Assembly: GCA_023435705.1 (NCBI GenBank)
Contig: JAEYRH010000009.1
Span: 264,572-328,571, forward strand
Length of the DNA stretch: 64,000 bases
Reading direction: 5' to 3'
DNA from: Bacillota bacterium
Lineage (GTDB): Bacteria; Bacillota; Clostridia; Christensenellales; UMGS416
In this document: positions 1 to 64,000 of the stretch, in pieces
Layout: every line of letters begins with the position of its first letter
Numbering within the stretch: position 1 is the first letter of the stretch
Made by a program: the position numbers and the translations under genes
Notes under the pieces: generated by a model
Database searches by the model: none
What the model was told of the DNA's origin: nothing
What the model saw: only the letters and a program-made list of their open reading frames with translations

Positions 1-446
1 TCTTTGCGCGGCTTTCGGGCTTGGGCAGGGCTGCGGCCAAGCAAAAAGCGGAGGAGCTTTTTGCCCTGGTAGGCATGCAGGCAGACATGGGCAAGCGCGT
101 GGTGCACTATTCCGGGGGCATGAAGCGGCGGCTGAGCCTGATGGCGGCGCTGATTGCAGACCCGGAAGTGCTGGTGCTGGATGAGCCCACCGTGGGCATT
201 GACCCGGTGCTGCGCGAGGTGTTCTGGCAGGAATTCCGCCGCAGGAAAGCACTGGGCAGGGCTGTGATCGTGACCACTCATGTGATGGATGAAGCTGGCC
301 GGTGCGACCGGCTGATGCTGCTGCGCGACGGTGTGGTGATTGCCGGCGGCGCGCCGGACCGCCTGCTCAAAGACACAGGGCTGGCCACCGTGGAGGAGGT
401 CTTCCTCCACTATGCCGTGCAGTCCGGCAAGGAGGGCGCCATATGA
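1..446 (+). CDS. ABC transporter ATP-binding protein, C-terminal part (5' end outside window)
   Basis: Frame is open from position 3 (FARLSGLGRAAAKQ...). ABC signature YSGGMKRRL and Walker B VLVLDEPTVGID are present. TGA 444-446 overlaps the next ATG (ATGA). Confidence 0.9.
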   Translation, partial: FARLSGLGRAAAKQKAEELFALVGMQADMGKRVVHYSGGMKRRLSLMAALIADPEVLVLDEPTVGIDPVLREVFWQEFRRRKALGRAVIVTTHVMDEAGRCDRLMLLRDGVVIAGGAPDRLLKDTGLATVEEVFLHYAVQSGKEGAI

Positions 447-1558
447 GGAGTTTCGTGGTTGCGGGCCGCCTGATCCGCCAGATCACAGGCGATAAGCGCA
501 CGTTGCTATTGATTCTATTGGCTCCGGTGCTGATCCTTTTCATCCTGCACATCGTGCTTACCAGCGGCGTTACCAATGCGCGTATCGGTGTGGTCAACAC
601 CGCCGGAGCAGATCTTGCGGTGCTGGAGGAAAACGCAGTGGTCACCTATCCGGCCGATGAGGCGGCCGCCCTGGCGGACTTGAAAGCAGGCAGGATTGAC
701 GCCTTGTTGGTCACCGGGGAGGATGGCGACCGGCTGGAGTTGGAGGGGTCTGACCCTACGTTATCAGCGCTTGTGAAGGGCACCTATGCCAAATATGCTG
801 CCCAAAAGGCCGCGGACGCGATGGAGGAGATGATCACGCCGCTGCAGGCGCTGGTTGATAAGATCCCCAACGGGTTGAAAAGCCAGCTCACGCTGCCGGA
901 TTTCTCCGCGATGCAGCCCAAGCAGCCAGAGGTCACCGCCCTTTATGGGGAGGACTTTGAGTTCTTTGACAACATCGCCGCAGGCATCATGGGCTTTATC
1001 ATTTTCTTTCTGGTCTTTCTGCTTTCCGGCATCTCCTTTCTGAGGGAGCGCATCAGCGGCACGCTGGAGCGCGTGCTGGCCTCCTCGGTGTGCCGGTGGG
1101 AAATTGTGCTGGGTTATCTGCTGGGTTTCGGGCTGTTTGTGGTGCTGCAGACCGTGATCATCCAGAGCTTTCTGCTGTATGTGCTCAAAATCCATTTCAC
1201 CGGCAGTTTCTGGTCCATCCTGCTGGTAAACCTGTTGGCTGCCTCCACGTCGCTGGCACTGGGAACGCTGCTTTCAGCCTTTGCCCGCAACGAGTTCCAA
1301 TTGTTCCAGTTTATTCCGATCATTATCATCCCGCAGGTGCTGTTCAGCGGCCTGTTTGACCTGCGGGATGCGCCTGCATGGGTGCATTGGCTCTCTCAGG
1401 CCTTCCCGCTCACCTACACGGCCAACGCATTGAAAGACCTGATGATCCGTGGAAAAGACCTGGGCGACGTGTGGGTGAATCTTGCCGTATTGGGCGGGTT
1501 CACGGTGCTGTTTATGCTGCTGAACATTTTGGTGCTGCGGAAATACAGGAAAGCATAA
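443..1558 (+). CDS. ABC-2 type transporter permease
   Basis: ATG 443 is translationally coupled to the upstream ATPase gene. 371 aa with an N-terminal TM helix, a ~170-aa external loop and a C-terminal cluster of hydrophobic helices, the usual ABC-2 layout. The longer 302 start lies inside the ATPase gene. Confidence 0.85.
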   Translation: MRSFVVAGRLIRQITGDKRTLLLILLAPVLILFILHIVLTSGVTNARIGVVNTAGADLAVLEENAVVTYPADEAAALADLKAGRIDALLVTGEDGDRLELEGSDPTLSALVKGTYAKYAAQKAADAMEEMITPLQALVDKIPNGLKSQLTLPDFSAMQPKQPEVTALYGEDFEFFDNIAAGIMGFIIFFLVFLLSGISFLRERISGTLERVLASSVCRWEIVLGYLLGFGLFVVLQTVIIQSFLLYVLKIHFTGSFWSILLVNLLAASTSLALGTLLSAFARNEFQLFQFIPIIIIPQVLFSGLFDLRDAPAWVHWLSQAFPLTYTANALKDLMIRGKDLGDVWVNLAVLGGFTVLFMLLNILVLRKYRKA

Positions 1559-1582
1559 GTAAGTTCCTTGCATATGGACACG

Positions 1583-1618
1583 GCCTCTCCCCATCGCAGG
1601 GAGGGGCTATGTTTTTTT
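1583..1618 (+). terminator. Intrinsic terminator after ABC-2 permease
   Basis: 9-bp stem (1583-1591 pairs with 1599-1607, one G-U) with a 7-nt loop, followed by a T7 run at 1612-1618. Confidence 0.6.
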
Positions 1619-1638
1619 GAAATCATCATGCATATTGC

Positions 1639-1666
1639 TTGACACTCTGATCATACTGTATATAAT
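1639..1666 (+). promoter_or_regulatory. Sigma-70/SigA-type promoter of the GntR-ABC operon
   Basis: TTGACA (1639-1644), 16-nt spacer, TATAAT (1661-1666). Both hexamers match consensus. Confidence 0.55.
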
Positions 1667-1679
1667 GTAGATGCACAGT

Positions 1680-1698
1680 AAACACAATGTTTGTGTTT
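1680..1698. promoter_or_regulatory. Candidate operator (inverted repeat) for the YtrA-type GntR repressor
   Basis: AAACACAA-TGT-TTGTGTTT, perfect 8-bp arms, located between the -10 box and the GntR start codon. Confidence 0.4.
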
Positions 1699-1711
1699 GA
1701 AAGGGACCCCA

Positions 1712-2086
1712 ATGAACCTGATCATCTCCAACGCGTCAGACGCGCCGATCTATGAGCAGATCACCGGGCAGATCAAAAACCTGATCATGCGCGGTGAACT
1801 CACGGAAAACGAGCTGCTTCCCTCCATCCGCAGCCTGGCAAAGGAGCTGCAGATCAGCGTGATCACCACCAAGCGGGCCTATGAGGAGCTGGAGCGGGAG
1901 GGCTACATTGTGTCGGTGCCGGGCAAGGGCTCCTATGTGGCGGCGCAAAACCTGGAGCTGATGCGCGAGGCCCGTATCAAGATCGTGGAGGAAAAGCTCA
2001 GCGAAGCCGCGGCTGCGGGCCGCTCCATCGATTTGCTGCTTCAGGACATGCAAGACATGCTGAAGCTTTTCTATGAGGAGGACTGA
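1712..2086 (+). CDS. GntR family transcriptional regulator (YtrA subfamily, short C-terminus)
   Basis: 124 aa. Winged-HTH PIYEQITGQIKNLIMRGELTENELLPSIRSLAKELQISVITTKRAYEELEREGYI. ATG 1712 preferred over TTG 1691. First gene of a GntR-ATPase-permease unit. Confidence 0.9.
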   Translation: MNLIISNASDAPIYEQITGQIKNLIMRGELTENELLPSIRSLAKELQISVITTKRAYEELEREGYIVSVPGKGSYVAAQNLELMREARIKIVEEKLSEAAAAGRSIDLLLQDMQDMLKLFYEED

Positions 2087-2087
2087 C

Positions 2088-2966
2088 ATGGCAGAGATTC
2101 TGAAAATTGAGAAACTAAACAAAGCTTTTAAGGAGTTCTCGCTCCACGATGTGGACCTTTCGTTGGAGCGGGGCTATATCATGGGCTTCATCGGTCCCAA
2201 CGGCGCCGGCAAGAGCACCACGATCAAGCTCATCATGAACCTGCTTCGCCGTGACAGTGGCACGATTCACGTGTTTGGGCAGGATAATTTGGCCCACGAA
2301 CGGGAGATCAAGCAGCGCATTGGCTTTGTTTATGATGAAAATGTGTTTTATGAGGAGCTGACTGTGGCAGAAATGAAGGGCATTGTGTCTTGCTTCTACA
2401 GCCGGTGGGATGAGCAGGCATTTCAGAAGCGCCTGAAAGACTTTGACCTGCCGCCCAAGCGCAAAATCAAGGAGCTTTCCAAGGGCATGAAGATGAAGTT
2501 CTCGCTAGCGGTGGCTCTTTCGCACCACGCCGAGCTTTTGATCATGGATGAGCCCACCTCGGGCCTGGACCCCATTGTGCGCAGCGAGCTGCTGGAGATC
2601 CTGGGCCATGAGATGCAGGATGAAAACAAGGCGGTCTTCTTTTCCACACACATCACCGGTGACCTGGACCGCGTGGCCGACTTCGTGACATTGATCGATC
2701 GGGGCCGGATCGTGTTTTCACAGCCGAAGGATGACATCATTGACCGCTACGCCGTGGTGAAGGGCCCGCTGGAGCTTCTTGATGGCGACACGCGCAAGGG
2801 CTTTGTGGCCGTGAAGGAGAACCGTTTTGGTTTTGAGGCGCTTGCCACAGACCGTCAGGCCGTGCACCGGCAGTTTGGTGACAGCGTTTTGGTTGAGAAG
2901 CCCACACTGGAAGATGTGATGCTCTATTTCACAAGGAGGCACACCGATGCTCAGCTTGATTTATAA
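2088..2966 (+). CDS. ABC transporter ATP-binding protein
   Basis: ATG 2088 lies 1 nt after the GntR stop. Walker A GPNGAGKST, signature LSKGMKMKF, Walker B LLIMDEPTSGLD. Confidence 0.9.
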   Translation: MAEILKIEKLNKAFKEFSLHDVDLSLERGYIMGFIGPNGAGKSTTIKLIMNLLRRDSGTIHVFGQDNLAHEREIKQRIGFVYDENVFYEELTVAEMKGIVSCFYSRWDEQAFQKRLKDFDLPPKRKIKELSKGMKMKFSLAVALSHHAELLIMDEPTSGLDPIVRSELLEILGHEMQDENKAVFFSTHITGDLDRVADFVTLIDRGRIVFSQPKDDIIDRYAVVKGPLELLDGDTRKGFVAVKENRFGFEALATDRQAVHRQFGDSVLVEKPTLEDVMLYFTRRHTDAQLDL

Positions 2967-3606
2967 AGACCTGATGGTGCAGAGGAAGACGCTGTTGTGG
3001 GGTTTTCTTTACGTCCTGATCTTTTCCTTTGCCTTCAGCACCGGCGGCAGCGCGATGTTCACTGCCGGGGCTTTCGCCGTGGCTTATCTGCTGATCCAGA
3101 CGCCTGCCGCCCATGACGACAAATGCAACGCCGACCGCATGCTCAACAGCCTGCCCATCAGCCGCGGCATGATCGTCACGGCAAAATACCTCTCCGTTGC
3201 GGTCTATGTGGCCATCGGCGTGGTGCAATACATCGCCGTGTATGCGATTGTCAGCCTTATTGGCCAGCCGTTCCCCGTTTATCCGGCCTCTTGGGAGGCT
3301 TTTGCAGGGCTGTTGTTCATCACAGCGTTTTTCGCGTCAGTCTATTATCCAATCCTGTTCCGCTTTGGTTTCCTAAAGACCAGATATCAGACCATCATCC
3401 TGTTCGCTGGGCTGTTCGCGTCCGGCAGCGCGGTGGTGCTGGCCTTGAAACAGGAAGACAGCCTGCCCTTTCTGGGTTCCCTGGGCGAGTTTGTAAACGC
3501 ACAGCCCGCTTGGCTGATCGGATGTGGCGTGGCCGGCATCCTGCTGGCGATGCTGCTGGTGTCGTGGAGCCTGTCAGTCCGGTTTTATACCCGCAGGGAG
3601 TTCTGA
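2947..3606 (+). CDS. ABC-2 family membrane protein (partner of 2088-2966)
   Basis: 219 aa, about 6 hydrophobic helices. N-terminus MLSLIYKDLMVQRK is typical of ytr-type ABC-2 permeases. Overlaps the ATPase gene by 20 nt. Confidence 0.75.
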   Translation: MLSLIYKDLMVQRKTLLWGFLYVLIFSFAFSTGGSAMFTAGAFAVAYLLIQTPAAHDDKCNADRMLNSLPISRGMIVTAKYLSVAVYVAIGVVQYIAVYAIVSLIGQPFPVYPASWEAFAGLLFITAFFASVYYPILFRFGFLKTRYQTIILFAGLFASGSAVVLALKQEDSLPFLGSLGEFVNAQPAWLIGCGVAGILLAMLLVSWSLSVRFYTRREF

Positions 3607-4740
3607 TTTTCGGGATGCATTTCCCTTTTTGTCCTCATACATCAGCGAGTCGATGTGATGGAGAAACGCCTCTGCGTCCATCCTGCAGGAGGGCTCATAC
3701 ACCGATCCCCCGATGCTCATGTTGAGGCGGTAGGGTCGTGTGCCGCTGTCATTAAATTCTTCAAGGCGCCGGCGGATCCGGGTGATGGTCTTGTCCAGCA
3801 GGCTTTGCCGGCCGATATCCATCAGGATCAGGAATTCGTCTCCGCCGTAGCGTGCGATGATGTCATTGTGCCGCACACAGCTTTTCAGCAGCTCCACGGT
3901 GTCAGTCAGCGCGTTGTCGCCGGCGCTGTGGCCCAGGCTGTCGTTGATCACCTTAAAATTGACCATGTCGATCAGGATGGCCGCAAATGGCCCGTGACGG
4001 TCCACTGCCCGGATCCGGTCGCTCAGCGTGCGGTCAAGGATGCCCCGGTTGTAGGCGCCGGTGAGATAATCGGTGTCCAGCCGGCGGTCCTGGATGTTGA
4101 AATACAACAGCAGTATGGACAGAGCTGTGCTGGACCAGATCAGGTTTGTGCCCATGATCAGTGATTGGAGCACACCGCCGATGACCGGTGGCAACGGAAA
4201 CAGGATCAATGCTTTGAAGTAGCGTGCTTCGATTTTCTTTCGGTTCAACAGCAGCAGCACCGTGGCGTAGAGCATGAGCACATAACTGGGGATTGTGTGC
4301 AGTAAAACCAATGGCCCGCGGTGATAGGTGTTTTGGCCGTCGATCAGAAACGTCCAGCCGGTAAACACCGTCGCTGCGGTTAGCAGCGCATTGGCTGCGA
4401 CCAGGCATATCAAAGGATTGGCGGTTTTTTTCAAACGGCCTTCGTCGCGGAAAATCTGGAAATCCACATAGAGCAAATACAACGACGCGATGATGGGGGA
4501 GATCAGGTAAAGGGCGATGTTGGTCGCCCAACTGAAGATGTGGAAGAGGGACCCCGGGTGGCCTTCCACCAGCCGTGTAGCGGTATCCAGAGCAAGGATC
4601 AGCGCCACGGAGATCGCCAGACACAGAAACAGTTTATGCTGCAGAAGGTTATGTTCTGCCCGGCGCCTTGTGTTGCCGATGATGAAAGCAAGAAACAAAA
4701 TACAAAACAGGCTGATATCAATATCTCTTGCAATCGTCAT
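3574..4740 (-). CDS. Membrane-anchored diguanylate cyclase (GGDEF domain)
   Basis: 388 aa. ~220-aa polytopic N-terminus, then DYLTGAYNRG...ARYGGDEFLIL. RHND I-site lies 5 residues upstream of GGDEF. Confidence 0.9.
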   Translation of the reverse strand: MTIARDIDISLFCILFLAFIIGNTRRRAEHNLLQHKLFLCLAISVALILALDTATRLVEGHPGSLFHIFSWATNIALYLISPIIASLYLLYVDFQIFRDEGRLKKTANPLICLVAANALLTAATVFTGWTFLIDGQNTYHRGPLVLLHTIPSYVLMLYATVLLLLNRKKIEARYFKALILFPLPPVIGGVLQSLIMGTNLIWSSTALSILLLYFNIQDRRLDTDYLTGAYNRGILDRTLSDRIRAVDRHGPFAAILIDMVNFKVINDSLGHSAGDNALTDTVELLKSCVRHNDIIARYGGDEFLILMDIGRQSLLDKTITRIRRRLEEFNDSGTRPYRLNMSIGGSVYEPSCRMDAEAFLHHIDSLMYEDKKGNASRKSELPAGIKPD

Positions 4741-5900
4741 GACATAACACCAGCCGGGTATGATTGCACGGGCACAGCGGAGCCGGTCTTTTTTTTGTCT
4801 TCATAGAGCAGACGGTCCAGCAATTTGAGCAGCTCCTTCGCGTCCAGATTCAGTCCCTTGTGATATACGGTGCAGCCCACGCTGACAGACAACCGGTACG
4901 GCTTGCCGCTTGTTTGGTTGAACTCCTCCAGCCCGAGCTGAATGCGGCGGACTGTCTCCAGCAGGTTGTCTTCCCTTGAGATGTCCAACACCACCAGGAA
5001 TTCATCACCTCCATACCGGGCGATGAAATCATGCTCCCGCAGAGATGCCTGGAGAACCCTCACGGTGTCCAGAAGGGCATTATCTCCAGCCACATGGCCG
5101 TGGGTGTCGTTGATGGCTTTGAAGCCGTCCAGATCGATCAATATCGCGGAGAACGGAAAGCCCCTTGCGGCTTTTTCCCTCAGGTATTGGTCCAGCAGGC
5201 GCCGGTTGAACACGCCGGTCAGATAATCGGTATCCAACCGTTTGTCCTGCAGATTGAAATGCAGCATCAGCGATGAAAGTGTCAACCCGCATTGTGCCAT
5301 TGACAGCCCAACGGTCATGCTTTGCAGGATGCCGCCAATGAACGGCGGCACAATGAAGAGCACCATTGTGAAAAAATGCCTTCTCTCCAGCCTATGACGA
5401 TTTCTCATGATGAGCCAGAACGAATATAGCATAAGAAGAATGCTGACGGAGAACTGGACAAAAAACAAAGGCCCTCTGCTGTATGTGTTTTCCGGGCTCA
5501 CTGTGAAATACCAGCCGGTGAAAACGCTGCTTAGCGCGAGGGCACCGTTTGCAAACAGGCATGCCAGTAATGCCAACCGGTAGCCCCCAAGACGCGCCTC
5601 ATTGTGGAAGATCTGGTAATCTGCATAGAGGATCCACAGACAGGGGATGGTGGGCACTCCCAGATAAAGCAGCATGTTGCTAATCCAGTTGGCGTAATAG
5701 GCTGCGTCACCTGGCACTCTATCCACTATCCTGGAAAGACCGTCGAACACCAGCATGGCGGCTAGCGCGCCGATCAACATGAGAAATAACCGGTGCTGCG
5801 TAAACGCACGCTCCATGCGCTTGGTGGTGTTTGCCCAGATAAACACCACAATCAGAACCGATATGATATCGATATCGATCTCGTTGATGATTGCACTCAT
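4737..5900 (-). CDS. Membrane-anchored diguanylate cyclase (GGDEF domain), paralog of 3574-4740
   Basis: 387 aa with the same architecture. ARYGGDEFLVVL with REHD I-site. Its stop overlaps the downstream paralog's ATG (ATGA at 4737-4740). Confidence 0.9.
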   Translation of the reverse strand: MSAIINEIDIDIISVLIVVFIWANTTKRMERAFTQHRLFLMLIGALAAMLVFDGLSRIVDRVPGDAAYYANWISNMLLYLGVPTIPCLWILYADYQIFHNEARLGGYRLALLACLFANGALALSSVFTGWYFTVSPENTYSRGPLFFVQFSVSILLMLYSFWLIMRNRHRLERRHFFTMVLFIVPPFIGGILQSMTVGLSMAQCGLTLSSLMLHFNLQDKRLDTDYLTGVFNRRLLDQYLREKAARGFPFSAILIDLDGFKAINDTHGHVAGDNALLDTVRVLQASLREHDFIARYGGDEFLVVLDISREDNLLETVRRIQLGLEEFNQTSGKPYRLSVSVGCTVYHKGLNLDAKELLKLLDRLLYEDKKKTGSAVPVQSYPAGVMS

Positions 5901-5989
5901 GCCAGTCTCCTGTGAGCTGTTTATGAATTATATCAGAACCGTCATGAGATTGCATCTGGAAAATGGATTGGTATGCAAATGCGAATAGT

Positions 5990-6023
5990 GCCAGAAAGGG
6001 CGAGCCATTCAGATGACTCGCCC
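5990..6023 (-). terminator. Intrinsic terminator after the 4Fe-4S protein gene
   Basis: GGGCGAG (5998-6004) pairs with CTCGCCC (6017-6023), 12-nt loop. On the minus strand it is followed by TTTCTGG. Confidence 0.5.
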
Positions 6024-6040
6024 GCTTGCCTTGGCTAGAG

Positions 6041-6802
6041 TTAGCCGATGATTTCGCCGTTGGTGTCGATTGTGACCACCTGCCAGGGGATCATCACCCC
6101 GGCGTTCATCATCGCTTGCTTTGCTGCGTGCACGATGCCGCCGCAGCAGGGCACCGACATCCGCAGCACAGTCAGAGACTGAATCTCATTTGCCCGCAGG
6201 ATCATCTCAAGCTTCTCGGCATAATCTGCGTCGTCCAGCTTGGGGCAGCCGATCAACGTGACGCGGCCCTTCATCCACTTGCTGTGCACATTGGCATTGG
6301 CATAGGCAGTGCAGTCTGCCGCCACCAGCAGGTGGGCATTGTTGAGGTAGGGCGCAGTGGGCGGCACCAGCTGGATCTGAACCGGCCACTGCCGCAGTTC
6401 TGACGGTTGCTCGCCGGCTGGGGCGGTTGCGGCTGCTTCCACCGGTTGGGCGGGTTTGCGCTCGATGGACCGGGCGTGGGTGCCGGGGCAGCCGCAGGCA
6501 AGAGTGCCGTGGCCGCCATGGGCAGCTTGGGCTTTCGGCGGCTCCGCCGGCTTGTTCTTCTCTGCCAGGTGCTTTTCAACAGCCGCCGCGTCAAACGCCG
6601 CCGCTTCCCGCTCCTCAATGTGAATGGCATCCACCGGGCAGGCCGGCAGGCATGCGCCCAGGCCGTCGCAATAGCTTTCGCTGATGAGTCTGGCCTTTCC
6701 GTCGATCATCTGGATCGCGCCTTCGTGGCACGCGTTGGCGCACAATCCGCAGCCGTTGCATTTTTTTTCGTCTATGGTGATGATGTTTCGTTTCATTTTC
6801 AT
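6041..6802 (-). CDS. 4Fe-4S dicluster domain protein with Cys-rich C-terminal domain
   Basis: ATG 6802 is preceded by GGAGGC. Two ferredoxin motifs, CNGCGLCANAC and CDGLGACLPACP. Ala/Pro-rich linker, then a C-terminal domain with CTAY...GCPK...VPCCGG. The ORF-track start at 7120 runs through an AT-rich promoter region and is rejected. Confidence 0.8.
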   Translation of the reverse strand: MKMKRNIITIDEKKCNGCGLCANACHEGAIQMIDGKARLISESYCDGLGACLPACPVDAIHIEEREAAAFDAAAVEKHLAEKNKPAEPPKAQAAHGGHGTLACGCPGTHARSIERKPAQPVEAAATAPAGEQPSELRQWPVQIQLVPPTAPYLNNAHLLVAADCTAYANANVHSKWMKGRVTLIGCPKLDDADYAEKLEMILRANEIQSLTVLRMSVPCCGGIVHAAKQAMMNAGVMIPWQVVTIDTNGEIIG

Positions 6803-6905
6803 GCCTCCGTGTTTCTGATGGTTGTATTGTACCTTCATTCTTTGTTTCCATCGGTAACTTGGGCAACAAATCTTGTTTGTGATGAAAAAAATCCAGATAT
6901 ATATC

Positions 6906-6940
6906 TTGACGCGATATATCACGATGTAATATAATCGTGA
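6906..6940 (+). promoter_or_regulatory. PadR promoter overlapped by an inverted-repeat operator candidate
   Basis: TTGACG (6906-6911), 18-nt spacer, TATAAT (6930-6935). TCACGAT-N8-ATCGTGA (6919-6940) spans the -10 box. TCGTGAT recurs at 6955-6961. Confidence 0.5.
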
Positions 6941-6991
6941 TGTAGTATAACGAGTCGTGATATAACGCACTCTGTTATAACGGAGGAACCA

Positions 6992-7324
6992 ATGGAAATT
7001 GATAAGTTGAAACACGAATACCTGCCCATGTCGGAGACGGCGTATTACATGCTTCTTTCGCTGGGCGAGGTGCGCCATGGCTACGGCATCATGCAGCATG
7101 TGGAGGAGCTCACAAACCACCGCATCCGCCTTGGCGCAGGCACCGTCTATGGCACGCTTTCCCGAATGGAGAAAGATGGCCTGATCCGCGCGGTGGCAGA
7201 GGTGGAGCGGCGCAAGCTCTATCAGATCACCGCTGCCGGCGTGGGATTACTCAAAGCAGAAGCTGCTCGAATCAGGGAGCTATATGAAAATGGAAAAAGG
7301 GTAAGAGGTGATATATATGATTGA
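6992..7324 (+). CDS. PadR family transcriptional regulator
   Basis: 110 aa. YYMLLSLGEVRHGYGIMQHVEELTNHRIRLGAGTVYGTLSRMEKDGLI is a classic PadR winged helix. Confidence 0.9.
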   Translation: MEIDKLKHEYLPMSETAYYMLLSLGEVRHGYGIMQHVEELTNHRIRLGAGTVYGTLSRMEKDGLIRAVAEVERRKLYQITAAGVGLLKAEAARIRELYENGKRVRGDIYD

Positions 7325-7856
7325 GAGGCAGACGAAAATTCTGTGGTGGTGGCCGTGGCAAACCGACAAGGTGGAGGCTTATCTGGAAACGCAGGCCGGT
7401 GAGGGTTGGGTGCTGGTGAAAGCCGGCTGGGCATGCGCGAGCTTTACCTTTGAGCGGCGCAACCCGGCCCGGGTGCGCTATTGCCTGGACTACCAGGAGA
7501 AGATGAAGCCAGACTACCAGGCGCTGTTTCAAGATGCCGGGTGGAAGATGGAGTATCACGGATCGGGCTGGTACATCTGGAGCATGCCATACGAAGGGGT
7601 GCGGCCGGCGATCTATACCGACGATGGCTCCTTGATCAGGCGCAACAATGCCATCCTGGCTTCGGTGAGCGCGGTGCTGGCTGCGCAAATGCCCATGGCT
7701 GTCGTTACGCTGCAAAACCTCGATGAAAAGTCATCGTTTATCTTGGCATTGGCCGTTGTTTGGGCTTTTTGCATGGCATTGCAGGCAGGAGTCGTCGTTG
7801 GCATGGCCGTGGGCATCAACCGGCTGAAGCATAGGAAAAGCAAACGGGCGCTTTAG
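7317..7856 (+). CDS. DUF2812 family membrane protein (PadR-associated)
   Basis: N-terminus MIERQTKILWWWPWQTDKVEAYLETQAGEGWVL plus C-terminal TM helices. The family usually follows PadR. Start is 7317 or 7308; both overlap the PadR stop. Confidence 0.75.
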   Translation: MIERQTKILWWWPWQTDKVEAYLETQAGEGWVLVKAGWACASFTFERRNPARVRYCLDYQEKMKPDYQALFQDAGWKMEYHGSGWYIWSMPYEGVRPAIYTDDGSLIRRNNAILASVSAVLAAQMPMAVVTLQNLDEKSSFILALAVVWAFCMALQAGVVVGMAVGINRLKHRKSKRAL

Positions 7857-7880
7857 CGGAGGGACAGATGAGGACGGTGG

Positions 7881-8042
7881 TAGACGGTAATGAATGAGTG
7901 CGAGTGGAGTCTTTAGTTCTGGTGGCCCTGGCAGTCTGACAAAATCGAAACTTACATTGAGGGATGCGGTGCCAGGGCTCTAAATTGTTTGATGGGTGCC
8001 AAAACTCAAGAAGGAATATGCAAGATCGCTGTTTACGGATAA
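7881..8042 (+). pseudogene. Degenerate fragment of a second DUF2812 gene
   Basis: Reads MNECEWSL-TAG-FWWPWQSDKIETYIEG, paralleling MIERQTKILWWWPWQTDKVEAYLET of the intact neighbour. It has an in-frame stop at 7905-7907, then unrelated sequence to TAA 8040-8042. Confidence 0.5.
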
Positions 8043-8075
8043 AGAACGGGGGCGGGTTGAAACCCGCCCCCGTTC
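8040..8075 (-). terminator. Intrinsic terminator after the GH3 gene
   Basis: GAACGGGGGCGGG pairs with CCCGCCCCCGTTC (8044-8075). On the minus strand it is followed by TTTATCC. Confidence 0.6.
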
Positions 8076-8084
8076 CAGATCAGA

Positions 8085-10247
8085 CTAATACTCCATTTCC
8101 AGCGCATTCCCGGTCACTTCAAACTTGCCGCTGACCGTTGCGCGGCCCATCATCTGCGCGGACAGTGCATCAGGCTGGCTGCCGCCGGCATACACAGTGA
8201 ACGAGCCGGGCTCCAGCACGGTGCGGCCGTCGTCAGTAATCACGCACAGGCGGCGGGCGGGCACCTCAAAGACCATCTCGACTTGCTCACCTGCCTGCAA
8301 TTCCACGCGGCGGAAGTCAGTGAGCTGCCAGTGGGGCACGCGGGTGCTGGCTTCGTCATCCTTCAGATAAAGCTGGACAACCTCGCCGCCGGCGCGCTTG
8401 CCGGTGTTTTTCACCTTTACGGACACTTTGACGGAATCGCCTGCCTTCACCGGCTCCTTGGGCAGCTTCAGGCAGCTGTATTCAAAGGTCGTATAGGACA
8501 GGCCATAGCCAAAGGAGTAGTTGGGCTCCACATTGAGGAACCGGTAGGTGCGGCCATCCATCGAGTAGTCGTGGATATCCGGCAGGCTGGCGTCGCTTTG
8601 ATAAAATGTGACGGGCAGGCGACCGGAGGGGTTGCAGATGCCCACCAGCGCCTCGGCGACGGCCACACCGCCAAACTGGCCGGGGTACCAGGCATGCAGG
8701 ATGGCGGCGGCCCGGTCCTTGAAGGGCGTCATATCCACGGGGCTGCCAGCCATCATGACGAGGATCACCGGTTTGCCGGTCATGAGCACCGCCTCAAACA
8801 GATCGATCTGCGCCTTTGGCAGCGCGATGTGGTGCTTGTCGGCATCGGTGCCGCCGGCGGAGCCTTCCTCGCCCTCATAGCGCTCATCCAGGCCCAGCAC
8901 CAGCACCACGGCGTCGGAACGCTCTGCCACGATCATCGCCTCGGCAATGCCCCAGTTGGGTTTCTCGCCCCAGGAGGCTTCCGGCGCCTCTCCACGGTGC
9001 ATGCAGCCCTGGGCATACCACACGCGGGCTTCCGGCATGATCATGCGCACGCCTTCCAGCACCGTGTACTGCTCGCCGGCGGTGCCGTGGTAATTGCCCC
9101 ACAGCGCGATGCGGTTGTCGGCGTTGGGGCCGATCACGGCGATCGTGTTGGTCTTGGAGGCATCCAGCGGCAGGATGCCGTTGTTCTTCAAAAGCACCAG
9201 GCTGCGGCGTGCCATCTCACGGGAAAGCTCCAGGTGCTTGTTGCAGCACACCACCTCGTAGGGAATGCTGGCGTAGGGAACCATGGGCTCGGGGTCAAAC
9301 ATGCCCAGCTTCAGGCGGGCCACCATGAGCCGCTTCACGCACACGTCGATGTCGGCTTCGCTGAGCAGGCCGCGCTTCACCGCGTCGATCAGCTTTTCAA
9401 ATGTGCAGCCGCAGTTGAGGTCGCAGCCTTCCTTGATGGCCATGGCTGCCGATTCGGCGCCGTCGGCGGTGATCTTGTGGTGCATGTGGAAATCGTCAAT
9501 GGCGCCGCAGTCGCTCACATAATAGCCGTCGAACCCCCACTCGCCGCGCAGCAGATCGCTCATCAGCGTGTGGCTGGCGCAGCAGGGCTCGCCGTTGGTG
9601 CGGTTGTAAGCACCCATCACCGAGTAGGCTCCGGCTTCCTTCACGCATTCCTTGAAGGCCGGCAGATAGGTCTCGCGCATATCTTTAATGGATGCTTTGG
9701 CGTCAAACTGGTGGCGGTCTGCCTCCGGGCCGCTATGCACAGCGTAGTGCTTCACCGTGGCCACGGTCTTCAGATACTTGGGGTCGTCACCCTGCAAGCC
9801 CTTGATGAAGGCCTTGCCCATGCGGGCGGTGAGCACCGGGTCCTCGCCATAGGTCTCATGGCCGCGGCCCCAACGTGGATCGCGGAAGATGTTGATGTTG
9901 GGCGACCACATCGTCAGGCCCTTATAGATTTCCCGGTCAAGGTGCCGGGCGGATTCGTGGTGCTTGGCGCGAGCCTCGTCAGAAATGGCGACGGCCACTT
10001 CATACATCAGGTCGTCGTCAAAACTGGCCGCCATACCGATGGCCTGGGGAAACATCGTTGCCACACCGCCACGGGCTACGCCGTGCAGGCACTCATTCCA
10101 CCAGTTGTATTCGGGGATGCCGAGCCTCGGGATGGCCGAGGACATATACAAGGTCTGGCTGATCTTTTCCTCCAGATTCATGCGGCTGACCAGATCAGCT
10201 GCCCGATCCTCAAAGGTTAACGTTGTGTCTTTGTACCTTTCCTGCAT
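8085..10247 (-). CDS. Glycoside hydrolase family 3 (beta-glucosidase / beta-xylosidase type)
   Basis: 720 aa. EYNWWNECLHGVAR, KHYAVHSGPE and GYYVSDCGA (position of the GH3 nucleophile Asp motif), with a C-terminal beta-sandwich region. No signal peptide. Confidence 0.9.
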   Translation of the reverse strand: MQERYKDTTLTFEDRAADLVSRMNLEEKISQTLYMSSAIPRLGIPEYNWWNECLHGVARGGVATMFPQAIGMAASFDDDLMYEVAVAISDEARAKHHESARHLDREIYKGLTMWSPNINIFRDPRWGRGHETYGEDPVLTARMGKAFIKGLQGDDPKYLKTVATVKHYAVHSGPEADRHQFDAKASIKDMRETYLPAFKECVKEAGAYSVMGAYNRTNGEPCCASHTLMSDLLRGEWGFDGYYVSDCGAIDDFHMHHKITADGAESAAMAIKEGCDLNCGCTFEKLIDAVKRGLLSEADIDVCVKRLMVARLKLGMFDPEPMVPYASIPYEVVCCNKHLELSREMARRSLVLLKNNGILPLDASKTNTIAVIGPNADNRIALWGNYHGTAGEQYTVLEGVRMIMPEARVWYAQGCMHRGEAPEASWGEKPNWGIAEAMIVAERSDAVVLVLGLDERYEGEEGSAGGTDADKHHIALPKAQIDLFEAVLMTGKPVILVMMAGSPVDMTPFKDRAAAILHAWYPGQFGGVAVAEALVGICNPSGRLPVTFYQSDASLPDIHDYSMDGRTYRFLNVEPNYSFGYGLSYTTFEYSCLKLPKEPVKAGDSVKVSVKVKNTGKRAGGEVVQLYLKDDEASTRVPHWQLTDFRRVELQAGEQVEMVFEVPARRLCVITDDGRTVLEPGSFTVYAGGSQPDALSAQMMGRATVSGKFEVTGNALEMEY

Positions 10248-10427
10248 GGTGAAGCCTCCAACCCATTTGCTTTCAACATCATATAACGGTCAACAGGCTG
10301 TTGGCAAGTGCTTGGCCGCGTTTTTGAGGGTTTTACCCAGTGAAAAGCGGCTTATATGCGCAAAGCATGGAAAAAGGCTTTCATGGTGTGGTAATCTTAC
10401 AGTATTACAGGATGGAGAAGGTTAACC

Positions 10428-11222
10428 TTGAGCAAAAGGAAGACTGTCTGGCAGATCCACAACGAAGCGATAAAAGCGCTGTTTGCCCATTTCGGCACGA
10501 TGTCACTGGTGTCGCTGGCGCTTTCCGGCGTGGCAGTGGCGCTTGGCCTGGCGGAGTTCATCGTGATGGTTGTGGTCAAGGCCTTCGCGGGAATCAACTT
10601 CCAATCGATTGTGCAGCTAGTGCAAGCCGGATCCTTTCAGGAGTTTTGGGCAATGGCGCAGCCTCTGCTGGAGGCGCTGGGCATCAATCTGTTGATTGGG
10701 GCTGTGCTGGGTGCGTTCACCGGCATCCTCCAGACTGCGTCAACCATCAGCGGCTACGATGCCTCTCTTCGTGTGCTTGCAGGTGAGCGTGCCGCTCTTG
10801 GGCCCATTGCCCGCAATTTCCGGCGGGGCTTCTGGCGCTTTGCCGGTGTGACTGCCTGGGTTGCCCTCTGGCAGTTTCTTTGGTCGTTGTTGTTTCTGGT
10901 GCCCGGCATTGTGAAGTCCTACAGCTACCGGCTGGCCCCTTTCCTGGCCCTGCGGCACCCTGAGCTGACCGTGTGGCAGGCGCTCCGAAAATCCATTGAG
11001 ATCACCGAGGGTCATAAAGCCAGCTTGTTTGCTCTGGACTTGATCCTGATGCTCTACCAGCTGGCGGCGCTGTTGGCCTCCCTGCTCGTGCCTGTGCTGG
11101 GATCGTTGGCGGTGCGGCTGCTGCTGGTCGCACCGATGACGCTGCTGGTGTTTTCTGTGGCATATCGGGATATTGGCCGGGAAGCTGTGGAGAAGGGGCT
11201 GCTGACTGCTGAACGTGGCTGA
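10428..11222 (+). CDS. DUF975 family integral membrane protein (paralog 1 of 3)
   Basis: TTG start after GGATGGAGAAGG. Core FWRFAGVTAWVALWQFLWSLLFLVPGIVKSYSYRLAPFLALRHPELTVWQALRKSIEITEGHKASLF. Confidence 0.8.
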   Translation: MSKRKTVWQIHNEAIKALFAHFGTMSLVSLALSGVAVALGLAEFIVMVVVKAFAGINFQSIVQLVQAGSFQEFWAMAQPLLEALGINLLIGAVLGAFTGILQTASTISGYDASLRVLAGERAALGPIARNFRRGFWRFAGVTAWVALWQFLWSLLFLVPGIVKSYSYRLAPFLALRHPELTVWQALRKSIEITEGHKASLFALDLILMLYQLAALLASLLVPVLGSLAVRLLLVAPMTLLVFSVAYRDIGREAVEKGLLTAERG

Positions 11223-11333
11223 ATTGGCCTTTAGGTGCGTTAAGAGATGAATTCTGTGAGTAATGTCGCTATAAACAATAACGTAACAGGTATATAATAA
11301 CGATACAATATAGTATGAAAGGGAGTGTGTACC

Positions 11334-12311
11334 ATGAAGGGTGGGCAAAAAACAGTCGGCCACATTTATCATGAGGCCGTGCAGCAACTAAAAACCAACT
11401 ACTTCCAGTATGTGGGAGTAGGTGGGGTTTTCACCGCCATGTCAATGGTGTTCTCCTCGATTTTGATGGCGGTTTTCTTTGCATTCTACTTCGTTTTTGC
11501 CATGCTGTTCTCAATGGCGCCGGCGTTGGCAATCCCGCTGTTTATGGATGACTACAGGGGCGAAGCAACCGCTGCGGTTGCGGGGTTCCTTGTTGTGGGA
11601 GCCATCGTGCTTTTCATTTTTCTGGCATTGTTCAGCTTGGCGGCGCTGCTTGTGGGCATTGCAACGGCCACAGTGGGTGTCAGCTCAAACAAGGCTGTGC
11701 TCCTCTTGGTGCGTGGTGACAAACTGACCTGGCAGGCTGTCTGGGGTGATTTCAAGAAAAACTGGAAGCGATACCTGGGCATTTCGGCCTGGTCGACGTT
11801 GTGGACTCTTTTGTGGTCTCTGCTGTTTTATGTGCCCGGCGTGATCAAATCTTTGAGTTACTCCATGGCGCCTTATCTGGTGATTGAGAACCCAGATATG
11901 ACGGTGCGGCAGGCATTGAAGAAATCCATGGAGATCACCGAAGGCCACAAAGGCAAGCTGTTTTTGATTCTGTTGATTCAGATCGGCTTTACTTGGGCGG
12001 CTTCCATCCTGGCGTCGTTTGGGATCATGTATGCCAGCCTGGCCGCGGCGATCCTCTGGATCCTCCCGTTCTATCTGGCGATGATGGCAATTGCCTATCT
12101 GGATCTCAAGCAGGCAGCCATCGAAAAAGGACTGCTGAAGGATTCCTGCCAGCTGGTTGAGCCCACCCCCGTCGTAGATTACCAGGCAGTCGATGGCACG
12201 GTGGATGCAAGCCACAAGGCCGCGCAGCCGGTGCAGGTGGGTGTGCCTGCCAGCCAAGCTGCCGCCGGAAGCGAATTCACCGGCATGGAGGAAGACAGCC
12301 CGCAGTTGTAA
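11334..12311 (+). CDS. DUF975 family integral membrane protein (paralog 2 of 3)
   Basis: ATG 11334 after AAAGGGAG. Core NWKRYLGISAWSTLWTLLWSLLFYVPGVIKSLSYSMAPYLVIENPDMTVRQALKKSMEITEGHKGKLF. Extra ~50-aa hydrophilic tail. Confidence 0.8.
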   Translation: MKGGQKTVGHIYHEAVQQLKTNYFQYVGVGGVFTAMSMVFSSILMAVFFAFYFVFAMLFSMAPALAIPLFMDDYRGEATAAVAGFLVVGAIVLFIFLALFSLAALLVGIATATVGVSSNKAVLLLVRGDKLTWQAVWGDFKKNWKRYLGISAWSTLWTLLWSLLFYVPGVIKSLSYSMAPYLVIENPDMTVRQALKKSMEITEGHKGKLFLILLIQIGFTWAASILASFGIMYASLAAAILWILPFYLAMMAIAYLDLKQAAIEKGLLKDSCQLVEPTPVVDYQAVDGTVDASHKAAQPVQVGVPASQAAAGSEFTGMEEDSPQL

Positions 12312-12379
12312 TCAACTCTACATGATGACTGGAGCTCGGGTGGGCAGCACGCTCACCCGAGCAGTCTGTGAGGGCATGA

Positions 12380-13222
12380 ATGGGCGGCAGGAAAACTGTA
12401 AGCGTTATTCTTCGCGAGACTGCTTGGCTATACAGGAAGTATTTCATAACCTTCTTTGTCACAACTCTGATTGCTTTCGGAGTGTCCTATCTTTTTCGTT
12501 ATCTGGATTCCAGTGTGACAAAGCTTCTCGGCTTGGATAACGACAACTTGAAGACACTGCTCGTCTATGAGAATATTGAGCGGGCTATTGTTGGGTGGGG
12601 CCTGGGGTCCGACATCGCGTTGCCGATCCTGTTTGTTGGCTTATTCATGGTAATGAGTGCAACCTTAACGTTGGATAAGCTCTTCTTAATACCGGGTGAG
12701 ACGTTCACTGTGGGCGCGTATGATGTGATGTTTCAGATATGTAAAGGTAAAAAAAGATGCCTGCGGGAAGCGGTGCTCAATTTCAGGCGCAATTGGAAGC
12801 GTTATCTTGGCATCTCCGCCTGGTCATCCCTTTTCATCCTGGTGTGGTCATTCCTGTTCGTGATTCCAGGCCTGGTCAAAACATATGCCTATCAGCTTGC
12901 GCCGTTACTCATCCTGGATTACCCGGATATGACTGTGCGGCAGGCACTAAAAAAGTCCATTGAGATCACCAAGGGATACAAGGGGCGGCTGTTTGGTTTG
13001 GCATTCCTGGTGAGTCTGCCGTTTGGAATCATTTCGTTGATTGCAGGTTTCCTGTTCATGGTATCCAGAGACTTATCCACCTATACCGCGATCATGGCAA
13101 TTGCAAGCCCGGTGATCAGTTTGGTCATGATCCAGCCTATCACATATATGATGGTTACAATTGCATACCTGGATCTCAAGCGGGTTGCCATTGACCGGGG
13201 CCTTCTGCCATCACAAGGCTAG
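12380..13222 (+). CDS. DUF975 family integral membrane protein (paralog 3 of 3)
   Basis: Core NWKRYLGISAWSSLFILVWSFLFVIPGLVKTYAYQLAPLLILDYPDMTVRQALKKSIEITKGYKGRLF. Visibly AT-richer than paralog 1. Confidence 0.8.
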   Translation: MGGRKTVSVILRETAWLYRKYFITFFVTTLIAFGVSYLFRYLDSSVTKLLGLDNDNLKTLLVYENIERAIVGWGLGSDIALPILFVGLFMVMSATLTLDKLFLIPGETFTVGAYDVMFQICKGKKRCLREAVLNFRRNWKRYLGISAWSSLFILVWSFLFVIPGLVKTYAYQLAPLLILDYPDMTVRQALKKSIEITKGYKGRLFGLAFLVSLPFGIISLIAGFLFMVSRDLSTYTAIMAIASPVISLVMIQPITYMMVTIAYLDLKRVAIDRGLLPSQG

Positions 13223-13611
13223 AAAATGTTCTCCGGCATGAACTTCTGCATGTCGTCCATATGCTCAAAGAAGAACTCCAATTCCTCCAGCTCCGGCAGG
13301 ATGAGCTCCGGTGTTCCGGCGGTGAGCATCGCTTCGACTCGTGTCAAGAGTGTTTCCACGTGCTCAGATTCTTCATGGTTCACAAAGGCTTCCCAAATGC
13401 TTTCCTTTTTATCCCACTTCTCCTTCAGTATGCGTACATGAACGGTGGCTTCCTCCAGATTCCCAGCCTGCAGGGCGGACTTGGCATCATTGATGTGCGG
13501 CAACAGCTCGTGGATGCCGGTGTGGATGAAACTGCCCACGCATGTGTTCAGGATTGCGATGATGACGAGTATGGTCAGTATGATAATGGTGGTCTTCAAA
13601 ATTGCCACCAC
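13219..13611 (-). CDS. DUF4363 family protein
   Basis: 130 aa. N-terminal TM helix then a helical domain (LEEATVHVRILKEKWDKKESIWEAFVNHEE...). Overlaps the upstream DUF421 gene by 16 nt, the usual pairing. Confidence 0.7.
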   Translation of the reverse strand: MVAILKTTIIILTILVIIAILNTCVGSFIHTGIHELLPHINDAKSALQAGNLEEATVHVRILKEKWDKKESIWEAFVNHEESEHVETLLTRVEAMLTAGTPELILPELEELEFFFEHMDDMQKFMPENIF

Positions 13612-14288
13612 TTTCTTTTCGCCTTGCCTTGCGCGAAGAATTGTTCAGTTTCATCCACGCTGGCATACAGCACGTTTGCCGGGGCTGACAGCCCCATCCC
13701 GGAGAGTTTCTTCAGCAGCCATTTCTCATCATGGCCAGACTTTCTCAGCTCGTCATACTGCACCGATCCATCTACAATGATGCTCCAGGGCAGTTTATCC
13801 GGCTGTACCTGCAGGTTCAGGTCTTTTGCCACAACCGGTTTCGCGCTCCCCTTCGGGATCACGCTGATCTGGCCGCTTGTTTCCAGGATTGCATACTCCA
13901 CATCGGAAAGTGAAAAATATCCGCTTGTCCGCAACTGCTCCATCAGATCGGAGAAACTGTAACCGGCTGATCGCATGGCGTCTTCCAGGATGGTGCCCTT
14001 GTTGATGATGATTGTAGGTGTGCCGCAGATGACCCGCTGGGCTGTTTTGCTCTTCAGCGTGAGTAACGTAAACAGTGCGTGCACCAATAGCAGTGTGAGG
14101 ATGGGCACCACGCCATGCAGCAGAGGGATGCCCGTTTCTGCCATCGGCACGGAGGCAAGGTTGGCAATCATAATGGCGATCACAAACTCATAGGGTTGCA
14201 GCTGGCCGACTTCCCGCTTGCCCATAAGCCTTACAGCCAAGAATACAATCAAAAACAGGATCAACGCCCGCACCGCGATCACAAACAT
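13596..14288 (-). CDS. DUF421 domain membrane protein (YetF/YdfS-like)
   Basis: 230 aa. MFVIAVRALILFLIVFLAVRLMGKREVGQLQPYEFVIAIMIANLA is the characteristic N-terminus. Confidence 0.85.
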   Translation of the reverse strand: MFVIAVRALILFLIVFLAVRLMGKREVGQLQPYEFVIAIMIANLASVPMAETGIPLLHGVVPILTLLLVHALFTLLTLKSKTAQRVICGTPTIIINKGTILEDAMRSAGYSFSDLMEQLRTSGYFSLSDVEYAILETSGQISVIPKGSAKPVVAKDLNLQVQPDKLPWSIIVDGSVQYDELRKSGHDEKWLLKKLSGMGLSAPANVLYASVDETEQFFAQGKAKRKWWQF

Positions 14289-14359
14289 GGTTTTCCTCCC
14301 ATCTGCTATTATAGGTTGGGATGGGAAAAGCGGGTTTATTCATTTTCATGTCTTGCTCA

Positions 14360-14396
14360 CATACAAAAACAGGGCAAGCTCCTGAGCTTGCCCTGT
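14360..14396 (-). terminator. Intrinsic terminator after the L,D-transpeptidase gene
   Basis: Perfect 12-bp stem ACAGGGCAAGCT/AGCTTGCCCTGT with a 4-nt loop. On the minus strand it is followed by TTTTTGTATGT. Confidence 0.75.
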
Positions 14397-14407
14397 TAAG
14401 GTTTGGT

Positions 14408-15049
14408 TTATCGAAGAATCGTGGGATCGGTGGGGTCGAAGGTGGCTCCCTCCGGCAATGGCGGCAGCGGCTCCAGGCAGACTGGCGTGGGCCCGCCGCT
14501 TAAAACGACTTTGACCACGGTGCCGGCAGGGCAGTTCACATAGATCCACATCGCGTCGCGCACGCTGAGGCGCACACAGCCGGCAGAAACGGGCTGGCCC
14601 AGGTTTAGATAGGAGTCCGGCTCCATCTTGTTGGAGTCCATTTTGGAAAACACCGTGGAGTGAAACCAGATGGGCTTGTTGAAACACACAGCGAACTGCT
14701 CATAGCTTTGAGGCCTGCCGTTTTTCGGCGGTGAATTGAGCCACCGCCGCCTCATGCTGATCTTGAACGTGCCCGGAAAGGTCTTCGGCGGCACACCGGT
14801 GGAGCACAGCATCTGCCGGTCGATGATTGTGTATTGGCCGGCTTCATCGCGGCGGAGCACTGTGGTGACCTGTGTTTCCTTGTCCACGATCAGCTGGTAA
14901 TATTTCGAGTCCACGATCGGGCGGACGTTCATGTTCGGGCTTGGCTTCAGCGGGCTCAGATAGGTGCTTTCCGCAGACACAGCGGGGCTGGGCGCCAACA
15001 GAAAAAGTAGCGCCGCCGCAAGCAGAACGGGAAGGATTTTTCGGTGCAT
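14408..15049 (-). CDS. L,D-transpeptidase (YkuD domain), secreted
   Basis: ATG 15049 gives the signal peptide MHRKILPVLLAAALLFLLAPSPAVSA. Catalytic region WFHSTVF...GQPVSAGCVRLSVRDAMWIY. Confidence 0.85.
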   Translation of the reverse strand: MHRKILPVLLAAALLFLLAPSPAVSAESTYLSPLKPSPNMNVRPIVDSKYYQLIVDKETQVTTVLRRDEAGQYTIIDRQMLCSTGVPPKTFPGTFKISMRRRWLNSPPKNGRPQSYEQFAVCFNKPIWFHSTVFSKMDSNKMEPDSYLNLGQPVSAGCVRLSVRDAMWIYVNCPAGTVVKVVLSGGPTPVCLEPLPPLPEGATFDPTDPTILR

Positions 15050-15149
15050 GTTTGGTTGATACCTCGCGGGGGAGAGTGCCCTTATCTTACCATTGCTGGC
15101 AAGACGATGCAACAACTGTGATGCAGGACCCTCCCCGCCATATGAAGAC

Positions 15150-16538
15150 TCACTGCCGCTCCGGCAGCAGGTCCAGCAGCTGCCCGATGGTGAGATCCGG
15201 GTTTTCCACTCCGGTCAGCATTGTGCTGACCAGATCAGTGTGGAAGTCCAGCACGGTCTGCTGTTGCACAACGCTGCGCTGATACTCGTAGTAGCATCGC
15301 AGGCCGCCTGAGCCGTCGTCATCCATCACCGTGAGGTAAAAGGGCTGTGATGATACGCCATTGCAATACCATTTGGTGCGCACTGGCGCGCCGTCCGAAA
15401 GCACGAGCCGCACCGGCTGAAAGGTCAGGCACACCGACTGGTAGGAGCCCACCGGGTCGCCTCCCCGATAAGCGTTGTCACATAGTTTCTTGACCTCCAG
15501 CATGTCAATCCCGGCGTGGCGGTAAACCTCTGTCTGCCGCGCTGCCACCTGCTTTGCAGCAGACAGGAAGCTTTCTGCTGCTGCAATCACGGTGCGGAAG
15601 ATTACCGGGTGCACCCTGGTGCCGCCGGAGCGCTTTTCAGCCAGGGTGCTGCGCCGGGCCACGGTGGAATAAATACTCACATCTTTTTGCCGCCCGTTTC
15701 GTTTGGACAGGCAGGTGCGCACACCCAGCAGAAACAGCACCTGCATCGGCAGGTTGTGTTCCTCGCAAAATGCCGCCAGCTTTGCCACATCCTCCGCCGA
15801 GATTATGAGCACCTCGTGCAGCGCGCGGGTGCGCAGCGTAAAGCCCGATGCTGCCTGCAGGCGGGGGTTTTTTTTCTTTTTCCGGTATGCTTCCAGCACT
15901 GACGGGCCGTTGATGTGGGTGTACCACGGCTCTTCCCTGCGGCACTCGGCGTGCCAGAATTCCAGGTCTTTCTGATACTGCTCGGTGTTTATGTAATCCA
16001 GGTCTTTGATTAGCAGCAGCTCGTGCTGTGCCGGCGGCCTTGGCGGTTCGGCCTCACCGGCTTCGGCGTGATAAAGATCCATCACATGCTTCATCAGCAT
16101 GCAGATGGCCCAGGAATCCATGATCATGTGGCTCACGCCCAGATAGACGCCGCACAGCCCATCCGGCGAGCGCACCACCCACATGCGGCTCAAAGGCCTG
16201 TTGAGCAGGTAGAAGGGTTTGGAAGCCAGGTGATAGAGGTGACGGTCCATCTGCTCTTGAGTCTTTCCTGTGAAATCCAACAAACCGATCGTGGGTTCAG
16301 CAGCAGGAAGAAAGTATTGCACCACTCGTTTGTCAACTTTCTTCAGGCGGATGCGCAGCGCGTCCACCTGCACATATGCTTGACCGATGGCCCGCCGGAG
16401 AATGTTGAAATCCAGCGGCCGCTCCAGCAGCATCAATGTAAAGATGTTGTTCACTTGCTTGTGCAGTGTGAACTTCTGGCTGTAAAACAGGATGTTTTGC
16501 GCGGCGGTCATGCCGTAGAAGGTTGGGGCTTGTTTCAT
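15150..16538 (-). CDS. Stand-alone NRPS-type condensation (C) domain protein
   Basis: ATG 16538 lies 8 nt after AAGGAGG. 462 aa. C1-like MTAAQNILFYSQ, C2-like VDALRIRL, C3 active site SHMIMDSW (HHxxxDG variant that keeps the second His and the Asp). Confidence 0.85.
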   Translation of the reverse strand: MKQAPTFYGMTAAQNILFYSQKFTLHKQVNNIFTLMLLERPLDFNILRRAIGQAYVQVDALRIRLKKVDKRVVQYFLPAAEPTIGLLDFTGKTQEQMDRHLYHLASKPFYLLNRPLSRMWVVRSPDGLCGVYLGVSHMIMDSWAICMLMKHVMDLYHAEAGEAEPPRPPAQHELLLIKDLDYINTEQYQKDLEFWHAECRREEPWYTHINGPSVLEAYRKKKKNPRLQAASGFTLRTRALHEVLIISAEDVAKLAAFCEEHNLPMQVLFLLGVRTCLSKRNGRQKDVSIYSTVARRSTLAEKRSGGTRVHPVIFRTVIAAAESFLSAAKQVAARQTEVYRHAGIDMLEVKKLCDNAYRGGDPVGSYQSVCLTFQPVRLVLSDGAPVRTKWYCNGVSSQPFYLTVMDDDGSGGLRCYYEYQRSVVQQQTVLDFHTDLVSTMLTGVENPDLTIGQLLDLLPERQ

Positions 16539-16562
16539 TTGGAGAACCTCCTTAGTCAAATC

Positions 16563-19500
16563 TCACTCCACAGACTTCAGTGATTCCACCATCGGGATCC
16601 GCTTGAGCCTTGGCACCATCACCAGGATCACAAAGCCGGTGAAGGCCATCGTGAGCAGAAATGACCAGCCAAAGCTGATGGGCTCGATGGCATTGCCAAA
16701 CATGATGCCGGCCTGCTCGATGTTTTCCATGATGTAGCGGTGCAGCAGCACGCCAAGCCCCAGGCCGATGGCCGCGCCCAACAAGGAGAGCAGCACGTTT
16801 TCGCGGAACACATAGCCTGACTGCTCCCGGTCGGTGAATCCCAGCACCTTCACTGTGGCGATCTCGCGGACACGCTCGCCGATGTTGATGTTGGTGAGGT
16901 TATACAGCACCACGAAGGCCAGCAGCCCCGCCGAGAGGATGATCACCAGCACGATGGCGTTGAGGCTCTTCACTGTTTGGGTGAAAGAATCGGCCAATGC
17001 AGAGTAAAATGTGACTGACGCCACGCCGCCGCCCCCGATCAGCTTCTGGGCCAGGGTCTCCTCGGCCTTGGCTGAGCTGTCAGCCAGCCGGATCATCAGG
17101 CTGTTCATCCTGGCCTCCAGTCGGAAAACCTGCCTGTAGAGAGAGGGTGAAATATAGATATAGTGAAACACATATTGCTCGGTGATCGCCGCCACGGTCA
17201 CCTTTTTCCGCCCGCCCAGGCCGTTGTCCAGCTCGATTGTGCCGCCTCGGCTCACGCCCAACTCCTTGGCAAGCTTTTCGGTGAGGACCACGCCGCTGTC
17301 ATCCAGTGAAATTGGCTGACGGCCCTCGCGGCTGCGCAGTGTTACATATTGTGCAAACGCTGCCGGGTCTTGCGGCACTACCAGGGTTGCGGCGATGTCC
17401 TCACCGCTGCCGCGGGCCTTGGCGTTCAGCTCCGCCGACTCCAGCCAAGACTGGGTGTTTGCATCCTGCCCCAGCGACTGTGCGGCGGCTGCCCTTTGGC
17501 CATCAGTGACGTCGGCTGAGAATCGAAGATTTAAGTCATAGGTGAAGATCTGGCTGAACTGCCGGTCCACCACCTGGCTGATGGAGTCGTTCAGGCCGAA
17601 ACCAGCCACCAGAAGCGCCGTGCAGCCGGCGATGCCGGCTACGGTCATCCAGAAACGCTTCTTATAGCGGAAGAGGTTGCGCATCGTGACTTTCTGGGAA
17701 AAGCTCAGCCGCCGCCAAAAAGAGCCCAGCCGCTCCAATAAAATTCGCTTGCCTGGTTTCGGGGCTTTTGGGCGCATGAGTGTGGCAGGGGCATCGGCCA
17801 GCTCCTTGCGACAGGCTGCCCAGGCGGTAAGTGTGGTCACCAGCACGCCCATCAGCAGGCTGACTGCCATCAGCAACGGCTGGGCAACAGTCTGAAGGGG
17901 AGGCATTTCATACTTCATGAGCCATGAACGGTAGATCACTTCGGGGAATACACTCATCCCAACTGCCAGGCCCGCAGCGCCGCCCAGCGTGCTGGCCACC
18001 GCAGCATAGCAGATATACTTGGCCGCGATGGCACCGTCGGAATAACCCAGCGCCTTATAGATGCCGATGGCGCCGCGCTGCTCATCCACCATGCGGGTCA
18101 TTGTGGTCAGGCAGACCAGCGCCGCCACCAGGAAGAAGAACACCGGGAACACCGTGGCGATGGCGTCCACCCGCCCGGCTGTCATGCCAAAGTCCTCGTA
18201 GCTCAGGTTGCCGTGGCGATCCAGCACAATCCACTGGGGCTTGCTGATGCGCTCAATCTCGTCCTCGGCTTTGATGATTTTCTCCTGCCCGGCGGCCAGT
18301 TCCGCCTCGCCTTTGGCGGTGGACTCGGCATATTCCTGTTTGCCGTGCTCATATTCGGCCCACCCGGAGGCAATGTCGGCCTCAGCTTGCGTAAACTTAG
18401 CAGCCGCTTCTTCCTCTTGCCTTTGAAGCTCAGCCTCTGATGCAGCAATCTTCTTGTAGCCATCGTCCAGCTGCTTGCGTGCTGCACGAAGTTTTTTTTC
18501 GGCACTGGATAACTGGCCCTGGGTGAAGCCATTGAGCTCGTTTGCTGAGTTGATGCCTTCTTCTGTGGCGGCAAGAAATTGTCGGTACATCGCGATCATC
18601 TGTGTGAGGCGCTGCTTCTCCTCCGGGGATAAATCCGGGTTCTGCAAATCACTTTCCATGTCGGCGATTTCCTGCTTGGCTTGTTTGCGCAGGGAGTTGA
18701 TGTCTTGCACTGCGCCATCCATCTGCGCCAGCTCGTCGCTGTATTGTGCCTTGGCCTTGTTGTAATCAACCAGACCTTGTCTGTATTCCTTTTCTCCTTG
18801 TGCCAGGTCCTTTTTTCCTTGCTCGATCTGGTCGCGGGCCATTCTTGTTGTAATTTCGAAATTCGCCTTTTCGCTGGCCAGCGTGGACTCGGCCTTTTCC
18901 AGATCCACCCGGGCTTGCTCCAGCTTTTCCCTGGCTGCTGCTGTTTGCTGCTCAAACTCCTGCCTTTTTGCCTCATATTCTCTCTTCGCGTCATCCAGCT
19001 GGGCGGTCGCCTGGCCTTTGATCTCCGCAAGCCTCAGGCCGCTGCGGTCCAGCCCCATGTTTTCCAGGTCTGTAAGTGTTTTTTCCACCAGGCGGCCATA
19101 CGTTTCGCTGTAGCAGTTGAGCTCTTCGGCGCCCTTCACGGTCACTTGCACTTCGGTGTATACCGGGTATGCGAAATCTTCCTCCGGCACCATCAAAAAG
19201 AAACTCACCTTGCCGTTGCCGATGTCGGAGGAACCCTTGTCAAAGCACAGGTAAAGCGGGCTGACAGCCTTCCCTACAATGGTGAATGTGTCTGTTTTCA
19301 GCGTGCCGTCGGTGATGGCGGTTTCTTTTCCGGAGGATACCTGCAGTGTGTCTCCCACCTTAAGGCCTGAGTCCAGATACTTGGATTGCTCCAGCAGGCA
19401 TTCGCCGGATTTCTCCGGCAGGCGGCCCTCAGTCAGCACCACGCGGTTGACCGGCGCCTGCCCTCCCACGGGCATGCTGTGCAGCCGGAACACATACTCC

Positions 19501-19799
19501 ATGGAGCCCACAGTGCTTACGGCATCGGAAAAATAGGCGGGCTGCACCCGCTCCACTGTGCCCAGCGCAGCGATGGCTTCCACGTCGCCTTTGGTCAATC
19601 CCAGTGTGGAGAGCACGCGGATATCCATCATACCGTTGTCATCTAAGTAGCGGTCGGCGGTGTGCTCCATGTCTGGCGCGGTGGCCTTGATGCCGGCAAA
19701 AAATCCCACGCCAATGAGCACGATCAGAAAGATCGAGAGGAAGCGTGCCCAGGATTTGCGGACTTCCCGCACCAGATCCAATGAAATGGCGCTCTTCAT
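16563..19799 (-). CDS. ABC transporter permease with duplicated FtsX domains and a long coiled-coil ectodomain
   Basis: 1078 aa from ATG 19799 (alternative ATG at 19823). N-terminus MKSAISLDLVREVRKSWARFLSIFLIVLIGVGFF. Two FtsX 3-helix bundles (~res 550-670 and the C-terminal ~120 aa). ~260-aa heptad-rich insert. Confidence 0.85.
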   Translation of the reverse strand: MKSAISLDLVREVRKSWARFLSIFLIVLIGVGFFAGIKATAPDMEHTADRYLDDNGMMDIRVLSTLGLTKGDVEAIAALGTVERVQPAYFSDAVSTVGSMEYVFRLHSMPVGGQAPVNRVVLTEGRLPEKSGECLLEQSKYLDSGLKVGDTLQVSSGKETAITDGTLKTDTFTIVGKAVSPLYLCFDKGSSDIGNGKVSFFLMVPEEDFAYPVYTEVQVTVKGAEELNCYSETYGRLVEKTLTDLENMGLDRSGLRLAEIKGQATAQLDDAKREYEAKRQEFEQQTAAAREKLEQARVDLEKAESTLASEKANFEITTRMARDQIEQGKKDLAQGEKEYRQGLVDYNKAKAQYSDELAQMDGAVQDINSLRKQAKQEIADMESDLQNPDLSPEEKQRLTQMIAMYRQFLAATEEGINSANELNGFTQGQLSSAEKKLRAARKQLDDGYKKIAASEAELQRQEEEAAAKFTQAEADIASGWAEYEHGKQEYAESTAKGEAELAAGQEKIIKAEDEIERISKPQWIVLDRHGNLSYEDFGMTAGRVDAIATVFPVFFFLVAALVCLTTMTRMVDEQRGAIGIYKALGYSDGAIAAKYICYAAVASTLGGAAGLAVGMSVFPEVIYRSWLMKYEMPPLQTVAQPLLMAVSLLMGVLVTTLTAWAACRKELADAPATLMRPKAPKPGKRILLERLGSFWRRLSFSQKVTMRNLFRYKKRFWMTVAGIAGCTALLVAGFGLNDSISQVVDRQFSQIFTYDLNLRFSADVTDGQRAAAAQSLGQDANTQSWLESAELNAKARGSGEDIAATLVVPQDPAAFAQYVTLRSREGRQPISLDDSGVVLTEKLAKELGVSRGGTIELDNGLGGRKKVTVAAITEQYVFHYIYISPSLYRQVFRLEARMNSLMIRLADSSAKAEETLAQKLIGGGGVASVTFYSALADSFTQTVKSLNAIVLVIILSAGLLAFVVLYNLTNINIGERVREIATVKVLGFTDREQSGYVFRENVLLSLLGAAIGLGLGVLLHRYIMENIEQAGIMFGNAIEPISFGWSFLLTMAFTGFVILVMVPRLKRIPMVESLKSVE

Positions 19800-19800
19800 G

Positions 19801-20505
19801 CTACCACTCGATTCTCTCGGCATCCATCGGCCGGGGGTTGGTCTCGATGGCGTCCACCCGGCCGCTTTTGACGCGGATCACCCGGTCGCCGAGGGCAGTG
19901 AAGGCCAGGTTGTGTGAAATCACGATCACCGTGGTGTGGGTTTTGCGGCAGGTGTCTTGCAGCAGCTTCAGGATCGACTTGCCTGTGGTGTAATCCAGCG
20001 CACCGGTGGGTTCGTCACAAAGCAGCAGCTTGGGGTTTTTGGCCAGGGCCCGGGCAATGGCCACCCGCTGCTGCTCGCCGCCGGAGAGCTGCGAGGGGAA
20101 GTTGCCCATGCGGTCTTTCAGGCCCACGTCTTCCATCACCTGGCGGATATCCAGCGGGTCGCGGCTCACCTGCGCTGCCAGCTCCACGTTTTCCAGAGCG
20201 GTCAGGTTGGGCACCAGGTTGTAGAACTGAAACACAAACCCGACGTCGTAGCGCCGGTAGCCCACCAGCTGGCGGGCATTGTAGCGGCTGATCATCGCCC
20301 CGTCCACCGAAATGGTGCCGGAGGTGAGGCTGTCCATGCCGCCCAGGATGTTGAGGATTGTGCTCTTGCCCGCGCCGCTGGCCCCGCAGATGATTACAAA
20401 CTCGCCCCGGCCTATTGTGAAATCCACGCCGGCCAGCGCCTCGATCTCCACCTCGCCCATACGGTAGAGCTTGCGCACGCTGCCAAACTCAATAAAGTCG
20501 CTCAT
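19801..20505 (-). CDS. ABC transporter ATP-binding protein (MacB/LolD/FtsE type)
   Basis: 234 aa. Walker [10 protein letters not shown], signature [15 protein letters not shown], Walker [13 protein letters not shown]. Confidence 0.92.
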
Positions 20506-20521
20506 ATGCAGCGCCCTCTGT

Positions 20522-20749
20522 TCATTGCAGTTTTTCCCTCAGGTATTCCGACAGGTCGCCCACGGTCACCAGGTTCCGGATGTCGCCATCGGGGATTTCC
20601 ACCCCCAGATCCTGCTCCGTTTTGCCGACCAGGCTGATAATGTCATAGGAATTGAGGTTCAGGTCTGCCACGAAGCGTGTGGCTTCTGTGATGGACTCTT
20701 CCTCCACATCCACATACTCCAACAGGCTCTTGCGGATATAGCTAAGCAA
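20522..20749 (-). CDS. Free-standing acyl/peptidyl carrier protein (PP-binding)
   Basis: 75 aa from TTG 20749, 7 nt after GGAAGGAAGG. MLSYIRKSLLEYVDVEEESITEATRFVADLNLNSYDIISLVGKTEQDLGVEIPDGD... with Ser in LNSYD at the expected 4'-phosphopantetheine site. The first 111 aa of the 186-aa ORF overlap the ligase gene out of frame and are rejected. Confidence 0.7.
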   Translation of the reverse strand: MLSYIRKSLLEYVDVEEESITEATRFVADLNLNSYDIISLVGKTEQDLGVEIPDGDIRNLVTVGDLSEYLREKLQ

Positions 20750-22448
20750 TGCTTGCCCTTCCTTCCAGCACCACCTGGCGCTTAATTTTGCGGGTTGTTG
20801 TCTTTTCAAACTCGGTCTGGCTGATGCGTACCTCCTGCACGCGCTTATAGGCTGGCAGCCTGTTGTTGAGCCGCCGGATATCCTGCTCAAGCCGCTCCCG
20901 GAGCTCAGCCAGAGAAGCGTTGCCGGTGTGCTCCGGGTCCAGATAGACGTCGGCCACGATGGTCTCCTGACTGCCGGCGATTGATCGGGAATAAACCACG
21001 ACCTCGCGTACATAGCCGATCTGGCCGAGGATCGCCTCTTCCACCTCTTCGGGGCACACATTTTTGCCGTTTGATAGCACAATCAGGTTTTTCTTCCTGC
21101 CGGTCAGATACAAGAAGCCCCGCCGGTCCAGCCGCCCCAGATCGCCGGTCTTGAAATAGCCATCTTCTGAAAAGGATGCCTGGGTGGCTGCCTCATCCCT
21201 GTAATATCCCAGCATCACCGTGTCGCCCCTCACCAGCACCTCACCGTTGCCCTTCTCATCGGGCATGTCGATGCGCACGTCACACACCGGCAGCACAAGA
21301 CCCACCGAGCCGGCTCGCCGCCAGGCAGAACTGTTCGTGGAGATCACCGGTGCGCACTCGGTGATGCCATAGCCGTTCACCACATCGATGCCCAGGTCTC
21401 CAAAGCCTTTGATCAGTTCTTCACGCAGCGGCGCGCCGCCGCACACGATCTGGGCAAGGTTGCCGCCGAATTTCTCCAGGATGGGCTTGAAATAGAGCCG
21501 CCTCATGTCGATGCCGATTGCCCGCAACAGGTTACTAAACGCAATGCCATATCGGAGGTGGCCGGCCAGGTTTGCTTTTTCTGCCTCTTTCCAGATCTGC
21601 CGGTGCATTGTTTCCAGAAACAGCGGCACCATCAGGCTCATACCGGGCTTGAAGAGCCTGAGGTTGTCCTTCAGGTGCTTCAGGCTGTCGTTGAAGCACA
21701 CGGTGATGCCCGAATAAATGCCGCCCAGCACATGGCAGGTGCATTCATAGGAATGGCTGATGGGAAGCACCGAGATGGAGACCGGCTCTGCCTTGATCAT
21801 GTGCATAATGCCATGGAGCACCGCCATCACATTGCGTTGGCAAAGCATCACGCCCTTGTTTGCGCCGGTGGTGCCTGAGGTGAAGATGATCTCACACAGT
21901 GCGTCCGGGTCGATTGGCAGGGTGGGGTAGGGGCTGCCGGGCCCGTCCAGGATAGCGCGGCCTTCCTCGAGCAGCCGGTCAAAGGCCAGAAATCCCGGTT
22001 CTTTATGGCTTGTGCCGCCCATGACAAAGCAACATGTCACTGCGGGGCACTCGGGCAGAACCGACTGTATCATCGGAGCATACGCGGCTGTGCAGATCAC
22101 CGCGTCCGAATCGCTTTTCCGCAGCAGCTTTGCAATGTCGCCCGCCGGCAATTCCTTATCCAACGGCACAACAACGCCAAGGCCTCCCGCAATTGCCAGA
22201 TAGCTCACCACCCAGCGGTAGCAGTTTTCGCCCAGCAGAGCGATGTGCTTTGCCAGCAAGCCATGATGGAGAAGCGCCGCACCAAGGCTTTCCACATCAC
22301 GGGCCAACTGGCGGTAGGTGTATTCCTGAATTTGCCGCTCTCTGTCCAACTCCCGGAATGCGATCCGGTCTCCAAACAACACTTCCGATCGGTGGATCAG
22401 CTCGCGTGTGTTTTCCAGTCTTTGGCTGTGGTAGAGCTTCGGTTTCAT
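20742..22448 (-). CDS. AMP-dependent acyl ligase (long-chain fatty acyl-CoA/ACP synthetase type)
   Basis: 568 aa from ATG 22448. AMP-binding motifs IFTSGTTGANKGVML, GYGITECAP, FKTGDLGRLDRRGFLYLTGRKKNLIVLSNGKNV, C-terminal TTTRKIKR. Confidence 0.9.
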   Translation of the reverse strand: MKPKLYHSQRLENTRELIHRSEVLFGDRIAFRELDRERQIQEYTYRQLARDVESLGAALLHHGLLAKHIALLGENCYRWVVSYLAIAGGLGVVVPLDKELPAGDIAKLLRKSDSDAVICTAAYAPMIQSVLPECPAVTCCFVMGGTSHKEPGFLAFDRLLEEGRAILDGPGSPYPTLPIDPDALCEIIFTSGTTGANKGVMLCQRNVMAVLHGIMHMIKAEPVSISVLPISHSYECTCHVLGGIYSGITVCFNDSLKHLKDNLRLFKPGMSLMVPLFLETMHRQIWKEAEKANLAGHLRYGIAFSNLLRAIGIDMRRLYFKPILEKFGGNLAQIVCGGAPLREELIKGFGDLGIDVVNGYGITECAPVISTNSSAWRRAGSVGLVLPVCDVRIDMPDEKGNGEVLVRGDTVMLGYYRDEAATQASFSEDGYFKTGDLGRLDRRGFLYLTGRKKNLIVLSNGKNVCPEEVEEAILGQIGYVREVVVYSRSIAGSQETIVADVYLDPEHTGNASLAELRERLEQDIRRLNNRLPAYKRVQEVRISQTEFEKTTTRKIKRQVVLEGRASIA

Positions 22449-22628
22449 GAAACCCCACGGCCCCTTTGCAGGCATGCTACCTATACATATGAAGTGAGTA
22501 TGACTGCATTCCATGAGCGCAGCGTAAGTGGCATTGCTTGATTTCTTGATAAATTGGAATACGATATTACTTATATTATAAGAAGTAGTGGTATCAAAAT
22601 GGCGAAGTAAAGCGAGAAGGGCCCCATT

Positions 22629-22835
22629 GTGTCGCTGGTGTCCATCTGCTCGGTTGTGGTATTTTTGAGCCTCGGGTTTGTGTATGGTCTGTGGCATTCG
22701 GGCTGGATTGTGTTCTTCGCGGCACCGGTGACTGCCGCGATTCTCAAAGTGGTACGAACCCCTCCCGGAGGGGTAGGGGAGAGGGTTCTTTACCGCGTAA
22801 ACGCCTGCAGCTTGTCAATCAGCCCCAGCTCATAA
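22629..22835 (+). CDS. Possible small two-helix membrane protein or gene remnant
   Basis: GTG start. VSICSVVVFLSLGFVYGLWHSGWIVFFAAPVTAAIL forms two hydrophobic helices. The 3' tail overlaps a convergent gene. An in-frame ATG-GCG-AAG-TAA sits just upstream at 22599-22610. Confidence 0.25.
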   Translation: MSLVSICSVVVFLSLGFVYGLWHSGWIVFFAAPVTAAILKVVRTPPGGVGERVLYRVNACSLSISPSS

Positions 22836-23095
22836 GCCTTCCTCACCAACGGAAATTCTTCACGGCGGATGAAATAGAGCGTGGCGTAATTCCGTTGGAT
22901 CTGCGTGCCGTGAAACAGGTAATGCTCCACGGCCTGAAACCCCTCCTCGGTGCTCACGACACTCAGCGCATAATCCAGGATTTTGGATTCTGCAATTGTC
23001 ATCTCCATTGTCAGGCGCTCCATCAAGGCGTCCACGGCCGCTCTTGTGCCTGTTTCTGCCAGCCGAACGCATTGCTCCAGCATGGACTGGCCCAT
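22790..23095 (-). CDS. Hypothetical small helical protein
   Basis: 101 aa. ATG 23095 lies 24 nt after the hydrolase stop and is preceded by AAAGGA. All-helical composition. No family recognised. Confidence 0.5.
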   Translation of the reverse strand: MGQSMLEQCVRLAETGTRAAVDALMERLTMEMTIAESKILDYALSVVSTEEGFQAVEHYLFHGTQIQRNYATLYFIRREEFPLVRKAYELGLIDKLQAFTR

Positions 23096-23119
23096 ATGAT
23101 CAGATCCTTTCTATTTGCG

Positions 23120-23971
23120 TTAGCCACCTTCGTTTAGGAACCGGCTGATTTCTTCTGCCATCCCGATCAGCACATGGCCGGCTTCCGGCAGCACGCGGAG
23201 ATCAGCATGCGGCATAAACTTGGCCACACGCTTGGCAGTGTGGCCGGTGTGAAACATCGCGTCTCTGCCGCCAGCCACTGCCAGCACCGGCATCGCGAGC
23301 CGCTTGAGCTCGCTGTTTTGAAACAGCGGGATCAACTCCTTGCGGTAGTTGAAGTGCTCATCAATGAGCCGCTGATATTGCAGCACCACCTCCGGCAGCT
23401 CTTGCGCGCCGTTCACCTTGGGTATTAATCTGCGTTTCATCCCTTCCCCCAGCAGGTTGTACAGTGCGCTGGTGATCGGGAATGATATCTTCTGCGCCCC
23501 AATGCCTGCCGGGGAGAGCAGCACCAGTTTCTCCACCTTTTCAGGATATTGTGTGGCAAACTTCGCCGCTACATATGAGCCGAGAGAAATACCCACAAGG
23601 CATGCCCTCTTCAAATTCAGCGTTGCAAACACATCGTTTAGCCACAAAGCATGGTCTGTGCCGGCGAGGGGCAACTGCCGATCGTCGCTCATGCCCGGCT
23701 CGCCCGGCAGGTCCACGGCATACACACGATGCGTCCGGGCAAGCACCGGCGCATCAGCCATCCACATCACCGAGCTCATGGCGCTGCCGTGCAATAGCAC
23801 GACTGCTGGGCCATCTGTGGGGCCGCAGGCGATCACATGAGCCTGGCCGAAACGCGTATCGATAAGGGTCATCGAATTGGGCGCCATCCAGTGCGCCAGC
23901 AAGCCGCCGGTGAACCGATGGAGCACCTCTTTGCCCTCCGGTGACTTGAAAGCAGTTGTTTGGTTTTTCAT
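23120..23971 (-). CDS. Alpha/beta-fold hydrolase
   Basis: ATG 23971 after GAAGGGAG. HGSAMSS oxyanion region, nucleophile elbow GISLGS, C-terminal GHVLIGM (His). Confidence 0.85.
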   Translation of the reverse strand: MKNQTTAFKSPEGKEVLHRFTGGLLAHWMAPNSMTLIDTRFGQAHVIACGPTDGPAVVLLHGSAMSSVMWMADAPVLARTHRVYAVDLPGEPGMSDDRQLPLAGTDHALWLNDVFATLNLKRACLVGISLGSYVAAKFATQYPEKVEKLVLLSPAGIGAQKISFPITSALYNLLGEGMKRRLIPKVNGAQELPEVVLQYQRLIDEHFNYRKELIPLFQNSELKRLAMPVLAVAGGRDAMFHTGHTAKRVAKFMPHADLRVLPEAGHVLIGMAEEISRFLNEGG

Positions 23972-24100
23972 AAGGGTCACTCCCTTCAATCCATTAGAAA
24001 TTCCTCACAGTGACTAGGTTAAAGATAACATAAGTTAAATAGTTCGTCAATACTTCTTTTCTTTGATTGTTAAGAAAACATGAATGTCGTGCCAAAGATA

Positions 24101-24129
24101 TTGACAAACAAAACCCCCAGTGCTATTTT
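24101..24129 (+). promoter_or_regulatory. hrcA/dnaK operon promoter
   Basis: TTGACA (24101-24106), 17-nt spacer, TATTTT (24124-24129), immediately upstream of CIRCE. Confidence 0.5.
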
Positions 24130-24136
24130 ATCATTG

Positions 24137-24163
24137 TTAGCACTCGATACTGGTGAGTGCTAA
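24137..24163 (+). promoter_or_regulatory. CIRCE operator (HrcA binding site)
   Basis: TTAGCACTC-N9-GAGTGCTAA, a perfect match to the CIRCE consensus, 19 nt upstream of the hrcA start. Confidence 0.92.
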
Positions 24164-24181
24164 CACAAGGAGTGAACCCCG

Positions 24182-25246
24182 GTGGAACTGAGCCCGCGCA
24201 AAATAAGGCTGTTGCAAGCCATTATAGACGACTACATCGCAACGGCAGTGCCGGTGGGTTCTCGCACCATATCCAAAAAGTATATGTCGGAGTTTTCGGC
24301 GGCCACAATCCGCAACGAAATGTCCGATCTTGAGGAAATGGGCTATCTGGAGCAGCCGCACACCTCTGCCGGGCGCATCCCCTCAGACCTGGCCTATCGG
24401 GTCTATGTGGACAGGATGCTGCAAGTGGGCGATCTCACGCCCGATGAAACCAAGGTTGTGCGGCGCTATTTCAACAAGCGCATGGAGGAAATGGAGCAGG
24501 TCGTGAAAAGCGCCGCCAGGGTGCTGAGCGACCTCACGGACTATACTTCGTTGGTGCTTTCTCCCCAGCTCATGCGCACCACAGTGAAGCGCCTTCAACT
24601 GGTGCCGGTGACCAAGGGCACAGCCCTTGTGGTGCTTGTGACCGATGCTGCAGTGGTGAAGGACACAATCATCCGCATCCCCGACAGCATGGACAGTGAA
24701 GACCTGCACGGCATCTCCGAGGCGCTCACAAAGCGTTTTGAGGGCCGCAGCATCACGGAGATCAGCCTGCAGGCGGTCAATGAAGTGTTAAGCGACATGG
24801 CCGAGCACCGCCGGTTTTTCGAGACGCTCACCGATACGTTGAGCCGCACTGCCAATCAGGAATCCAATGACGTGGTGCTGGAGGGGGCCTATAACATCTT
24901 CCACCACCCCGAATACCGCAACGATGTGGAACGGGCTCAATCGTTCCTGATGGCATTAGAGACGAAAGACAAGCTGCAAGAGATGCTGGCCCGGTCCACC
25001 AAATGGGAGTTTACGATCACGATCGGCCGGGAAAATGAGATTGACGCGCTGCGCAATATGAGCGTGGTCACCGCTACCTACAAGTTGGGTGACCGGCCCA
25101 TGGGCTCCCTGGGCGTGATTGGTCCCACCCGCATGGATTATGGGCGGGTTGTAAAACTATTGCATTATATCAGCCGGTCGCTTGGCGAGTGCATGTCTGG
25201 CATGCTGGGCGACGGACCGTCAGAACAGGAAGGGAAACAGCTATGA
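24182..25246 (+). CDS. hrcA: Heat-inducible transcription repressor HrcA
   Basis: GTG start. MELSPRKIRLLQAIIDDYIATAVPVGSRTISKKY. 354 aa. First gene of the hrcA-grpE-dnaK order. Confidence 0.95.
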   Translation: MELSPRKIRLLQAIIDDYIATAVPVGSRTISKKYMSEFSAATIRNEMSDLEEMGYLEQPHTSAGRIPSDLAYRVYVDRMLQVGDLTPDETKVVRRYFNKRMEEMEQVVKSAARVLSDLTDYTSLVLSPQLMRTTVKRLQLVPVTKGTALVVLVTDAAVVKDTIIRIPDSMDSEDLHGISEALTKRFEGRSITEISLQAVNEVLSDMAEHRRFFETLTDTLSRTANQESNDVVLEGAYNIFHHPEYRNDVERAQSFLMALETKDKLQEMLARSTKWEFTITIGRENEIDALRNMSVVTATYKLGDRPMGSLGVIGPTRMDYGRVVKLLHYISRSLGECMSGMLGDGPSEQEGKQL

Positions 25247-25809
25247 ACCGAAAAAGAACTGCCCCGGAAGAGGAAATGTTGAAAGCCAACGAAGCAGCGC
25301 AGGATGCTGCCAACGAGTGCGCGGCCTGCGCAGAGGAAGACCAGATCGCCCAGGAAATGAAGCGCCTGACCGAGGAGAGCGAAAAGGCTGCAAAGGAACG
25401 GGATGAATTTCTGAACCTGGCCCAGCGCGTGCAGGCGGATTTTGACAACTACCGCCGCCGCAACCAAAATGCCCGTGAGGATGCCTTCAACGACGGCGTT
25501 CGCGACACGCTGCTGAAGTTCCTGCCGGTGCTCGATAACCTGGAGCGGGCCACCGCAGCCCAGGGAGAGGAAGGCGCTCTGAAGGAGGGCGTGCTGCTTG
25601 TCGTCAAGCAGCTAATCGGCATCCTCACCGCCGCCGGCGTGGAGGAGATCCCGGCGCAGGATTGCGCTTTCGATCCCAACGTGCACAACGCCGTGATGCA
25701 GGAGGCCGTGGATGGCTGCGCAAGCGGCCAGGTGGTGGGCGTGCTGCTAAAGGGTTATACGCACAAGGGACGCGTGCTGCGCCACTGCATGGTAAAGGTT
25801 TCCGAATAG
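25243..25809 (+). CDS. grpE: Nucleotide exchange factor GrpE
   Basis: ATG 25243 in ATGA overlap with the hrcA stop. [34 protein letters not shown]. Confidence 0.95.
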
Positions 25810-25888
25810 GAAACAAACTCCAACCCAAACGGGCTGGATTTTGAATAGAAATAGAAAGAACAGGCATCAAGCCAGGAGGTACATAGAA

Positions 25889-27733
<1,845 letters not shown>

Positions 27734-27771
27734 TACCTCTCACTCTCAACCACTGAAACCCTCACCCCCTG

Positions 27772-27810
27772 CCCCCTCCCCCATGGGATTGGGGGAGGGG
27801 GTAAGGTTTG
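27772..27810 (+). terminator. GC-rich hairpin after dnaK (possible attenuator or terminator)
   Basis: CCCCCTCCCCC (27772-27782) pairs with GGGGGAGGGGG (27791-27801), 8-nt loop, then TAAGGTTTG. Confidence 0.4.
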
Positions 27811-27825
27811 AAATGGGGAGTGTTT

Positions 27826-27972
27826 ACTCCCTCCGGCAGCTTCGCTGCCACCTCCCTCAAGAGGGAGGCAAGTTCGTCAGCGAACAAAATGTTAGGAGTG
27901 TACTTGTCCCCCTCTTGAGGGGGATGTCATCTTTATCGCAGCGTTGCGCTGCGATGTGAAGATGACAGGGGG
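27826..27972 (-). repeat. Modular hairpin repeat, copy A (inverted relative to copy B)
   Basis: The reverse complement shares four blocks with 30304-30457: CCCCCTGTC, a 27-nt identical block (27902-27928), a 22-nt identical block (27851-27872) and a 25-nt block with 1 mismatch (27826-27850). The variable inserts between blocks are themselves hairpins. Confidence 0.75.
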
Positions 27973-28003
27973 GGTCCATTCCAAATCAACAAGGACAACA
28001 CCA

Positions 28004-29038
28004 ATGACCAACTACGCCCTCCTGATCCAGCCCGGCTTCGGAAAGGCCGACCCGGAAGCAGCAAGGCAGCTTTGCCTTGCGGAGTTTGCCGCGCTTTCCC
28101 GTCTTTGCAGCCAACCGGCGGCAGAAACAGAATACGGCGCAATCGGCGGCGTGCCCGCCTTGGAGTTCCGCGTGGCAGGGCCTCTTTCGGAGGCGGATGG
28201 TGCACTCTTGCGGCGTTTGTCGTTTTTCTATGGGTTGTTTGAGGTTGCAGATTTAAATGGCCGGCGGGCGTTATTTCCCGTGGAGCTGCCGGACAGCCGT
28301 TATTTCCCCGACCACCTGGGCAGTATGCTGAAGTATGCCGGCAAAACCAACGAGCGCTTCACGCGCATGATGATCAACCTGGCCCTGTCCAGCTGCCAAA
28401 CCGGCAATAAAGGCGTGATACGCCTGCTGGATCCAATGTGCGGCAAGGGCACCACGCTGTTTGAAGCACTGACTGACGGCATGGATGTGTCCGGTGTGGA
28501 TATCATGCGCTCATACTGGCAGGAAACCCAGAACTATCTGGTGAAATTCCTGGAGAAGGGCCGCTATAAGCACAAAGCTTCCGGCGAGACGGTGCCGGAT
28601 AGCAATGGCCGCAAGCTGGGTGATGTGTTTCTGCTCACAATGGCCAACAACAAGGCCGATTACGATGCCGGCAACGGGCGCGCGCTGCGGCTGGTGCACG
28701 GCGACAGCCGGCAGGCGGCGCTGTTTTTCAAGCGGGCCAGCTTTGATCTGTTGGTGTGCGATCTGCCCTACAACGTGCAGCATGAGGGGCGCAGCTCCAG
28801 CGGCCACGAGGATCTGGCAAAGCTGCTGGATCGATGTCTGCATGGGTGGGTGGCGCTGATGAAGCCCGGCGGCAGCGCGGTACTGTCATTCAATGAGCAC
28901 ACGCTCAAGCGCACCGCCGTGGAAGAAGCACTGGAGCGCCATGGGTTCCAGGTGTTGCGGGAGGAGCCATTCAGTGGCTGCCCCCACCGGGTGGATCAGG
29001 GCATCAAGCGCGATTTTGTGGTGGCGGTTAAGCCATAA
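28004..29038 (+). CDS. SAM-dependent methyltransferase (UPF0020/TRM11-like, DLPY motif IV)
   Basis: 344 aa from ATG 28004. Motif I LLDPMCGKGTTLFEA, motif IV LLVCDLPYNV. The ORF-track start at 27944 lies inside repeat copy A. Confidence 0.8.
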   Translation: MTNYALLIQPGFGKADPEAARQLCLAEFAALSRLCSQPAAETEYGAIGGVPALEFRVAGPLSEADGALLRRLSFFYGLFEVADLNGRRALFPVELPDSRYFPDHLGSMLKYAGKTNERFTRMMINLALSSCQTGNKGVIRLLDPMCGKGTTLFEALTDGMDVSGVDIMRSYWQETQNYLVKFLEKGRYKHKASGETVPDSNGRKLGDVFLLTMANNKADYDAGNGRALRLVHGDSRQAALFFKRASFDLLVCDLPYNVQHEGRSSSGHEDLAKLLDRCLHGWVALMKPGGSAVLSFNEHTLKRTAVEEALERHGFQVLREEPFSGCPHRVDQGIKRDFVVAVKP

Positions 29039-29172
29039 TCATCATATATAGCAATGGAAATATCAGGAATGCCTCTGTCAAGCGGAAACAACGTTTGAAC
29101 CAGGAGGCTTTTTCCTGTAGAATACCATGGTATTGCAGATAAACATTCCCGGGAAGAGGATTGAATCAATTC

Positions 29173-30300
29173 ATGGCTGAGAAACGCGATTATTATGAAG
29201 TATTGGGTGTGGGCCGCGACGCCAGCATCGACGAAATCAAGCGGTCGTTCCGCAAGCTGGCCAAGCAGTACCACCCCGACATGAACGACGGCGACAAGGT
29301 TTCCGAGGCCAAGTTCAAGGAAGTGAATGAGGCCTATGAGGTGCTTTCCGACCCGGACAAGCGGGCCCGCTATGACCAGTTCGGCCATGCGGCCGATCAG
29401 CCGGGCTTTGGCGGCGGCGGCTTCAGCGGCGATTTCGGCGACATTGGCGATATCTTTGATATGTTCACCGGCGGGATTTTCGGTGGCGGCGGGCGCGGCA
29501 GGCCGAAGGGCCCCCAGCAGGGCAACCACCTGCGCTATGACCTCACGATCAGCTTTGAGGAAGCGGCCTTTGGCGTGGAAAAGGAAATCACCTTCACCCG
29601 GGAGGACAACTGCACGGCCTGCGGCGGCACCGGTGCCAAAGCCGGCACCAGCCGCAAGACCTGCCCCACCTGCCATGGCCGGGGCCAGGTGTCCAGCTCC
29701 ATCCGCACACCACTGGGCATGATGAGCACAAGCCGCCCCTGCACCGATTGCGGCGGCGAGGGCACCAAGGTGGAAAGCCCCTGCCCGGAGTGCTCCGGCC
29801 GGGGCCATGTGCGAAAACGCAGGACGCTTAATGTGAAGATCCCCGCCGGCATTGACAACGGCCAGCGCATCGCCGTGCGCGGCGAGGGCGAGCCGGGCAT
29901 CAAAGGCGGCCCCAGCGGCGATTTGTATGTGCACATTGCCGTGCGGCCCCACAAGCTTTTCCAGCGCGATGGTTACGACATTTCCTATGAGCTGCCGATT
30001 ACCTTCTCGCAGGCTGCGCTTGGAGACAAGATTGACGTGCCCTCATTGGAAGGACCGACTGCCTTCACCATCCCAGAGGGCACCCAACCGGGAACCACCT
30101 TCCGCCTGGAAGGCAAGGGCATTACGCGGCTACAAGGCGCCCGCGGCAAGGGCGACCTTTTCATCAAGGTGAAGCTTGAGGTGCCCCAGAAGCTGGACAA
30201 TAAGCAGAAAGACCTGCTCCGCGAGTTTGAGGCCAGCCTGGCCGGCAAACAATACAAGGAGAAAAAGGGGTTTATGGACAGGCTGAAGGAGATGTTCTGA
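29173..30300 (+). CDS. dnaJ: Molecular chaperone DnaJ
   Basis: [13 protein letters not shown]...HPD J-domain, G/F region, four CxxCxGxG zinc motifs. Confidence 0.97.
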
Positions 30301-30303
30301 TCT

Positions 30304-30457
30304 CCCCCTGTCGCATACTGCGACATCCCCCTCAAGAGGGGGACAAGTGAACCCAGTTCAGTGATCTGCTTGCCTCCCTCTTGAGGGAGGCTGGTCGCAA
30401 TCTGCGATTGCTGCTCGCCCTTGCGACCTGGGTGGCAGCGCAGCTGCCGGAGGGAGT
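30304..30457 (+). repeat. Modular hairpin repeat, copy B
   Basis: Starts 4 nt after the dnaJ stop. Contains hairpins GTCGCA-TAC-TGCGAC, TCCCCCTC-AA-GAGGGGGA, CCTCCCTC-TT-GAGGGAGG and GGCAGC-GCA-GCTGCC. Has a 42-nt insert (30391-30432) that is absent from copy A. Confidence 0.75.
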
Positions 30458-30552
30458 TTTTGGCCGGACTTCGTGCCGGCCCTCGCAATAGCCATGAGAA
30501 GAATGTATCTATAAGTAAATGACATTACTGTATTGATCAAAGGAGCATCACC

Positions 30553-31494
30553 TTGGACTGGAAGCAAATCACCGTCGCCACCACCACAGCTGGAGCCGAC
30601 ATGGTCTCGGAAATCCTCATTGAGGCGGGTGCCGCCGGCACCGCCATTGAGGACAGGGCAGAGGTGGAAGCCCAGCAGCGCCTGCCCGGTGACTGGGACT
30701 ATATTGATGAAAACATCCTGAAGAACATGGCCCTGGAAGTGCAGGTGATGGCCTGGTATCCGGTGGACAGCAGGCTTGCTGACACGCTGGTCTATATCCG
30801 CCAGCGCCTGAGCGATGTGCTGGCGATGGATCTGGGCTTTGACGCCGGCACTCTGGTGCTCACCGCCGGTGACGTGAAGGATGAGGACTGGGAAAACAAC
30901 TGGAAGCAGTATTACAAGCCCTTTGAAGTGGGCAAGCGCCTGCTGGTGAAACCGATCTGGGAGAATGCCAGCGGCAACGGCAGGATCATCATCGAAATGG
31001 AGCCCGGCATGGCCTTCGGCACAGGCACCCATGAAACCACCTTTATGTGCCTGGAAATGCTTGATGAGGTTGTGCAGCCCGGCATTGATGTGTGGGACAT
31101 CGGCTGCGGCACCGGCATCCTCTCAGTGGCGGCAGTGCTGCTGGGTGCAAAAGGAGCCGTGGCGGTGGACCGCGACCCGGTGGCCGTGTCCGCAGCGAAG
31201 ATCAACTGCGAGCTCAACCATGTGGAAGGCCTTGTGGATGCGCGGCTCGGTGACCTGATGAAGGGCCTGGCCGGTCATCCCGACCTCATTGTGGCCAACA
31301 TCATCGCTGAGGTCATCATCGCAATGGCTGCCGATGCCTATGCGGCAGTCAAGCCCGGCGGGCTGTTCCTCTGCTCCGGCATCATCCTGGCCCGTGAGGA
31401 AGCAGTGAAACTGGCGCTCCTTGCTGCCGGTTTTACGATCCTTGAGGTCAAGCACATGGGCGAGTGGGTAGCGGTTTTGGCGAAGAAGCCATGA
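30553..31494 (+). CDS. prmA: Ribosomal protein L11 methyltransferase PrmA
   Basis: TTG start after AAAGGAG. MDWKQITVATT..., FGTGTHETT, DIGCGTGILS. Position after dnaJ is conserved in Firmicutes. Confidence 0.93.
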   Translation: MDWKQITVATTTAGADMVSEILIEAGAAGTAIEDRAEVEAQQRLPGDWDYIDENILKNMALEVQVMAWYPVDSRLADTLVYIRQRLSDVLAMDLGFDAGTLVLTAGDVKDEDWENNWKQYYKPFEVGKRLLVKPIWENASGNGRIIIEMEPGMAFGTGTHETTFMCLEMLDEVVQPGIDVWDIGCGTGILSVAAVLLGAKGAVAVDRDPVAVSAAKINCELNHVEGLVDARLGDLMKGLAGHPDLIVANIIAEVIIAMAADAYAAVKPGGLFLCSGIILAREEAVKLALLAAGFTILEVKHMGEWVAVLAKKP

Positions 31495-32822
31495 ACCACA
31501 AGCGCGCCGCCATGGTCACCCTTGGCTGCAAAGTGAACTGGTATGACTCTCAGGCCATGGCCGAAAGCCTTAAGGCTGCTGGCTTTGTTTTGGTTGCCGA
31601 TGGAGAGCCTGCTGATGTCTACATTGTGAATACCTGCGCCGTCACATCAGAGGCGGAGCGGAAATCACGCCAAACGGTGCGTAAACTGCTGCGGTTGCAC
31701 CCCGGTGCCGCCGTGGTCGCTGTGGGCTGCTCGGCGCAGAAAGACCCGCATGGTTATGCCGCCATGGAGGGTTTGGCCGCCGTGAGCGGCATGGAACGCG
31801 GGGCAGTGGTGGATCTTGCGGATCGGGCTGCAGCCGGTGAGCGCGGCATCCTGGAGAAGGCTGTGCCGGTGCAGGTGTTTGAAGACCTGCCCGCCGATGC
31901 CCAGCAGGGTCACACGCGGGCTGTGTTGAAAATTGAGGATGGTTGCGACGCCCATTGCGCCTATTGCATCATCCCTGGCCTGAGAGGGGAGCCAAGGAGC
32001 CGCTCGCTGGCTTCCATCCGCAGGGAGGCGGAGGCACTGGCCGTGAGAGGCTTCCGGGAGATTGTGCTTGTGGGCATCAATCTTGGCCGGTTTGGCGCGT
32101 GCCTGACAGGGCCTGTCACTCTGGCCGATGCCGTGAAGGCTGCCAACGTGCCGGGCATTGCCCGCATCCGTCTGGGCTCGCTCGAGCCCGACGCAGTGAA
32201 TGCGGCGCTGTTGGACAGGCTGGCCTCGATCCTCCCGCTTTGCCCCCATTTTCACCTGTCACTGCAAAGCGGGTCGGCAGAAACGCTGAAACGGATGGGC
32301 CGCCGCTACAATCCGAAGCAGTTCATGGACAAGCTCCGGATGATCCGCGACCGCTGGCCCGATGTGGGCATCACCACCGACGTGATCGTCGGGTTTCCCG
32401 GTGAGACTGAGGAAGAGTTTGCCGAGTCCTGCGCCTTTGTGGCCGCAGCCGGTTTTCTGAAGGTGCATGTGTTTCCCTATTCCCGCCGGGAAGGCACCGC
32501 CGCCGCCGAGTTGCCCGGCCAGCTGCCGAAGGCAGTGAAGGAAGCCCGTGCCGCTGTAATGAAAGCTTCAGCCGCTCCTGGTGCACAGGCGTTTCTCGGC
32601 GGGATGATCGGCAAGACTGTCACTGTGCTCTTTGAGGAGGCGGTGAACGGGCAGCCTGGCTGGCTCCGTGGTTATACCTCCAATTATGTGGATGTGCTCG
32701 CCCCCGCAGATGGGCTCAAGCCCGGGGAGTTTGGCTCCGTGCGGTTGAAAGAGGCGGAGGGCGATGTTATCATTGGAGAAATCAACCAATCCTGCGGCGG
32801 AGGAGGAACTGTAGATGCCTGA
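31491..32822 (+). CDS. mtaB: tRNA t6A37 methylthiotransferase MtaB (radical SAM)
   Basis: ATG in ATGA overlap with prmA. UPF0004 N-domain TLGCKVNWYDS, radical-SAM CDAHCAYC, C-terminal TRAM-like region. Confidence 0.9.
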   Translation: MNHKRAAMVTLGCKVNWYDSQAMAESLKAAGFVLVADGEPADVYIVNTCAVTSEAERKSRQTVRKLLRLHPGAAVVAVGCSAQKDPHGYAAMEGLAAVSGMERGAVVDLADRAAAGERGILEKAVPVQVFEDLPADAQQGHTRAVLKIEDGCDAHCAYCIIPGLRGEPRSRSLASIRREAEALAVRGFREIVLVGINLGRFGACLTGPVTLADAVKAANVPGIARIRLGSLEPDAVNAALLDRLASILPLCPHFHLSLQSGSAETLKRMGRRYNPKQFMDKLRMIRDRWPDVGITTDVIVGFPGETEEEFAESCAFVAAAGFLKVHVFPYSRREGTAAAELPGQLPKAVKEARAAVMKASAAPGAQAFLGGMIGKTVTVLFEEAVNGQPGWLRGYTSNYVDVLAPADGLKPGEFGSVRLKEAEGDVIIGEINQSCGGGGTVDA

Positions 32823-33156
32823 TTGTATCTTTTGCAAAATCGCAAATGGATCCATACCATCTTCAAAAGTATATGAGGACGACAATTACTTTGCGTTCCG
32901 TGACATCAGCCCTGCGGCGCCGGTGCATGTGTTGGTGATTCCCAAACAGCATGTTGCCAATGTGTTGGAGGGCGCCGCTGTGCCCAGTCTCATCGAGGGC
33001 CTGATGGAAGTGGCAGCAAAAGTTGCCCGGCAGGAAGGGCTGGAGGAAAGCGGTTTCCGCCTGGTCGTCAACACCGGTGATGACGGGGGTCAGTCAGTGC
33101 ATCACCTGCACCTGCACATCCTGGGTGGAAGGAAGCTTGCCTGGCCTCCCGGCTGA
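32815..33156 (+). CDS. HIT family (histidine triad) protein
   Basis: 113 aa. CIFCKI, HVLVIPKQH and the HHLHLHILGG triad. Confidence 0.92.
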   Translation: MPDCIFCKIANGSIPSSKVYEDDNYFAFRDISPAAPVHVLVIPKQHVANVLEGAAVPSLIEGLMEVAAKVARQEGLEESGFRLVVNTGDDGGQSVHHLHLHILGGRKLAWPPG

Positions 33157-33185
33157 TTGACAGGCCATGCGATATCGGTTATCCT
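33157..33185 (+). promoter_or_regulatory. Candidate promoter directly after the HIT stop codon
   Basis: TTGACA (33157-33162), 17-nt spacer, TATCCT (33180-33185). The predicted start falls at the left arm of the structured element. Confidence 0.4.
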
Positions 33186-33189
33186 GATA

Positions 33190-33387
33190 TTGCAACATAC
33201 CAAATCCCTGAGAGGTGATTCAGTCCGGACGGCGCAGGCGCGCCTGCTGGAGCAGAGGGGACATCGAAACTGCACACGATGCAAACTGGCCTGTCGGCCT
33301 GTTTTGTGGTGCGTTTGATGATCCGCTCTGTGAGGTTTGAGGAATAAGCCGCAGAGCGGGAGCTCTGCGGCTTTTGGTATGTTGCAA
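33190..33387 (+). ncRNA. Candidate structured RNA element (riboswitch-like leader, sRNA or MITE) bounded by a 15-bp inverted repeat
   Basis: TTGCAACATACCAAA (33190-33204) is the exact reverse complement of TTTGGTATGTTGCAA (33373-33387). The interior has several short hairpins. A 9-bp terminator hairpin (33348-33371) is followed by TTTT. An alternative 8-bp pairing joins CCGCTCTG (33323-33330) with CAGAGCGG (33352-33359). Confidence 0.4.
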
Positions 33388-33410
33388 AGAAATGAAAGGA
33401 TGAAAACCAG

Positions 33411-34244
33411 ATGTATTTTGATTTTTCCAAATGGAGAAGGCCGGAGCCTTATGAGCCCGGCGAAGCTCAGTTCTGGACCGACCCTTACGTTGCAACCCAG
33501 ATGCTTCAGGCCCACCTGGATCCCAATACCGATGCGGCCAGCTTCCGGCCCGAGCGGATTGACGAAGTTTGTGCGTTTCTGAAAAGCAGGCTTGGGCTTT
33601 CTCCAGGTAAATCCATCGTGGATCTGGGCTGCGGCCCTGGGCTGTATTGCCGAAGGCTTGCCGATGCAGGCTGTGATGTGACGGGCATCGATTTCTCCAA
33701 ATCATCGATCGCCTATGCAATCGGCCAGGCGCGGGGCATGGCCAATGCCCCGAAATACCGGGTGGGTAACTATCTGGAATGGTTCGAGCAAGATCAATAC
33801 GACGCGGCAACGCTGATCTATGAGGACTTCGGCGTGCTGTCTCCGGCGGCCCGCAAGCGGCTTCTGGCCAATGTTTACAGCGCGCTCAAGCAAGGGGGGC
33901 TGTTCGCGCTGGATGTCGCCTCCAGCGCTGTATTCCAAAAGCTGCAACAGAAGCCTGCCCGGCATTGGGAGCACAGCTCCGGCGGCTTCTGGCGGCTCCA
34001 TAATCACCTTGTGCTGTATGAGAGGTTTTTGTTTCCGGATATTTCGGCCGCTTGCGAGCAATACGCGGTGACTGACAGCCGCACCGTGATCTATCGGAAC
34101 CACCAGACCTACTACCGGCTGGAGACCATCGCCGATGAGCTTTCTGAAGCCGGATTTTTGGTGGAAGACTGTTATTCGTCTCTTGCGGGCGAGGCTTGGC
34201 GTCCGGACTCTGAGCAGGTGGGCGTTGTCTGCCGCAAGCCATGA
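33411..34244 (+). CDS. Class I SAM-dependent methyltransferase
   Basis: 277 aa. Motif I IVDLGCGPGLYCRRLA, post-I DVTGIDFS. Confidence 0.88.
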   Translation: MYFDFSKWRRPEPYEPGEAQFWTDPYVATQMLQAHLDPNTDAASFRPERIDEVCAFLKSRLGLSPGKSIVDLGCGPGLYCRRLADAGCDVTGIDFSKSSIAYAIGQARGMANAPKYRVGNYLEWFEQDQYDAATLIYEDFGVLSPAARKRLLANVYSALKQGGLFALDVASSAVFQKLQQKPARHWEHSSGGFWRLHNHLVLYERFLFPDISAACEQYAVTDSRTVIYRNHQTYYRLETIADELSEAGFLVEDCYSSLAGEAWRPDSEQVGVVCRKP

Positions 34245-34264
34245 TGGAGTCGCAACAGTGATTT

Positions 34265-34309
34265 GGCGGCGGCCGGTGGCAGCATCCTGCCATCGGCCGG
34301 AAACCGCCG
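34265..34309 (+). terminator. GC-rich hairpin after the methyltransferase gene (no U tract)
   Basis: CGGCCGGTGGCAG-CATC-CTGCCATCGGCCG forms a 13-bp stem (one G-U), extended by GGCGG/CCGCC. Confidence 0.35.
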
Positions 34310-34340
34310 GAAAGAAAGCGGAAATGCAGTAAAAATCTAG

Positions 34341-34370
34341 TTGACAAGAGCTTTACAATGATAGTAGAAT
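34341..34370 (+). promoter_or_regulatory. Promoter of tRNA-Gly/tuf
   Basis: TTGACA (34341-34346), 18-nt spacer, TAGAAT (34365-34370). Confidence 0.55.
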
Positions 34371-34429
34371 GATATCCGGCTTCTCCGCTGCCGGAACTGC
34401 GGCGCTTTGGAGTTGCCATGCGGGTTTTT

Positions 34430-34503
34430 GCGGGTGTAACTCAATGGTAGAGTTCTAGCTTCCCAAGCTAGCTACGTGGGTTCGATTCCCATCACCCGCT
34501 CCA
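34430..34503 (+). tRNA. tRNA-Gly (anticodon CCC)
   Basis: Hand-folded cloverleaf. Acceptor GCGGGTG/CACCCGC, D arm ACTC-AATGGTA-GAGT, anticodon arm CTAGC-TTCCCAA-GCTAG, T arm GTGGG-TTCGATT-CCCAT, encoded CCA. Confidence 0.9.
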
Positions 34504-34558
34504 AACACTATTTAGCACTCGGCTGAGTTCCGGAGTAGCAAAAGGAGGAAGTTTCCAA

Positions 34559-35773
34559 ATGGCAAAGGCGAAATTTGACCGCAACAAGCCCCACGTTAAC
34601 ATCGGCACCATTGGTCACGTTGACCATGGCAAGACCACTCTCACGGCTGCCATCACGATGGTTCTGGCCAAGTTCGGCCGCGCTGAAGTCATGCGTTATG
34701 ACCAGATTGACAAGGCGCCCGAAGAGAAGGCCCGCGGCATCACGATAAACACCGCCCACGTTGAGTATCAGACCGAAAACCGGCACTATGCCCACGTGGA
34801 CTGCCCCGGACACGCCGACTATGTCAAGAACATGATCACCGGCGCCGCGCAGATGGACGGTGCAATCCTGGTTGTGTCCGCTGCTGACGGCCCGATGCCT
34901 CAGACCCGCGAGCACATCCTGCTGGCTGACCGCGTTGGCGTTCGCTACATCGTCGTGTTCATGAACAAAGTCGATATGGTCGATGACGAAGAGCTGCTCG
35001 AGTTGGTCGAGATGGAAGTCCGCGACCTGCTGAGCCACTACAAGTTCCCCGGTGACGATATCCCGATCGTGAAAGGTTCCGCTTTGAAGGCGATGAACGC
35101 CGCGATGGAAGCCAATGTGGATGTCACCACGCACCCCGACTGCAAGTGCATCTTCGACCTGATGGCCGCGGTTGACAGCTACATCCCCACGCCTGAGCGC
35201 GATGTGGACAAGCCCTTCCTGATGCCTGTCGAAGACGTGTTCTCCATCACCGGCCGCGGCACAGTCGCCACGGGCAGGGTGGAGCGCGGCAAGGTTAAGG
35301 TGCAGGACAACGTTGAGATCGTCGGCATGATGGAAAAGCCCCGCGCTGTCGTCGTGACCGGTGTCGAAATGTTCCGCAAGCTGCTGGACGAAGCACTCGC
35401 CGGCGACAACATCGGCGTTCTGCTCCGCGGCGTGCAGCGTGATGACATCGAGCGCGGCCAGGTGCTGGCCAAGCCCGGCTCCATCACCCCCCACACCCAC
35501 TTCAAGGGCCAGGTGTACGTGCTGAAGCAGGAAGAGGGCGGCCGCCACACTCCGTTCTTCAACGGCTATCGCCCGCAGTTCTACTTCCGCACCACCGACG
35601 TGACCGGCTCCCTGAACCTGCCTGACAAGGTGGAAATGGTGATGCCCGGTGACAACATCGAGATGGAGATCAAGCTGATCACCCCCATCGCCATGGATGA
35701 AGGCCTCCGCTTCGCTATCCGCGAAGGCGGCCGCACCGTGGGTTCCGGTGTCGTCACCAAGATCGAAGGCTAA
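34559..35773 (+). CDS. tuf: Elongation factor Tu
   Basis: [45 protein letters not shown]. Confidence 0.98.
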
Positions 35774-35798
35774 TCCGAGTCTGAAAATCGCAAACATG

Positions 35799-35835
35799 GA
35801 AAGCAGGAGTGTAATGCTCCCGCTTTCTTTGTTTG
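35799..35835 (+). terminator. Intrinsic terminator after tuf
   Basis: GAAAGCAGGAG pairs with CTCCCGCTTTC (one mismatch), 7-nt loop, then TTTGTTTG. Confidence 0.6.
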
Positions 35836-35853
35836 CATATGGTGAATACTCTA

Positions 35854-35882
35854 TTGACATCGTTGGCTTTACGTGGTAAATT
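35854..35882 (+). promoter_or_regulatory. Promoter of rpmG-secE-nusG
   Basis: TTGACA (35854-35859), 17-nt spacer, TAAATT (35877-35882). Confidence 0.5.
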
Positions 35883-35933
35883 AATCAGTGCGTCTGTTTT
35901 CAAGGCAGCGCAACACGACAGGGGGTGCAATCA

Positions 35934-36083
35934 ATGAGAGTGCGGATCACGCTGGCCTGCGGCGACTGCAAGCAGCGCAATTATGATACGATGAAAAACA
36001 GGAAAAACGATCCAGACAGGCTGGAGCTGAAGAAATACTGCCGCTTCTGCAAGAAGCATACTGCTCACAAGGAAACCAGATAA
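35934..36083 (+). CDS. rpmG: 50S ribosomal protein L33
   Basis: 49 aa and therefore not in the ORF track. [49 protein letters not shown], the zinc-ribbon (C4) form. Confidence 0.9.
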
Positions 36084-36118
36084 CCACCGGGGACCGGGGG
36101 AAGTTGCGAGGGATTCAA

Positions 36119-36412
36119 ATGGCGACAGAAAAGAAGGACGTGCATCCTGTGCAGAAGAAGGATGTCCTAAAAAAAGATAAGGCGAAGGCGCCCGCTTCCA
36201 AGAAGGCAAGAAAAGTTGACCTGAAGAAAACGGCGATTAGCATCGGCCACTTTTTTCGCGACGTCTTCTTTGAATTGAAGAAAGTCACCTGGCCCACCCG
36301 CAAAGAGTTCGTCTCGTATTCCATTGCGGTCGTGGTGTTTGTTGTGATTTTCGGCGCGATCATCTACGCGATGGACCAGTTGCTCTTGTTGGGCCTGAGG
36401 TTCATTGCCTGA
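36119..36412 (+). CDS. secE: Preprotein translocase subunit SecE
   Basis: Lys-rich N-terminus, then FFRDVFFELKKVTWPTRKEFVSYSIAVVVFVVIFGAIIYAMD. Lies between rpmG and nusG. Confidence 0.87.
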   Translation: MATEKKDVHPVQKKDVLKKDKAKAPASKKARKVDLKKTAISIGHFFRDVFFELKKVTWPTRKEFVSYSIAVVVFVVIFGAIIYAMDQLLLLGLRFIA

Positions 36413-36468
36413 CGACCGAGGCTCAAGTGAGGAGGTTGGGGCGCGCCTGAAAGGCAGCTCCCTTCGAA

Positions 36469-37005
36469 ATGGCGGATTTGGAAAATGCCAAATGGTATGT
36501 CATCCACACTTATTCCGGTTATGAGAATAAGGTGAAGGACAACCTTGAAAAGACAGTTGAAAACAACCCGGGCCTTCAGGAATACATCGCTGAGGTCAAA
36601 GTTCCCATGCAGGAGACCTTGAAGGTGGACAAACGCACCAACAAGCATGTCACCAAAATGGAGAAGCTTTTCCCAGGCTATGTGATGGTGAAAATGATCA
36701 TGAATGACAAGATCTGGTCCGTTGTGCGCAACACGCGCGGCGTCACCGGTTTTGTGGGTCCGTCTTCGTCCAAGCCTGTGCCGCTGACCGATGAGGAAGT
36801 TGTGGCAATGGGTGTGGAGCGCATCCCGCTGAAGCTCGATATCGAGGCGGGTGAGCAAGTTAAGATTATTTCCGGTGCGCTCGAAAACTTCATTGGCGTT
36901 GTGGAGGATGTATATCCTGACCGCCAGAAGGTGCGCGTAAAGGTTTCCATGTTCGGCCGCGACACGCCGGTCGAGCTGGACTTCGTGGAAGTCCGCAAGC
37001 ATTAA
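36469..37005 (+). CDS. nusG: Transcription termination/antitermination factor NusG
   Basis: KWYVIHTYSGYENKV NGN domain and a C-terminal KOW region (VKIISGALENFIGVVEDV). Confidence 0.95.
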   Translation: MADLENAKWYVIHTYSGYENKVKDNLEKTVENNPGLQEYIAEVKVPMQETLKVDKRTNKHVTKMEKLFPGYVMVKMIMNDKIWSVVRNTRGVTGFVGPSSSKPVPLTDEEVVAMGVERIPLKLDIEAGEQVKIISGALENFIGVVEDVYPDRQKVRVKVSMFGRDTPVELDFVEVRKH

Positions 37006-37115
37006 TCAGGCAAGCACCCCGTAAGGGGTTCGTCACTGCAGTGGGAGGGCACGCCGTTGGCGGAATAACGTGACGGCGACCCACTATTACCACAATCGCT
37101 CAGGAGGGAATTATC

Positions 37116-37544
37116 ATGGCCAAGAAGGTAACCGCAGTTGTCAAACTGCAAGTCAATGCCGGCAAAGCCACTCCGGCGCCGCCCATCGGCCCGGCTCTCG
37201 GCCAGCACGGCGTGAATATCATGGGCTTCTGCAAGGAGTTCAACGCCCGCACCGCAGAACAAGTGGGCTTGATTATCCCCATTGTGCTCACCGTCTATTC
37301 CGACAGGTCTTTCACGTTTATCACCAAGACGCCCCCGGCGCCGGTTTTGATCAAAAAGGCAATCGGTATCGAAAGCGGCTCTGCCCGGCCCAACACCGAA
37401 AAAGTTGCCAAGATCAAGAAGTCGCAGGTGCGCAAGATCGCCGAGACCAAGATGCCCGATCTCAATGCTGCCAGCGTTGAAGCCGCAATGAGCATGATCG
37501 CCGGCACAGCCCGCAGCATGGGCGTCACCGTCGTAGACGACTGA
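37116..37544 (+). CDS. rplK: 50S ribosomal protein L11
   Basis: [44 protein letters not shown]. Confidence 0.97.
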
Positions 37545-37613
37545 TCTCACTGGCTGATTACCCAAATAAGTGGGAGGAACCAAGTTCCGCTAACACCACA
37601 AGGAGGTTGCAAT

Positions 37614-38303
37614 ATGCAAAGAGGCAAGAAGTATCAGGATAGCGCCAAACTGATTGACCGCACCAGGCAATATGTCGCCGCTGAGGCGATGGCACTGGCA
37701 GTCAATACAGCCAAAGCCAAGTTTGACGAGACGGTGGAAGTCTCCATCCGCCTTGGTGTAGACCCCCGCCATGCCGACCAGCAGGTGCGCGGCACAGTCG
37801 TGCTGCCCAACGGCACCGGCAAGACCCAGCGCGTGCTGGTTTTCGCCAAGGGTGACGCCGCCCGTGCTGCCGAAGAAGCCGGCGCAGACTATGTGGGCGC
37901 AGAGGAATACGTCGAAAAGATCACCAGCGAAAACTGGTTTGAGTTCGATGTGTGCGTGGCCACTCCCGACATGATGAGGATCCTGGGCAAGCTGGGCCGC
38001 GTGCTCGGCCCGAAGGGCTTGATGCCGAACCCCAAGAGCGGCACAGTGACCAACGATGTGGGCCGCGCCGTGCAAGAGATCAAGTCTGGTAAGGTGGAGT
38101 ACCGCATCGACAAGACCAGCATTTGCCACGTGCCGATCGGCAAGGCGTCGTTCGGTCAGGAAAAACTGCTGGAAAACTTCCAGACACTGCTGGACGCCAT
38201 TGTGCGCGCAAAGCCTGCGGCTGCCAAGGGCACCTACTTGAAGAGCGTCGTCGTGCATGCCACGATGGGCCCTGGAATCAAGATCATGACGGCCGGCGGC
38301 TGA
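37614..38303 (+). CDS. rplA: 50S ribosomal protein L1
   Basis: 229 aa. [32 protein letters not shown]. Confidence 0.97.
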
Positions 38304-38346
38304 TCTGCCAAGGGCTTTCAGGGTAGGAGTAAAAGAGGCACTGTTG

Positions 38347-38390
38347 ATGGCGGGGTAAGAGGATGCCCCGCCATTACTTTATTCTTCTTT
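38347..38390 (+). terminator. Intrinsic terminator after rplA
   Basis: ATGGCGGGG (38347-38355) pairs with CCCCGCCAT (38366-38374), 10-nt loop, T-rich tail TACTTTATTCTTCTTT. Confidence 0.6.
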
Positions 38391-38558
38391 GTGTGTAACC
38401 ATTTAGTCTTGTTCAGCGCATTAATGCATGCATCTCGGTGAACTTCATCACAGAAGTTGGATCGCTCATGAGTTATTGTTGATATAAGTCAACGGACTGT
38501 ATTCATTTTCAGTGGCAGTATTGCGTGAGTGCAGTTAGATTGAAAGGGATGATGATTC

Positions 38559-38831
38559 ATGATCACTATTACTACAATTCTGGTATGGGTTCTATTTGGA
38601 GCCTTTGTTGGTTGGGTTGCCAGTATCATCACGAAGAATAACGCCCGCATGGGTGCTGCAGCAAACATCATTGTAGGATTGATTGGTTCGTTGATCGGCG
38701 GCTTCCTTGCTCCGATGCTGGGCGTAGGCTCTTATTCACAATTTAGCTTTGGCGGCTTTTTGATCTCGCTGGCAGGCGCGGTTTTATTATTGTTTGTTGT
38801 GAATCTGTTCCGGCGGGGCCGTCAAGACTGA
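38559..38831 (+). CDS. GlsB/YeaQ/YmgE family (transglycosylase-associated) stress membrane protein
   Basis: 90 aa. LVWVLFGAFVGWVASIITKNNARMGAAANIIVGLIGSLIGGFL. Confidence 0.85.
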   Translation: MITITTILVWVLFGAFVGWVASIITKNNARMGAAANIIVGLIGSLIGGFLAPMLGVGSYSQFSFGGFLISLAGAVLLLFVVNLFRRGRQD

Positions 38832-38856
38832 TTCTTTTTTCCAGTTAACGAGGATC

Positions 38857-38890
38857 ATGGTGGAGTTGAAACAGCTCCACCATTCTTTTA
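38857..38890 (+). terminator. Intrinsic terminator
   Basis: ATGGTGGAG pairs with CTCCACCAT, 9-nt loop, then TCTTTTA. Confidence 0.6.
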
Positions 38891-39026
38891 TACGCAGATA
38901 AGGATTCTATCAGACTTTTTCATAGAAGGTTAAAACTACCATTTCAGCCACGATGTGTCAACGTTAGTCCCCACACATCTGCAAATACTATCAGTGCTGA
39001 AAACATCATGGAAAGGATCATGAATT

Positions 39027-39284
39027 ATGTGGATCATTCTCTGGATTCTCTTTGGCGCCTTGATTGGCTGGATCGCCAGCATCATAACAAAGAACAACTC
39101 TCGCATGGGCGCCGGAGCCAACATCCTCATCGGCTTGCTTGGCTCGCTGGTGGGCGGCTTCATTGCCTCACTGCTGGGCTTCGGTGGGATCTCGGAGTTC
39201 AGCCTGGTAGGTCTCCTATTCTCTCTGGGCGGTGCGGTGCTGATCCTGCTGATTGTCAACATGTTTACCAAGGGCAAGAAATAG
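39027..39284 (+). CDS. GlsB/YeaQ/YmgE family stress membrane protein (paralog)
   Basis: 85 aa. ILWILFGALIGWIASIITKNNSRMGAGANILIGLLGSLVGGFI. The RBS region also resembles that of the upstream copy. Confidence 0.85.
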   Translation: MWIILWILFGALIGWIASIITKNNSRMGAGANILIGLLGSLVGGFIASLLGFGGISEFSLVGLLFSLGGAVLILLIVNMFTKGKK

Positions 39285-39346
39285 GCTGGTGCCACTTCAG
39301 CGGAGCGTGCATAGGATGAAGCATCTGCTTGATGGAGCTGATTCCA

Positions 39347-39841
39347 ATGCCCGTGTTGCCCTATGACCGCACCGCTGCTGTGGCCTATGCCCACCGTTGG
39401 GCCTTTGGCCGTAACCCACGTTATTATGATTATTCAGAGCTTGGTGGCGACTGCACCAGCTTTACTTCTCAATGCATTTATGCCGGTGCAGGTGTGATGA
39501 ACTATACCCCGGTGACGGGGTGGTATTATAGTAACGCAAACAACAAAAGCCCTTCATGGACCGGTGTGCCATACTTGTATAATTTCATTACCGGTAATGG
39601 CGGTGCTGGCCCATTTGCCACAAAGGTGCCCATGGAGGGCTTGCTGCCCGGTGACTTCTTGCAGTTGGGAGACGGCACTGGCCGATTTTACCATAGCCCG
39701 TTCATTGTGGCCGTGGGAAGCCCCGCCTCACCGGACAACATTTTGGTGGCTGCACACACTTATGACTCTGACAACCGCCCGCTTTCCACCTACACATATC
39801 GAGCTGTGCGGTTCTTGCATATTCTGGGTGTGAGACGATAG
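39347..39841 (+). CDS. Putative amidase-domain protein (Amidase_6-like, NlpC/P60-type fold)
   Basis: YDRTAAVAYAHRWAFGRNPRYYDYSELGGDCTSFTSQCIYAG...HSPFIV. Start is 39347, or 39329/39332. Confidence 0.7.
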   Translation: MPVLPYDRTAAVAYAHRWAFGRNPRYYDYSELGGDCTSFTSQCIYAGAGVMNYTPVTGWYYSNANNKSPSWTGVPYLYNFITGNGGAGPFATKVPMEGLLPGDFLQLGDGTGRFYHSPFIVAVGSPASPDNILVAAHTYDSDNRPLSTYTYRAVRFLHILGVRR

Positions 39842-39938
39842 TTGTCATTTCCGGCTCCTCCTGCGACATTTAGCGCAGATAACGTGGCAATGATGCTGTT
39901 CTGGCGCTATAATCATGCCATTGGGAAATGGAGTGAAA

Positions 39939-40415
39939 ATGATGAATTACACCGTCAAGCAGAAGATCATGGCTTTCGGCAAGCAGTACCGTGCCTTTGA
40001 CGGAAGCGGCAATCAAATTTATGAGATCCGCTCAATGATACTGTCACCGGAGCGGCGCAAGGAAGTTTATGACATGGCCGGCCGTTTGGTAGCCTGGTCG
40101 GAGTGGCCGGTGATGAGCGAACACGCATCACTTGTGGCTGGTGCCCATGGCGGTTCGCTGGAAGTGCCGTTCATGAGCCTCACGCCCGAGTGGAATGGCA
40201 GTTATGACAGCGCTGCCTTTAGCATCTCGGGTGATTTCTTCCGGCGCTATTTCGACGTGCGCGTCGGCGGAAGGCAAGCCGCCACGATCGGCAAGGAGTT
40301 CTTTGCCTTCAGCGACACCTATGAGGTGAATGTGGATGAAAGCATGATGGCACCGGAAATCGTGTTACTCCTCGTGGCAATCATCGACCACAAGTATCAC
40401 AGCGACAAGAGTTGA
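39939..40415 (+). CDS. LURP-one-related (DUF567, tubby/scramblase-like) protein
   Basis: MMNYTVKQKIMAFGKQYRAFDGSGNQIYEIRS...IGKEFFAFSDTYEVNVDE...LLLVAIIDH matches the family pattern as I recall it. Confidence 0.65.
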   Translation: MMNYTVKQKIMAFGKQYRAFDGSGNQIYEIRSMILSPERRKEVYDMAGRLVAWSEWPVMSEHASLVAGAHGGSLEVPFMSLTPEWNGSYDSAAFSISGDFFRRYFDVRVGGRQAATIGKEFFAFSDTYEVNVDESMMAPEIVLLLVAIIDHKYHSDKS

Positions 40416-40432
40416 AGTTTTTGTCTCATCCT

Positions 40433-40468
40433 GCCCGCAGAGGGATCCTTCTGCGGGCTTTTCTTTTT
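40433..40468 (+). terminator. Intrinsic terminator
   Basis: GCCCGCAGA pairs with TCTGCGGGC, 8-nt loop, followed by TTTTCTTTTT. Confidence 0.75.
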
Positions 40469-40697
40469 CTAAATGTTAGTCGACAAGGATGATAAATGCT
40501 GTTATAATTACTCTGACAGATAGAACACTATCACGCAGAGCACATGGAGCGTTTTGCAGCTACGTAAGTTGTCTAGGGCAAATCATAACCACCCACGCAA
40601 AACGTAACATGTAGTTTGGGTTTTGCAAACAGCTTAATTAAGTCAAACAAAAGATTCATCAAAATGAACAGTGTAATTAAAAATATTAATAAAACTC

Positions 40698-40726
40698 TTG
40701 AAATAAATCAATTGTATGAGTATAAT
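40698..40726 (+). promoter_or_regulatory. Promoter of the heterodimeric ABC exporter operon
   Basis: TTGAAA (40698-40703), 17-nt spacer, TATAAT (40721-40726), inside a ~290-nt AT-rich spacer. Confidence 0.55.
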
Positions 40727-40761
40727 TGCAGACAAAATGATCTGTTGGAGGGCTGTATGCC

Positions 40762-42561
40762 ATGGACAACGCAAAGAAAAAGGAGATGTTGCTCCCGCCA
40801 CTGCTGCGCATCCTGCGGGAGAACCGTCGATACAACGTGTGGCTTGTGTTCATGGCCGCGGCCATATCGCTGGACGCTGTGGGCCAAATCCTGATGGCTT
40901 GGACATTTTCCGGTATGGTGGATAGCACCATCGGTAAAGACATGGCCGGCTTTGGCGAGCATTTGCTGGGTATCGGGGGGCTGCTTGTGATAGGGCTGCT
41001 GATGGCAGCGCTGGCTCGCTATAGCACCGGCCGCTATTCCAGCCTCAGCGCCCGCAACCTGCGGATGCGGTTGGGGGCCAAGTTTACCCGGCTTTCCATG
41101 CCCTGGCTGGAGAAGCGCCGCACCGGTGACCTTTTGTCGTTGTTGGGCAACGATCTGAGCCAGTTTATCAGTTATCTGGATGAGCAGCTGCGCTGGGTGT
41201 TCAGCGATGTGGCGCGGTTTGCACTGTCTCTGGCTTATATGATTTATTTAAACCCCTGGCTCACGCTGGCCACAGTGGCCTATGTGCCCGTGGGTGCAGC
41301 CATCTCGATGTTGGCCGGCAAGCCTGTGCAGCGGTTCACCGAGAAGCAAAACAAAAAGCTTGGCGGCGCCAACGCCATCGCGCAGGATGCTGTCAGCGGT
41401 CACAGCGAGGTGAAGGCCTTTGGCATGCAGCCCTGGATCATGGAGAAATTCACCGGAGCGCTCGATGGGTGGAAGATGTCAGGCCTTCGGGTGGCCAACG
41501 CGCAGGTGCCAGTGGGAGTAGCAGCCACAGTCAATCTGGTGATCCCCTACTTGCTGCTGAGTGCGGTGGGCTTGACGTTTGTGCTCAATGGCAATATGAC
41601 CGGCGGCCAGCTGCTGGCCTTCCTCATGGTGACCAACGGTGTGATGAACCCGCTGATGTCGTTGACCTGGCGCATCACTGAAATGCGCCGCGCCGCCGGC
41701 GCGGCCACCCGGCTGGCCGAGGTGCTGGATGGGCCTGAGGAGCGCTCCGGCGGGGAGCGCCTTACAGTTGCCCCCGGTGAGCCGTTGGTCAGTTTCCGTA
41801 ATGTGAGCTTCTCCTATGCCCGCGACAACGGTGACGGCACCTCTACCCCCCAGCAGGTGTTTGCCGGGCTTGATCTGGACATCCATCCCGGAGAAAAGGT
41901 GGCTGTGGTGGGCCAGAGCGGCAGCGGCAAGAGCACACTGCTCCGGCTCGCGGCTGGGTTTTATGAGCCTGACAGCGGGCAGGTGCTGTTTGGCGGTCAT
42001 GCATTGAACCGTTGGGAGCTTCAGGCGCTTCGAAGCCACATGGCCTTGGTTGATCAGGACACCTATCTGTTTCCCGGCACCATCGGGGAAAACATCGCCT
42101 GCGGCGTGTTTGGCGACCGTGAGCCCGCTTCGGAGGATCAAGTTGCAGAGGCGGTGCGTCTGGCCAGGCTCGATGGCTTTGTGGCCGGTCAGGCGGAAGG
42201 GCTGCACACTGCGGTGGGCGAGAGGGGGAGCAAGCTCTCCGGCGGCCAGCGCCAGCGTGTGGCCATCGCCCGCGCGGCATTGCGCAACGCGGAGTTCCTG
42301 ATGCTGGATGAGCCCACCAGCGCGCTGGATGTTACGACGGAGAAGGAGATCCAAAAGGAGTTGGAGACGTTGATGCGCGGTCGCACGGCGTTGATTGTGA
42401 CGCATCGGCTGTCGATGGCGCTTTATGCTGACCGTATTGTGGTGCTGGATGGTGGCGCGGTGGCCGAGCAGGGCACACATGAGCAACTGATGGAGCGGAA
42501 GGGATTGTATTACGCGCTTTACAACAAGCAACTGGAGAACGCTGGAGGTGAGGCAGCATGA
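40762..42561 (+). CDS. ABC exporter, fused permease/ATPase (MsbA/MdlB type), subunit 1
   Basis: 599 aa. 6-TM domain then Walker [35 protein letters not shown]. Confidence 0.92.
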   Translation: MDNAKKKEMLLPPLLRILRENRRYNVWLVFMAAAISLDAVGQILMAWTFSGMVDSTIGKDMAGFGEHLLGIGGLLVIGLLMAALARYSTGRYSSLSARNLRMRLGAKFTRLSMPWLEKRRTGDLLSLLGNDLSQFISYLDEQLRWVFSDVARFALSLAYMIYLNPWLTLATVAYVPVGAAISMLAGKPVQRFTEKQNKKLGGANAIAQDAVSGHSEVKAFGMQPWIMEKFTGALDGWKMSGLRVANAQVPVGVAATVNLVIPYLLLSAVGLTFVLNGNMTGGQLLAFLMVTNGVMNPLMSLTWRITEMRRAAGAATRLAEVLDGPEERSGGERLTVAPGEPLVSFRNVSFSYARDNGDGTSTPQQVFAGLDLDIHPGEKVAVVGQSGSGKSTLLRLAAGFYEPDSGQVLFGGHALNRWELQALRSHMALVDQDTYLFPGTIGENIACGVFGDREPASEDQVAEAVRLARLDGFVAGQAEGLHTAVGERGSKLSGGQRQRVAIARAALRNAEFLMLDEPTSALDVTTEKEIQKELETLMRGRTALIVTHRLSMALYADRIVVLDGGAVAEQGTHEQLMERKGLYYALYNKQLENAGGEAA

Positions 42562-44315
42562 AAGCGACACTGGCCAATACCTGGAGATCTCTTCGGAGAA
42601 TGCTGCAATATACCAAAGGGAACCGGGTGCAGTTCTATTCGGGCCTGCTGATCGACTGCTCCGACAGTTTGGTCACAAACGCCGTGTTCAGCTATGTGCT
42701 CATGCTCGTGTTTGCCGGCATCGAAAGCAAGGATCCCTCTTCGGTCGGTAAGGTGGTGGTGTCACTGGCACTGGGGGGGATCCTGTTTCTGGCGGTTTTT
42801 GTGCTGGGGCCTTGGCTGCAGCAGCGGGCCAGTGTGAGGGCTGTGGCACGGCTACGGCGAGAGGTGATGGAGCAGACACTCAACCTGCCCACGGTGTGGT
42901 TTGATGAGAGGCATAGCGGCGATGTGATCTCCCGCCTGACTGCCGACATGCAAGCCGCCGAGCAATGCCTGGGCTGGCAGCTGCGGTTCCCCCTGAAGGG
43001 GCTGATTGCCGGTGTGGGCTGCACCATTATGATGTTTGCACTGGAGTGGCGCATGGCGTTGATCGCGCTGCTGATTGGTTTTTTCTCCGTTTGGGCGATG
43101 AGCCGTTTCGCCACGCCAATCAAGAGAGCTTCTGATAAGATCCAGGCTGGACTGGGCAAGGTGAGTGAAGCGGCTTCCGATTTGCTGGCAGCCGCACCGG
43201 TGCTGCGTGTGTTCAACCTGGCCCGCTGGGCTGGAAATCGGATGGACTGGGCCAGCGAAGAGGTTTATCGCCACACCCGCACCCGCGTGCGCTATCAAAC
43301 CAGCCAGGACGTGGTCAACAACTTCAGCGGATGGGTTATGTTTGTGGGGTTGGTGTTGATCGGAAGCCTGGGCGTGATCAACCAATGGTTCAGTTTCGCC
43401 ACATTGATGGCGGTGATCCAGTTGAACAATGGGCTGGGCATGTTGTTTCAGACCATCGGCGGCTCATTTTCGCAGCTGCAGGGCTCTTTGGCCGGCGCAA
43501 ACCGCGTGTTTGAGATGCTGGATGCTGAAAAGGAGGCCAGTGACGGCGAGGTGCTCGCGCCACTGGTGGGCAGCCCGGCCATCCGCCTGCACGATGTGAC
43601 ATTCTCCTATGAGGCGGGCCATGATGTATTAGCCGGGCTGAGCGCAACGGTGCAGGCTGGTGAAAAGGTGGCGCTGGTGGGCGGCAGCGGCTGCGGCAAA
43701 AGCACTGCCTTGAAATTGCTGTTGAACTTCTATGGTGTGAGCTCCGGCCACATCGAGCTTTTCGGCCACCGGCTTGACAGCGGCTCCACCGCCCTGCGGC
43801 GCAACGTTGCCTATGTGCCGCAGACATGCTATCTGTTTTCCGGCACCGTGCGCGAAAACATCGCTGCAGGCCGGCCTGGTGCCACCGACGGGGAAATTGA
43901 GCAAGCAGCCATGGCTGCACTCGCCCATGATTTCATCCTGGAGCTGCCCCAGGGTTACGACACCGAGGTGGGTGAGCGAGGCGCCCAACTTTCCGGCGGC
44001 CAGCGCCAGCGGATCGCCATTGCCCGGGCCATCCTCAAGGACGCACCGCTGCTGTTGCTTGATGAGGCCACTGCATCGCTGGACTCCCAGTCGGAAGCCC
44101 AGGTGCAGGCAGCGCTGGAGCGGCTCATGCAGGGCCGCACCGTGGTGGTGGTGGCCCACCGATTATCCACGGTGCGCAATGCTGACCGCATCCTGGTGCT
44201 GGAGGGCGGTGCGATTGTGGAGCAGGGTGCCCATGATGAGTTGCTGGAGATCGGGGGGCGTTATGCCGAGTATTATCAAACGCAGTTTGCCGGTGCGGAC
44301 GCTTTGAGTGCATAA
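42558..44315 (+). CDS. ABC exporter, fused permease/ATPase, subunit 2
   Basis: 585 aa. ATGA overlap with subunit 1. GGSGCGKST, LSGGQRQRIAIARA, LLLDEATASLD. Confidence 0.92.
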   Translation: MKATLANTWRSLRRMLQYTKGNRVQFYSGLLIDCSDSLVTNAVFSYVLMLVFAGIESKDPSSVGKVVVSLALGGILFLAVFVLGPWLQQRASVRAVARLRREVMEQTLNLPTVWFDERHSGDVISRLTADMQAAEQCLGWQLRFPLKGLIAGVGCTIMMFALEWRMALIALLIGFFSVWAMSRFATPIKRASDKIQAGLGKVSEAASDLLAAAPVLRVFNLARWAGNRMDWASEEVYRHTRTRVRYQTSQDVVNNFSGWVMFVGLVLIGSLGVINQWFSFATLMAVIQLNNGLGMLFQTIGGSFSQLQGSLAGANRVFEMLDAEKEASDGEVLAPLVGSPAIRLHDVTFSYEAGHDVLAGLSATVQAGEKVALVGGSGCGKSTALKLLLNFYGVSSGHIELFGHRLDSGSTALRRNVAYVPQTCYLFSGTVRENIAAGRPGATDGEIEQAAMAALAHDFILELPQGYDTEVGERGAQLSGGQRQRIAIARAILKDAPLLLLDEATASLDSQSEAQVQAALERLMQGRTVVVVAHRLSTVRNADRILVLEGGAIVEQGAHDELLEIGGRYAEYYQTQFAGADALSA

Positions 44316-44380
44316 TTTGTTTGTTTTTTTCAGGAGATGAAGTAGAATAAAAGCAAATCATGCATTTCAGGAGGCCCGCC

Positions 44381-45451
44381 ATGAAAAGACGCATCGGCAT
44401 TCTGACCAGCGGTGGGGATTGCCCCGGCCTCAACGCAGCGATCCGAGGGGTTGCAAAGGCGGCATATGAACTGTTTGACGCGGAGATCATCGGCTTTGCT
44501 GATGGCTACAAGGGCCTGATCGAGGGCGAATACCGCACGATGGAGAAACATGAATTCTCCGGCATCCTCACGCTTGGCGGCACAATCCTGGGCACCTCTC
44601 GCCAGCCTTTCAAAACGATTCGGGTGATCGCCGACGACAATGTGGACAAGGTCGGCGAGATGAAAAAGAATTATGAGAAGCTCAAGCTGGACTGCATGGT
44701 GATACTGGGCGGCAATGGCACGCACAAAACAGCCAATCTGTTAAGCCAGCAGGGCCTCAATGTGATCGGCCTGCCCAAGACCATCGACAATGACCTGTGG
44801 GGCACCGATGTGACCTTTGGTTTTCACACCGCGGTGGACATCGCAACCGACGTGGTGGACCGCATCCACACCACGGCCACAAGCCATGGCCGCGTGATGG
44901 TGATCGAGCTCATGGGCAACAAGGCCGGCTGGCTCACGCTCTATGCCGGTGTGGCCGGCGGTGCTGATATCATCCTGCTGCCTGAAATCCCCTATGATAT
45001 TGAGAAGGTTTGCCGGGCGGTGGAGAAGCGCCGCAAGCAGGGCAAGGACTTTTCCATCGTCACTGTGGCCGAGGGCACATTGAGCCGGGAGGAAGCGGCC
45101 CTGCCCAAAAAGGAGCTGAAGGCCGCGCTGGAGGCCCGCACAGTGCCTGTGAGTTATCGTGTGGCGGCGGACATCCAGAAGGCCACCGGCGCGGAGACCA
45201 GGGTGGTTGTGCCGGGCCACATCCAGCGCGGCGGCTCGCCATCGGCTTATGACCGGGTGCTGGCCACCAGGTTCGGTGCCTTTGCGGCGGAGCTCATCAA
45301 AGCCGGGCAATATGGCACCACGGTTGCTTTGGTCAATAACAGCGTGCAGGCCAACCCGTTGGCCGAAGTGGCTGGCAAGGCCAAGCTGGTGCCATCAGAC
45401 CATGAGCTGGTGCGCATCGCCAAGAGCATCGGGATCAAGTTTGGAGATTGA
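44381..45451 (+). CDS. pfkA: 6-phosphofructokinase
   Basis: ATG 44381 after CAGGAGG. MKRRIGILTSGGDCPGLNAAIRGV, GLPKTIDNDL, PGHIQRGG. Confidence 0.93.
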   Translation: MKRRIGILTSGGDCPGLNAAIRGVAKAAYELFDAEIIGFADGYKGLIEGEYRTMEKHEFSGILTLGGTILGTSRQPFKTIRVIADDNVDKVGEMKKNYEKLKLDCMVILGGNGTHKTANLLSQQGLNVIGLPKTIDNDLWGTDVTFGFHTAVDIATDVVDRIHTTATSHGRVMVIELMGNKAGWLTLYAGVAGGADIILLPEIPYDIEKVCRAVEKRRKQGKDFSIVTVAEGTLSREEAALPKKELKAALEARTVPVSYRVAADIQKATGAETRVVVPGHIQRGGSPSAYDRVLATRFGAFAAELIKAGQYGTTVALVNNSVQANPLAEVAGKAKLVPSDHELVRIAKSIGIKFGD

Positions 45452-45467
45452 CACTACGACACAGAAT

Positions 45468-45500
45468 AGCGGGTGGGCCTATAGGCCCACCCGCTTTTTG
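45468..45500 (+). terminator. Intrinsic terminator after pfkA
   Basis: Perfect 12-bp stem AGCGGGTGGGCC/GGCCCACCCGCT, loop TATA, then TTTTT. Confidence 0.85.
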
Positions 45501-45551
45501 AATAGCTTTTCCCTCCGGCTCATACACTGTTTATGACCTGGAGGAAAGCGC

Positions 45552-45860
45552 ATGATCCGGTTATTGAAGCCAGCCACCCTCACGCTGGCTGCGTTGAATC
45601 TACTCGACATGGCCATTACCGCTTGCCTGCTGGCCCGGTTTGGCAAGGCTGCGGAAGCCAACATGCTGATGCGGGAGATGTGGCAGGCGTCACCGGTTCT
45701 ATTTGTGGCGTTCAAGGCGCTGCTGAGCGTGGTATTCCTGGCTCTTGCCCGCAAAGCCGATTGGCTGCGCCGGTGGATGGTGTTTGCCGTGATGCCAGCC
45801 ACCGCCGTTTATCTTGTTGTGGTAGGGTGGGGTGTGTTTGTGCTGGTCAACATGTTGTAA
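45552..45860 (+). CDS. DUF5658 family small membrane protein
   Basis: 102 aa. LAALNLLDMAITACLLARFGKAAEANMLM plus further TM helices. Confidence 0.6.
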   Translation: MIRLLKPATLTLAALNLLDMAITACLLARFGKAAEANMLMREMWQASPVLFVAFKALLSVVFLALARKADWLRRWMVFAVMPATAVYLVVVGWGVFVLVNML

Positions 45861-45866
45861 AGGGGA

Positions 45867-46676
45867 TTAGTCGCTTGACCACGAATCCACAAAGCTCCTG
45901 GCAATCTCATCGATCACCTTGTTGGAGAGCACATATTCCACCAGGTCGCCATCCACATAAGCCTTATCAAAAGTCAGGCTGATTACCTGGTAGGAAGCTG
46001 TGCCACCATCGTCAATCACCGGGCCGCCTACGATCACGGAGACCTGCCGGCGGATGGTCATGCGCCGGGAGCTATCAGCGGACGGAGTATCGCACAGCAT
46101 GGTGATCACCCTTGCGTCCATCTTGTATGCCGGCGTTTCCCACAGCATCGGGGTGGCATCTTCCGGCATCAGGGAAAGCCAAGGTTCGTCCGGATAGGAC
46201 TCAATTTGTTCGATTAACCCCACTGCCCTGCCTGTGCTGTCCAGAATGATGGGCTGGAATTCTTCTGCGTCCAGCATGGTCCAGCCCCCGGGAAGCCGCA
46301 GTGCGCCCCAGGTTGTGGTGATTGCCTGGCTTGCAAGCTTGAGTGCAGGATACTTCGCAGGATCCTTGTCCTCCGCCACATCCAGCCAGGGGCCGGTGTA
46401 ACCCACCGACTTCGGCTCCGGCCAGGGTGTCAGCTCCGGTGTTTTTGTCTCAAAGTCCTCGGCAGGATCGTTGGTTTGCGCTGTGACTTGCGCAGAGCCC
46501 GCTGGCTCGCCGGTCATCATGACGGCAGTGGGCGCTGGGCTTGTGCTCCCCGTGGATGCAGCCGTGCCGGAGCACGCTGCCAGCACCAGCGGCAGCGAAA
46601 CCACCAATGCGATGGTCACCCAGCTGGCAAAGGCTGTCCTTGCTTTTTCTGTGGATTTGTTTGGTTTTTCCTTCAT
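45867..46676 (-). CDS. Hypothetical lipoprotein
   Basis: ATG 46676. Lipobox VSLPLVLAAC|SGT after a basic N-terminus, then a Thr/Pro-rich linker. No family recognised. Confidence 0.6.
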   Translation of the reverse strand: MKEKPNKSTEKARTAFASWVTIALVVSLPLVLAACSGTAASTGSTSPAPTAVMMTGEPAGSAQVTAQTNDPAEDFETKTPELTPWPEPKSVGYTGPWLDVAEDKDPAKYPALKLASQAITTTWGALRLPGGWTMLDAEEFQPIILDSTGRAVGLIEQIESYPDEPWLSLMPEDATPMLWETPAYKMDARVITMLCDTPSADSSRRMTIRRQVSVIVGGPVIDDGGTASYQVISLTFDKAYVDGDLVEYVLSNKVIDEIARSFVDSWSSD

Positions 46677-46778
46677 GGCAGAAGAATACTGCCTGTGGGT
46701 ATCGTTGTCAACCAAAACGGGAATTGCGGAAGGAATTTCCCAACCGGCGTCAAATCAATAGTCAAAGAGGCGATTGGT

Positions 46779-47621
46779 ATGGGGGAAGCGTTGTTTTATG
46801 AGCGTCTGCCAACAGGAGCAGTGAAGTGCCTGCTGTGCCCCCATGGCTGCGTGATCGGCGAAGGCAGCCGTGGCATTTGCGGTGTGCGGGAAAACAGTGG
46901 CGGAATGCTGCACTCCATGAATTATGGTCTGCTCACTTCCATCGCCGCCGACCCGGTGGAAAAAAAGCCGCTGCGGCATTTCCTGCCGGGCACGCGCACT
47001 CTCTCCTGCGGCAGTTTCGGCTGCAACCTGATGTGCCTGCATTGCCAGAACTGGCAGATCGCCAGAGGCAGGCCCGGCGCCATTGAGATGACTCCGCAGG
47101 CATTTGTGGCGATGGCCCGCGAGCAGGATTGCCCGTCGGTGGCATTCACCTACAACGAGCCCGGCATGTTTTATGAGTGGGTGCTGGAAGCCGCCCGCGT
47201 CGCCCATGCCGTGAGTTTGAAGACAATCCTGGTCACCAACGGATACCTGAACCGGGAGCCGCTGCTGCGACTCCTGCCCCACATCGATGCGATGAACGTG
47301 GATTTGAAGGCCTTCACCGAAGAGGGCTATCTCAAGGTTGGCGGCAGGCTCGCGCCGGTGATGGAGTATATTGAAACTGCTCAGGCATGCTCTCATGTGG
47401 AGGTCACGATGCTGCTTGTGCCCGGCATCATTGACACGGTGGAGGAAGTGGAGAGGGCTGCCAAGTGGCTTGCTGGCCTTTCACCGGAGCTGCCGCTGCA
47501 CCTGTCTCGGTGCTTCCCTGCTTTCCGGCACACGGCGGAGCCCACTTCGATCCCGTTTATGCACAAGGCGGCAGAGGCGGCTCGGAAGCATTTGAAACAT
47601 GTGTATCTGGGGAATGTGTAA
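46779..47621 (+). CDS. AmmeMemoRadiSam system radical SAM enzyme
   Basis: ATG 46779 after AAAGAGG. N-terminal CLLCPHGCVIGEGSRGICGVR auxiliary Cys cluster, radical-SAM CNLMCLHCQN, 280 aa. The ORF-track start at 46476 is rejected. Confidence 0.85.
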   Translation: MGEALFYERLPTGAVKCLLCPHGCVIGEGSRGICGVRENSGGMLHSMNYGLLTSIAADPVEKKPLRHFLPGTRTLSCGSFGCNLMCLHCQNWQIARGRPGAIEMTPQAFVAMAREQDCPSVAFTYNEPGMFYEWVLEAARVAHAVSLKTILVTNGYLNREPLLRLLPHIDAMNVDLKAFTEEGYLKVGGRLAPVMEYIETAQACSHVEVTMLLVPGIIDTVEEVERAAKWLAGLSPELPLHLSRCFPAFRHTAEPTSIPFMHKAAEAARKHLKHVYLGNV

Positions 47622-47675
47622 GCATCGGGAATATCGCAGGGTCATTCATGTTCATTGGATGGAGGAAAGAGAGAT

Positions 47676-49118
47676 ATGAGCATCATCGGCGCGGCGTTTT
47701 ATCCGCATCCGCCGCTTGTTTTGCCGGAGGTGGGGCAGGGCCAGGAGCGGGCTGCTGCCGCTACAATCGCAGGAATGGAGCGGCTCAGTGCAATGGTCGC
47801 CGAATTGAAGCCACAAGTCGTGGCCGTGGTGACACCCCATGGGCCAGCTTTTTCCGACGTGATCGCCGTAACTGACGCGAAGGAGCTGAGCGGCACAATG
47901 GAGCGCTTCCGCGCGCCGGAGGTGAGGCTCACAAAGCCCGTGCATCAGGCGCTGCTGAGCGCTTTTGAGGAAGAGTGGAGCCGTGACAACCTGCCGGTGG
48001 CGAGGCTGGATGGAGCGACACTCCGCAAGCTAGGCGCCAAAGCGGAGCTGGATCACGGAGCGCTTGTGCCACTCTTTTATTTGGAGAAGCAGTATTCAGA
48101 TTATGCCATCCTGCACATTTCACCCGGCGGCCAGCCATTGCGCAGGCAGTATCTGGCCGGCCAGGCGCTGGCCCGGGCGGTTGAACGCCTGGGGATTTCG
48201 GTGCTGGTGCTGGCCAGCGGCGATATGTCCCACAAGCTCAAATCCAGCGGGCCCTATGGCTTTGATCCGGCTGGGCCGCAGTTTGACAAGCTCATTGCCG
48301 ATGCCATCCGCTCCGGCACACCAGGCAGCATTCTTACCATTGACCCTGGCCTTGCCCGCAGCGCCGGTGAGTGCGGCTGGCGGCCGGCGGCTTTCGCGCT
48401 GGGGGCGCTGGACGGTCTGGCAGTGGAGAGCCAGCTGATCAGTTATGAAGGCCCTTTTGGCGTGGGGTATCTCACGGCACTTCTGTCAGCGAAGGAAGGC
48501 GCTGCACCGGGCTTTTTGGACGAACTGGACCGCGCTGAACAGGGCAGGGCTGCTGCAGCTCGCATGAATGAGGATGCCTATGTGCGCCTGGCGAGGGAAA
48601 CCATCGAGCGGTATGTCCGTGGTGGCCGCAAGCCTCAGTGGGCGGAGTTGAAGCAAGGCATGAGCGAGCTGGACACTCTCAGGATGGAGAAACGCAAGGC
48701 CGGTGCGTTTGTGTCGCTCCATTTGGAAGGTGAGCTGCGGGGCTGCATGGGCACCATCGTGCCGGTTTGTCAGCATGTGGGGGAGGAGATCATCCGCAAC
48801 GCTGTGACCGCCTGCAGTGACGACCCACGCTTCCCACCGGTGCAGGCTGACGAATTGCAGGGCCTTGCGGTGAAGGTTGATGTGTTGAGCCCCTTTGAGC
48901 CGGTGGCATCACCGGACGAATTGGATCCGGCGCGATATGGCGTGATCGTGGAGAAGCAGGGGCGGCGGGGTTTGCTGCTGCCGGCACTGGATGGTGTGGA
49001 CACCGTGGAGCGCCAGCTGGAGATCGCCTGCCGGAAGGCAGGGTTTGCCTGGAAGGCAGGCGATGGGGCAATCAAGCTCTTCCGCTTCACGGTGGAACGG
49101 CACGGAGAAGAGGATTGA
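47676..49118 (+). CDS. Fusion protein: LigB/Memo-like (class III extradiol dioxygenase B-like) domain + AMMECR1 domain
   Basis: ATG 47676 after GGAGGAAAG. N-half has FYPHPPLVLPEVG, TPHGP, LDHGALVPL, SGDMSHKL. C-half has AGAFVSLHLEGELRGCMGTI...DDPRFPPV...YGVIVEKQGRRGLLLP (AMMECR1). Confidence 0.8.
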   Translation: MSIIGAAFYPHPPLVLPEVGQGQERAAAATIAGMERLSAMVAELKPQVVAVVTPHGPAFSDVIAVTDAKELSGTMERFRAPEVRLTKPVHQALLSAFEEEWSRDNLPVARLDGATLRKLGAKAELDHGALVPLFYLEKQYSDYAILHISPGGQPLRRQYLAGQALARAVERLGISVLVLASGDMSHKLKSSGPYGFDPAGPQFDKLIADAIRSGTPGSILTIDPGLARSAGECGWRPAAFALGALDGLAVESQLISYEGPFGVGYLTALLSAKEGAAPGFLDELDRAEQGRAAAARMNEDAYVRLARETIERYVRGGRKPQWAELKQGMSELDTLRMEKRKAGAFVSLHLEGELRGCMGTIVPVCQHVGEEIIRNAVTACSDDPRFPPVQADELQGLAVKVDVLSPFEPVASPDELDPARYGVIVEKQGRRGLLLPALDGVDTVERQLEIACRKAGFAWKAGDGAIKLFRFTVERHGEED

Positions 49119-49203
49119 CCTGCCTGCAAGCTTAAGGTTCATGCTCTAGGTGAGAATTTATGATATAATTCTGAACTGCACAAAAGTGCAGTTTGGAGAT
49201 CGC

Positions 49204-49890
49204 ATGACACCGCAATCGGAATTCAGCATCCGTATTCTGGATAAAGGCCCCTATATCGTGACCGGCGGCGTGCCTCTTTGGGATTATTCGATCATATCTG
49301 ACCGTATGGGTACAGCCACCGACTACCGGCCAGACAGGGAGTATCCCCCGGCACAGACCTATTCGCTGTGCCGGTGCGGCAAGTCCAAACACATGCCATA
49401 TTGCGACGGCTCCCACAGCCAAGCGGGCTTTGTGGGCCGGGAACGTGCCAGCCGCAAGCTCTTCGCCGAGCAAGCTGTTGTCTTTCGGGGCCCCGGCCTC
49501 ATTTTGGAGGATGTGGAGCACTTATGCATGCTGGCGCGGTTCTGCCACCTGGGCGGAGACACCTGGACGCTCATCGAGCGCTCCGGCGATCCCCGTGCCC
49601 GTGACCTTGCGATCCGGGGCGCGGTTAATTGCCCGGCCGGCAGGCTGGTCGTTCGTGACGCGCAGTCCGGTGAATTGATTGAGCCGGAGCTTGAGCCCTC
49701 CATCTGGATGCTGCGTGATGACCTCACCGGCTATTCGGGGCCGCTGTGGGTGCGGGGCGGCATCCCGATCATCTCTGCTGACGGTACGACCTATGAGGTG
49801 CGCAATCGCGTAACGCTGTGCCGCTGCGGTCAATCGTCCATCATGCCGTTTTGCGACGGGTCGCATATTATGACTAGGTTCAAGGGATAG
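49204..49890 (+). CDS. CDGSH iron-sulfur domain protein (two CDGSH motifs)
   Basis: CRCGKSKHMPYCDGSH and CRCGQSSIMPFCDGSH. 228 aa from ATG 49204. Confidence 0.85.
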   Translation: MTPQSEFSIRILDKGPYIVTGGVPLWDYSIISDRMGTATDYRPDREYPPAQTYSLCRCGKSKHMPYCDGSHSQAGFVGRERASRKLFAEQAVVFRGPGLILEDVEHLCMLARFCHLGGDTWTLIERSGDPRARDLAIRGAVNCPAGRLVVRDAQSGELIEPELEPSIWMLRDDLTGYSGPLWVRGGIPIISADGTTYEVRNRVTLCRCGQSSIMPFCDGSHIMTRFKG

Positions 49891-49902
49891 GAGAATTTGT
49901 GT

Positions 49903-50427
49903 ATGAACCTTTGGCTGACCATGCCCGACGGAGCGCTGCAGCCCGGCTTTTTTGCCATGCTGGCTGCCTTCCGCGATATGCGGGAGGAGCGTTACCGTGA
50001 TATTTATGACGACCAGGCCTTTGACTTTGCGGCTTATGTCGCTGAGTTGAATGGGTTCAGCCGGGGAGAAAACCTGCCGGAGGGTTGGGTGCAGGCATCG
50101 GTGTTTTGGTTGACTGACGGCAGTCAGATCATTGGCACTGGCCGGGTGCGGCATATTGCCGATGAGGAACTGCTCCATGACGACGGAAACATCGGCTATG
50201 ACATCAACCCCCAATTTCGCAGGCAGGGGTATGGCACATTGATGCTTGCCCTGCTGTTGGATGAAGCGAAAAAGATGGGGATGGAAAAAGCCCTTGTCAC
50301 GTGCGAAAGTGACAATGAGGGCTCAAGAAAAATTATCGAGAAGAACGGAGGCGTTTATGCGGGGGAGTCTGTTTCAAAGGAGAACGACAAGACAGTTTTG
50401 AGGTTTTGGGTGGCGGCTGCCGAATAG
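49903..50427 (+). CDS. GNAT family N-acetyltransferase
   Basis: ATG 49903 after AGGAG. FRRQGYGTLMLALLLDEAKKMG acetyl-CoA site, EGSRKIIEKNGG. Confidence 0.8.
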   Translation: MNLWLTMPDGALQPGFFAMLAAFRDMREERYRDIYDDQAFDFAAYVAELNGFSRGENLPEGWVQASVFWLTDGSQIIGTGRVRHIADEELLHDDGNIGYDINPQFRRQGYGTLMLALLLDEAKKMGMEKALVTCESDNEGSRKIIEKNGGVYAGESVSKENDKTVLRFWVAAAE

Positions 50428-50446
50428 CAGACGGTTCGGTCTGGCA

Positions 50447-51259
50447 TCAGTTGGGTCGCAGCATCAACTGCCTGGCAGCCTCCCTGGCTTCTTTTTCATG
50501 CCCTTCCGGGATTGGAATCTCAACTATATCCTTAAATATTACCAGATAAGTATATTGGATTAGCAGGACAGGGCTCGTGCTGTTCTTCATTACCTCCGCT
50601 TTTTCCAACCTTGTGAATTTTCCGTCCCACCAAAATAACTGGCCGATTAGCCATACACCGCCATGTGATATAATGACTTCTCCAGAATCTTGCAGAATTG
50701 CCTTGCGTCTTTGCCCCCGAGACAATAAGTAAACACCGGCAATCAATACACAACAGCCCACAGCCCCAATAAGAAACAACATCGTATTCGCAGGGTAGAT
50801 TGCCCATAATCGTATCCCATTGATAAGGGCTATAATGGCAACCACAACGAAAAAAACCGGTGATTTTTTTACAGGGTTTGTACTGACTTTTTTCAAAGCT
50901 TGACGGCGCAATTTATCCAGTTCTGTCTGACCATAGCTCCAGCGCGCATACACATCTTCGTCATTGTCCATACGCCTGAACACATCAAACCTGCTAGAGT
51001 ACCACATGGACATAAAGATTCCAGTAAGCAAGAGCACCAACCCTAGCTGTGGACCTACTGTTTGAATAAATATTTGTATGAAACTCGTTTGCTGGCGAGC
51101 CAAGAAGAGGCTCGTTGATGCAACTTGTGTTTGGATCCTTATGAACATTGGGGCTATGATCAAGATGATTCCAACAACGACAATTGAGACGCTAGACAGC
51201 AAACCAGGGACACCTTTGCGTTTCATGAGCAACCTCAAAGTGCTGATTCTCAGACTCAT
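50447..51259 (-). CDS. Hypothetical membrane protein (4-5 TM helices plus a C-terminal soluble domain)
   Basis: 270 aa. Hydrophobic segments such as LLSSVSIVVVGIILIIAPMF and VFFVVVAIIALINGI. The stretch is AT-rich relative to its flanks. No family recognised. Confidence 0.55.
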   Translation of the reverse strand: MSLRISTLRLLMKRKGVPGLLSSVSIVVVGIILIIAPMFIRIQTQVASTSLFLARQQTSFIQIFIQTVGPQLGLVLLLTGIFMSMWYSSRFDVFRRMDNDEDVYARWSYGQTELDKLRRQALKKVSTNPVKKSPVFFVVVAIIALINGIRLWAIYPANTMLFLIGAVGCCVLIAGVYLLSRGQRRKAILQDSGEVIISHGGVWLIGQLFWWDGKFTRLEKAEVMKNSTSPVLLIQYTYLVIFKDIVEIPIPEGHEKEAREAARQLMLRPN

Positions 51260-51477
51260 TATAGCAAAAGATTACAATAAATGATATATGCGCCTGGTCA
51301 TGATACTTTGTTTGAGGGTCAATACGGCTGATCATTCAACTTCCTCGCCGCAGCCCATGCCTCTTCCTCTCAACACGGGGTAGAGTGATGGCCAGCAGGC
51401 CGAGTGCGGAGAGGGTGATGCCGGTGATATGCCGGAGTTTGCGTTTCGAGACAACATAGTACCCTCGTTGTGTACTA

Positions 51478-52269
51478 TCACTCTGTAAGGTAAATCCTAT
51501 TATAGAGAGCCTCAGCCCGCAGGTATGCCTCCCGCAGAAACACCGCCGGTTCTTTGAACCTGGAGTGTGTTATCATCACTTCCATCAACAGCGGCGCTTT
51601 GTAGCCCGATTGCTGTATCAGGCTGCAAATCTCATCGAAGTCAATAAACCCCTCGCCGGGCAGCACATGATCCACAAATTCCATGATCCTGTCTGACAGA
51701 TGAACCGCCAGCAGCCGATGCTTCCATTGCTCCAACAGCGTGAATGTCCTTGGGCCATCCACCTGGTCGTGTGACGAATCATAACAGAAACCGATATGCT
51801 CCGGGTTTGCTGCTGCCAGCGCGTTCGTCACCAAATCGGTGGCAATCCCCGGCATGACGTTTTCCAGCGCGAAACGGATGCCCGCATTCTTTGCGATTGC
51901 CTCCAAAGACGGTAGCATTGTGATAAGGTCTCTGTTTCGTTGTTTATATTCTTCTGGCTTGAAGTCAAATGCGCTGCAATGCAGCACAATCACCGGCGCG
52001 GAAAGCAACACGGCGGCATCGGCTACCTGTTTGGTAGTCTCCAGAGCATCCGGCATGTCCAGCGAGTCGCTGTGAATGGTATCCATTGAAAGGCCGTGCG
52101 ACTTCAGTTGGTCGTTCAGTTGCTTGGCTGTGAGGAGATTTATGATACCGCTGTGGTGGTAGTTGCTGCCTAGGGAGACATGCGTGAAGCCAGCATTTTT
52201 GATCAATGGTAATTGCTCGCGCAGGGGGATGGAATAGTCGAAGCAGGTCGATATGGAGATGTTCTTCAT
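51478..52269 (-). CDS. Sugar phosphate isomerase/epimerase (xylose isomerase-like TIM barrel)
   Basis: 263 aa. GFTHVSLG, ALENV, VHLSD and LMEV pattern typical of the AP-endonuclease-2/TIM family. Confidence 0.78.
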   Translation of the reverse strand: MKNISISTCFDYSIPLREQLPLIKNAGFTHVSLGSNYHHSGIINLLTAKQLNDQLKSHGLSMDTIHSDSLDMPDALETTKQVADAAVLLSAPVIVLHCSAFDFKPEEYKQRNRDLITMLPSLEAIAKNAGIRFALENVMPGIATDLVTNALAAANPEHIGFCYDSSHDQVDGPRTFTLLEQWKHRLLAVHLSDRIMEFVDHVLPGEGFIDFDEICSLIQQSGYKAPLLMEVMITHSRFKEPAVFLREAYLRAEALYNRIYLTE

Positions 52270-52292
52270 TTGCCCTTCTCCTTATAAAAGTC

Positions 52293-53405
52293 CTACCCCT
52301 CAAACTCAATCGGATCGGGCTGCGTGAGCTGGTGGTTGCACTTGAGGGCGTAATTGTCCGTCATGCCGGCCACGTAGTCGCACACAATGCGGTTGTAGGG
52401 CGCATTCTCTTCATCATAAAACCATGCCATCCGCGCCAGGTAGTCGCCAAACGCCCGGTCACAGGGCAGCGACTCGGCTGCCCATGCCTCCGGGATGCGC
52501 CCCAGCCTTTGAAGCCCTTCCAGGAAGTGCTCATAAATGCCGTCGATGATCTTGGCGCAATACTGTTGATAACGCACCAGCCTCGGGTGGTAATAAATGC
52601 GCTTGTAGTTAAAATCCCGCAGCGTCAGCATGAGCTCAAACCGTTCGTCGGAGAAGCCCATGCGGTTTGCCTTTAGGGAGTTTTCAATAAGATCCAATAC
52701 CAGGGTGTTGATGAGATTGGCGTTCATCTGCTCCAGGTCGGAGCTCAGGCCATGGGGCAGGTCTTCGGGCTTGATGAGGTTGGCACGTAGTGCGTCCTCG
52801 ATATCGCGGCCCAGATAGGCAATCTTGTCCGCAAAGCGCACGGCGCAGCCCTCCCAGGCAGCGGGGGTGGAAAAGCCGCCGGAGGCCGCCTTCTCCACTG
52901 GATCCAGCGGCAGGCCGTCAGGTTCCAGATATTGCTCAAACACCTCTCCGTTGTGGCAGAGGATCGCGTCACGCACGCCGAAGGTGAGATTCAAACCCCG
53001 GCCGTTGTTGGCCAGGCAGTCCACCACGCGGAGGCTGTGGGCTTCGTGCTGGAAGGCCTTCATCTTTTTCTTCAGCTCCCGCTCGCCGCTGTGGCCAAAG
53101 GGTGCGTGGCCCAGATCGTGGCCCAGTCCTGCTGCATAGGCCAGTTCCCCGTCGAGCCCCCAGCCGTTGCGGGCCAGGCCCCGGCACACGGTGGCGGCGA
53201 TCGTGGCCACATGCATCACATGCTCGATGCGGGTGCAGATGTGATCGTTTTCCGGTGCGAACAGAAATTGCGTTTTATGCTTCAAACGCCGGAACGGCAT
53301 CGAGTGGATAATGGCTGTCTGGTCGCGGAAATAGGGGCCGCGCACATCCTCGCCCCGGCTCACGATCCGGCTTGTGAGCTGCTCCTCGGTTAGCGTGTTG
53401 AACAT
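52293..53405 (-). CDS. dGTPase-like HD-domain triphosphohydrolase
   Basis: FRDQTAIIHSMPFRRLKHKTQF, TRIEHVMHVA, GLGHDLGHAPFGHSGE. 370 aa. Confidence 0.88.
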   Translation of the reverse strand: MFNTLTEEQLTSRIVSRGEDVRGPYFRDQTAIIHSMPFRRLKHKTQFLFAPENDHICTRIEHVMHVATIAATVCRGLARNGWGLDGELAYAAGLGHDLGHAPFGHSGERELKKKMKAFQHEAHSLRVVDCLANNGRGLNLTFGVRDAILCHNGEVFEQYLEPDGLPLDPVEKAASGGFSTPAAWEGCAVRFADKIAYLGRDIEDALRANLIKPEDLPHGLSSDLEQMNANLINTLVLDLIENSLKANRMGFSDERFELMLTLRDFNYKRIYYHPRLVRYQQYCAKIIDGIYEHFLEGLQRLGRIPEAWAAESLPCDRAFGDYLARMAWFYDEENAPYNRIVCDYVAGMTDNYALKCNHQLTQPDPIEFEG

Positions 53406-53593
53406 TGGCCCTCCCTAAACAGTCCTGCCGATCTTTACCAACTTCATTCGTTATCATTTTAACATGTTTTGTTCAATGGCAACAGGCCCGGCAGCCTGAA
53501 GCGTCGGTTCAGCCGCCTATCCCGACGACTCGGAGCGTTTGCCGTGCGGCGTGCTGCTTTTGTGCTATAATCAGGAAATCTGAGGAGGCCGTT

Positions 53594-55297
53594 ATGCCGC
53601 AATCCACTTATGAGTATGTATTATTGTTCGCTGCCCTGATCCTGGGCGCGGTTGTTGTATCAATCGTTGTGCGCCGAACGCAAAGCGCTCGCCGCCGCCG
53701 ATGGCTCGTGCGCCAGTGGGGTGAGCCGGTTGACCGGAAATACACCCCCAACGAAATGATCCATATCCGCAGTCAGGCATCACTGCTGTCGGGCGGATTT
53801 GCCGTGGACAGCACCACCTGGAACGACCTGGACATGGACAAACTCTATGAACGGGCCAACCACACGCTGACAGACGCCGGTGACCACATGCTCTACGCGA
53901 TGCTTCGCACGCCGCTCACCGATCCGGCGGAACTGGAGAAGCGGCGCAAGCTCATCGCTTGGGCCGGTGAGGACGAGAAGGGCCGCGAGCGCCTGAAGGG
54001 TATGCTCTATGACCTGGGGCGTGATGGCTCGGTGGATTTGCAGGGTCTGTTTTCCGGCGACTGGTACCGGGCTTCCAGGTTGGTTGGCTGTGTGGCGCTG
54101 AGCGCCGGGCTCGTGCTGGCCATTGTGCTGAGTCTTTTCGGTGTTGTGGCTGCGGTGATGCCTGCCATCCTGCTGGCCATCGCCAATATGATCATCGCGA
54201 TGCGCGCCCGCGCCGCCATCGGCAGCTATCTCAACCTCACGCAACAGATTCCGCCGCTGCTCAATACCGCCCGCCGCGTAGCCCAGGCCGGTGTGCCGGG
54301 ATTTGAGGAGGAGTCAGAACGCATGACAGCGCTCCTGAAACCGCTCAGAAGCATACTGCGCAGCAATCTGCAGGTGTTTTATAGCAGTGCCTACAGCTCC
54401 GCCGATGCGTTCCTATATTTCAAGCTGTTCTTCCTGCTGGAGCTGATCAGCTACTACCGGCTGGCCCGGGCGATTGCACGCCACCGGGAGGAGATCCTGG
54501 AGGCCTGCCGCTTTGTGGGCACGGTGGATGCGCTGCTATCCACGGCCAGTTGGCGTGAAACACTGCCGCAATGGTATGAGCCGGAGTTTGAGAACAGCGG
54601 GAGCAAGCCATCTCTCTCATTTGAGGAGATGACGCACCCTTTGCTCAAAGGTGCTGTGCCCAATGATGCGGAGCTCAACCACAATCTGCTGCTCACCGGA
54701 TCCAACGCCACCGGCAAATCCACCTTTCTCAAGGCGGTGGCGTTGAACGCCGTGCTGGCCCAAAGCCTTTGCACCGTTACGGCAGCCAGCTGGCAAGGTA
54801 GCTTCTTCCGGGTCTACACCTCCATGGCGCTGCGCGATGACCTGTTTCGGGATGAAAGTTACTTCATCACCGAGATCAAGACGTTGAAGCGCATGCTGGA
54901 TAACCTGGATGACGGCACACCTTGCCTGTGCATCGTGGACGAGGTGTTGCGCGGCACAAACACCGGCGAGCGCATCGCTGCGGCCAGCGAGGCATTGCTG
55001 CAGTTTTCCCGGCAGAATTGCCTGTGCCTGGCCGCGACGCACGACATCGAGCTCACCCACATTCTTGATGGCGTCTATGAAAACATGCACTTCACTGAGT
55101 TCGTGGAAGACGGCGCGATCCGCTTCGACTACAAGATTCGCCCGGGCCGCTCCCAGAGCCGCAACGCGATCAAGCTGCTGGAGTTGCTGGGATATGGCGA
55201 TGAGTTGGTGGCTGCCGCCAACCGAAGGCTGGAGAGTTTTGAAAAAACCGGCCGTTGGGCAGCCGCCGGCGAATATGGCCGGTCTGCCGGTCAATAG
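53594..55297 (+). CDS. Membrane-anchored MutS-related ATPase (MutS domain V only)
   Basis: ATG 53594 after GAGGAGG. N-terminal TM (YVLLFAALILGAVVVSIVV) plus a TM pair (~res 150-205). Walker A LTGSNATGKSTFLKAV, Walker B CIVDEVLRGTNTGER. No mismatch-binding, connector or Smr domains. Confidence 0.82.
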   Translation: MPQSTYEYVLLFAALILGAVVVSIVVRRTQSARRRRWLVRQWGEPVDRKYTPNEMIHIRSQASLLSGGFAVDSTTWNDLDMDKLYERANHTLTDAGDHMLYAMLRTPLTDPAELEKRRKLIAWAGEDEKGRERLKGMLYDLGRDGSVDLQGLFSGDWYRASRLVGCVALSAGLVLAIVLSLFGVVAAVMPAILLAIANMIIAMRARAAIGSYLNLTQQIPPLLNTARRVAQAGVPGFEEESERMTALLKPLRSILRSNLQVFYSSAYSSADAFLYFKLFFLLELISYYRLARAIARHREEILEACRFVGTVDALLSTASWRETLPQWYEPEFENSGSKPSLSFEEMTHPLLKGAVPNDAELNHNLLLTGSNATGKSTFLKAVALNAVLAQSLCTVTAASWQGSFFRVYTSMALRDDLFRDESYFITEIKTLKRMLDNLDDGTPCLCIVDEVLRGTNTGERIAAASEALLQFSRQNCLCLAATHDIELTHILDGVYENMHFTEFVEDGAIRFDYKIRPGRSQSRNAIKLLELLGYGDELVAAANRRLESFEKTGRWAAAGEYGRSAGQ

Positions 55298-55325
55298 TAT
55301 TCCTATCAACACAATCGGAGGAAGT

Positions 55326-55808
55326 ATGGGGAAACTGACTGAGCTGCGCAATGCTGTGAATGGAATCCTGTTTCAACAGGCTGATCAGGCCTTGCAGGCA
55401 GAAGGCTGGTCGCACCTCTACGGTGTGTCGCAAACAGCGGCGCTGCTGGCCTCTCATCGGGCCCTGGACGCAGGTACATGTGCCGCGGCGGGGCTGCTGC
55501 ACGACATCTATTCGGTTCGCACCGGCGAGGAGGCCGATCACGCACTGCACGGTGCGGCGGATGCTGCCCGGATCCTGGCTGCGATTCCAGGCTATGATGA
55601 GCAGGAGCGCGACAGCATTTGCCATATGATCCTGCGCCACAGCGATAAGGAGGCCATTGACTGCCCGCTGGAGGAATGCCTGAAGGATGCCGACGTGCTG
55701 GCCCACTGGCTGTTTGAACGGGAAAAGAAATTCAACCGGGCCAAGGCTGTGCGCATCCGCAAAGTGATAAAAGAGTTGGGGTTCGAAGGCAACGTGCGGG
55801 AGGAATAG
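55326..55808 (+). CDS. HD domain protein
   Basis: ATG 55326 after GGAGGAAG, 28 nt after the MutS-like stop. HLYGVSQTA...GLLHDI...HALHGA...ILRHSD. Confidence 0.78.
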   Translation: MGKLTELRNAVNGILFQQADQALQAEGWSHLYGVSQTAALLASHRALDAGTCAAAGLLHDIYSVRTGEEADHALHGAADAARILAAIPGYDEQERDSICHMILRHSDKEAIDCPLEECLKDADVLAHWLFEREKKFNRAKAVRIRKVIKELGFEGNVREE

Positions 55809-55887
55809 GATACTCCTTCGCCTGTTTGACAAACTACCAACACCAGACTTATAGTATTAAAGACTTGGAACAAATTGGGAGGCAACA

Positions 55888-56682
55888 ATGTCCCACTGTG
55901 CAGGATGTGCCAACAGCGGCAAGTGCTCGCCGGACAAGCAGTCACATTGCGGTGTTGAGAACAATGAGAATAACCAAATCGGCAAAGTCATCGCCGTGAT
56001 GAGCGGCAAGGGCGGCGTGGGCAAATCCACCGTTACGGCGCTGCTGGCCCGGGCTATGAAGCGCCAGGGCCTTAATGTGGGAGTGATGGACGCCGACATC
56101 ACCGGCCCCAGCATCCCAAGGCTTATGGGCGTGCAGGGCAAGACGGTGGACAACGGCATGTTTGGCCTGCTGCCGCCGGAGGATGAATATGGCATTCCAG
56201 CCATGAGCCTGAACCTGCTGCTTGAGAGCGAAGACCAACCGGTGATCTGGCGCGGGCCGGTGATCACCGGCGTGGTCACCCAGTTCTGGAAGGATGTGTT
56301 CTGGGGCAAGCTGGATGTGCTATTGATCGACCTGCCGCCGGGCACCGGCGACGTAGCGCTCACCGTGCTGCAAAGCCTGCCTGTATCCGGCGTTGTGCTG
56401 GTGAGCGTGGCGGACAGCATGGTCTCCATGATCGTGAAAAAGGCGCTCAATATGGCCCGCAAGCTGGATGTGCCAGTGCTTGGCGTGGTGCAGAACATGG
56501 TATACGCCAAGTGCGCCTGCGGCGACAAGGTGCCGCTGTTTGACGACTCGAGCGCCCGCGAGGCGTTGGCTGCTGAAGGTTTGCCCCTTCTGGCTGAGCT
56601 GCCCTTCATGAAGGGTCTGGAGAAGGGCAACACCGAGGCGGATGCCGCAATGGACATCGCCGCCACCATCCTGCTGCAATAA
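55888..56682 (+). CDS. Mrp/NBP35 (ApbC) family Fe-S cluster carrier ATPase
   Basis: N-terminal Cys-rich segment CAGCANSGKCS...HCG, deviant Walker A VMSGKGGVGKST, CACG motif. Confidence 0.9.
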   Translation: MSHCAGCANSGKCSPDKQSHCGVENNENNQIGKVIAVMSGKGGVGKSTVTALLARAMKRQGLNVGVMDADITGPSIPRLMGVQGKTVDNGMFGLLPPEDEYGIPAMSLNLLLESEDQPVIWRGPVITGVVTQFWKDVFWGKLDVLLIDLPPGTGDVALTVLQSLPVSGVVLVSVADSMVSMIVKKALNMARKLDVPVLGVVQNMVYAKCACGDKVPLFDDSSAREALAAEGLPLLAELPFMKGLEKGNTEADAAMDIAATILLQ

Positions 56683-56711
56683 CCGAGCAAATCCATAAAC
56701 AGGAGGCTCCC

Positions 56712-58487
56712 ATGCGCTGGAACCTGGACGCCATTTATCCCTCGTTCGAAAGCCCCGAATTCCGGTCCGACTGCATAGCGGTGGAAGCGATGGCCGAAGA
56801 GCTGAACAGGGCTTGCGCAAGCCTGGCCGGCAGCTCCGGCAAGGAGCTGCTCGCTGTAGTGAAACTGCTGGAGCGCTACCAGTTGGTGCTGCGCCGAGCG
56901 GCTGCCTACTGCTTTTTGATCCAATCGGTGGAGGCGGAGAACTCCGACGCGCAGGCGTGGATTGAAAAGCTGATGGCTACAGACGCTGAGTCGGTGCCGG
57001 CGGTCACGCTGTTCCGTCAATACCTGGGCGGCCTGGGCGAGGGGCTTGGCACCGTCATCGCATCGGAGCCGGCGTTGAAGGAATTTGAATTCTTCCTCCT
57101 GGAGAACCAGGCTGCCGCCCGCTACATGCTTTCTGCCGATGTGGAAAAGGCGCTGTCGCTGATGGAGATCACCGGCTCACAGGCCTGGTCCAACCTGCAA
57201 AACACGCTCACCAGCACGGTGACCGCCGAGCTGGAGCAGGACGGTGAAACCAAGGCGCTCACACTGCCGATGGTGCGCAACCTGGCCTATGATGAAAATG
57301 CTGATGTTCGCCGAAAAGCCTATGAAGCGGAGCTCAAGTGCTACGCCAAGGTGGACAGGGCTGTGGCCGCGTGCCTCAATGGCATCAAGGGCGAGGTGAT
57401 CGCCAAATGCCGCATGCGGGGTTTTGCCTCGCCGCTGGAGCAGACGCTCTTCACCTCCCGTATGGACCGCGCCACACTGGATGCGATGATCGGCGCGATG
57501 GAGGAGAGCCTGCCGGTTTTCCGGGGTTATCTCAAGGCCAAGGCCAAGCTCCTTGGGAAGGGCAGCCTGCCGTTTTATGACCTGTTTGCGCCGGTGGGCA
57601 GTGTGTCAAAAAAGTATACGCTGGAAGAGGCGCGGGCCTATCTTGTGGAAACATTCAAGGGCTTCAGCGGCAAAATGGCTGACTTCATCGACAGTGCCTT
57701 TGAGCATCAATGGCTGGACACCGAGCCCCGCGAAGGCAAGACCGGCGGCGCGTTCTGTGACTCCATCCATGCCATCGGCCAGCCCCGCATCCTATCCAAC
57801 TTCAACGGCAGCTTCAACGCCGTCTCCACGCTGGCCCACGAGCTCGGCCACGGCTACCATGGCCACTGCATGCAGGGTGTCAGCGTGCTCAACACCGACT
57901 ACCCGATGCAGCTTGCCGAAACGGCTTCCATCTTCAACGAGACGTTTCTATATGGCAACGCGATCGAAAATGCCGCCGATGAGAGTGAGAAGCTGGCGCT
58001 GCTGGAATCGGAGCTCATGGAGAGCACCCAGGTGGTTGTGGATATCCTGAGCCGTTATTACTTTGAGACGGAGGTGTTCCGCCGCCGGGAAAGCGGCACG
58101 ATGAGCGCCGAGGATCTCAAGGAAATCATGCTGGACGCCCAGCGCCGCGCCTATGGCGACGGGCTGGACCAAAGCCTGCTGCACCCCTATATGTGGCTAT
58201 GCAAGGGCCACTACTACATGGGTGTGAATTTCTACAACTTCCCCTATGCTTTCGGGTTGTTGTTTGGCCTGGGCGTCTATGGCCTCTATAAGGAGCAGGG
58301 GGGAGCATTCCTGCCGGTCTACGACAAGCTCCTGGCGGCCACCGGCAGCGAAGACATCGCCACCGTGTGCGCCTCGGTGGGAATTGACGTGCGTGACAGG
58401 GCGTTCTGGCGCAAATCGCTGGATGTGATCCGCGGCAAGGCGGAGGAGTTTGCAGCGCTGGCCGGGCGCGTCGGTGCAGTTTCGTAA
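56712..58487 (+). CDS. M3 family oligoendopeptidase (PepF-like)
   Basis: 591 aa. Zinc site TLAHELGHGYH with downstream E (AETASIFNE). Confidence 0.9.
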   Translation: MRWNLDAIYPSFESPEFRSDCIAVEAMAEELNRACASLAGSSGKELLAVVKLLERYQLVLRRAAAYCFLIQSVEAENSDAQAWIEKLMATDAESVPAVTLFRQYLGGLGEGLGTVIASEPALKEFEFFLLENQAAARYMLSADVEKALSLMEITGSQAWSNLQNTLTSTVTAELEQDGETKALTLPMVRNLAYDENADVRRKAYEAELKCYAKVDRAVAACLNGIKGEVIAKCRMRGFASPLEQTLFTSRMDRATLDAMIGAMEESLPVFRGYLKAKAKLLGKGSLPFYDLFAPVGSVSKKYTLEEARAYLVETFKGFSGKMADFIDSAFEHQWLDTEPREGKTGGAFCDSIHAIGQPRILSNFNGSFNAVSTLAHELGHGYHGHCMQGVSVLNTDYPMQLAETASIFNETFLYGNAIENAADESEKLALLESELMESTQVVVDILSRYYFETEVFRRRESGTMSAEDLKEIMLDAQRRAYGDGLDQSLLHPYMWLCKGHYYMGVNFYNFPYAFGLLFGLGVYGLYKEQGGAFLPVYDKLLAATGSEDIATVCASVGIDVRDRAFWRKSLDVIRGKAEEFAALAGRVGAVS

Positions 58488-58600
58488 CATGACTCACCGA
58501 ACTGGCAGCCGGGTGATATTATAATGAATCAGGAGATGCCCCATGCCGGGCCGCTTAGGGCGAAACACCTTAATTTCGCCTAAATTGCGCTCTGTATCGG

Positions 58601-58629
58601 TTGCGTGGCATTATGAGGCATGCTATAAT
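58601..58629 (+). promoter_or_regulatory. ftsH promoter
   Basis: TTGCGT (58601-58606), 17-nt spacer, TATAAT (58624-58629). Confidence 0.5.
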
Positions 58630-58681
58630 TTTTTACTATGGTGTTATCTATTGTTAGCACAGTTTCAGGAGGATCTGAATA

Positions 58682-60577
58682 GTGAAGAACTCATTCGCCC
58701 GCGGGTTGATCTTGTTGATCGGTATCATCGCCGTTGTGGTTGTGATGTCCGTTTTTGTGGGGGGTAACCTGAGCGCAAGCAAAGGTGAGAAGAAGGACAT
58801 TTCATATCGCGAATTTCTGGACAAGGTCAAAGCGGATGGCGTGAAAATCGTCAACATTGTGGAAGAAGATGGCGTCTTGGTAGGCCTGAAAACAGACACC
58901 AAGGTTGCAGACGCTGATTTTCCCAAGGCCACCTATGATTTCAAGACCCAACTTCCGAAGGACTATGAAAAGGACATCAACGGCATCTATGCCACCAAGA
59001 CCGGCAAGAAGGCAGACGAAATCACCAAGAACGACTGGGTGTTTGGCCTGAAATACCTGCCGCTGCCCAAGGAATCCTGGCTGACGATGTTGCTGCCTTA
59101 TCTGATCACGCTGGTGATCATCGGGGCGATGTATTTTCTGTTTATGCGCCAGATGCAGGGCAGCGCCAACAAGGCGATGAGCTTTGGCAAGAGCCGTGCC
59201 ACGATGGTGGAAGGCAACCAGCGCACCGTCACCTTCGCCGATGTGGCTGGCGCCGATGAGGAGAAGGAAGAACTGGCGGAGATCGTTGAATTTTTGAAAA
59301 ACCCCCAGAAGTTCATGGAGCTGGGGGCCCGCATCCCCAAGGGCGTGCTGCTGGTGGGCCCTCCCGGCACAGGCAAGACGTTGCTGGCAAGGGCTGTTTC
59401 CGGTGAGGCCGGTGTGCCGTTCTTCACGATTTCCGGCTCCGACTTCGTGGAGCTGTATGTGGGCGTGGGTGCATCCCGCGTGCGCGATCTGTTTGAGCGA
59501 GCCAAGCGCAATACGCCTTGCATTGTGTTCATTGACGAGATCGACGCGGTGGGCCGCCATCGCGGTGCAGGCATGGGCGGCGGACACGATGAGCGTGAGC
59601 AGACACTGAACCAGTTGCTGGTCGAGATGGATGGCTTCAACATCAATGAGGGCATTATCATCCTGGCCGCAACGAACCGGCCTGATATCCTGGATCCGGC
59701 GTTGCTGCGGCCCGGCCGCTTTGACCGGCAGGTCACTGTGACTTATCCCGACAGCCGCGGTCGTGAAGCCGTGTTGAAGGTGCATTCCCGCGGCAAGCCT
59801 TTGGCCCCTGACGTCAGCATGGAGACCATCGCCAAGATGACACCCATGTTCACCGGTGCCGATCTGGAAAACGTGATGAACGAGGCTGCCATTCTGGCTG
59901 CCCGCCGCAACCGTAAAACGATCACGATGGCCGAAATCGTTGAGGCGATCAACCGCGTGGCGATGGGCCCGGAAAAGAAGAGCCGCAAGGTGACCGAGCT
60001 GGACCGGAAGCTCGTGGCCTGCCATGAAGCCGGTCACGCGCTGGTGGCCTATCTGGTGCCCGGCACCGACCCTGTGCAGGAAGTTTCGATCATCCCCCGC
60101 GGCATGGCTGGCGGCTATACGCAGATGCTGCCCAATGAGGATTTTCATTACCGCACCAAGACCAAGCTCATGGGTGACATCGCCGTGGCAATGGGCGGCC
60201 ATGTGGCCGAGCGCATTTTGCTTGGCGACATCACCACCGGTGCGCAGAGCGACCTCAAGCACGCCAGCGACCTGGCCCGCAAGATGATCACCGAATATGG
60301 CATGAGCGATGAGCTCGGCCCGATCTATCTGGCGGAAGACAAGGAAATCTTTGTGGGCGCAAGCTTCGGCCGCACCCGCGAGTATTCCGAGCAGCTCTCC
60401 GCCAAGATCGACGCGGAGATCCACCGCCTGCTGGGCAGTGCCGAGCGTAGGGCTGCCGACATCGTGTCCGGTAATCTGGACAAGCTGCAGAGGATCATTG
60501 ACCGGCTGCTTGACAAGGAGAAGATCTCCGGTGAGGAATTTGCCGAGCTCATGAAGGAAGAGCCGGAGATAGCTTGA
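58682..60577 (+). CDS. ftsH: ATP-dependent zinc metalloprotease FtsH
   Basis: GTG start after AGGAGG. Two TM helices, AAA+ [23 protein letters not shown] region, HEAGHAL zinc site. Confidence 0.97.
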
Positions 60578-60579
60578 AC

Positions 60580-60607
60580 CAGTAGTCAGTAGCCAGTAGT
60601 CAGTAAC
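60580..60607 (+). repeat. Heptanucleotide tandem repeat (CAGTAGY-like) x4
   Basis: CAGTAGT CAGTAGC CAGTAGT CAGTAAC, starting 3 nt after the ftsH stop. Confidence 0.85.
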
Positions 60608-60611
60608 CAAT

Positions 60612-60642
60612 GGGGAGCAGAAGTGATTCTGCTCCCTTTGTT
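60612..60642 (+). terminator. Intrinsic terminator after ftsH
   Basis: GGGAGCAG pairs with CTGCTCCC, 8-nt loop, then TTTGTT. Confidence 0.7.
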
Positions 60643-60714
60643 ACGGAACTGCTCGATCAAACGACTCGATGTATGGGCGGGGCTCTGTACCCGCCCGAAT
60701 TCATATAATTCCGT

Positions 60715-60746
60715 AAGGACGGACATTTGTGTCCGTCCTTTTTATT
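60715..60746 (+). terminator. Second strong terminator-like hairpin
   Basis: AAGGACGGACA-TTTG-TGTCCGTCCTT followed by TTTATTCTTT. It is preceded by a third hairpin, GGGCGGG-N8-CCCGCCC, at 60675-60696. Confidence 0.6.
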
Positions 60747-60863
60747 CTTTACAAAAATTTTCACAGGAGTGTTGCCGACGGGCAGACGTGAAATGCACAT
60801 ATCATGTGCCTGAAGCATTGGTTAACGCACTGGTTATTGGGAGGAGTAGGGTTAGAGTTTTAA

Positions 60864-61805
60864 TCACCCCGTAAACTCCTGCGCCACCAGCACATAGCGG
60901 TCGCCGCCAGCTGCCACACCCACACCAATCTTCTTGTATGCTGCTTTCAGGATAATGGCGCGGTGGCCGGCGGAGTTCATAAAGGATTCGTGGCAGAAGA
61001 TCGCGTTATGGTTGCCAAAGGAAATGTTCTCACCCATGTGCTTGAACTTGATCCCCAGCTTGCGGGCTTGGTCAAAGGGGCTTTTGCCCTCCGGTGTATA
61101 GTGGCTGAAATAATTGCGGTCTCGCATGTCTTTGCTGCGGGAGACAGCCAGCCTGGTGCTCTTCGCGTCGGCAGTGAGCGTCTTCAAGCCGTTTCGAACC
61201 CGCACAGCGTTCACAAGGTCAAGGCTAATGCGTTGGTAGCAAAGCACGGCTTTGTCATCCAGAGCAGGCCTGTCCAGCAGCATTCTAGTCTCTGCAGCCT
61301 TCGGCACAACCAGGATGCCCGTCACGCCGCCGCCCTTCAGGATGTCATAAAACACGATGATGAACTTGTCTCCGGCCTCAAAATAGTCTTTCTGATCGGC
61401 ATCGTTGAGGATATGCACAAGGTTATCCCGGCGGATATACTTGAGCGGCGTGCCCAGGATGGCCCGCACAGCCGCTTTTGCGGCATTCTGCTTGATACCC
61501 CTGTATGAAAGGTATATGGAGTTGCTATAGGCTCCCACAACCGTCACACCCGCCACGCCCACCAGCAAAAACTTATTGTAATCCTTGGCGTATACATACC
61601 AATAAAACCCATATTCGTTGCGTTCGATCCGCGTCGGCTTGCCATATTTTTTGATATAATCCTTAATGGGCATTCCCACGATATCCAGCATGGCCGGCAT
61701 CTCCCCGTATTCCAGTATATCCACAGTGTATTCTTCGAGTTGTGCTCCTGTTCGGCTCAGGCGGATATCCTGTTTTGCATGCGCACAAAAAGACAGGACA
61801 ACCAT
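60864..61805 (-). CDS. CAP/SCP domain protein with CAP-associated N-terminal domain (YkwD-like); start uncertain
   Basis: C-terminal NYFSHYTPEGKSPFDQARKLG...GENISFG...MNSAGHRAIIL (CAP). Upstream GMPIKDYIKKYGKPTRIERNEYGFYWYVY. No signal peptide in any candidate start. Confidence 0.75.
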   Translation of the reverse strand: MVVLSFCAHAKQDIRLSRTGAQLEEYTVDILEYGEMPAMLDIVGMPIKDYIKKYGKPTRIERNEYGFYWYVYAKDYNKFLLVGVAGVTVVGAYSNSIYLSYRGIKQNAAKAAVRAILGTPLKYIRRDNLVHILNDADQKDYFEAGDKFIIVFYDILKGGGVTGILVVPKAAETRMLLDRPALDDKAVLCYQRISLDLVNAVRVRNGLKTLTADAKSTRLAVSRSKDMRDRNYFSHYTPEGKSPFDQARKLGIKFKHMGENISFGNHNAIFCHESFMNSAGHRAIILKAAYKKIGVGVAAGGDRYVLVAQEFTG

Positions 61806-61844
61806 TGTCCTGATCCGGTATCATCATCACCGTGGAGGAAGCAA

Positions 61845-62708
61845 ATGGAATGGCTTGACAGCATGAACCGTGCGCTTGAGTATCTGGAGCAGGGCATGGA
61901 AGGCACTGTGGACATCGACGAGGCCGCGAAGCTGGCGTACTCGTCAAAGTTTCACTTTCAACGGATGTTCTCCATGCTCTGCGGCACCACTGTGGCCGAC
62001 TATGTGCGCGGGCGCAGGCTCACGCTGGCGGCGCAAGACCTGGCGTTTGGCGACTGCCGGGTGTTGGACATTGCGCTGAAATACGGCTATGAAACGCCGG
62101 AAGCGTTTGCCAGGGCGTTCCGCAGGTTTCATGGCGTCACACCCTCGGAGGCGCGCGAGCCGGGGGTCACACTCAAGTCCATTCCCCGCCTCCGGCTGAT
62201 CGTATCGGTGAAAGGAGCAACCAACATGGACTACAGGATTATCAGGAAAGACCCTTTCCGGGTCGTTGGAAAGTTTACCCGTGTGACCACGGCCGATGGC
62301 CAGAACTTTCAGATCTGCCCCCGGTTCTGGTCCCAATGCCACGCCGATGGCACTGTGGAAGCGCTGTGCGGCATCGCCGACGAACCGGTGATGATGAGCG
62401 TGGTGGCCAACTTCAGCCCTGACATGTCGGAGTTTGACTATTATGTGGCTGTGCCGAAGAAGGAGGGCGGTCTCTCCGAGGGGGTCTCGGAGCTCAACAT
62501 CCCGTCGCTCACCTGGGCGGTGTTTGACGCGGTGGGCCGCCTGCCCAATTCCATCCAGTCGCTGATGCCCAAGATCTATGGTGAGTGGTTCCCCGCTTCC
62601 AATTTCGAGCATGCTGACGGCCCTGAGATCGAGGTCTACCTTGAGGGCAGCATGGATGACGACAAGTATCGCTGCGAAGTGTGGATCCCCGTGGTGAAGA
62701 AGGGGTGA
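61845..62708 (+). CDS. AraC family transcriptional regulator with GyrI-like effector domain
   Basis: ATG 61845 after GGAGGAAG. HTH AAKLAYSSKFHFQRMFSMLCGTTVADYVRGRRL...YGYETPEAFARAFRRFHGVTPSEAR. C-terminal GyrI-like half. Confidence 0.88.
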   Translation: MEWLDSMNRALEYLEQGMEGTVDIDEAAKLAYSSKFHFQRMFSMLCGTTVADYVRGRRLTLAAQDLAFGDCRVLDIALKYGYETPEAFARAFRRFHGVTPSEAREPGVTLKSIPRLRLIVSVKGATNMDYRIIRKDPFRVVGKFTRVTTADGQNFQICPRFWSQCHADGTVEALCGIADEPVMMSVVANFSPDMSEFDYYVAVPKKEGGLSEGVSELNIPSLTWAVFDAVGRLPNSIQSLMPKIYGEWFPASNFEHADGPEIEVYLEGSMDDDKYRCEVWIPVVKKG

Positions 62709-62849
62709 TACCCCTCACAGAATCTTCTTCCCCAGTTTCCCAGTAGGGGCCGGGCTCCGCCCCGGCCCGTCATAGTTGAAACATCTCGTTCAATTCCATA
62801 TCGTATAAATTTGTCCATATCAGTCCTGTTGCTGATGAGAGGAGAAGAA

Positions 62850-63974
62850 ATGAACCCAACAATCCAACCCAACGCAACTTTCCGCCACATTGTGCTGGAG
62901 GGCACCTCCTACGAGTGCGGCCTCGCCCTGGGTGAGCACATCAAGGCTTTTTCCGCCCAGGAGCGGGCGATGTATACGGAGCTTAAGCCCGAGCAGTCTG
63001 ACATGGCGCCGGAGGCGCTGCAGGCGCTGATGGCACTGAACGACAGGCACTGCCCCGGTGTGAGCGATGAGATCAGGGGCATGGCCGACGGCTTGTGCGT
63101 GCCGCTGCCAAGGCTCGCTGCCAACCTGATGTGGCACACGCCTGTGGGCTGCTGCAGCCACATTGCCGTGCTGGCTGATGAGACAGTAGAGAACCACACG
63201 CTAGTCGCCCGCAGCTATGAGTGGAGCACAGAGGATGCGCTCTGTCTGATCACCACCCGCGTGATTGGCAAGTATGCCCACATCGGTTTCTCCATCATGG
63301 GGTGCGGCCGGTTTGACGGCATCAACGAAAAGGGTTTGTGCATCACCATGTCAGCAGGGGCGCCGGGCAAGGAGCCCACCGGCGGTGGCTTCTTTTTCTG
63401 GGCGGCGATTCGCGCCGCGCTGGACAGCTGCGCCAACGTGGACGAGGCTGTGGCGCACATCTCGGCGATGCCCTCTTGTTTCTATGACAACCTGATCCTC
63501 ACCGATAACCTTGGCAACGCCGCGCTCATTGAAGACGCCTGCGGCCACCGCGCCGTTAAGCGCATCGGCCCGGGCAGCGCCGAGCGGCACCTGTTTTCCA
63601 CCAACCACTTCACGCTTCCAGGCATGGCGGAGCGGGGCAGTAAGCCCATGTGGATGTCGGTGGCGCGGCATCAGCGGATCGAGCGGGAGTTTGCCCAGCG
63701 GCCCAAGGCCAGCCGTGAGTCGCTGAAGGCGCTTTTGACCGCTCCTGTGCCCGATGGGTTGAGCTGCCACTACTATTCTGACTGGTTCGGCACATTGTGG
63801 TCGATGCTCTTCGATGTGACCGCCGGGGAGGTGGAAGCTTGCTTTGGCTCGCCTCGCGCCAATGCCTGGCACACATTCGGTCTGAATGACCCTGCCGGGG
63901 TGACCGAATACCCTGCAGTGCTGCCCAACGAAATTTGCGCAGACCGGCGCTTCTTTTCCACCCGGTGGGAATGA
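62850..63974 (+). CDS. C45 family peptidase / acyl-CoA:6-APA acyltransferase-like protein
   Basis: 374 aa from ATG 62850. LEGTSYECGLALGEH, GCCSHIAV (candidate Cys nucleophile), NEKGLCITMSAG. Confidence 0.7.
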   Translation: MNPTIQPNATFRHIVLEGTSYECGLALGEHIKAFSAQERAMYTELKPEQSDMAPEALQALMALNDRHCPGVSDEIRGMADGLCVPLPRLAANLMWHTPVGCCSHIAVLADETVENHTLVARSYEWSTEDALCLITTRVIGKYAHIGFSIMGCGRFDGINEKGLCITMSAGAPGKEPTGGGFFFWAAIRAALDSCANVDEAVAHISAMPSCFYDNLILTDNLGNAALIEDACGHRAVKRIGPGSAERHLFSTNHFTLPGMAERGSKPMWMSVARHQRIEREFAQRPKASRESLKALLTAPVPDGLSCHYYSDWFGTLWSMLFDVTAGEVEACFGSPRANAWHTFGLNDPAGVTEYPAVLPNEICADRRFFSTRWE

Positions 63975-64000
63975 CCGCTACACTTTATCCATAAGCATCG

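Follow-up and report, generated by a model that had tools for sequence, protein, structure and literature searches.

An operon that probably encodes acyl-amide synthesis of the fatty acid amide type together with its own Type VII ABC module

In the window (the whole 64-kb stretch of DNA that was analysed), genes for an acyl-activating ligase, a free acyl carrier protein (ACP), an ABC ATPase, a giant permease and a stand-alone condensation (C) domain lie side by side, raising the question of what such a set could make and why an ABC pair should stand among biosynthetic genes. A preliminary description, which recognised no characterised pathway in this combination, had read the genes as one operon that probably transfers an activated acid from the carrier to a pre-existing nucleophile. 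The five genes are:

20742-22448, minus strand: ligase gene, 568 aa
20522-20749, minus strand: ACP gene, 75 aa, TTG start
19801-20505, minus strand: ABC ATPase gene, 234 aa
16563-19799, minus strand: giant double-FtsX permease gene, 1078 aa
15150-16538, minus strand: stand-alone C domain gene, 462 aa

All five genes are intact and span positions 15150-22448; the coordinates, junctions and motifs of the preliminary description were all present in the sequence. Reading of the sequence gave an 8-nt overlap between the ligase and ACP genes, followed by gaps of 16 nt, 1 nt and 24 nt, and the translations contain TSGTTGANKG, GYGITE, TTRKIKR, LNLNSYD, Walker A, LSGGEQQR, Walker B and SHMIMDSW in intact form. 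In the mechanical ORF list, the longest frames (651 aa, 186 aa, 1086 aa and 469 aa) begin too early; gene calls in public assemblies give 1078 aa for the permease and 462 aa for the C protein, and for the ACP the TTG codon coincides exactly, in the alignment, with the start codons of 29 homologues. Each gene had been credited with its own Shine-Dalgarno sequence: this was clear for the ACP (GGAAGGAAGGG) and C (TAAGGAGG) genes and acceptable for the ATPase and ligase genes, but weak for the FtsX gene, which, given also the 1-nt gap, is probably translationally coupled to the preceding gene.

Comparison with the two closest relatives, loci L001 and L002, gave dN/dS values of 0.04-0.23, indicating purifying selection on all five genes and hence that they are functional. 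Since the gene order also recurs in two phyla, the arrangement is not due to chance. The single-operon reading holds, and the transcript may extend beyond position 15150, because the sole strong terminator-like site on the minus strand lies past the next gene:

14408-15049, minus strand: YkuD L,D-transpeptidase gene with signal peptide, 213 aa from the ATG at 15049 (PF03734, 7.1e-13)
14368-14397, minus strand: terminator-like hairpin of 13 pairs, 7 of them G-C, with a T-rich tail (consensus scan)

The hairpin, a candidate from the consensus scan, is the likely end of the transcription unit. The YkuD gene, whose length agrees with a public-assembly gene call, is possibly co-transcribed with the operon. 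Its place after the C gene is shared by the window, L001 and L002 alone and, judged by this comparison of loci, it is not part of the conserved cassette.

The co-conservation check suggested in the preliminary description showed the five genes to be strongly co-conserved in related loci. Among the 35 informative loci, i.e. related loci with enough flank, 28 have the ATPase and giant FtsX pair flanked by the carrier genes on one side and the C gene on the other; FtsX is directly upstream of C in 28 of the 35 and present as a decayed copy in one more, and two additional metagenome loci show the FtsX-C arrangement. The usual order is A-T-(PPTase)-ATPase-FtsX-C. Hosts include Clostridium, Proteiniclasticum, Alkalibaculum, Mageeibacillus, a record titled Alloiococcus sp. 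CFN-8 and Oscillospiraceae, and, in the Actinomycetota, Propionibacteriaceae and others. The distance matrices of ligase, ATPase, FtsX and C correlate with r of 0.91-0.96, part of which is explained by shared phylogeny. The ATPase is the most conserved cassette protein (74% mean pairwise identity) and C the fastest-evolving (43% mean identity). The cassette has no conserved regulator or amine-supplying enzyme, nor is a glycosyltransferase, polyprenyl-linked or sugar-activating gene conserved beside it.

The domain assignments were borne out by Pfam: PF00501 (2.1e-63) plus C-terminal domains in the ligase, PF00550 (1.5e-08) in the ACP, PF00005 (3.6e-34) in the ATPase, two PF02687 (FtsX) and two PF12704 (MacB_PCD) stretches in the permease, and PF00668 (1.8e-34) in the C protein. 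The three biosynthetic proteins resemble those of the fatty acid amide (FAA) pathway of gut Clostridia, known from OaaA/OaaACP/OaaC of Coprococcus eutactus and from the ebf/ecf clusters of Enterocloster (Chang et al. 2021, in the account given by PMC13310621 and PMC10871352).

Among NCBIfam models and PDB entries, the ligase comes closest to long-chain fatty-acid ligases, FadD13 and ttLC-FACS among them, though without reaching family cut-offs. Its full-length identity to its counterparts in OaaC-type clusters is 35-37% (E 1e-104), and its sequence suggests an OaaA-type enzyme whose probable role is to charge the ACP with a fatty acid. The FAAL-type insertion that the preliminary description proposed to look for was not found, the interval between GYGITE and TGDLG having no extra length; the ligase carries instead a clade-specific insertion of ~25 aa (residues ~290-316) relative to OaaA-type ligases. 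The ACP, matched by NCBIfam acyl carrier protein models below their cut-offs, is 33% identical to the carrier proteins of OaaC-type clusters. The Ser of its DL(N/H)(L/M)(N/T)SYD motif, which in the alignment corresponds to the Ser of FSSLD in OaaACP-like carriers, is invariant among 29 cassette homologues.

The reported lack of an amino-acid A domain, thioesterase and PPTase was confirmed by a Pfam scan of the five operon proteins and the scanned flanking genes and, for the PPTase, by a search across the whole window. This lack of a PPTase is not typical of the family, however: 19 of the 21 complete cassettes scored contain a PPTase, usually an Sfp-type enzyme encoded between the ACP and ATPase genes.

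For the C protein, the best PDB sequence match was 12kh_A, 'Condensation Domain Protein' (E 2.6e-57, residues 6-456), the runner-up reaching 2.8e-08. From its name, its length of 465 aa, its DHRLMDS motif and its 99% identity to a metagenome-abundant protein cluster of 1464 members, we infer that 12kh is OaaC of C. eutactus. OaaC is reported to convert acyl-ACP and free amines to fatty acid amides in vitro (PMC13310621). The window C protein is 29-32% identical, over its full length, to the C proteins of OaaC-type clusters, and OaaC residues 213-235, within which the extra helix Gln214-His224 has been reported, align to it without gaps. In SHMIMDSW, H137, D141 and W143 are invariant among 40 relatives, with S136 and S142 conserved in at least 90%; SHxxxDS thus agrees with (D/H)HxxxDS, the motif of FAA enzymes, in the conserved His, Asp and final Ser, whereas its first residue is Ser instead of the reported D/H. 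The model (pLDDT 91.8) has the canonical C fold, with TM scores of 0.80-0.86 to the LgrA C and RzmA starter C domains. No hydrophobic segment was found in a hydrophobicity scan, hence the protein is soluble.

Phylogenetic placement, also proposed in the preliminary description, was done by a neighbour-joining tree without support values; stand-alone C proteins split there from NRPS-embedded C domains, and the window protein grouped with the former, the window and OaaC clades being separate subclades. The C gene is frequently tandem-duplicated or found as orphan paralogues, which, together with its fast evolution, would be expected if acceptor specificity diversifies. The C protein is predicted to be an acyl-ACP:amine N-acyltransferase of FAA type. 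The core of the preliminary reading holds, namely that the free carrier delivers an activated acid and that the stand-alone C enzyme uses a free nucleophile, not an amino-acyl carrier, as the acceptor.

FAA pathways also consist of three free-standing proteins that are full-length homologues of those of the window, have the catalytic motif with conserved His, Asp and Ser and lack a thioesterase and an amino-acid A domain; PPTase and hydrolase are common accessories. The triad therefore does have homologues in a characterised pathway, contrary to what the preliminary description supposed, while no description of FAA-type synthesis genes paired with an embedded Type VII ABC module was found in the literature searched. 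This embedded module is what sets the architecture apart from characterised FAA clusters. The two also differ in gene order (C-T-A in FAA clusters), in the SCP2-like lipid-transfer protein, which was not seen in the window family, in the initial Ser of the C motif and the ligase insertion, in sequence (29-37% identity, with the window proteins as a separate subclade) and in hosts, FAA clusters belonging mainly to Clostridium cluster XIVa and the window family to other Bacillota and Actinomycetota.

The ABC proteins point to a Type VII system. Such systems act by mechanotransmission on substrates at the outer face of the membrane. The ATPase had LolD, FtsE, DevA, MacB and YbbA as top NCBIfam matches (E 1e-52 to 1e-59), all under equivalog cut-offs, and by sequence is of the MacB/LolD/FtsE kind. 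The permease is of near-constant length (1078-1083 aa) across two phyla. Its TM1 leads into extracytoplasmic domain 1, which bears a long coiled-coil hairpin; TM2-4 and a linker precede TM5, after which come extracytoplasmic domain 2 and TM6-8. Its AlphaFold model (pLDDT 80.7), with 8 long TM helices, has the form of a fused MacB-like dimer, in which helices 232-385 and 392-517 form one hairpin of ~150 residues per arm. The best structural match was E. coli YbbAP (9ge6; E 1.2e-19, TM 0.63 on target), followed by BceAB, LolCDE, MacB and HrtBA, with FtsEX also among the matches.

Like the permease of the window, that of YbbAP-TesA combines two FtsX modules and two extracytoplasmic domains in one chain served by a separate MacB-type ATPase. 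[quoted passage not shown] YbbP, however, has 10 TM helices in ~800 aa, against 8 modelled here, and lacks the ~285-residue hairpin (residues 232-517) that interrupts domain 1 of the window permease; the structural alignment shows 11-12% sequence identity, and no TesA-like partner is encoded, the genomic partner being the biosynthetic triad. MacAB-TolC, LolCDE, HrtBA, BceAB, DevBCA and FtsEX share the FtsX 4-TM module, the MacB-type extracytoplasmic core and a LolD/MacB-like ATPase. Relative to these systems, the window permease has its halves fused in one chain and the coiled coil built in, with no separate adaptor (MacA/DevB) or partner protein encoded, and all NCBIfam matches lie far below equivalog cut-offs.

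In lipoinitiation (FAAL, free ACP and starter C; daptomycin-type, rhizomide RzmA), a stand-alone ligase also activates a fatty acid, the acyl group is held on a free ACP or CoA, and a C domain with an acyl donor tunnel performs the condensation; in fold, the RzmA starter C ranks with the structures closest to the window C protein (TM 0.81-0.86), and FAA C domains have been reported as sister to starter C domains. There, however, the acceptor is an aminoacyl-PCP in a multimodular NRPS, whereas the operon has no PCP, A domain or NRPS and its C protein is free-standing. The mycobacterial FadD-PapA-MmpL/Drr and Dlt systems share only the overall logic of activation, carriage, transfer and a membrane machine, with no link by homology; the operon lacks PKS and MmpL, and the closest relatives of its C protein are FAA enzymes, not PapA. 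The Dlt-like analogy drawn in the preliminary description is not backed by homology: neither an MBOAT protein (DltB) nor DltD is encoded, and the C protein is soluble.

Taken together, the locus is best explained, with a probability of roughly 60%, as an operon for FAA-type ('NRPS-like') acyl-amide synthesis that brings along a dedicated Type VII ABC extractor or exporter. The ligase would adenylate its carboxylic acid substrate, for which a fatty acid of medium or long chain length is the likeliest candidate, and load the acyl group as a thioester on holo-ACP, which would be made by the cassette PPTase in most relatives and here by a PPTase encoded elsewhere in the genome. The C enzyme would then move the acyl group to a small-molecule nucleophile in free form, with an amine as the likeliest acceptor, releasing an N-acyl amide without a thioesterase. 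This amphiphilic product would partition into the membrane, and a complex of two ATPases and one permease, driven by ATP through mechanotransmission, would pull it from the outer leaflet and release it outward; the ~22-nm hairpin of domain 1 may extend into the wall or beyond it. The initial Ser of the C motif and the lack of a PPTase within 64 kb speak against this explanation. With ~30-37% identity to characterised enzymes and a clade apart from OaaC, a different acceptor chemistry, for example ester formation, is possible. Export need not require an ABC system, since characterised FAA clusters work without a dedicated one, and by analogy with FtsEX the coiled coil could serve pure mechanotransmission rather than transport.

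An envelope lipidation or glycolipid system is an unlikely alternative. The C protein would O- or N-acylate, in a PapA-like manner, a sugar, lipid head-group or lipid-linked precursor at the inner membrane face, and the ABC complex with its coiled coil would shift the lipid to the wall or surface, as in DevBCA and LolCDE. The good scores of the ATPase against DevA and LolD models are consistent with this, as are the common handling of membrane-anchored lipids by Type VII systems, the existence of ester-forming condensation-fold enzymes, and the near-constant hairpin length over two phyla generally regarded as monoderm, which suggests a structural span. The possibly co-transcribed L,D-transpeptidase gene would also fit, but is restricted to the three closest loci. 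Of the characterised systems, the one whose enzymes are nearest to the three biosynthetic proteins produces free fatty acid amides, no sugar- or polyprenyl-related gene of the kinds searched for adjoins the cassette as a conserved neighbour, and the tandem and orphan C paralogues better suit diverse small-molecule acceptors than a single envelope target.

It is likewise doubtful that the product is mere waste, the same chemistry serving to capture exogenous membrane-toxic fatty acids by ligase and ACP, amidate them and expel them through the ABC machine. Going by the title of Chang et al. 2021 as cited in PMC13310621, FAA pathways are reported to use exogenous diet- or host-derived fatty acids. 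The hard-wired exporter, the recurrent hydrolases and the want of a conserved regulator or amine-supplying enzyme would agree with detoxification, which differs from the preferred FAA-type explanation in purpose and not in mechanism. However, a dedicated ACP and PPTase would be costly, and the diversifying C paralogues suggest selection on product identity.

Those hydrolases belong to three unrelated families that recur next to the cassette. Two further genes lie upstream in the window:

22790-23095, minus strand: 101-aa protein, family unassigned, no Pfam match
23120-23989, minus strand: alpha/beta hydrolase (Abhydrolase_1/6, 2.5e-20)

Both are kept beside the cassette only in L002 and are at most lineage-specific accessories; non-homologous hydrolases adjoin the cassette in other lineages.

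It is improbable that the ABC module is independent and merely travels with the acyl genes, as a BceAB/YknYZ-like resistance system or an FtsEX-like mechanotransmitter of wall remodelling. Characterised FAA clusters lack such a module, BceAB and FtsEX are among the fold matches, and giant FtsX/ATPase pairs without acyl genes are widespread; by identity to the window permease, however, the sampled unlinked homologues reach 36-42%, while the sampled cassette-linked ones are all above 45%, and those with at least 46% sit in the acyl cassette. Moreover, the pair is inserted between ACP/PPTase and C and not at the edge, with gaps of 1-24 nt here, the position is kept in two phyla, and the pairwise distances among its proteins parallel those among the ligases and among the C proteins. 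A supply-side role like that of YbbAP-TesA, in which lipids would be extracted from the membrane or surroundings and cleaved by a partner hydrolase to supply the ligase with fatty acid, is highly improbable, because, for all the structural match to YbbAP, the alpha/beta hydrolases recurring beside the cassette and the hydrolase encoded in the ebf/ecf clusters, the hydrolases beside the cassette are not orthologous and are missing from many loci, no N-terminal signal peptide was seen in the window or L004 hydrolase sequences, nor any signal-peptide-like segment in a hydrophobicity scan of the former, and no TesA-like SGNH partner is encoded.

Between the ligase gene and the gene for the 101-aa protein lies the presumed start of the transcript:

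22449-22789, minus strand: untranslated leader and candidate promoter region (sequence reading)

An Rfam search of this region gave no family match, and its conservation with L001 and L002 is limited to the last ~70 nt. A promoter scan made no call at ~22541-22600, an A+T-rich stretch where sequence reading nevertheless points to TTGATA-16-TATAAG as a candidate promoter of the operon.

Five intact genes were found on the minus strand between 15150 and 22448, and a further gene lies directly 3' of the last of them:

20742-22448, minus strand: AMP-binding ligase (A), 568 aa, PF00501
20522-20749, minus strand: acyl carrier protein (ACP, T), 75 aa, TTG start, PF00550
19801-20505, minus strand: ABC ATPase, 234 aa, PF00005
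16563-19799, minus strand: giant double-FtsX permease, 1078 aa, with two PF02687 and two PF12704 stretches
15150-16538, minus strand: stand-alone condensation (C) protein, 462 aa, PF00668
14408-15115, minus strand: YkuD L,D-transpeptidase with a signal peptide

Pfam bore out all the domains named in the preliminary description, every motif that it listed was found in the sequence, and the junctions of the five genes were as it gave them: an 8-nt overlap, followed by gaps of 16, 1 and 24 nt. Its assignment of a Shine-Dalgarno sequence to each gene held for the carrier and C genes, which are preceded by good sites, but the site ahead of the permease gene is weak; this gene is probably translationally coupled. 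Alignment of 29 homologues places their start codon at the TTG of the carrier gene, in support of this start.

The only strong terminator-like hairpin of the minus strand was located at 14397-14368, 3' of the YkuD gene, and the transcript may therefore hold six genes in the window lineage. Linkage of YkuD to the cassette is restricted to the window and to L001 and L002, the two most closely related loci. No regulatory RNA is proposed for the operon leader: Rfam gave no match in it, the promoter scan placed no site ahead of the ligase gene, and the leader is poorly conserved even when compared with L001 and L002. Comparison with the same two loci revealed purifying selection on all five genes (dN/dS 0.04-0.23).

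The pairing of the C gene with the giant permease gene, which the preliminary description had put forward as a check, was found to recur in related genomes. An alignment of C homologues was scanned over one genome per species (GTDB), which yielded 44 loci, and the window proteins were mapped on them. At least 3.4 kb of upstream sequence was available at 35 loci; in 28 of these the FtsX gene lies immediately upstream of the C gene, and one further locus has a decayed FtsX copy in this position. Where the upstream sequence extended to at least 8.7 kb (27 loci), the full cassette was present in 21. Its genes usually follow one another as ligase, ACP, a gene of about 185 aa, ATPase, FtsX (1078-1083 aa) and C, sometimes with two C genes.

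The hosts include Clostridium folliculivorans, C. polynesiense, Proteiniclasticum, Alkalibaculum, Mageeibacillus, a record titled Alloiococcus sp. CFN-8 and Oscillospiraceae MAGs, as well as Actinomycetota (Brooklawnia, Propionicimonas, Propioniciclava, other Propionibacteriaceae and one Dermatophilaceae MAG). The other loci hold orphan C paralogues; in at least one case the same genome also carries a full cassette.

Within the cassette, mean identity is 74% for the ATPase, 53% for the ligase and FtsX and 43% for C, the fastest-evolving protein. This rate and the tandem and orphan C copies fit a diversifying acceptor specificity. One Eubacteriales MAG (L014, L022) has an orphan C gene beside a full cassette with two C genes, and one uncultured Oscillospiraceae MAG (L016, L018, L026, L042) has several orphan C paralogues in unrelated neighbourhoods, which suggests that a single acyl-ACP supply serves several C enzymes.

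The chemistry core of the operon is of the fatty acid amide (FAA) NRPS-like kind, in an apparently distinct subclade, with substrates and product predicted from homology. In this pathway, discovered by Chang et al. (2021) and summarised in PMC13310621 and PMC10871352, a free ACP is loaded with a fatty acid by a free-standing ligase, and a free-standing C domain joins the acyl group to a free amine and frees the amide without a thioesterase.

The best solved-structure match of the C protein by sequence was PDB 12kh_A, 'Condensation Domain Protein' (E 2.6e-57), in a colinear alignment of C-protein residues 6-456 with chain residues 6-463; the runner-up structure reached an E of only 2.8e-08. The 12kh sequence is 99% identical to a protein cluster of 1464 members. 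From its DHRLMDS motif, name and length, and from PMC13310621, in which the structure and activity of OaaC are described, we infer that 12kh is OaaC, the C protein of Coprococcus eutactus. With this identification the free-standing C protein of the window appears homologous over its full length to an FAA C domain, a link that rests on sequence comparison. Its identity to the C proteins of OaaC-type clusters, which were recovered from metagenomes, is 29-32%.

FAA C domains are reported to carry (D/H)HxxxDS in place of HHxxxDG and to be sister to starter C domains (PMC13310621, PMC10871352). The SHMIMDS of the window protein has this form, with Ser instead of D/H at the first position, a small departure from the published logo. 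Among 40 relatives H137, D141 and the Trp of SHMIMDSW are invariant and both Ser residues nearly so, S142 being present in at least 90%. After a search of 1.84 billion representative proteins, 112 sequences were placed in a neighbour-joining tree, in which, without support values, the window C clade grouped with stand-alone C proteins including the OaaC group, apart from NRPS-embedded C domains, and fell in a different subclade from OaaC. The C protein, in an AlphaFold model of high confidence (pLDDT 91.8), adopts the canonical C fold; the RzmA starter C ranks with its best fold matches.

The separate ligase and ACP are homologous to OaaA and OaaACP, the ligase and ACP of C. eutactus. Compared with the proteins of OaaC-type clusters, the ligase showed 35-37% identity over nearly its full length (E 1e-104) and the ACP 33% identity with the Ser aligned. 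The ligase resembles long-chain fatty-acid ligases. FAALs carry, between the GYGxTE and TGD motifs of the N-terminal domain, an insertion that blocks CoA ligation. Such an insertion, raised as a point to check in the preliminary description, is absent: the stretch from GYGITE to TGDLG spans about 65 residues, with no extra length relative to OaaA-type ligases, and the only insertion of the window ligase is clade-specific, about 25 aa long, at residues about 290-316.

The known FAA clusters are differently composed. The ebf/ecf clusters of Enterocloster encode six proteins, a PPTase, an SCP2-like protein, a hydrolase, C, T and A, and no transporter (PMC13310621, PMC10871352), and the OaaC-type loci have a plain C-T-A order. 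Whereas FAA clusters thus consist of C-T-A with or without a PPTase, an SCP2-like lipid-transfer protein and a hydrolase, and without a dedicated ABC system, the order in the window is A-T-ATPase-FtsX-C, and in most relatives A-T-PPTase-ATPase-FtsX-C. A fixed union of an FAA-type triad with a Type VII ABC system in one operon was not described in the literature searched, Chang et al. (2021) itself lying outside it. The earlier view that the operon matches no characterised pathway can be kept for this pairing but not for the triad, and the novelty is lower than first held because the triad is recognisable.

The absence of a PPTase gene, also pointed out earlier, was confirmed for the whole 64-kb window with three cassette PPTases as queries, but does not extend to most relatives. 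In their cassettes the gene of about 185 aa codes for a PPTase of the Sfp type (PF01648, motifs GIDVE and WTLKES), located downstream of C in Brooklawnia and missing from the window, L001 and L002. Since the five genes are under purifying selection despite this absence, the PPTase that serves the window lineage is presumably encoded elsewhere.

The transporter belongs to the Type VII ABC superfamily, in a coiled-coil double-FtsX family lacking characterised members. The ATPase matches LolD, FtsE, DevA and MacB at 1e-55 to 1e-59, and the system combines FtsX four-TM modules and MacB-type core domains, which are extracytoplasmic and lie between TM1 and TM2, with a separate LolD/MacB-like ATPase. 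The AlphaFold model of the permease (pLDDT 80.7) shows eight long TM helices, arranged 4+4, and two beta-rich extracytoplasmic domains. In domain 1, the modelled helices 232-385 and 392-517 form one antiparallel hairpin, whose length would be about 22 nm at about 1.5 Å per residue. No description of coiled-coil double-FtsX permeases was found in the literature searched.

Among solved structures, the permease fold was closest to E. coli YbbAP (E 1.2e-19), ahead of BceAB, LolCDE, MacB and HrtBA, these matches together spanning E 1e-12 to 1e-19. [quoted passage not shown] The window permease is not a YbbP orthologue, because it has 8 TM helices where YbbP has 10, shows 11-12% structure-based sequence identity to it and carries an added hairpin, a coiled-coil insertion of about 285 residues, and because TesA, the SGNH hydrolase encoded near YbbP, is missing: no SGNH/TesA gene is conserved next to the cassette. 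MacAB-TolC and DevBCA use a separate membrane-fusion (adaptor) protein, whereas the window permease has its hairpin built in; no adaptor gene was found in the window operon and none is conserved across the 44 related loci. Since Pfam yielded nothing beyond nonspecific coiled-coil hits for this stretch in three permease homologues (P0169, P0128 and P0235), no homology to membrane-fusion-protein hairpins is claimed.

Taken together, the operon would make and release an amide. The ligase would load a probable fatty acid onto the holo-ACP, and the soluble C enzyme would pass the acyl group to a free amine, both steps being predicted from homology to characterised enzymes. The amphiphilic amide would then enter the membrane, from which the ATPase-permease complex may extract and release it, as suggested by the conserved gene architecture and by analogy to Type VII systems. 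We put the probability of this reading as a whole at about 0.6.

Other roles were weighed against it. The preliminary description had likened the operon to Dlt, which consists of the DltA ligase, the DltC carrier, the MBOAT protein DltB and DltD. This analogy fails: no MBOAT or DltD domain was found in the eight proteins scanned, and the transferase is a soluble PF00668 protein. N-acylation of lipoproteins was set aside in view of a soluble C protein that, having no hydrophobic segment in its sequence, is cytoplasmic; the PapA/MmpL analogy was rejected as a membership. That the cassette serves an envelope-lipid or glycolipid system is, in our view, unlikely. It is improbable, too, that the same chemistry serves to detoxify exogenous fatty acids.

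An ABC module functionally independent of the chemistry seems very unlikely. Permease homologues at 36-42% identity, among them a 1198-aa form that is very abundant in the gut, are plain ATPase-permease pairs in unrelated neighbourhoods, whereas those with at least 46% identity, including two further metagenome loci, sit in the acyl cassette; from this split, the cassette appears to have recruited a subclade of a large orphan permease family. The distance matrices of the four large cassette proteins correlate (r 0.91-0.96), which fits inheritance as a unit, shared phylogeny also contributing to the correlation.

Most improbable is that the ABC module works on the supply side, extracting lipids together with a hydrolase. 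Hydrolase accessories recur beside the cassette but are not orthologous: alpha/beta hydrolases of three different families adjoin it in different lineages, and the FAA clusters ebf/ecf also include 'a predicted hydrolase' (PMC13310621, PMC10871352).

Window, 23120-23989, minus strand: Abhydrolase_1, also in L002
L004, 11445-12452, plus strand: Abhydrolase_3, downstream of C in the group of L004-L009 and L022
L025, 11361-12260, minus strand: Esterase_PHB-like protein, in actinobacterial loci

Amide synthesis with ABC-driven release would, apparently for the first time, tie FAA-type chemistry to a dedicated secretion or extraction machine, and would provide a testable substrate hypothesis for the widespread giant coiled-coil FtsX family, which has no characterised members. 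Bacterial fatty acid amides are reported ligands of host GPCRs, and links between them and inflammatory bowel disease have been described. To our knowledge, they have so far come from simple C-T-A clusters, mainly in Lachnospiraceae; with the cassette, related chemistry also reaches Actinomycetota and other Bacillota. As a compact unit of five or six genes, it could reveal new lipid amides upon heterologous expression and offers a route to study lipid handling by Type VII ABC systems in bacteria that lack an outer membrane.

A further and doubtful possibility is that the cassette-linked giant FtsX proteins form a new functional Type VII class, in which a fused MacB-like pseudo-dimer with an integral coiled-coil arm of about 22 nm would deliver a self-made acyl conjugate across or into a thick wall. 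The hosts are generally regarded as monoderm. Such a class would imply either that lipid amides are secreted by a dedicated route, as signals or antimicrobials, or that an envelope target is lipidated, and would give the first functional handle on the orphan coiled-coil double-FtsX family of Bacillota, including abundant gut species.

Outside the acyl cassette, giant FtsX permeases form a widespread orphan family, as the 1198-aa form shows. This coiled-coil double-FtsX permease (8001-11597 in L047/L048) is 36% identical to that of the window, occurs on more than 100 contigs and has an ATPase as its sole partner, the flanking genes coding for a Zn-dependent phospholipase C and a UDP-galactopyranose mutase. 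At another locus (L050, 2598-5670, minus strand) an unrelated 806-aa FtsX-type permease and its ATPase are encoded 2.3 kb upstream of an OaaC-like C-T-A cluster, on the opposite strand, with amidase and acetyltransferase genes in between; this proximity is probably coincidental.

Some cassettes depart from the common form. Cassette genes seem to have decayed in some Actinomycetota MAGs, with fragmented FtsX and ATPase genes in L032 (6105-9896) and a split C gene in L039 (10001-11358), which may reflect pseudogenes or assembly errors. A variant cassette on a contig of GCA_974486835.1 (L053, 990-12117) has a divergently transcribed C gene, paired with an ATP-grasp protein (PF14397), and a longer permease (1242 aa), whose gene is followed by a second AMP-binding gene and EamA transporter genes.

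The genes neighbouring the operon in the window are of the housekeeping kind (hrcA-dnaK, GH3 glycosidase, DUF975, YetF), and base composition gave no island signal. Two tandem DUF975 paralogues (10428-11222 and 11325-12311, both plus strand) are located downstream of the operon region. A 318-aa ORF at 25625-26581 (minus strand) matches PF10712, 'NAD-specific glutamate dehydrogenase' (4.7e-60), and is antisense within the Hsp70 gene dnaK (25841-27733, plus strand; HSP70, 1.5e-249); it is probably a member of the well-known family of spurious ORFs antisense to dnaK and not a gene. The only Rfam match in the 64-kb window is a tRNA at 34430-34500 (plus strand).

Follow-up and report, generated by a model that had tools for sequence, protein, structure and literature searches.

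Two inverted repeat doublets in the dnaK operon

The 64-kb stretch of DNA analysed here, referred to as the window, carries a dnaK operon in which two copies of a hairpin-rich repeat bracket a methyltransferase gene and dnaJ. Orthologous loci from three relatives (L022, L059 and L060) were available for comparison. The features are as follows, the copies being built of C-type and T-type half-units that are defined below:

25841..27733, plus strand: dnaK, the gene upstream of copy 1 (Pfam HSP70, E 1.5e-249)
27759..27801, plus strand: short-loop three-block unit, CCCTCACCCCC-TG-CCCCCTCCCCC-ATGGGAT-TGGGGGAGGGGG, an inverted repeat directly after dnaK
27826..27975, plus strand: copy 1, a full doublet of T-type half, spacer and inverted C-type half; orthologous copy in L022
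27826..27873, plus strand: T-type half-unit of copy 1, with end block CTCCCTCC at 27827-27834, ending in CAAGT
27835-27849, plus strand: variable hairpin of this half-unit, GGCAGC-TTC-GCTGCC
27851-27868, plus strand: conserved hairpin of this half-unit, CCTCCCTC-AA-GAGGGAGG, followed by CAAGT
27902..27975, minus strand: C-type half-unit of copy 1, with end block, 43-nt variable hairpin, TCCCCCTC-AA-GAGGGGGA hairpin and CAAGT
28004..29038, plus strand: TRM11-family SAM methyltransferase gene between dnaK and dnaJ (Pfam UPF0020/N6_N4_Mtase; names of homologues)
29161..30300, plus strand: dnaJ (Pfam DnaJ, DnaJ_C, DnaJ_CXXCXGXG), its stop codon overlapping the start of copy 2
30300..30457, plus strand: copy 2, a full doublet of C-type half, spacer and T-type half, in opposite orientation to copy 1
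30300..30348, plus strand: C-type half-unit of copy 2, with end block CTCCCCCT at 30302-30309 (mirror match 8/8 by direct reading)
Within it, plus strand: hairpins TGTCGCA-TAC-TGCGACA, then TCCCCCTC-AA-GAGGGGGA at 30326-30343, then CAAGT
30369..30457, minus strand: T-type half-unit of copy 2, its two hairpins separated by a nested hairpin insert of 42 nt (30391-30432)
30462..30483, plus strand: GGCCGGACTTCGTGCCGGCC hairpin, kept at the same position in relatives

Two inverted copies of one modular element had been proposed here in a first-pass annotation, and their similarity is indeed far beyond chance. Positions 27902-27928 and 30322-30348 (27 nt) are 100% complementary, 27826-27852 and 30431-30457 (27 nt) match between the copies with 96% complementarity, and 27851-27885 matches 30356-30390 (35 nt) to 83%. 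The motif CCCTCAAGAGGG occurs four times in the 64 kb, always within the two copies (0.44 expected), and the 25-nt stretch described as the fourth conserved block occurs twice, against an expectation of 0.00. The insert lengths given for the two copies (9/35, 20/29 and 42/0 nt) agree with our reading of the sequence. The ends first given for the copies were slightly short: copy 1 extends to 27975, where it closes with GACAGGGGGGGT, which departs by one base from the usual ...GGGGGAGT, and the start of copy 2, at about 30300-30302, lies over the TGA stop codon of dnaJ (30298-30300). Palindromic character, ascribed to every block, holds for blocks 2-4 but not for block 1 (CCCCCTGTC), which is no palindrome by itself. 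The alternative pairing suggested for GAGGGAG and CTCCCTC is better read as a mirror repeat, in which the end block of a half-unit matches the reversed arm of a hairpin. In the window this mirror match is 8/8 in three of the four half-units, including the T-type half of copy 1 by direct sequence reading, and 7/8 in the C-type half of copy 1; a direct-repeat reading of the end block yields 7/8 for both unit types.

The long 43-nt variable hairpin of copy 1 (TGTCATCTT...AAGATGACA) is also kept in L022. The nested insert of copy 2 is missing from L022 and unique to the window among all loci compared. GGGCCGGGCTCCGTCCCGGCCC hairpins, related to the GGCCGGACTTCGTGCCGGCC hairpin behind copy 2, recur in sister genomes. 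Besides the two doublets the window holds one further unit, that at 27759-27801, which is a classical BoxC/TM-like motif and belongs to a second dispersed family with copies in L010, L023 and L024. L059 and L022 keep it in the same place, with a pair of compensatory substitutions (C>T/G>A), and in the window a GGGGAGT end-like motif follows it at 27815-27821. An Rfam scan at gathering cut-offs returned just a tRNA, and an E-value scan of 27650-30650 just chance matches to microRNA-like hairpins.

Half-units and their mirrored end blocks

The basic unit of the family is a half-unit of ~48 nt that consists of a pyrimidine end block, a variable paired hairpin and a conserved pyrimidine-loop-purine hairpin. 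Inverted doublets of ~150 nt consist of one C-type and one T-type half-unit joined head-to-head. The strict architecture was found in 90 half-units across the first 58 sources. The variable hairpin changes in sequence while its pairing stays: 209 unique half-units contain 73 different stem arms, and the stem is perfect over at least 5 bp in 78% of them, compared with 2.7% of shuffled sequences. Covariation links the end block to the hairpin arm (176 concordant and 6 discordant cases), and full-length mirror matches across all loci number 230, against 21 direct matches. Because the end block mirrors the pyrimidine arm of the hairpin, the G-rich strand reads pyrimidine-purine-purine, and the third block could lie antiparallel on the second block of the unit, as in the design of BoxC/PIT/TM intrastrand-triplex repeats. 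The first loop measures 2-5 nt, and the second "loop" of the main half-units spans 15-45 nt and is itself a hairpin; the unit at 27759-27801, with loops of 2 and 7-8 nt, falls under the short-loop definition of BoxC/PIT/TM motifs.

Units follow each other in alternating orientation and with nested inserts, giving doublets and mosaics, and half-units are also found singly, tail-to-tail and as tandem arrays. They create spurious ORFs as well, such as one of 317 aa without a Pfam match that runs across a tandem array in Sporobacter termitidis.

Dispersal and turnover in related genomes

The family had been suspected to be dispersed, mosaic, palindromic and mostly intergenic. Scans of related genomes bear this out and exclude a local duplication. 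An exact 21-mer scan of species-representative genomes found 57 loci in related Oscillospirales, where a rough estimate predicts ~2 by chance, and four MAGs account for 16, 11, 10 and 8 of these. A metagenome scan added at least 120 element loci and viral contigs a further 23; these counts cover related genomes, metagenomes and viral contigs, the source genome itself being seen through the 64-kb window alone. The hosts are Clostridia of gut, rumen, termite gut and fermenters or digesters, in which the family is common. Although ORF calls, made with a greedy caller that overcalls in G+C-rich DNA, cover 86% of bases, 73% of 290 units lie outside them. Elements lie in both orientations and without strand bias in dozens of unrelated intergenic regions, with a mild excess of convergent over divergent flanking gene pairs.

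The dnaK operon itself illustrates the turnover of units. L022 has an element at each of the two sites, and both of its elements contain a nested module of 47 nt that is missing from both window copies. L059, nearer to the window in sequence than L022, has other units at both sites, and L060 has none at either site in an otherwise conserved operon. The methyltransferase gene occupies the same place in L060 and is thus older than the copies that bracket it. Presence/absence differences and whole-unit indels are also seen at other loci. Since orthologous sites hold other units or different short sequences, precise junctions cannot be defined, and no target-site duplication is visible at the dozens of element junctions listed, a comparison made without clean empty sites. 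Units also break short-read assemblies: contig L058 ends inside copy 1, and many contigs that carry the DUF559 gene described below are shorter than 2 kb.

The position of the two copies invites a functional reading specific to this operon, either as purpose-built RNA structures (terminator, attenuator or processing barrier) that set the DnaK:DnaJ ratio, or as the arms of an invertible methyltransferase-dnaJ switch. Both copies start within ~90 nt of a stop codon, high stability is predicted for their RNA folds (-98.5 kcal/mol with z -4.7, and -140 kcal/mol with z -7.8), TTTTT lies directly 3' of the closing stem of copy 2, and the copies stand in inverse orientation at a distance of 2.3 kb. 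A T-run is missing behind copy 1, a terminator scan called neither element end, and in a relative that lacks the elements dnaK is followed by a separate hairpin with a T-run. For the related PIT elements of E. coli, no promoter or terminator activity was reported (PMC4666352). The suggested inversion of the 2.3-kb segment finds no counterpart in L022, L059 and L060, where the order hrcA-grpE-dnaK-MTase-dnaJ-prmA is identical. Because the same element is dispersed in relatives, in both orientations and in unrelated intergenic regions, and differs at these very sites between sister species, an operon device or switch is extremely improbable.

In one MAG, RGIG2385, the elements contain nested GTAG-hairpin inserts and extra 17-bp outer inverted repeats (AAATTTCAGTTTATCGG), and ~16 near-identical copies suggest recent spread. 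Such outer repeats and copies, together with the shape of the whole element, a long imperfect palindrome with the ends ACTCCC...GGGAGT, would suit a MITE, that is, an IS deletion derivative that has terminal inverted repeats and relies on a DDE transposase for its movement. We consider this very unlikely, given that neither target-site duplications, nor a longer element with the same ends, nor a recurrent transposase gene adjoining the units were found. Moreover, single, tail-to-tail and tandem half-units are what a unit-based repeat would give, rather than an element of fixed form bounded by terminal inverted repeats.

Search for a REP-type transposase

The two copies had been classified as REP/BIME-like. 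This description is apt for the mosaic of alternating units, which resembles BIMEs and REPINs (PMC3337134, PMC3733652), but breaks down on the features that define REPs, a conserved GTAG tetranucleotide at the palindrome's foot and a RAYT gene that the repeats flank. In a canonical REP/REPIN system, non-autonomous doublets are copied by a RAYT, a Y1 HUH transposase whose single-copy gene lies at another genomic site. The pairing of two unit types as an inverted doublet around a short spacer, the intergenic position, the missing target-site duplication and the GTAG-hairpin inserts of RGIG2385 are all in line with such a system. The unit ends read ACTCCCYC..., however, and lack a GTAG tag. Three Y1 probes (RayT, IS200 and IS608 TnpA) gave no match at E<0.1 in tblastn, which is less sensitive than a profile search, in 1.4 Mb comprising 206 element-bearing loci and the window. 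The earlier statement that the window holds no cognate transposase is thereby upheld for the Y1 class, and the search for a RAYT (TnpA-REP) gene beyond the window that it had called for was equally negative in these loci. Two weak Y1 matches, in L039 and L026, trace to unrelated ORFs and not to Y1 proteins. Nor do the 25 leading Pfam families of ORFs adjoining units include a transposase; the gene that units recurrently flank is of another kind, so that copying by a RAYT appears improbable.

A DUF559 nuclease gene as recurrent neighbour

The recurrent neighbour of the units is a gene for a DUF559 (Vsr-like) nuclease of ~120 aa, which is tightly flanked by units in L040, L103, L149, L157 and others; the window contains no DUF559 gene. 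When 150 de-duplicated ORFs adjoining units are ranked by Pfam family, DUF559 comes first, a count in which three of the six DUF559 ORFs were curated by hand and replace spurious opposite-strand ORFs. Starting from the protein, five of five distinct neighbourhoods (P0190, P0167, P0124, P0198 and P0122) are flanked by units; P0121 is the L040 locus again and was left out. By a mirror-based detector, the density of units in 79 DUF559 loci is 1.55/kb up to 300 nt from DUF559 and 0.084/kb in the remainder. The layout is regular: the units turn their end blocks towards the gene, 3-22 nt separate the start codon from a unit end, the stop codon lies within the next unit, and this arrangement holds down to ~50% protein identity. 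In one species, DUF559 stands at a single fixed locus in 10/10 contigs and has units on one side only, which counts against a link between nuclease and units. Clostridia, G+C-rich viral contigs and, with ycjD, E. coli all provide examples of flanked DUF559 genes. In E. coli, a BoxC element (TM_ECO no. 9) lies 168 nt from the gene (sequence reading and Table 1 of PMC4666352), and the E. coli K-12 annotation around ycjD lists no repeat features.

Assignment of the flanked gene is clear, with 89-107 bits to PF04480 (cut-off 20.6; E down to 5e-31) and D51, E62, D64 and H68 invariant in the alignments. An AF2 model (pLDDT 86, from an alignment of database proteins only) has a restriction-endonuclease-like fold. 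It is close to 3HRL (sequence E 5e-21; Foldseek against the PDB E 1e-5, TMt 0.82, i.e. the TM-score normalised by target length) and to the homing endonuclease I-Bth0305I (3r3p, Foldseek against the PDB E 5.5e-4, TMt 0.80), and its match to Vsr itself is weak (Foldseek E 0.46). DUF559/YcjD, Vsr and I-Bth0305I have been grouped together in PD-(D/E)XK clade 58 (PMC3424549). PADLOC gave no match for the DUF559 proteins. A literature search turned up no paper that ties this nuclease family to repeats, the only hint being an unexplained DUF559 enrichment in the set of genes that inverted repeats overlap (PMC9881135, Table 1).

The neighbourhood may also be explained by a selfish, homing-type DUF559 gene that lands in or between repeats which spread by other means, for example by slippage and recombination at triplexes or hairpins. 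The fold near I-Bth0305I, related DUF559 genes in different gene neighbourhoods of different genera and the finding that BoxC sites are rearrangement hotspots in E. coli (PMC4666352) speak for it. A single fixed locus within a species and a flanking layout held over such protein divergence speak against it. The regularity looks like long co-residence rather than repeated landing, and we regard a homing-type passenger as unlikely. Adjacency as such falls short of showing an action of the nuclease on the units; the partnership of DUF559 with the repeats is a lead, and the nuclease a candidate acting protein.

A dispersed repeat family and its possible nuclease

Taken together, the two sequences in the dnaK operon are very probably ordinary members of a dispersed, non-coding Oscillospirales repeat family. 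Units would persist where extra hairpins are tolerated, beside existing hairpins at gene ends, and a process at the DNA level that leaves no target-site duplication, for example gene conversion between copies induced by breaks or stalling, may copy or homogenise them. That the small DUF559 nuclease, whose gene is typically bracketed by two units with inward-facing end blocks, acts on the units is a serious possibility, if somewhat short of an even chance. In dnaK mRNA the elements are predicted to fold into very stable multi-branched stems and may be incidental barriers at 3' ends. For the window, the outcome is deflationary, since the bracket consists of two passenger repeats in neighbouring intergenic gaps and not of an operon-specific switch.

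More tentatively, BoxC/PIT-type repeats, comprising both the Clostridial family and E. coli BoxC, might be the cognate DNA of the stand-alone DUF559/YcjD nuclease in a REPtron-like system. A Vsr-like PD-(D/E)XK enzyme would then take the role of the Y1 transposase, recognise a folded or mismatched unit structure and nick the unit, and nicking could lead to repair-driven copying, homogenisation or loss of units. We know of no function for stand-alone DUF559 proteins and, to our knowledge, PD-(D/E)XK Vsr-like proteins have no transposition chemistry on their own. If this tentative reading is true, an orphan nuclease family gains its first function and the BoxC-type repeat class a mechanism. The repeated tight flanking makes both the spread or maintenance of BoxC repeats and the role of YcjD/DUF559 testable by simple genetics and biochemistry.

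Relation to known repeat systems

BoxC-type repeats have been known as a class since the 1990s, and Hoyne et al. reportedly described the BoxC/PIT intrastrand-triplex repeats of E. coli and other bacteria in 2000. Several likenesses connect the Clostridial family with them. Both are G/C-rich, multi-copy (here as counted in related genomes) and mostly intergenic (Holder et al. 2015, PMC4666352). BoxC/PIT/TM motifs are defined by three homopurine/homopyrimidine blocks, the third being mirror-symmetric to the purine (or pyrimidine) block of the duplex (PMC4666352), and here, too, the third block mirrors the partner of the second (8/8), the triplex being read from this symmetry only; in E. coli, triplex formation was observed in vitro and not in vivo (PMC4666352). 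Two types occur in inverted doublets, type A with type B in E. coli and C-type with T-type here, sites vary among close relatives, and no transposase is nearby. For the unit at 27759-27801 the likeness extends even to the TM_ECO consensus, CCCTCACCC.../...GGGTGAGGG (PMC4666352). The differences are a variable hairpin of 15-45 nt in the main half-units instead of a 3-nt second loop, the block sequences CTCCCYCY, and the common nested inserts and tandem arrays. Published limits for triplex loops are 0-10 nt (Hoyne et al.) and 1-6 nt (ITxF) (PMC4666352), so searches within such limits (6-10 nt at most) would miss the main half-units: the Clostridial family shares the mirror-block design of E. coli BoxC/PIT, and its hypervariable paired hairpin hides it from them. 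The work on BoxC neither discusses the Clostridial host lineage nor notes the flanked DUF559 gene (PMC4666352).

With REP, BIME and REPIN sequences the family shares short extragenic palindromes, two alternating unit types, doublets or mosaics and the lack of target duplication; it differs in having no GTAG tag at the unit ends and in a unit made of two hairpins and a mirror block. Many variable hairpins of the T-type start with ...CCGTC, as in CGTC-tagged REPs (Di Nocera et al. 2013, PMC3733652). This superfamily has no dedicated transposase and often forms inverted dimers, as here, and no Firmicutes families were described in it (PMC3733652); in the Clostridial units, however, the tag is inconstant (CGTC, CGCC, CGGC or TGTC) and the conserved parts lie outside that hairpin. 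The parallel with REPtrons is one of organization: a small, single-copy nuclease-type gene is bracketed by its own repeats, and the repeat sequence shifts along with the lineage of the flanked gene. The enzyme class is another one, PD-(D/E)XK Vsr-like, and no Y1 HUH transposase was found. Thus, judged by its sequence design, the family is best described as BoxC/PIT/TM with a hairpin in the second loop, a known kind to which it is closer than to REP/RAYT.

The two elements in the dnaK operon

The first-pass annotation had aligned the reverse complement of 27826-27972 with 30304-30457 as four conserved blocks, and this alignment was reproduced on re-reading the sequence. The matches between the copies include a perfect one of 27 nt, one of 27 nt with a single mismatch and one of 35 nt at 83%. 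The extents need correction, since copy 1 reaches further than described, to 27975, and copy 2 begins at about 30300, overlapping the dnaJ stop codon; also, block 1 is not itself palindromic, as had been claimed for every block. All four occurrences of the core dodecamer CCCTCAAGAGGG in the 64 kb fall within the two copies (0.44 expected), and the 25-nt block 4 occurs twice (none expected). According to Pfam the operon reads hrcA, grpE, dnaK, TRM11-type methyltransferase, dnaJ, prmA and MiaB-like radical-SAM enzyme, with the repeats placed as follows:

25841-27733, dnaK (Pfam)
27759-27801, related unit, directly after dnaK
27826-27975, copy 1
28004-29038, TRM11-type methyltransferase (Pfam)
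29161-30300, dnaJ (Pfam)
30300-30457, copy 2, inverted

Beyond these two copies and the related unit, no further units of this type were found in the 64-kb window, and no Rfam family matches the elements. In mRNA, the very stable folds predicted for the elements may incidentally slow 3' decay.

Other hairpins and repeats were seen along the way. A hairpin family, GGGCCGGGCTCCGTCCCGGCCC and its variants, recurs beside elements in sister genomes (5830-5875, 5950-5985 and 8480-8505 of locus L059), and a hairpin of this type is retained in the window after copy 2 (30462-30483). A small C-run/G-run hairpin at a gene end (22759-22792, GAACCCCTCCCGGAGGGGTAGGGGAGAGGGTTC) may represent this block design in degenerate form. 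At 10935-13207, three direct repeats of about 96 and 58 nt, with 62-74% identity and spaced by 930-1070 nt, have the appearance of three paralogous genes in tandem.

A dispersed family built from mirror-block units

The elements are assembled from half-units of about 48 nt, which read ACTCCCYC, YG, a variable hairpin, CA, YCYCCCTC-loop-GAGGGRGR and CAAGT. Half-units are either C-type (ACTCCCCC, with TCCCCC...GGGGGA) or T-type (ACTCCCTC, with CCTCCC...GGGAGG), and one of each, inverted around a spacer of about 20 nt, makes up the element of about 150 nt. In almost all copies the variable hairpin is paired, with differing sequences (73 distinct arms, loops of 3-4 nt); among 209 unique units, 78% have a stem of 5 bp or more without mismatch vs 2.7% of shuffles. 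The end block varies together with the type of hairpin (concordant in 176 cases, discordant in 6) and mirrors the pyrimidine arm of the hairpin (CTCCCTCC vs CCTCCCTC; CTCCCCCT vs TCCCCCTC), with 230 full-length mirror matches against 21 direct matches over all loci. On the G-rich strand the order is pyrimidine block, purine block, purine block, the third being antiparallel-identical to the second.

A species-level scan with CYCCCTCAAGAGGGRGRCAAG, using one genome per species, returned 57 loci, where by our own estimate about two are expected by chance. Four Oscillospirales MAGs account for most of them: RGIG2385 with 16 loci, OH_CBlB_68 with 11, OH_PDB_219 with 10 and Sporobacter termitidis bin60 with 8. 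The flanks of different element copies are unrelated to one another. The proposal of a repeat family is borne out, and the two window sequences belong to a dispersed family of palindromic repeats that is built from mirror-block units. A looser gapped pattern gave at least 120 metagenome matches (human gut, termite gut, rumen, fermenters) and 23 viral contigs. The placement between genes, which the first-pass annotation proposed to check, holds for most copies and not for all: of 290 units left after de-duplication, 73% fall outside ORFs, though ORFs take 86% of bases according to a crude ORF caller. Genes flanking the units are co-directional in 103 cases, convergent in 35 and divergent in 21. 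The units would be passengers that are tolerated beside gene-end hairpins.

In RGIG2385 (JAFRDB01, among L002-L057) a longer, near-identical element version carries extra 17-bp outer inverted repeats (AAATTTCAGTTTATCGG), and several copies hold nested inserts with GTAG-tagged hairpins, which suggests that the element expanded recently and that a second type of repeat is present. The 23 viral contigs, from IMG/VR (L184-L206), contain half-units of the family; L184-L202 form a group of related phage genomes bearing them, with three copies in one stretch of L197.

Turnover at the two sites

Three orthologous loci were compared with the window.

State of the two sites in related genomes
L022 (OH_CBlB_68): about 85% nucleotide identity to the window; both elements, same site-specific variable hairpins
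L059 (OH_PDB_219): 88-93% identity, closer than L022; conserved to the element edges, different units at both sites
L060: methyltransferase identity 71%; element-free gaps after dnaK (93 nt) and dnaJ (54 nt)

The window elements thus differ between sister species at these two sites. In both T-halves of L022, the hairpin loop holds a nested module of 47 nt that is absent from both window copies; copy 2 of the window has a private 42-nt insert instead. In L060 a hairpin and then a T-run follow dnaK, and since the methyltransferase still lies between dnaK and dnaJ there, its insertion predates the repeats. Judging from the states of both sites in the three loci, the repeats are dispensable for the dnaK operon, and their unit content has turned over since the species split. 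Inversion of the segment between the copies, which had been considered, finds no support because the gene order is identical in all three loci. In other near-identical contig pairs, unit clusters are present in one member and absent from the other; no clean junction or target duplication was seen in the pairs compared. A process acting at the DNA level would homogenise or replace repeat copies.

The methyltransferase at 28004-29038 is of the TRM11-family/N6_N4-type SAM class and keeps its position within the heat-shock operon in L022, L059 and the repeat-free L060. A protein 53% identical to it (P0007) has an unrelated gene context, and PADLOC gives a weak match to mad2 (E 2.8e-13). About 1.1 kb of the window (33157-34332) with a class I SAM methyltransferase ORF (33411-34244) is missing from the closer relative L059, and L060 has a similar class I SAM methyltransferase gene at the corresponding place.

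DUF559 genes are habitually bracketed by units

No match at E<0.1 to the Y1 transposase probes (RayT, IS200 and IS608 TnpA) was obtained in the window and 206 element-bearing loci (1.4 Mb). For Y1-type enzymes, the statement that the window holds no cognate transposase stands. When ORFs from element-bearing loci were clustered all against all, a single small family recurred at unrelated places; its protein, of about 120 aa, matches Pfam DUF559 (E 1e-25 to 5e-31). The layout of the gene is regular. Its start codon lies 3-22 nt after the end (…GGAGGGAGT) of the preceding unit and its stop codon inside or just before the next one; in L040, the stop TGA is the loop of CCTCCCTCCTGAGGGAGG. When 150 de-duplicated ORFs lying no more than 150 nt from a unit are ranked by Pfam family, DUF559 comes first (6 members, three substituted by hand), and the top 25 families include no transposases.

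We show here that DUF559 genes are habitually bracketed by mirror-block units. OH_PDB_219 is the sequenced genome closest to the window's organism, and for its DUF559 gene 365 homologues reach E<=1e-10; many of them sit on contigs <2 kb. Those examined were P0190, P0167, P0124 and P0198, picked for long contigs, and the two closest, P0121 and P0122; P0121 is the L040 locus again, leaving five distinct gene neighbourhoods. In all five, the gene has units on both sides that share the design but differ in block sequence by lineage. L215 and L040 have exactly the window's C/T family, and there the unit adjoining the DUF559 gene contains the same 47-nt module as the dnaK-operon copies of L022. In one species every contig (10 of 10) has the gene at the same, fixed locus, with whole-unit indels upstream. 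In 79 DUF559 loci, of which viral contigs supplied 71, the density of mirror-block units is 1.55 per kb up to 300 nt from DUF559 and 0.084 per kb in the rest of these loci, an 18-fold difference; the usual layout is an inverted pair with the end blocks toward the gene. We tentatively infer that DUF559 might be the protein acting on the units, a reading to which we give somewhat less than an even chance.

In human-gut contigs L157, L149, L107 and L124 a type I restriction-modification hsdS gene stands immediately upstream of the unit-flanked DUF559 gene. In Sporobacter termitidis DSM 10068 (FQXV01000006; L207 2950-3910) full elements in a tandem array, repeating about every 170 nt, directly follow the DUF559 gene; the 317-aa ORF called across this array in the public record has no Pfam match and is probably spurious.

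The DUF559 protein has a Vsr-like PD-(D/E)XK fold. It matches 3HRL by sequence (E 5e-21), and in structure its AF2 model (pLDDT 86) resembles both 3hrl and the homing endonuclease I-Bth0305I. D51, E62, D64 and H68 are invariant in DUF559 alignments. As a speculation, pairing of a C-type with a T-type half would generate G·T and A·C mismatches, which is noteworthy for a Vsr relative. Our literature searches found no paper tying DUF559/YcjD to repeats; one survey records, without comment, an enrichment of DUF559 among the genes that inverted repeats overlap (PMC9881135).

Likeness to the E. coli BoxC/PIT/TM_ECO motifs

E. coli K-12 has a DUF559 gene, ycjD (1,351,407-1,351,760), and TM_ECO no. 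9 (1,351,239-1,351,204) lies 168 nt beyond it; by our own rough estimate, with 18 BoxC sites in 4.6 Mb, the chance of such closeness is about 0.003. Between ycjD and this BoxC copy is a partial duplicate of the ycjD 3' end (L213 5330-5410, GGAGACGGTGCTGGAGAATATTC...). The ycjD stop codon falls within CCCTCTCCCTGAAAGAGCGAGGGGG, and a perfect 17-bp inverted repeat overlaps the start of the gene.

The pyrimidine-purine-purine mirror-block layout is that which defines the BoxC/PIT/TM_ECO intrastrand-triplex motifs (PMC4666352). E. coli K-12 has 23 BoxC/TM_ECO copies, always intergenic and without strand bias, among them five inverted doublets that each always combine type A with type B (PMC4666352). 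These motifs form a triplex in vitro, not demonstrably in vivo, and have no promoter or terminator activity; their sites vary more from strain to strain than control sites, with no mobility genes nearby (PMC4666352). The Clostridial units have all sequence-level traits of the E. coli motifs. They differ in carrying a 15-45-nt hairpin at the position of the 3-nt BoxC loop. The unit just after dnaK, CCCTCACCCCC-TG-CCCCCTCCCCC-ATGGGAT-TGGGGGAGGGGG, is a classical short-loop version, and this unit is also dispersed, with copies in L010, L023 and L024.

Follow-up and report, generated by a model that had tools for sequence, protein, structure and literature searches.

The window, by which we mean the whole 64,000-nt stretch of DNA that was analysed, carries a structured element between a HIT-family gene and the gene for a 277-aa class I SAM-dependent methyltransferase, in the gene order dnaJ, prmA, mtaB, HIT, element, methyltransferase, tRNA-Gly(CCC), tuf, rpmG, secE and nusG. 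The HIT-family ORF (32815-33156) ends in a TGA (33154-33156) and, in agreement with the preliminary description of this DNA, is directly followed by a sigma-70-type promoter on the + strand (33157-33185) that consists of TTGACA (33157-33162), a 17-nt spacer and TATCCT (33180-33185). A promoter box of the form TTGAC(A/T)-N15-19-TAnnnT (or GAnnnT) lies a few nucleotides 5' of the leader in all 19 of the 19 relatives tested, and from the sequence transcription is predicted to start near G33192, which is the first conserved base of an outer helix that we refer to as P1. The two arms of P1, like all parts of the leader on the + strand, are the inverted repeat by which the element had been recognized: TTGCAACATACCAAA (33190-33204), with the conserved core GCAAC, is the exact reverse complement of TTTGGTATGTTGCAA (33373-33387) over 15 bp, and the latter arm is located beyond a terminator-like hairpin. 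The ribosome binding site and the methyltransferase gene (33395-34244, + strand) follow the element as first reported, with the RBS AAAGGA at 33395-33400, i.e. within 10 nt after the closing stem, and the ATG at 33411 opening the 277-aa ORF (33411-34244).

Inside P1 lies a conserved, purine-rich segment X (GAGAGGTGATTCAG, 33210-33223; GGAGGGAUNNNNUCCGG in most relatives), which is the 5' strand of a helix P2 in types 1 and 2b of the three subtypes described below, and the partner strand of which is missing in the subtype of the window (type 2a). X is followed by the hairpin P3 (TCCGG-A-CGGCGC-AGGC-GCGCCTG-CTGGA, 33224-33251), the base of which, UCCGG/CYGGA, is near-invariant among the sequences examined, and by P4, a long imperfect hairpin (33252-33331; 5' strand 33252-33276, 3' strand 33305-33331) with the tip GGCC-TGTC-GGCC (33288-33299) and a conserved TGTTTTGT (33300-33307). 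Block C (TCCGCTCTGT, 33322-33331) forms the 3' strand of the P4 base, and a variable linker (33332-33345), of which neither the sequence nor the length is conserved, connects P4 to the terminator-like hairpin P5. Among the four small hairpins that had been proposed for this core, GGCGC-AGGC-GCGCC and GGCC-TGTC-GGCC are present in the consensus structure as the tips of P3 and P4, respectively, and CTGC-TGGA-GCAG and TGCA-CACGA-TGCA are not, their bases belonging to the P3 3' strand and the P4 stem. Likewise, a proposed pairing of 33205-33219 with 33321-33340 is absent from the minimum-energy and the comparative structures, in both of which 33321-33331 pairs with 33253-33261 at the P4 base. Overall, the + strand RNA folds at -104.9 kcal/mol compared with -69.6 ± 4.3 kcal/mol in 200 dinucleotide shuffles (z = -8.2).

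P5 (AAGCCGCAGAGC-GGGA-GCTCTGCGGCTT; 33346-33377, with the hairpin proper at 33346-33373) is followed by the U-run TTTTGG (33372-33377), which extends into the beginning of the P1 3' arm. A hairpin followed by U's had been noted here and is present, its size being rather 12 bp with a 4-nt loop than the 9 bp and six-nucleotide loop initially assigned. Because the 3' arm of P1 lies 3' of this hairpin, P1 can be formed only in read-through transcripts. Moreover, the competing complementarity that was suspected in the element is exact: CCGCTCTG (33323-33330) in block C is fully complementary to CAGAGCGG (33352-33359) in the 5' arm of P5. Block C, with the P4 5' strand and the P5 5' arm (33352-33359) as alternative partners, is a candidate antiterminator strand, a pairing that gains no support from covariation because block C and its P5 partner are invariant in the eight sequences of the window's subtype.

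The calculated energies of these alternatives are close for the isolated strands and distinct for the folded leader. The duplex of block C with the P5 5' arm amounts to -12 to -20 kcal/mol versus -11 to -16 kcal/mol with the P4 5' strand, and X is a further possible partner of block C (-7 to -12 kcal/mol). For positions 33190-33376 of the window, the terminator conformer has -88.4 kcal/mol versus -74.0 kcal/mol for a forced antiterminator, a gap of 14 kcal/mol, and therefore termination is the predicted default state in the window's subtype. In addition, folding of the window sequence keeps the P4 base paired even before the P5 3' arm has been transcribed. Given the stable terminator and the retained P4 base, a switch would need an active effector, or else termination may be partial and constitutive; read-through in this subtype is predicted to require an effector or to lean on the weak 4-U tract.

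Related elements were identified at about 40 loci in Clostridia, on the same strand and directly upstream of orthologues of the 277-aa methyltransferase, and many of these loci are in unrelated gene neighbourhoods. Orthologues with 51-70% protein identity are preceded by the same intergenic element, at mostly syntenic loci and with the promoter equally placed and long invariant blocks; these homologous leaders include L007, L008, L012, L212, L213 and L216. The window's subtype is also found in a different neighbourhood, beside a GFO/IDH oxidoreductase (L215). Distant homologues of the enzyme (about 45-52% identity) are in unrelated neighbourhoods and a related leader is still there; the leader adjoins a fucose isomerase gene in L009 and ychF in L010.

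With a methyltransferase profile, 80 loci were retrieved from species-representative genomes, and a covariance model (R1) built from 16 type-1 leaders was searched in these and in the earlier loci. R1 gave 23 strong matches, all on the coding strand and 100-250 nt before the methyltransferase start, and its carriers are all Bacillota of the class Clostridia, including Christensenellales/Limiplasma and Oscillospiraceae. R1 matches the window element at 33212-33338 (36.5 bits, E = 5e-6), and it has no match in the methyltransferase loci of Chloroflexota, Thermoplasmata and Aerophobetes. A sequence-only scan of metagenomes with the pattern TCTTTTCC-N14-40-CCGGA-N3-6-RTCCCYCC was too loose and returned mostly noise; among the at least 120 matches listed four were true (L116, L158, L183 and L203) and all four precede this methyltransferase, four matches being a small unbiased sample of gene contexts. 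By inspection, we also recognized an AT-rich version of the leader in Clostridiaceae and Lachnospiraceae (L066, L082, L083 and L086) and in the complete genome of Anaerocolumna sedimenticola CBA3638 (L090), where the leader is at about 1,417,660-1,418,130 of NZ_CP048000.1 (2008-2476 of L090).

Members of the family are about 160-260 nt in size, and the three subtypes have one order of parts in common: (i) promoter, P1 5' arm, purine segment X, P3, AAAAG and the long P4, which carries a conserved UGUUUUGU across the three subtypes, and (ii) after P4, the P5 terminator-like hairpin with its U-run, the P1 3' arm and the RBS. Segment X reads AGGUGGAAUG in the AT-rich version as opposed to GGAGGGAUNNNNUCCGG otherwise. 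In type 1, P2 is the helix between X and a segment X' (CGGUAUCCCUC) and closes a three-way junction that also includes P3 and P4; P5 is made of second copies of X (X2) and X' (X2'). P2 is also present in type 2b. In type 2a, the subtype of the window, for which eight sequences are available, the partner of X is missing, P5 (GCCGCAGAGC...GCTCTGCGGC) is nearly invariant and block C (TCCGCTCTG) is invariant. The P5 sequence of the window is shared by L054, and a close variant, GCCGUAGAG, is found in L066, L082, L083, L086 and L090.

Covariation among homologues, which had been put forward as a check for a structured RNA, supports the helices in type 1 (23 sequences) and in type 2a (eight sequences). 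In type 1, 94.5% of the cells are paired and double changes occur in 16 of 28 pairs (65 cells); in P3, six of 11 pairs show them. In type 2a, 96.3% of the cells are paired and double changes occur in seven of 57 pairs, four of these being in P1 (of 11 P1 pairs), two near the P4 tip and one in P5. The double-change value of type 1 and, each taken separately, the paired fraction and the covariation score of type 2a were reached by none of 500 shuffles, counts that are not to be read as probabilities, as the sequences have common descent and the alignments had in part been adjusted to the model. Controls in which the alignment was slid gave three to seven double-change pairs in type 1, and these controls, as well as the sequence variety of P1, are independent of this limitation. 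In P5, L213 and L216 have one compensatory pair (G-C to A-U) and one G-C to G-U change.

The variety of P1 is considerable: compensatory variants between relatives include ATACC/GGTAT, AGGCC/GGCCT and GGATC/GGTCC, and, of the 36 members, about 28 form an uninterrupted helix of 10-17 bp, in more than 15 sequence versions. In L083 and L090 the unbroken stretch extends over 15-17 bp; P1 is kept despite insertions of 100-170 nt between P1 and the core in L030, L048 and L090, and it is absent in three members (L009, L013 and L015). Frequent G-U pairs in P2 together with far lower scores of the minus strand demonstrate that the functional strand is the mRNA strand.

Most members have a hairpin with a U-run ahead of the P1 3' arm. 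L010, L017 and L020 have a weak one or none, with no U-run after P5 in L010 and L020, and several members have U-runs that are short or broken up, e.g. four U in the window and UUUCCGUUU in L007. In its layout, type 1 matches the textbook picture of a terminator-type riboswitch: X', which supplies the 3' side of the closing helix, is complementary in sequence to X2, which supplies the terminator's 5' arm. In the three type-1 leaders in which truncation fell at X2, folding without the terminator 3' arm yields the X':X2 hairpin as the favoured structure, and the full type-1 leaders are nearly bistable between X:X' plus X2:X2' and X:X2' plus X':X2.

The product of the downstream gene gives only generic class I methyltransferase matches in Pfam and NCBIfam, all of them under the family cut-offs. 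In the PDB, its best match by sequence (E = 1e-16) is to 9rfr, which carries the annotation of a ubiquinone biosynthesis O-methyltransferase and for which a literature search found no publication. The nearest structures to the AlphaFold2 model of the enzyme (pLDDT 92.9) are CypM, CcbJ, PsmD, NmbA and glycine N-methyltransferase. As judged from its predicted structure, the enzyme most closely resembles N- and C-methyltransferases acting on small molecules or peptides, unlike RNA methyltransferases, which were retrieved only as weak and distant matches (RlmA by sequence, an mRNA cap methyltransferase by the model). Given these neighbours, an effector of the small-molecule type is more likely than an RNA-modifying enzyme that regulates its own gene, with room left for binding of a protein to the leader.

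The element is structured, its structure is conserved and covaries on the coding strand, it contains competing complementarities, and it is associated exclusively with one methyltransferase family, which is always downstream. Combining these data, we suggest that it is probably the 5' leader of the methyltransferase mRNA and belongs to an uncatalogued family of cis-regulatory RNAs, in other words an orphan riboswitch-like attenuator; of the readings initially envisaged, a cis-regulatory leader with putative terminator/antiterminator logic is the best supported, by the covariation, the strand, the constant downstream gene and the invariance of CCGCTCTG and P5 in the window's subtype. From the anatomy of the leader and its gene association we infer that it may control termination, with which polarity, what kind of effector would act on it and what P1 might contribute. 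In this model, RNA synthesis would begin at the conserved promoter with the P1 5' arm as the very start of the transcript, and the growing RNA would fold into X, P3 and P4, the long hairpin. The 3' strand at the base of this sensor fold, block C in the window's subtype and X' in type 1, would act as the switching strand. As long as it is kept in the sensor fold, P5 would form beside the U-run and transcription would stop; if it pairs with the P5 5' arm, no terminator would form and transcription would read through into the methyltransferase gene. An effector that stabilizes or disturbs the sensor fold would set the balance, and this effector would probably be a small molecule tied to the reaction of the enzyme. 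In type 1, termination would be favoured by a factor that stabilizes the P2/P3/P4 junction and thereby releases X2. In read-through transcripts, the P1 3' arm would pair with the 5' end and clamp the whole leader, which may protect or process the mRNA; P1 could accordingly serve in 5'-end protection, as a processing stem or as part of the sensor.

A more specific version of the leader model, which we propose tentatively and consider possible rather than probable, is that the family is a new class of riboswitch of about 200 nt with three subtypes, widespread in anaerobic Clostridia, that senses a small molecule tied to the methyltransferase, and in which the outer helix clamps the mRNA 5' end to sequence past the terminator, so that the read-through form is closed and possibly protected or processed. 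We know of no standard riboswitch model that requires a helix enclosing the terminator as P1 does.

The leader shares several traits with the terminator-type 'OFF' riboswitches of Bacillota such as SAM-I/S-box, TPP and FMN: the location in a coding-strand 5' UTR, the conserved multi-helix fold and its covariation, a closing helix of which the 3' strand is complementary to the 5' arm of a terminator-like hairpin with a U-run, and an expression platform that differs among members. In contrast to these riboswitches, it has no match in Rfam, possesses the extra outer helix P1 that reaches past the terminator and has unusually conserved helix sequences; also, the window's subtype has lost the closing helix P2, and the P4 base would take the switching role. 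The 23S-methyl motif (RF01065; Weinberg et al. 2007) consists of two plain hairpins, the last of which is a terminator, is found only in Lactobacillales before rRNA methyltransferases and was proposed to have a cis-regulatory role (PMC1950547). Similar to the family described here, it is a folded leader that is regularly located upstream of a single kind of methyltransferase gene within one group of Firmicutes and has a terminator as the last hairpin; in contrast, the present family is larger (P1, X/P2, P3, P4 and P5), occurs in Clostridia, precedes an enzyme of a small-molecule-like type and gave no RF01065 match in cmscan. The smtA motif, also called 'Soda Lake RNA' (Narunsky et al. 2024), is likewise upstream of a class I SAM methyltransferase, is longer than 350 nt and is confined to Thioalkalivibrio (Gammaproteobacteria) (PMC11109978); by its published description it is set apart by host, size and fold from the present family, with its about 160-260 nt, its occurrence in Clostridia and its terminator-like hairpin. 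In joining the transcript 5' end to a distant downstream segment and thereby enclosing a folded domain, P1 is reminiscent of rRNA-type processing stems and of 5'-terminal protective stems of mRNAs; different from these, P1 has only 10-17 uninterrupted bp in most members, and a role of it in cleavage or stabilization is putative. An exact-string search of the open-access literature for the conserved sequences of the motif found nothing, and large automated catalogues of candidate RNAs could hold it unnamed. We regard the element as a new RNA family of a known kind, the unusual feature of which is P1 enclosing the terminator.

Alternatively, the leader could be a protein-dependent attenuator, in which the methyltransferase or another RNA-binding protein binds the leader, for example at repeated GGAGGGAU-type segments or at the P2/P3 junction, and sets termination, much as in ribosomal-protein leaders or in the model put forward for the 23S-methyl motif. 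The conserved helix sequences (X, the P3 base and P5) are unusual for a small-molecule aptamer and recognition by a protein would also fit them. In favour of a protein are the conservation of X, UCCGG/CCGGA and GCCGCAGAG, the two or three copies of the purine motif per leader, the link of the leader to a single protein family and a published precedent, autoregulation having been suggested for a leader with a terminator ahead of rRNA methyltransferase genes (PMC1950547). However, the closest relatives of the enzyme by sequence and model are methyltransferases of small molecules or peptides (CypM, CcbJ, PsmD, NmbA and GNMT), a domain search detected no RNA-binding domain in the methyltransferase, and the Chloroflexota homologues of the enzyme lack the leader, so the protein does not need it. 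We therefore regard a protein-dependent attenuator as unlikely, though a contender.

A different fate of the RNA is also conceivable, namely that it is released from the 5' UTR as a stable non-coding RNA, e.g. by cleavage in P1, and acts with the methyltransferase or is modified by it instead of regulating it. That P1 joins the 5' end to a segment past an internal hairpin in the manner of closing or rRNA processing stems, persists across insertions of 100-170 nt (L030, L048 and L090) and extends to 15-17 uninterrupted bp (L083 and L090) would be in line with such a role, as would the strong, conserved promoter; moreover, the authors of the smtA motif thought a simple cis-regulator unlikely for that RNA (PMC11109978). 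Against this, no terminator follows P1, the RBS and ATG come 21-45 nt past P1 in most members and up to about 80 nt past it in a few, L009, L013 and L015 lack P1, and type 1 has a complete terminator/antiterminator set, all of which render a released RNA improbable.

By-eye fragments (CUGAGA and GGUG..UCC), the paired ends and the SAM-using downstream gene had raised the thought of a divergent member of a known family, i.e. 6S RNA or a TPP, cobalamin, SAM or SAH riboswitch, families whose helix layouts all differ from that of the element. When the element was compared by cmscan with 4227 families of Rfam 15 at E <= 10, a single chance match to a snoRNA (21 bits) was obtained, the whole window at the Rfam gathering thresholds gave tRNA only, and 11 relatives searched at E <= 1 or 0.5 gave nothing over the leader; TPP, cobalamin, SAM, SAH, T-box, 6S and 23S-methyl are thus excluded as families, and the resemblance to TPP (RF00059) and cobalamin (RF00174) aptamers is not borne out. 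6S RNA is a rod of ~185 nt whose closing and terminal stems flank a large central bubble, and is encoded by an independent gene with its own 3' end. Compared to this, the element has no match to RF00013, is multibranched without a central bubble and lacks a terminator after its paired ends, and the idea of a 6S-like sRNA was abandoned. We consider any divergent known RNA very improbable. The reading as a MITE or another mobile inverted-repeat element that landed between promoter and gene, to which the perfect 15-bp terminal inverted repeat and the breaks inside the element in three assemblies of one relative lend an appearance of plausibility, is scarcely credible, the element being present in a single copy in the 64 kb (BLASTN and nhmmer found only the element itself) and flanked by ATA and AGA rather than by a target-site duplication, without a match in plasmid or phage collections, with arms that vary by compensatory substitutions between species, with a fixed orientation and downstream gene in every copy and with G-U pairs that indicate RNA on one strand.

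Two further candidates were dropped. A short ATG-initiated ORF in P4 shares 'ACFVV' with L009 by eye; a leader peptide was rejected because an in-frame start is missing in L023 and indels of 1-2 nt separate the relatives, again as judged by eye. Mimicry of rRNA was considered for the leader sequence AGCAAAC...GAUACC, which we take to resemble part of 16S helix 24, and was given up as it had no computational support and the enzyme is unlike an RNA methyltransferase.

Repeatedly, orphan leader RNAs whose structure is conserved to this degree have opened the way to new ligands and to metabolism that had been overlooked. The methyltransferase family is common in Clostridia of anaerobic digesters, sediments and the gut, and the effector of the leader would probably reveal the role of the enzyme. 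The existence of a cultured carrier with a complete genome, Anaerocolumna sedimenticola CBA3638, makes the proposed mechanism testable at the bench, and the outer helix, which encloses the terminator and is conserved by covariation, may show how read-through transcripts are stabilized or processed.

In the leaders of related methyltransferase loci, an insertion of 100-170 nt lies between P1, the end-to-end helix, and the core in L030 (~2060-2240), within the terminator-like hairpin P5 in L048 (~2310-2400), and between P5 and the 3' arm of P1 in L090 (2284-2385), and in each of these leaders the P1 complementarity is retained despite the insertion.

Other relatives have leaders from which individual helices are absent. 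P1 is missing from a small clade consisting of L009, L013 and L015, in which a U-run directly follows the 3' strand of P2, the helix closing the junction; the L015 leader (225-316) is also entirely without hairpin P3. L024 and L028 lack P5, and in both a U-run lies immediately 3' of P2.

With respect to the flanking genes, the relative's locus L007 has an additional 149-aa ORF (1534-1983) with a weak match to the DnaJ domain as well as a spacer of ~500 nt between the HIT gene and the leader, and therefore the leader travels with the methyltransferase gene and not with HIT. In the window, the mtaB-like radical-SAM ORF (31464-32822) and the HIT ORF (32815-33156) overlap by 8 nt (32815-32822), an arrangement that suggests translational coupling. 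Downstream, tRNA-Gly(CCC) (34430-34503) is located just 5' of tuf and is preceded by a near-consensus promoter, TTGACA-18-TAGAAT (34341-34370); the position of this tRNA gene is common to the window, L007 and L008.

For the organism that encodes protein P0002, three independent assemblies are represented by contigs L004, L005 and L006 (1-20 in each), which start no more than 5 nt apart within hairpin P4 of the leader, ~115 nt 5' of the methyltransferase ATG, and those of L022, L032, L036 and L046 also start just 5' of the methyltransferase gene. Either the hairpin interrupted the assembly or the strains are heterogeneous; both could account for these contig starts.

Finally, a perfect 9-bp inverted repeat, GACAGGCCA (33159-33167) and TGGCCTGTC (33287-33295), connects the -35 region of the leader promoter with the tip of P4; because transcription is predicted to start downstream of the 5' copy, this match is probably due to chance.
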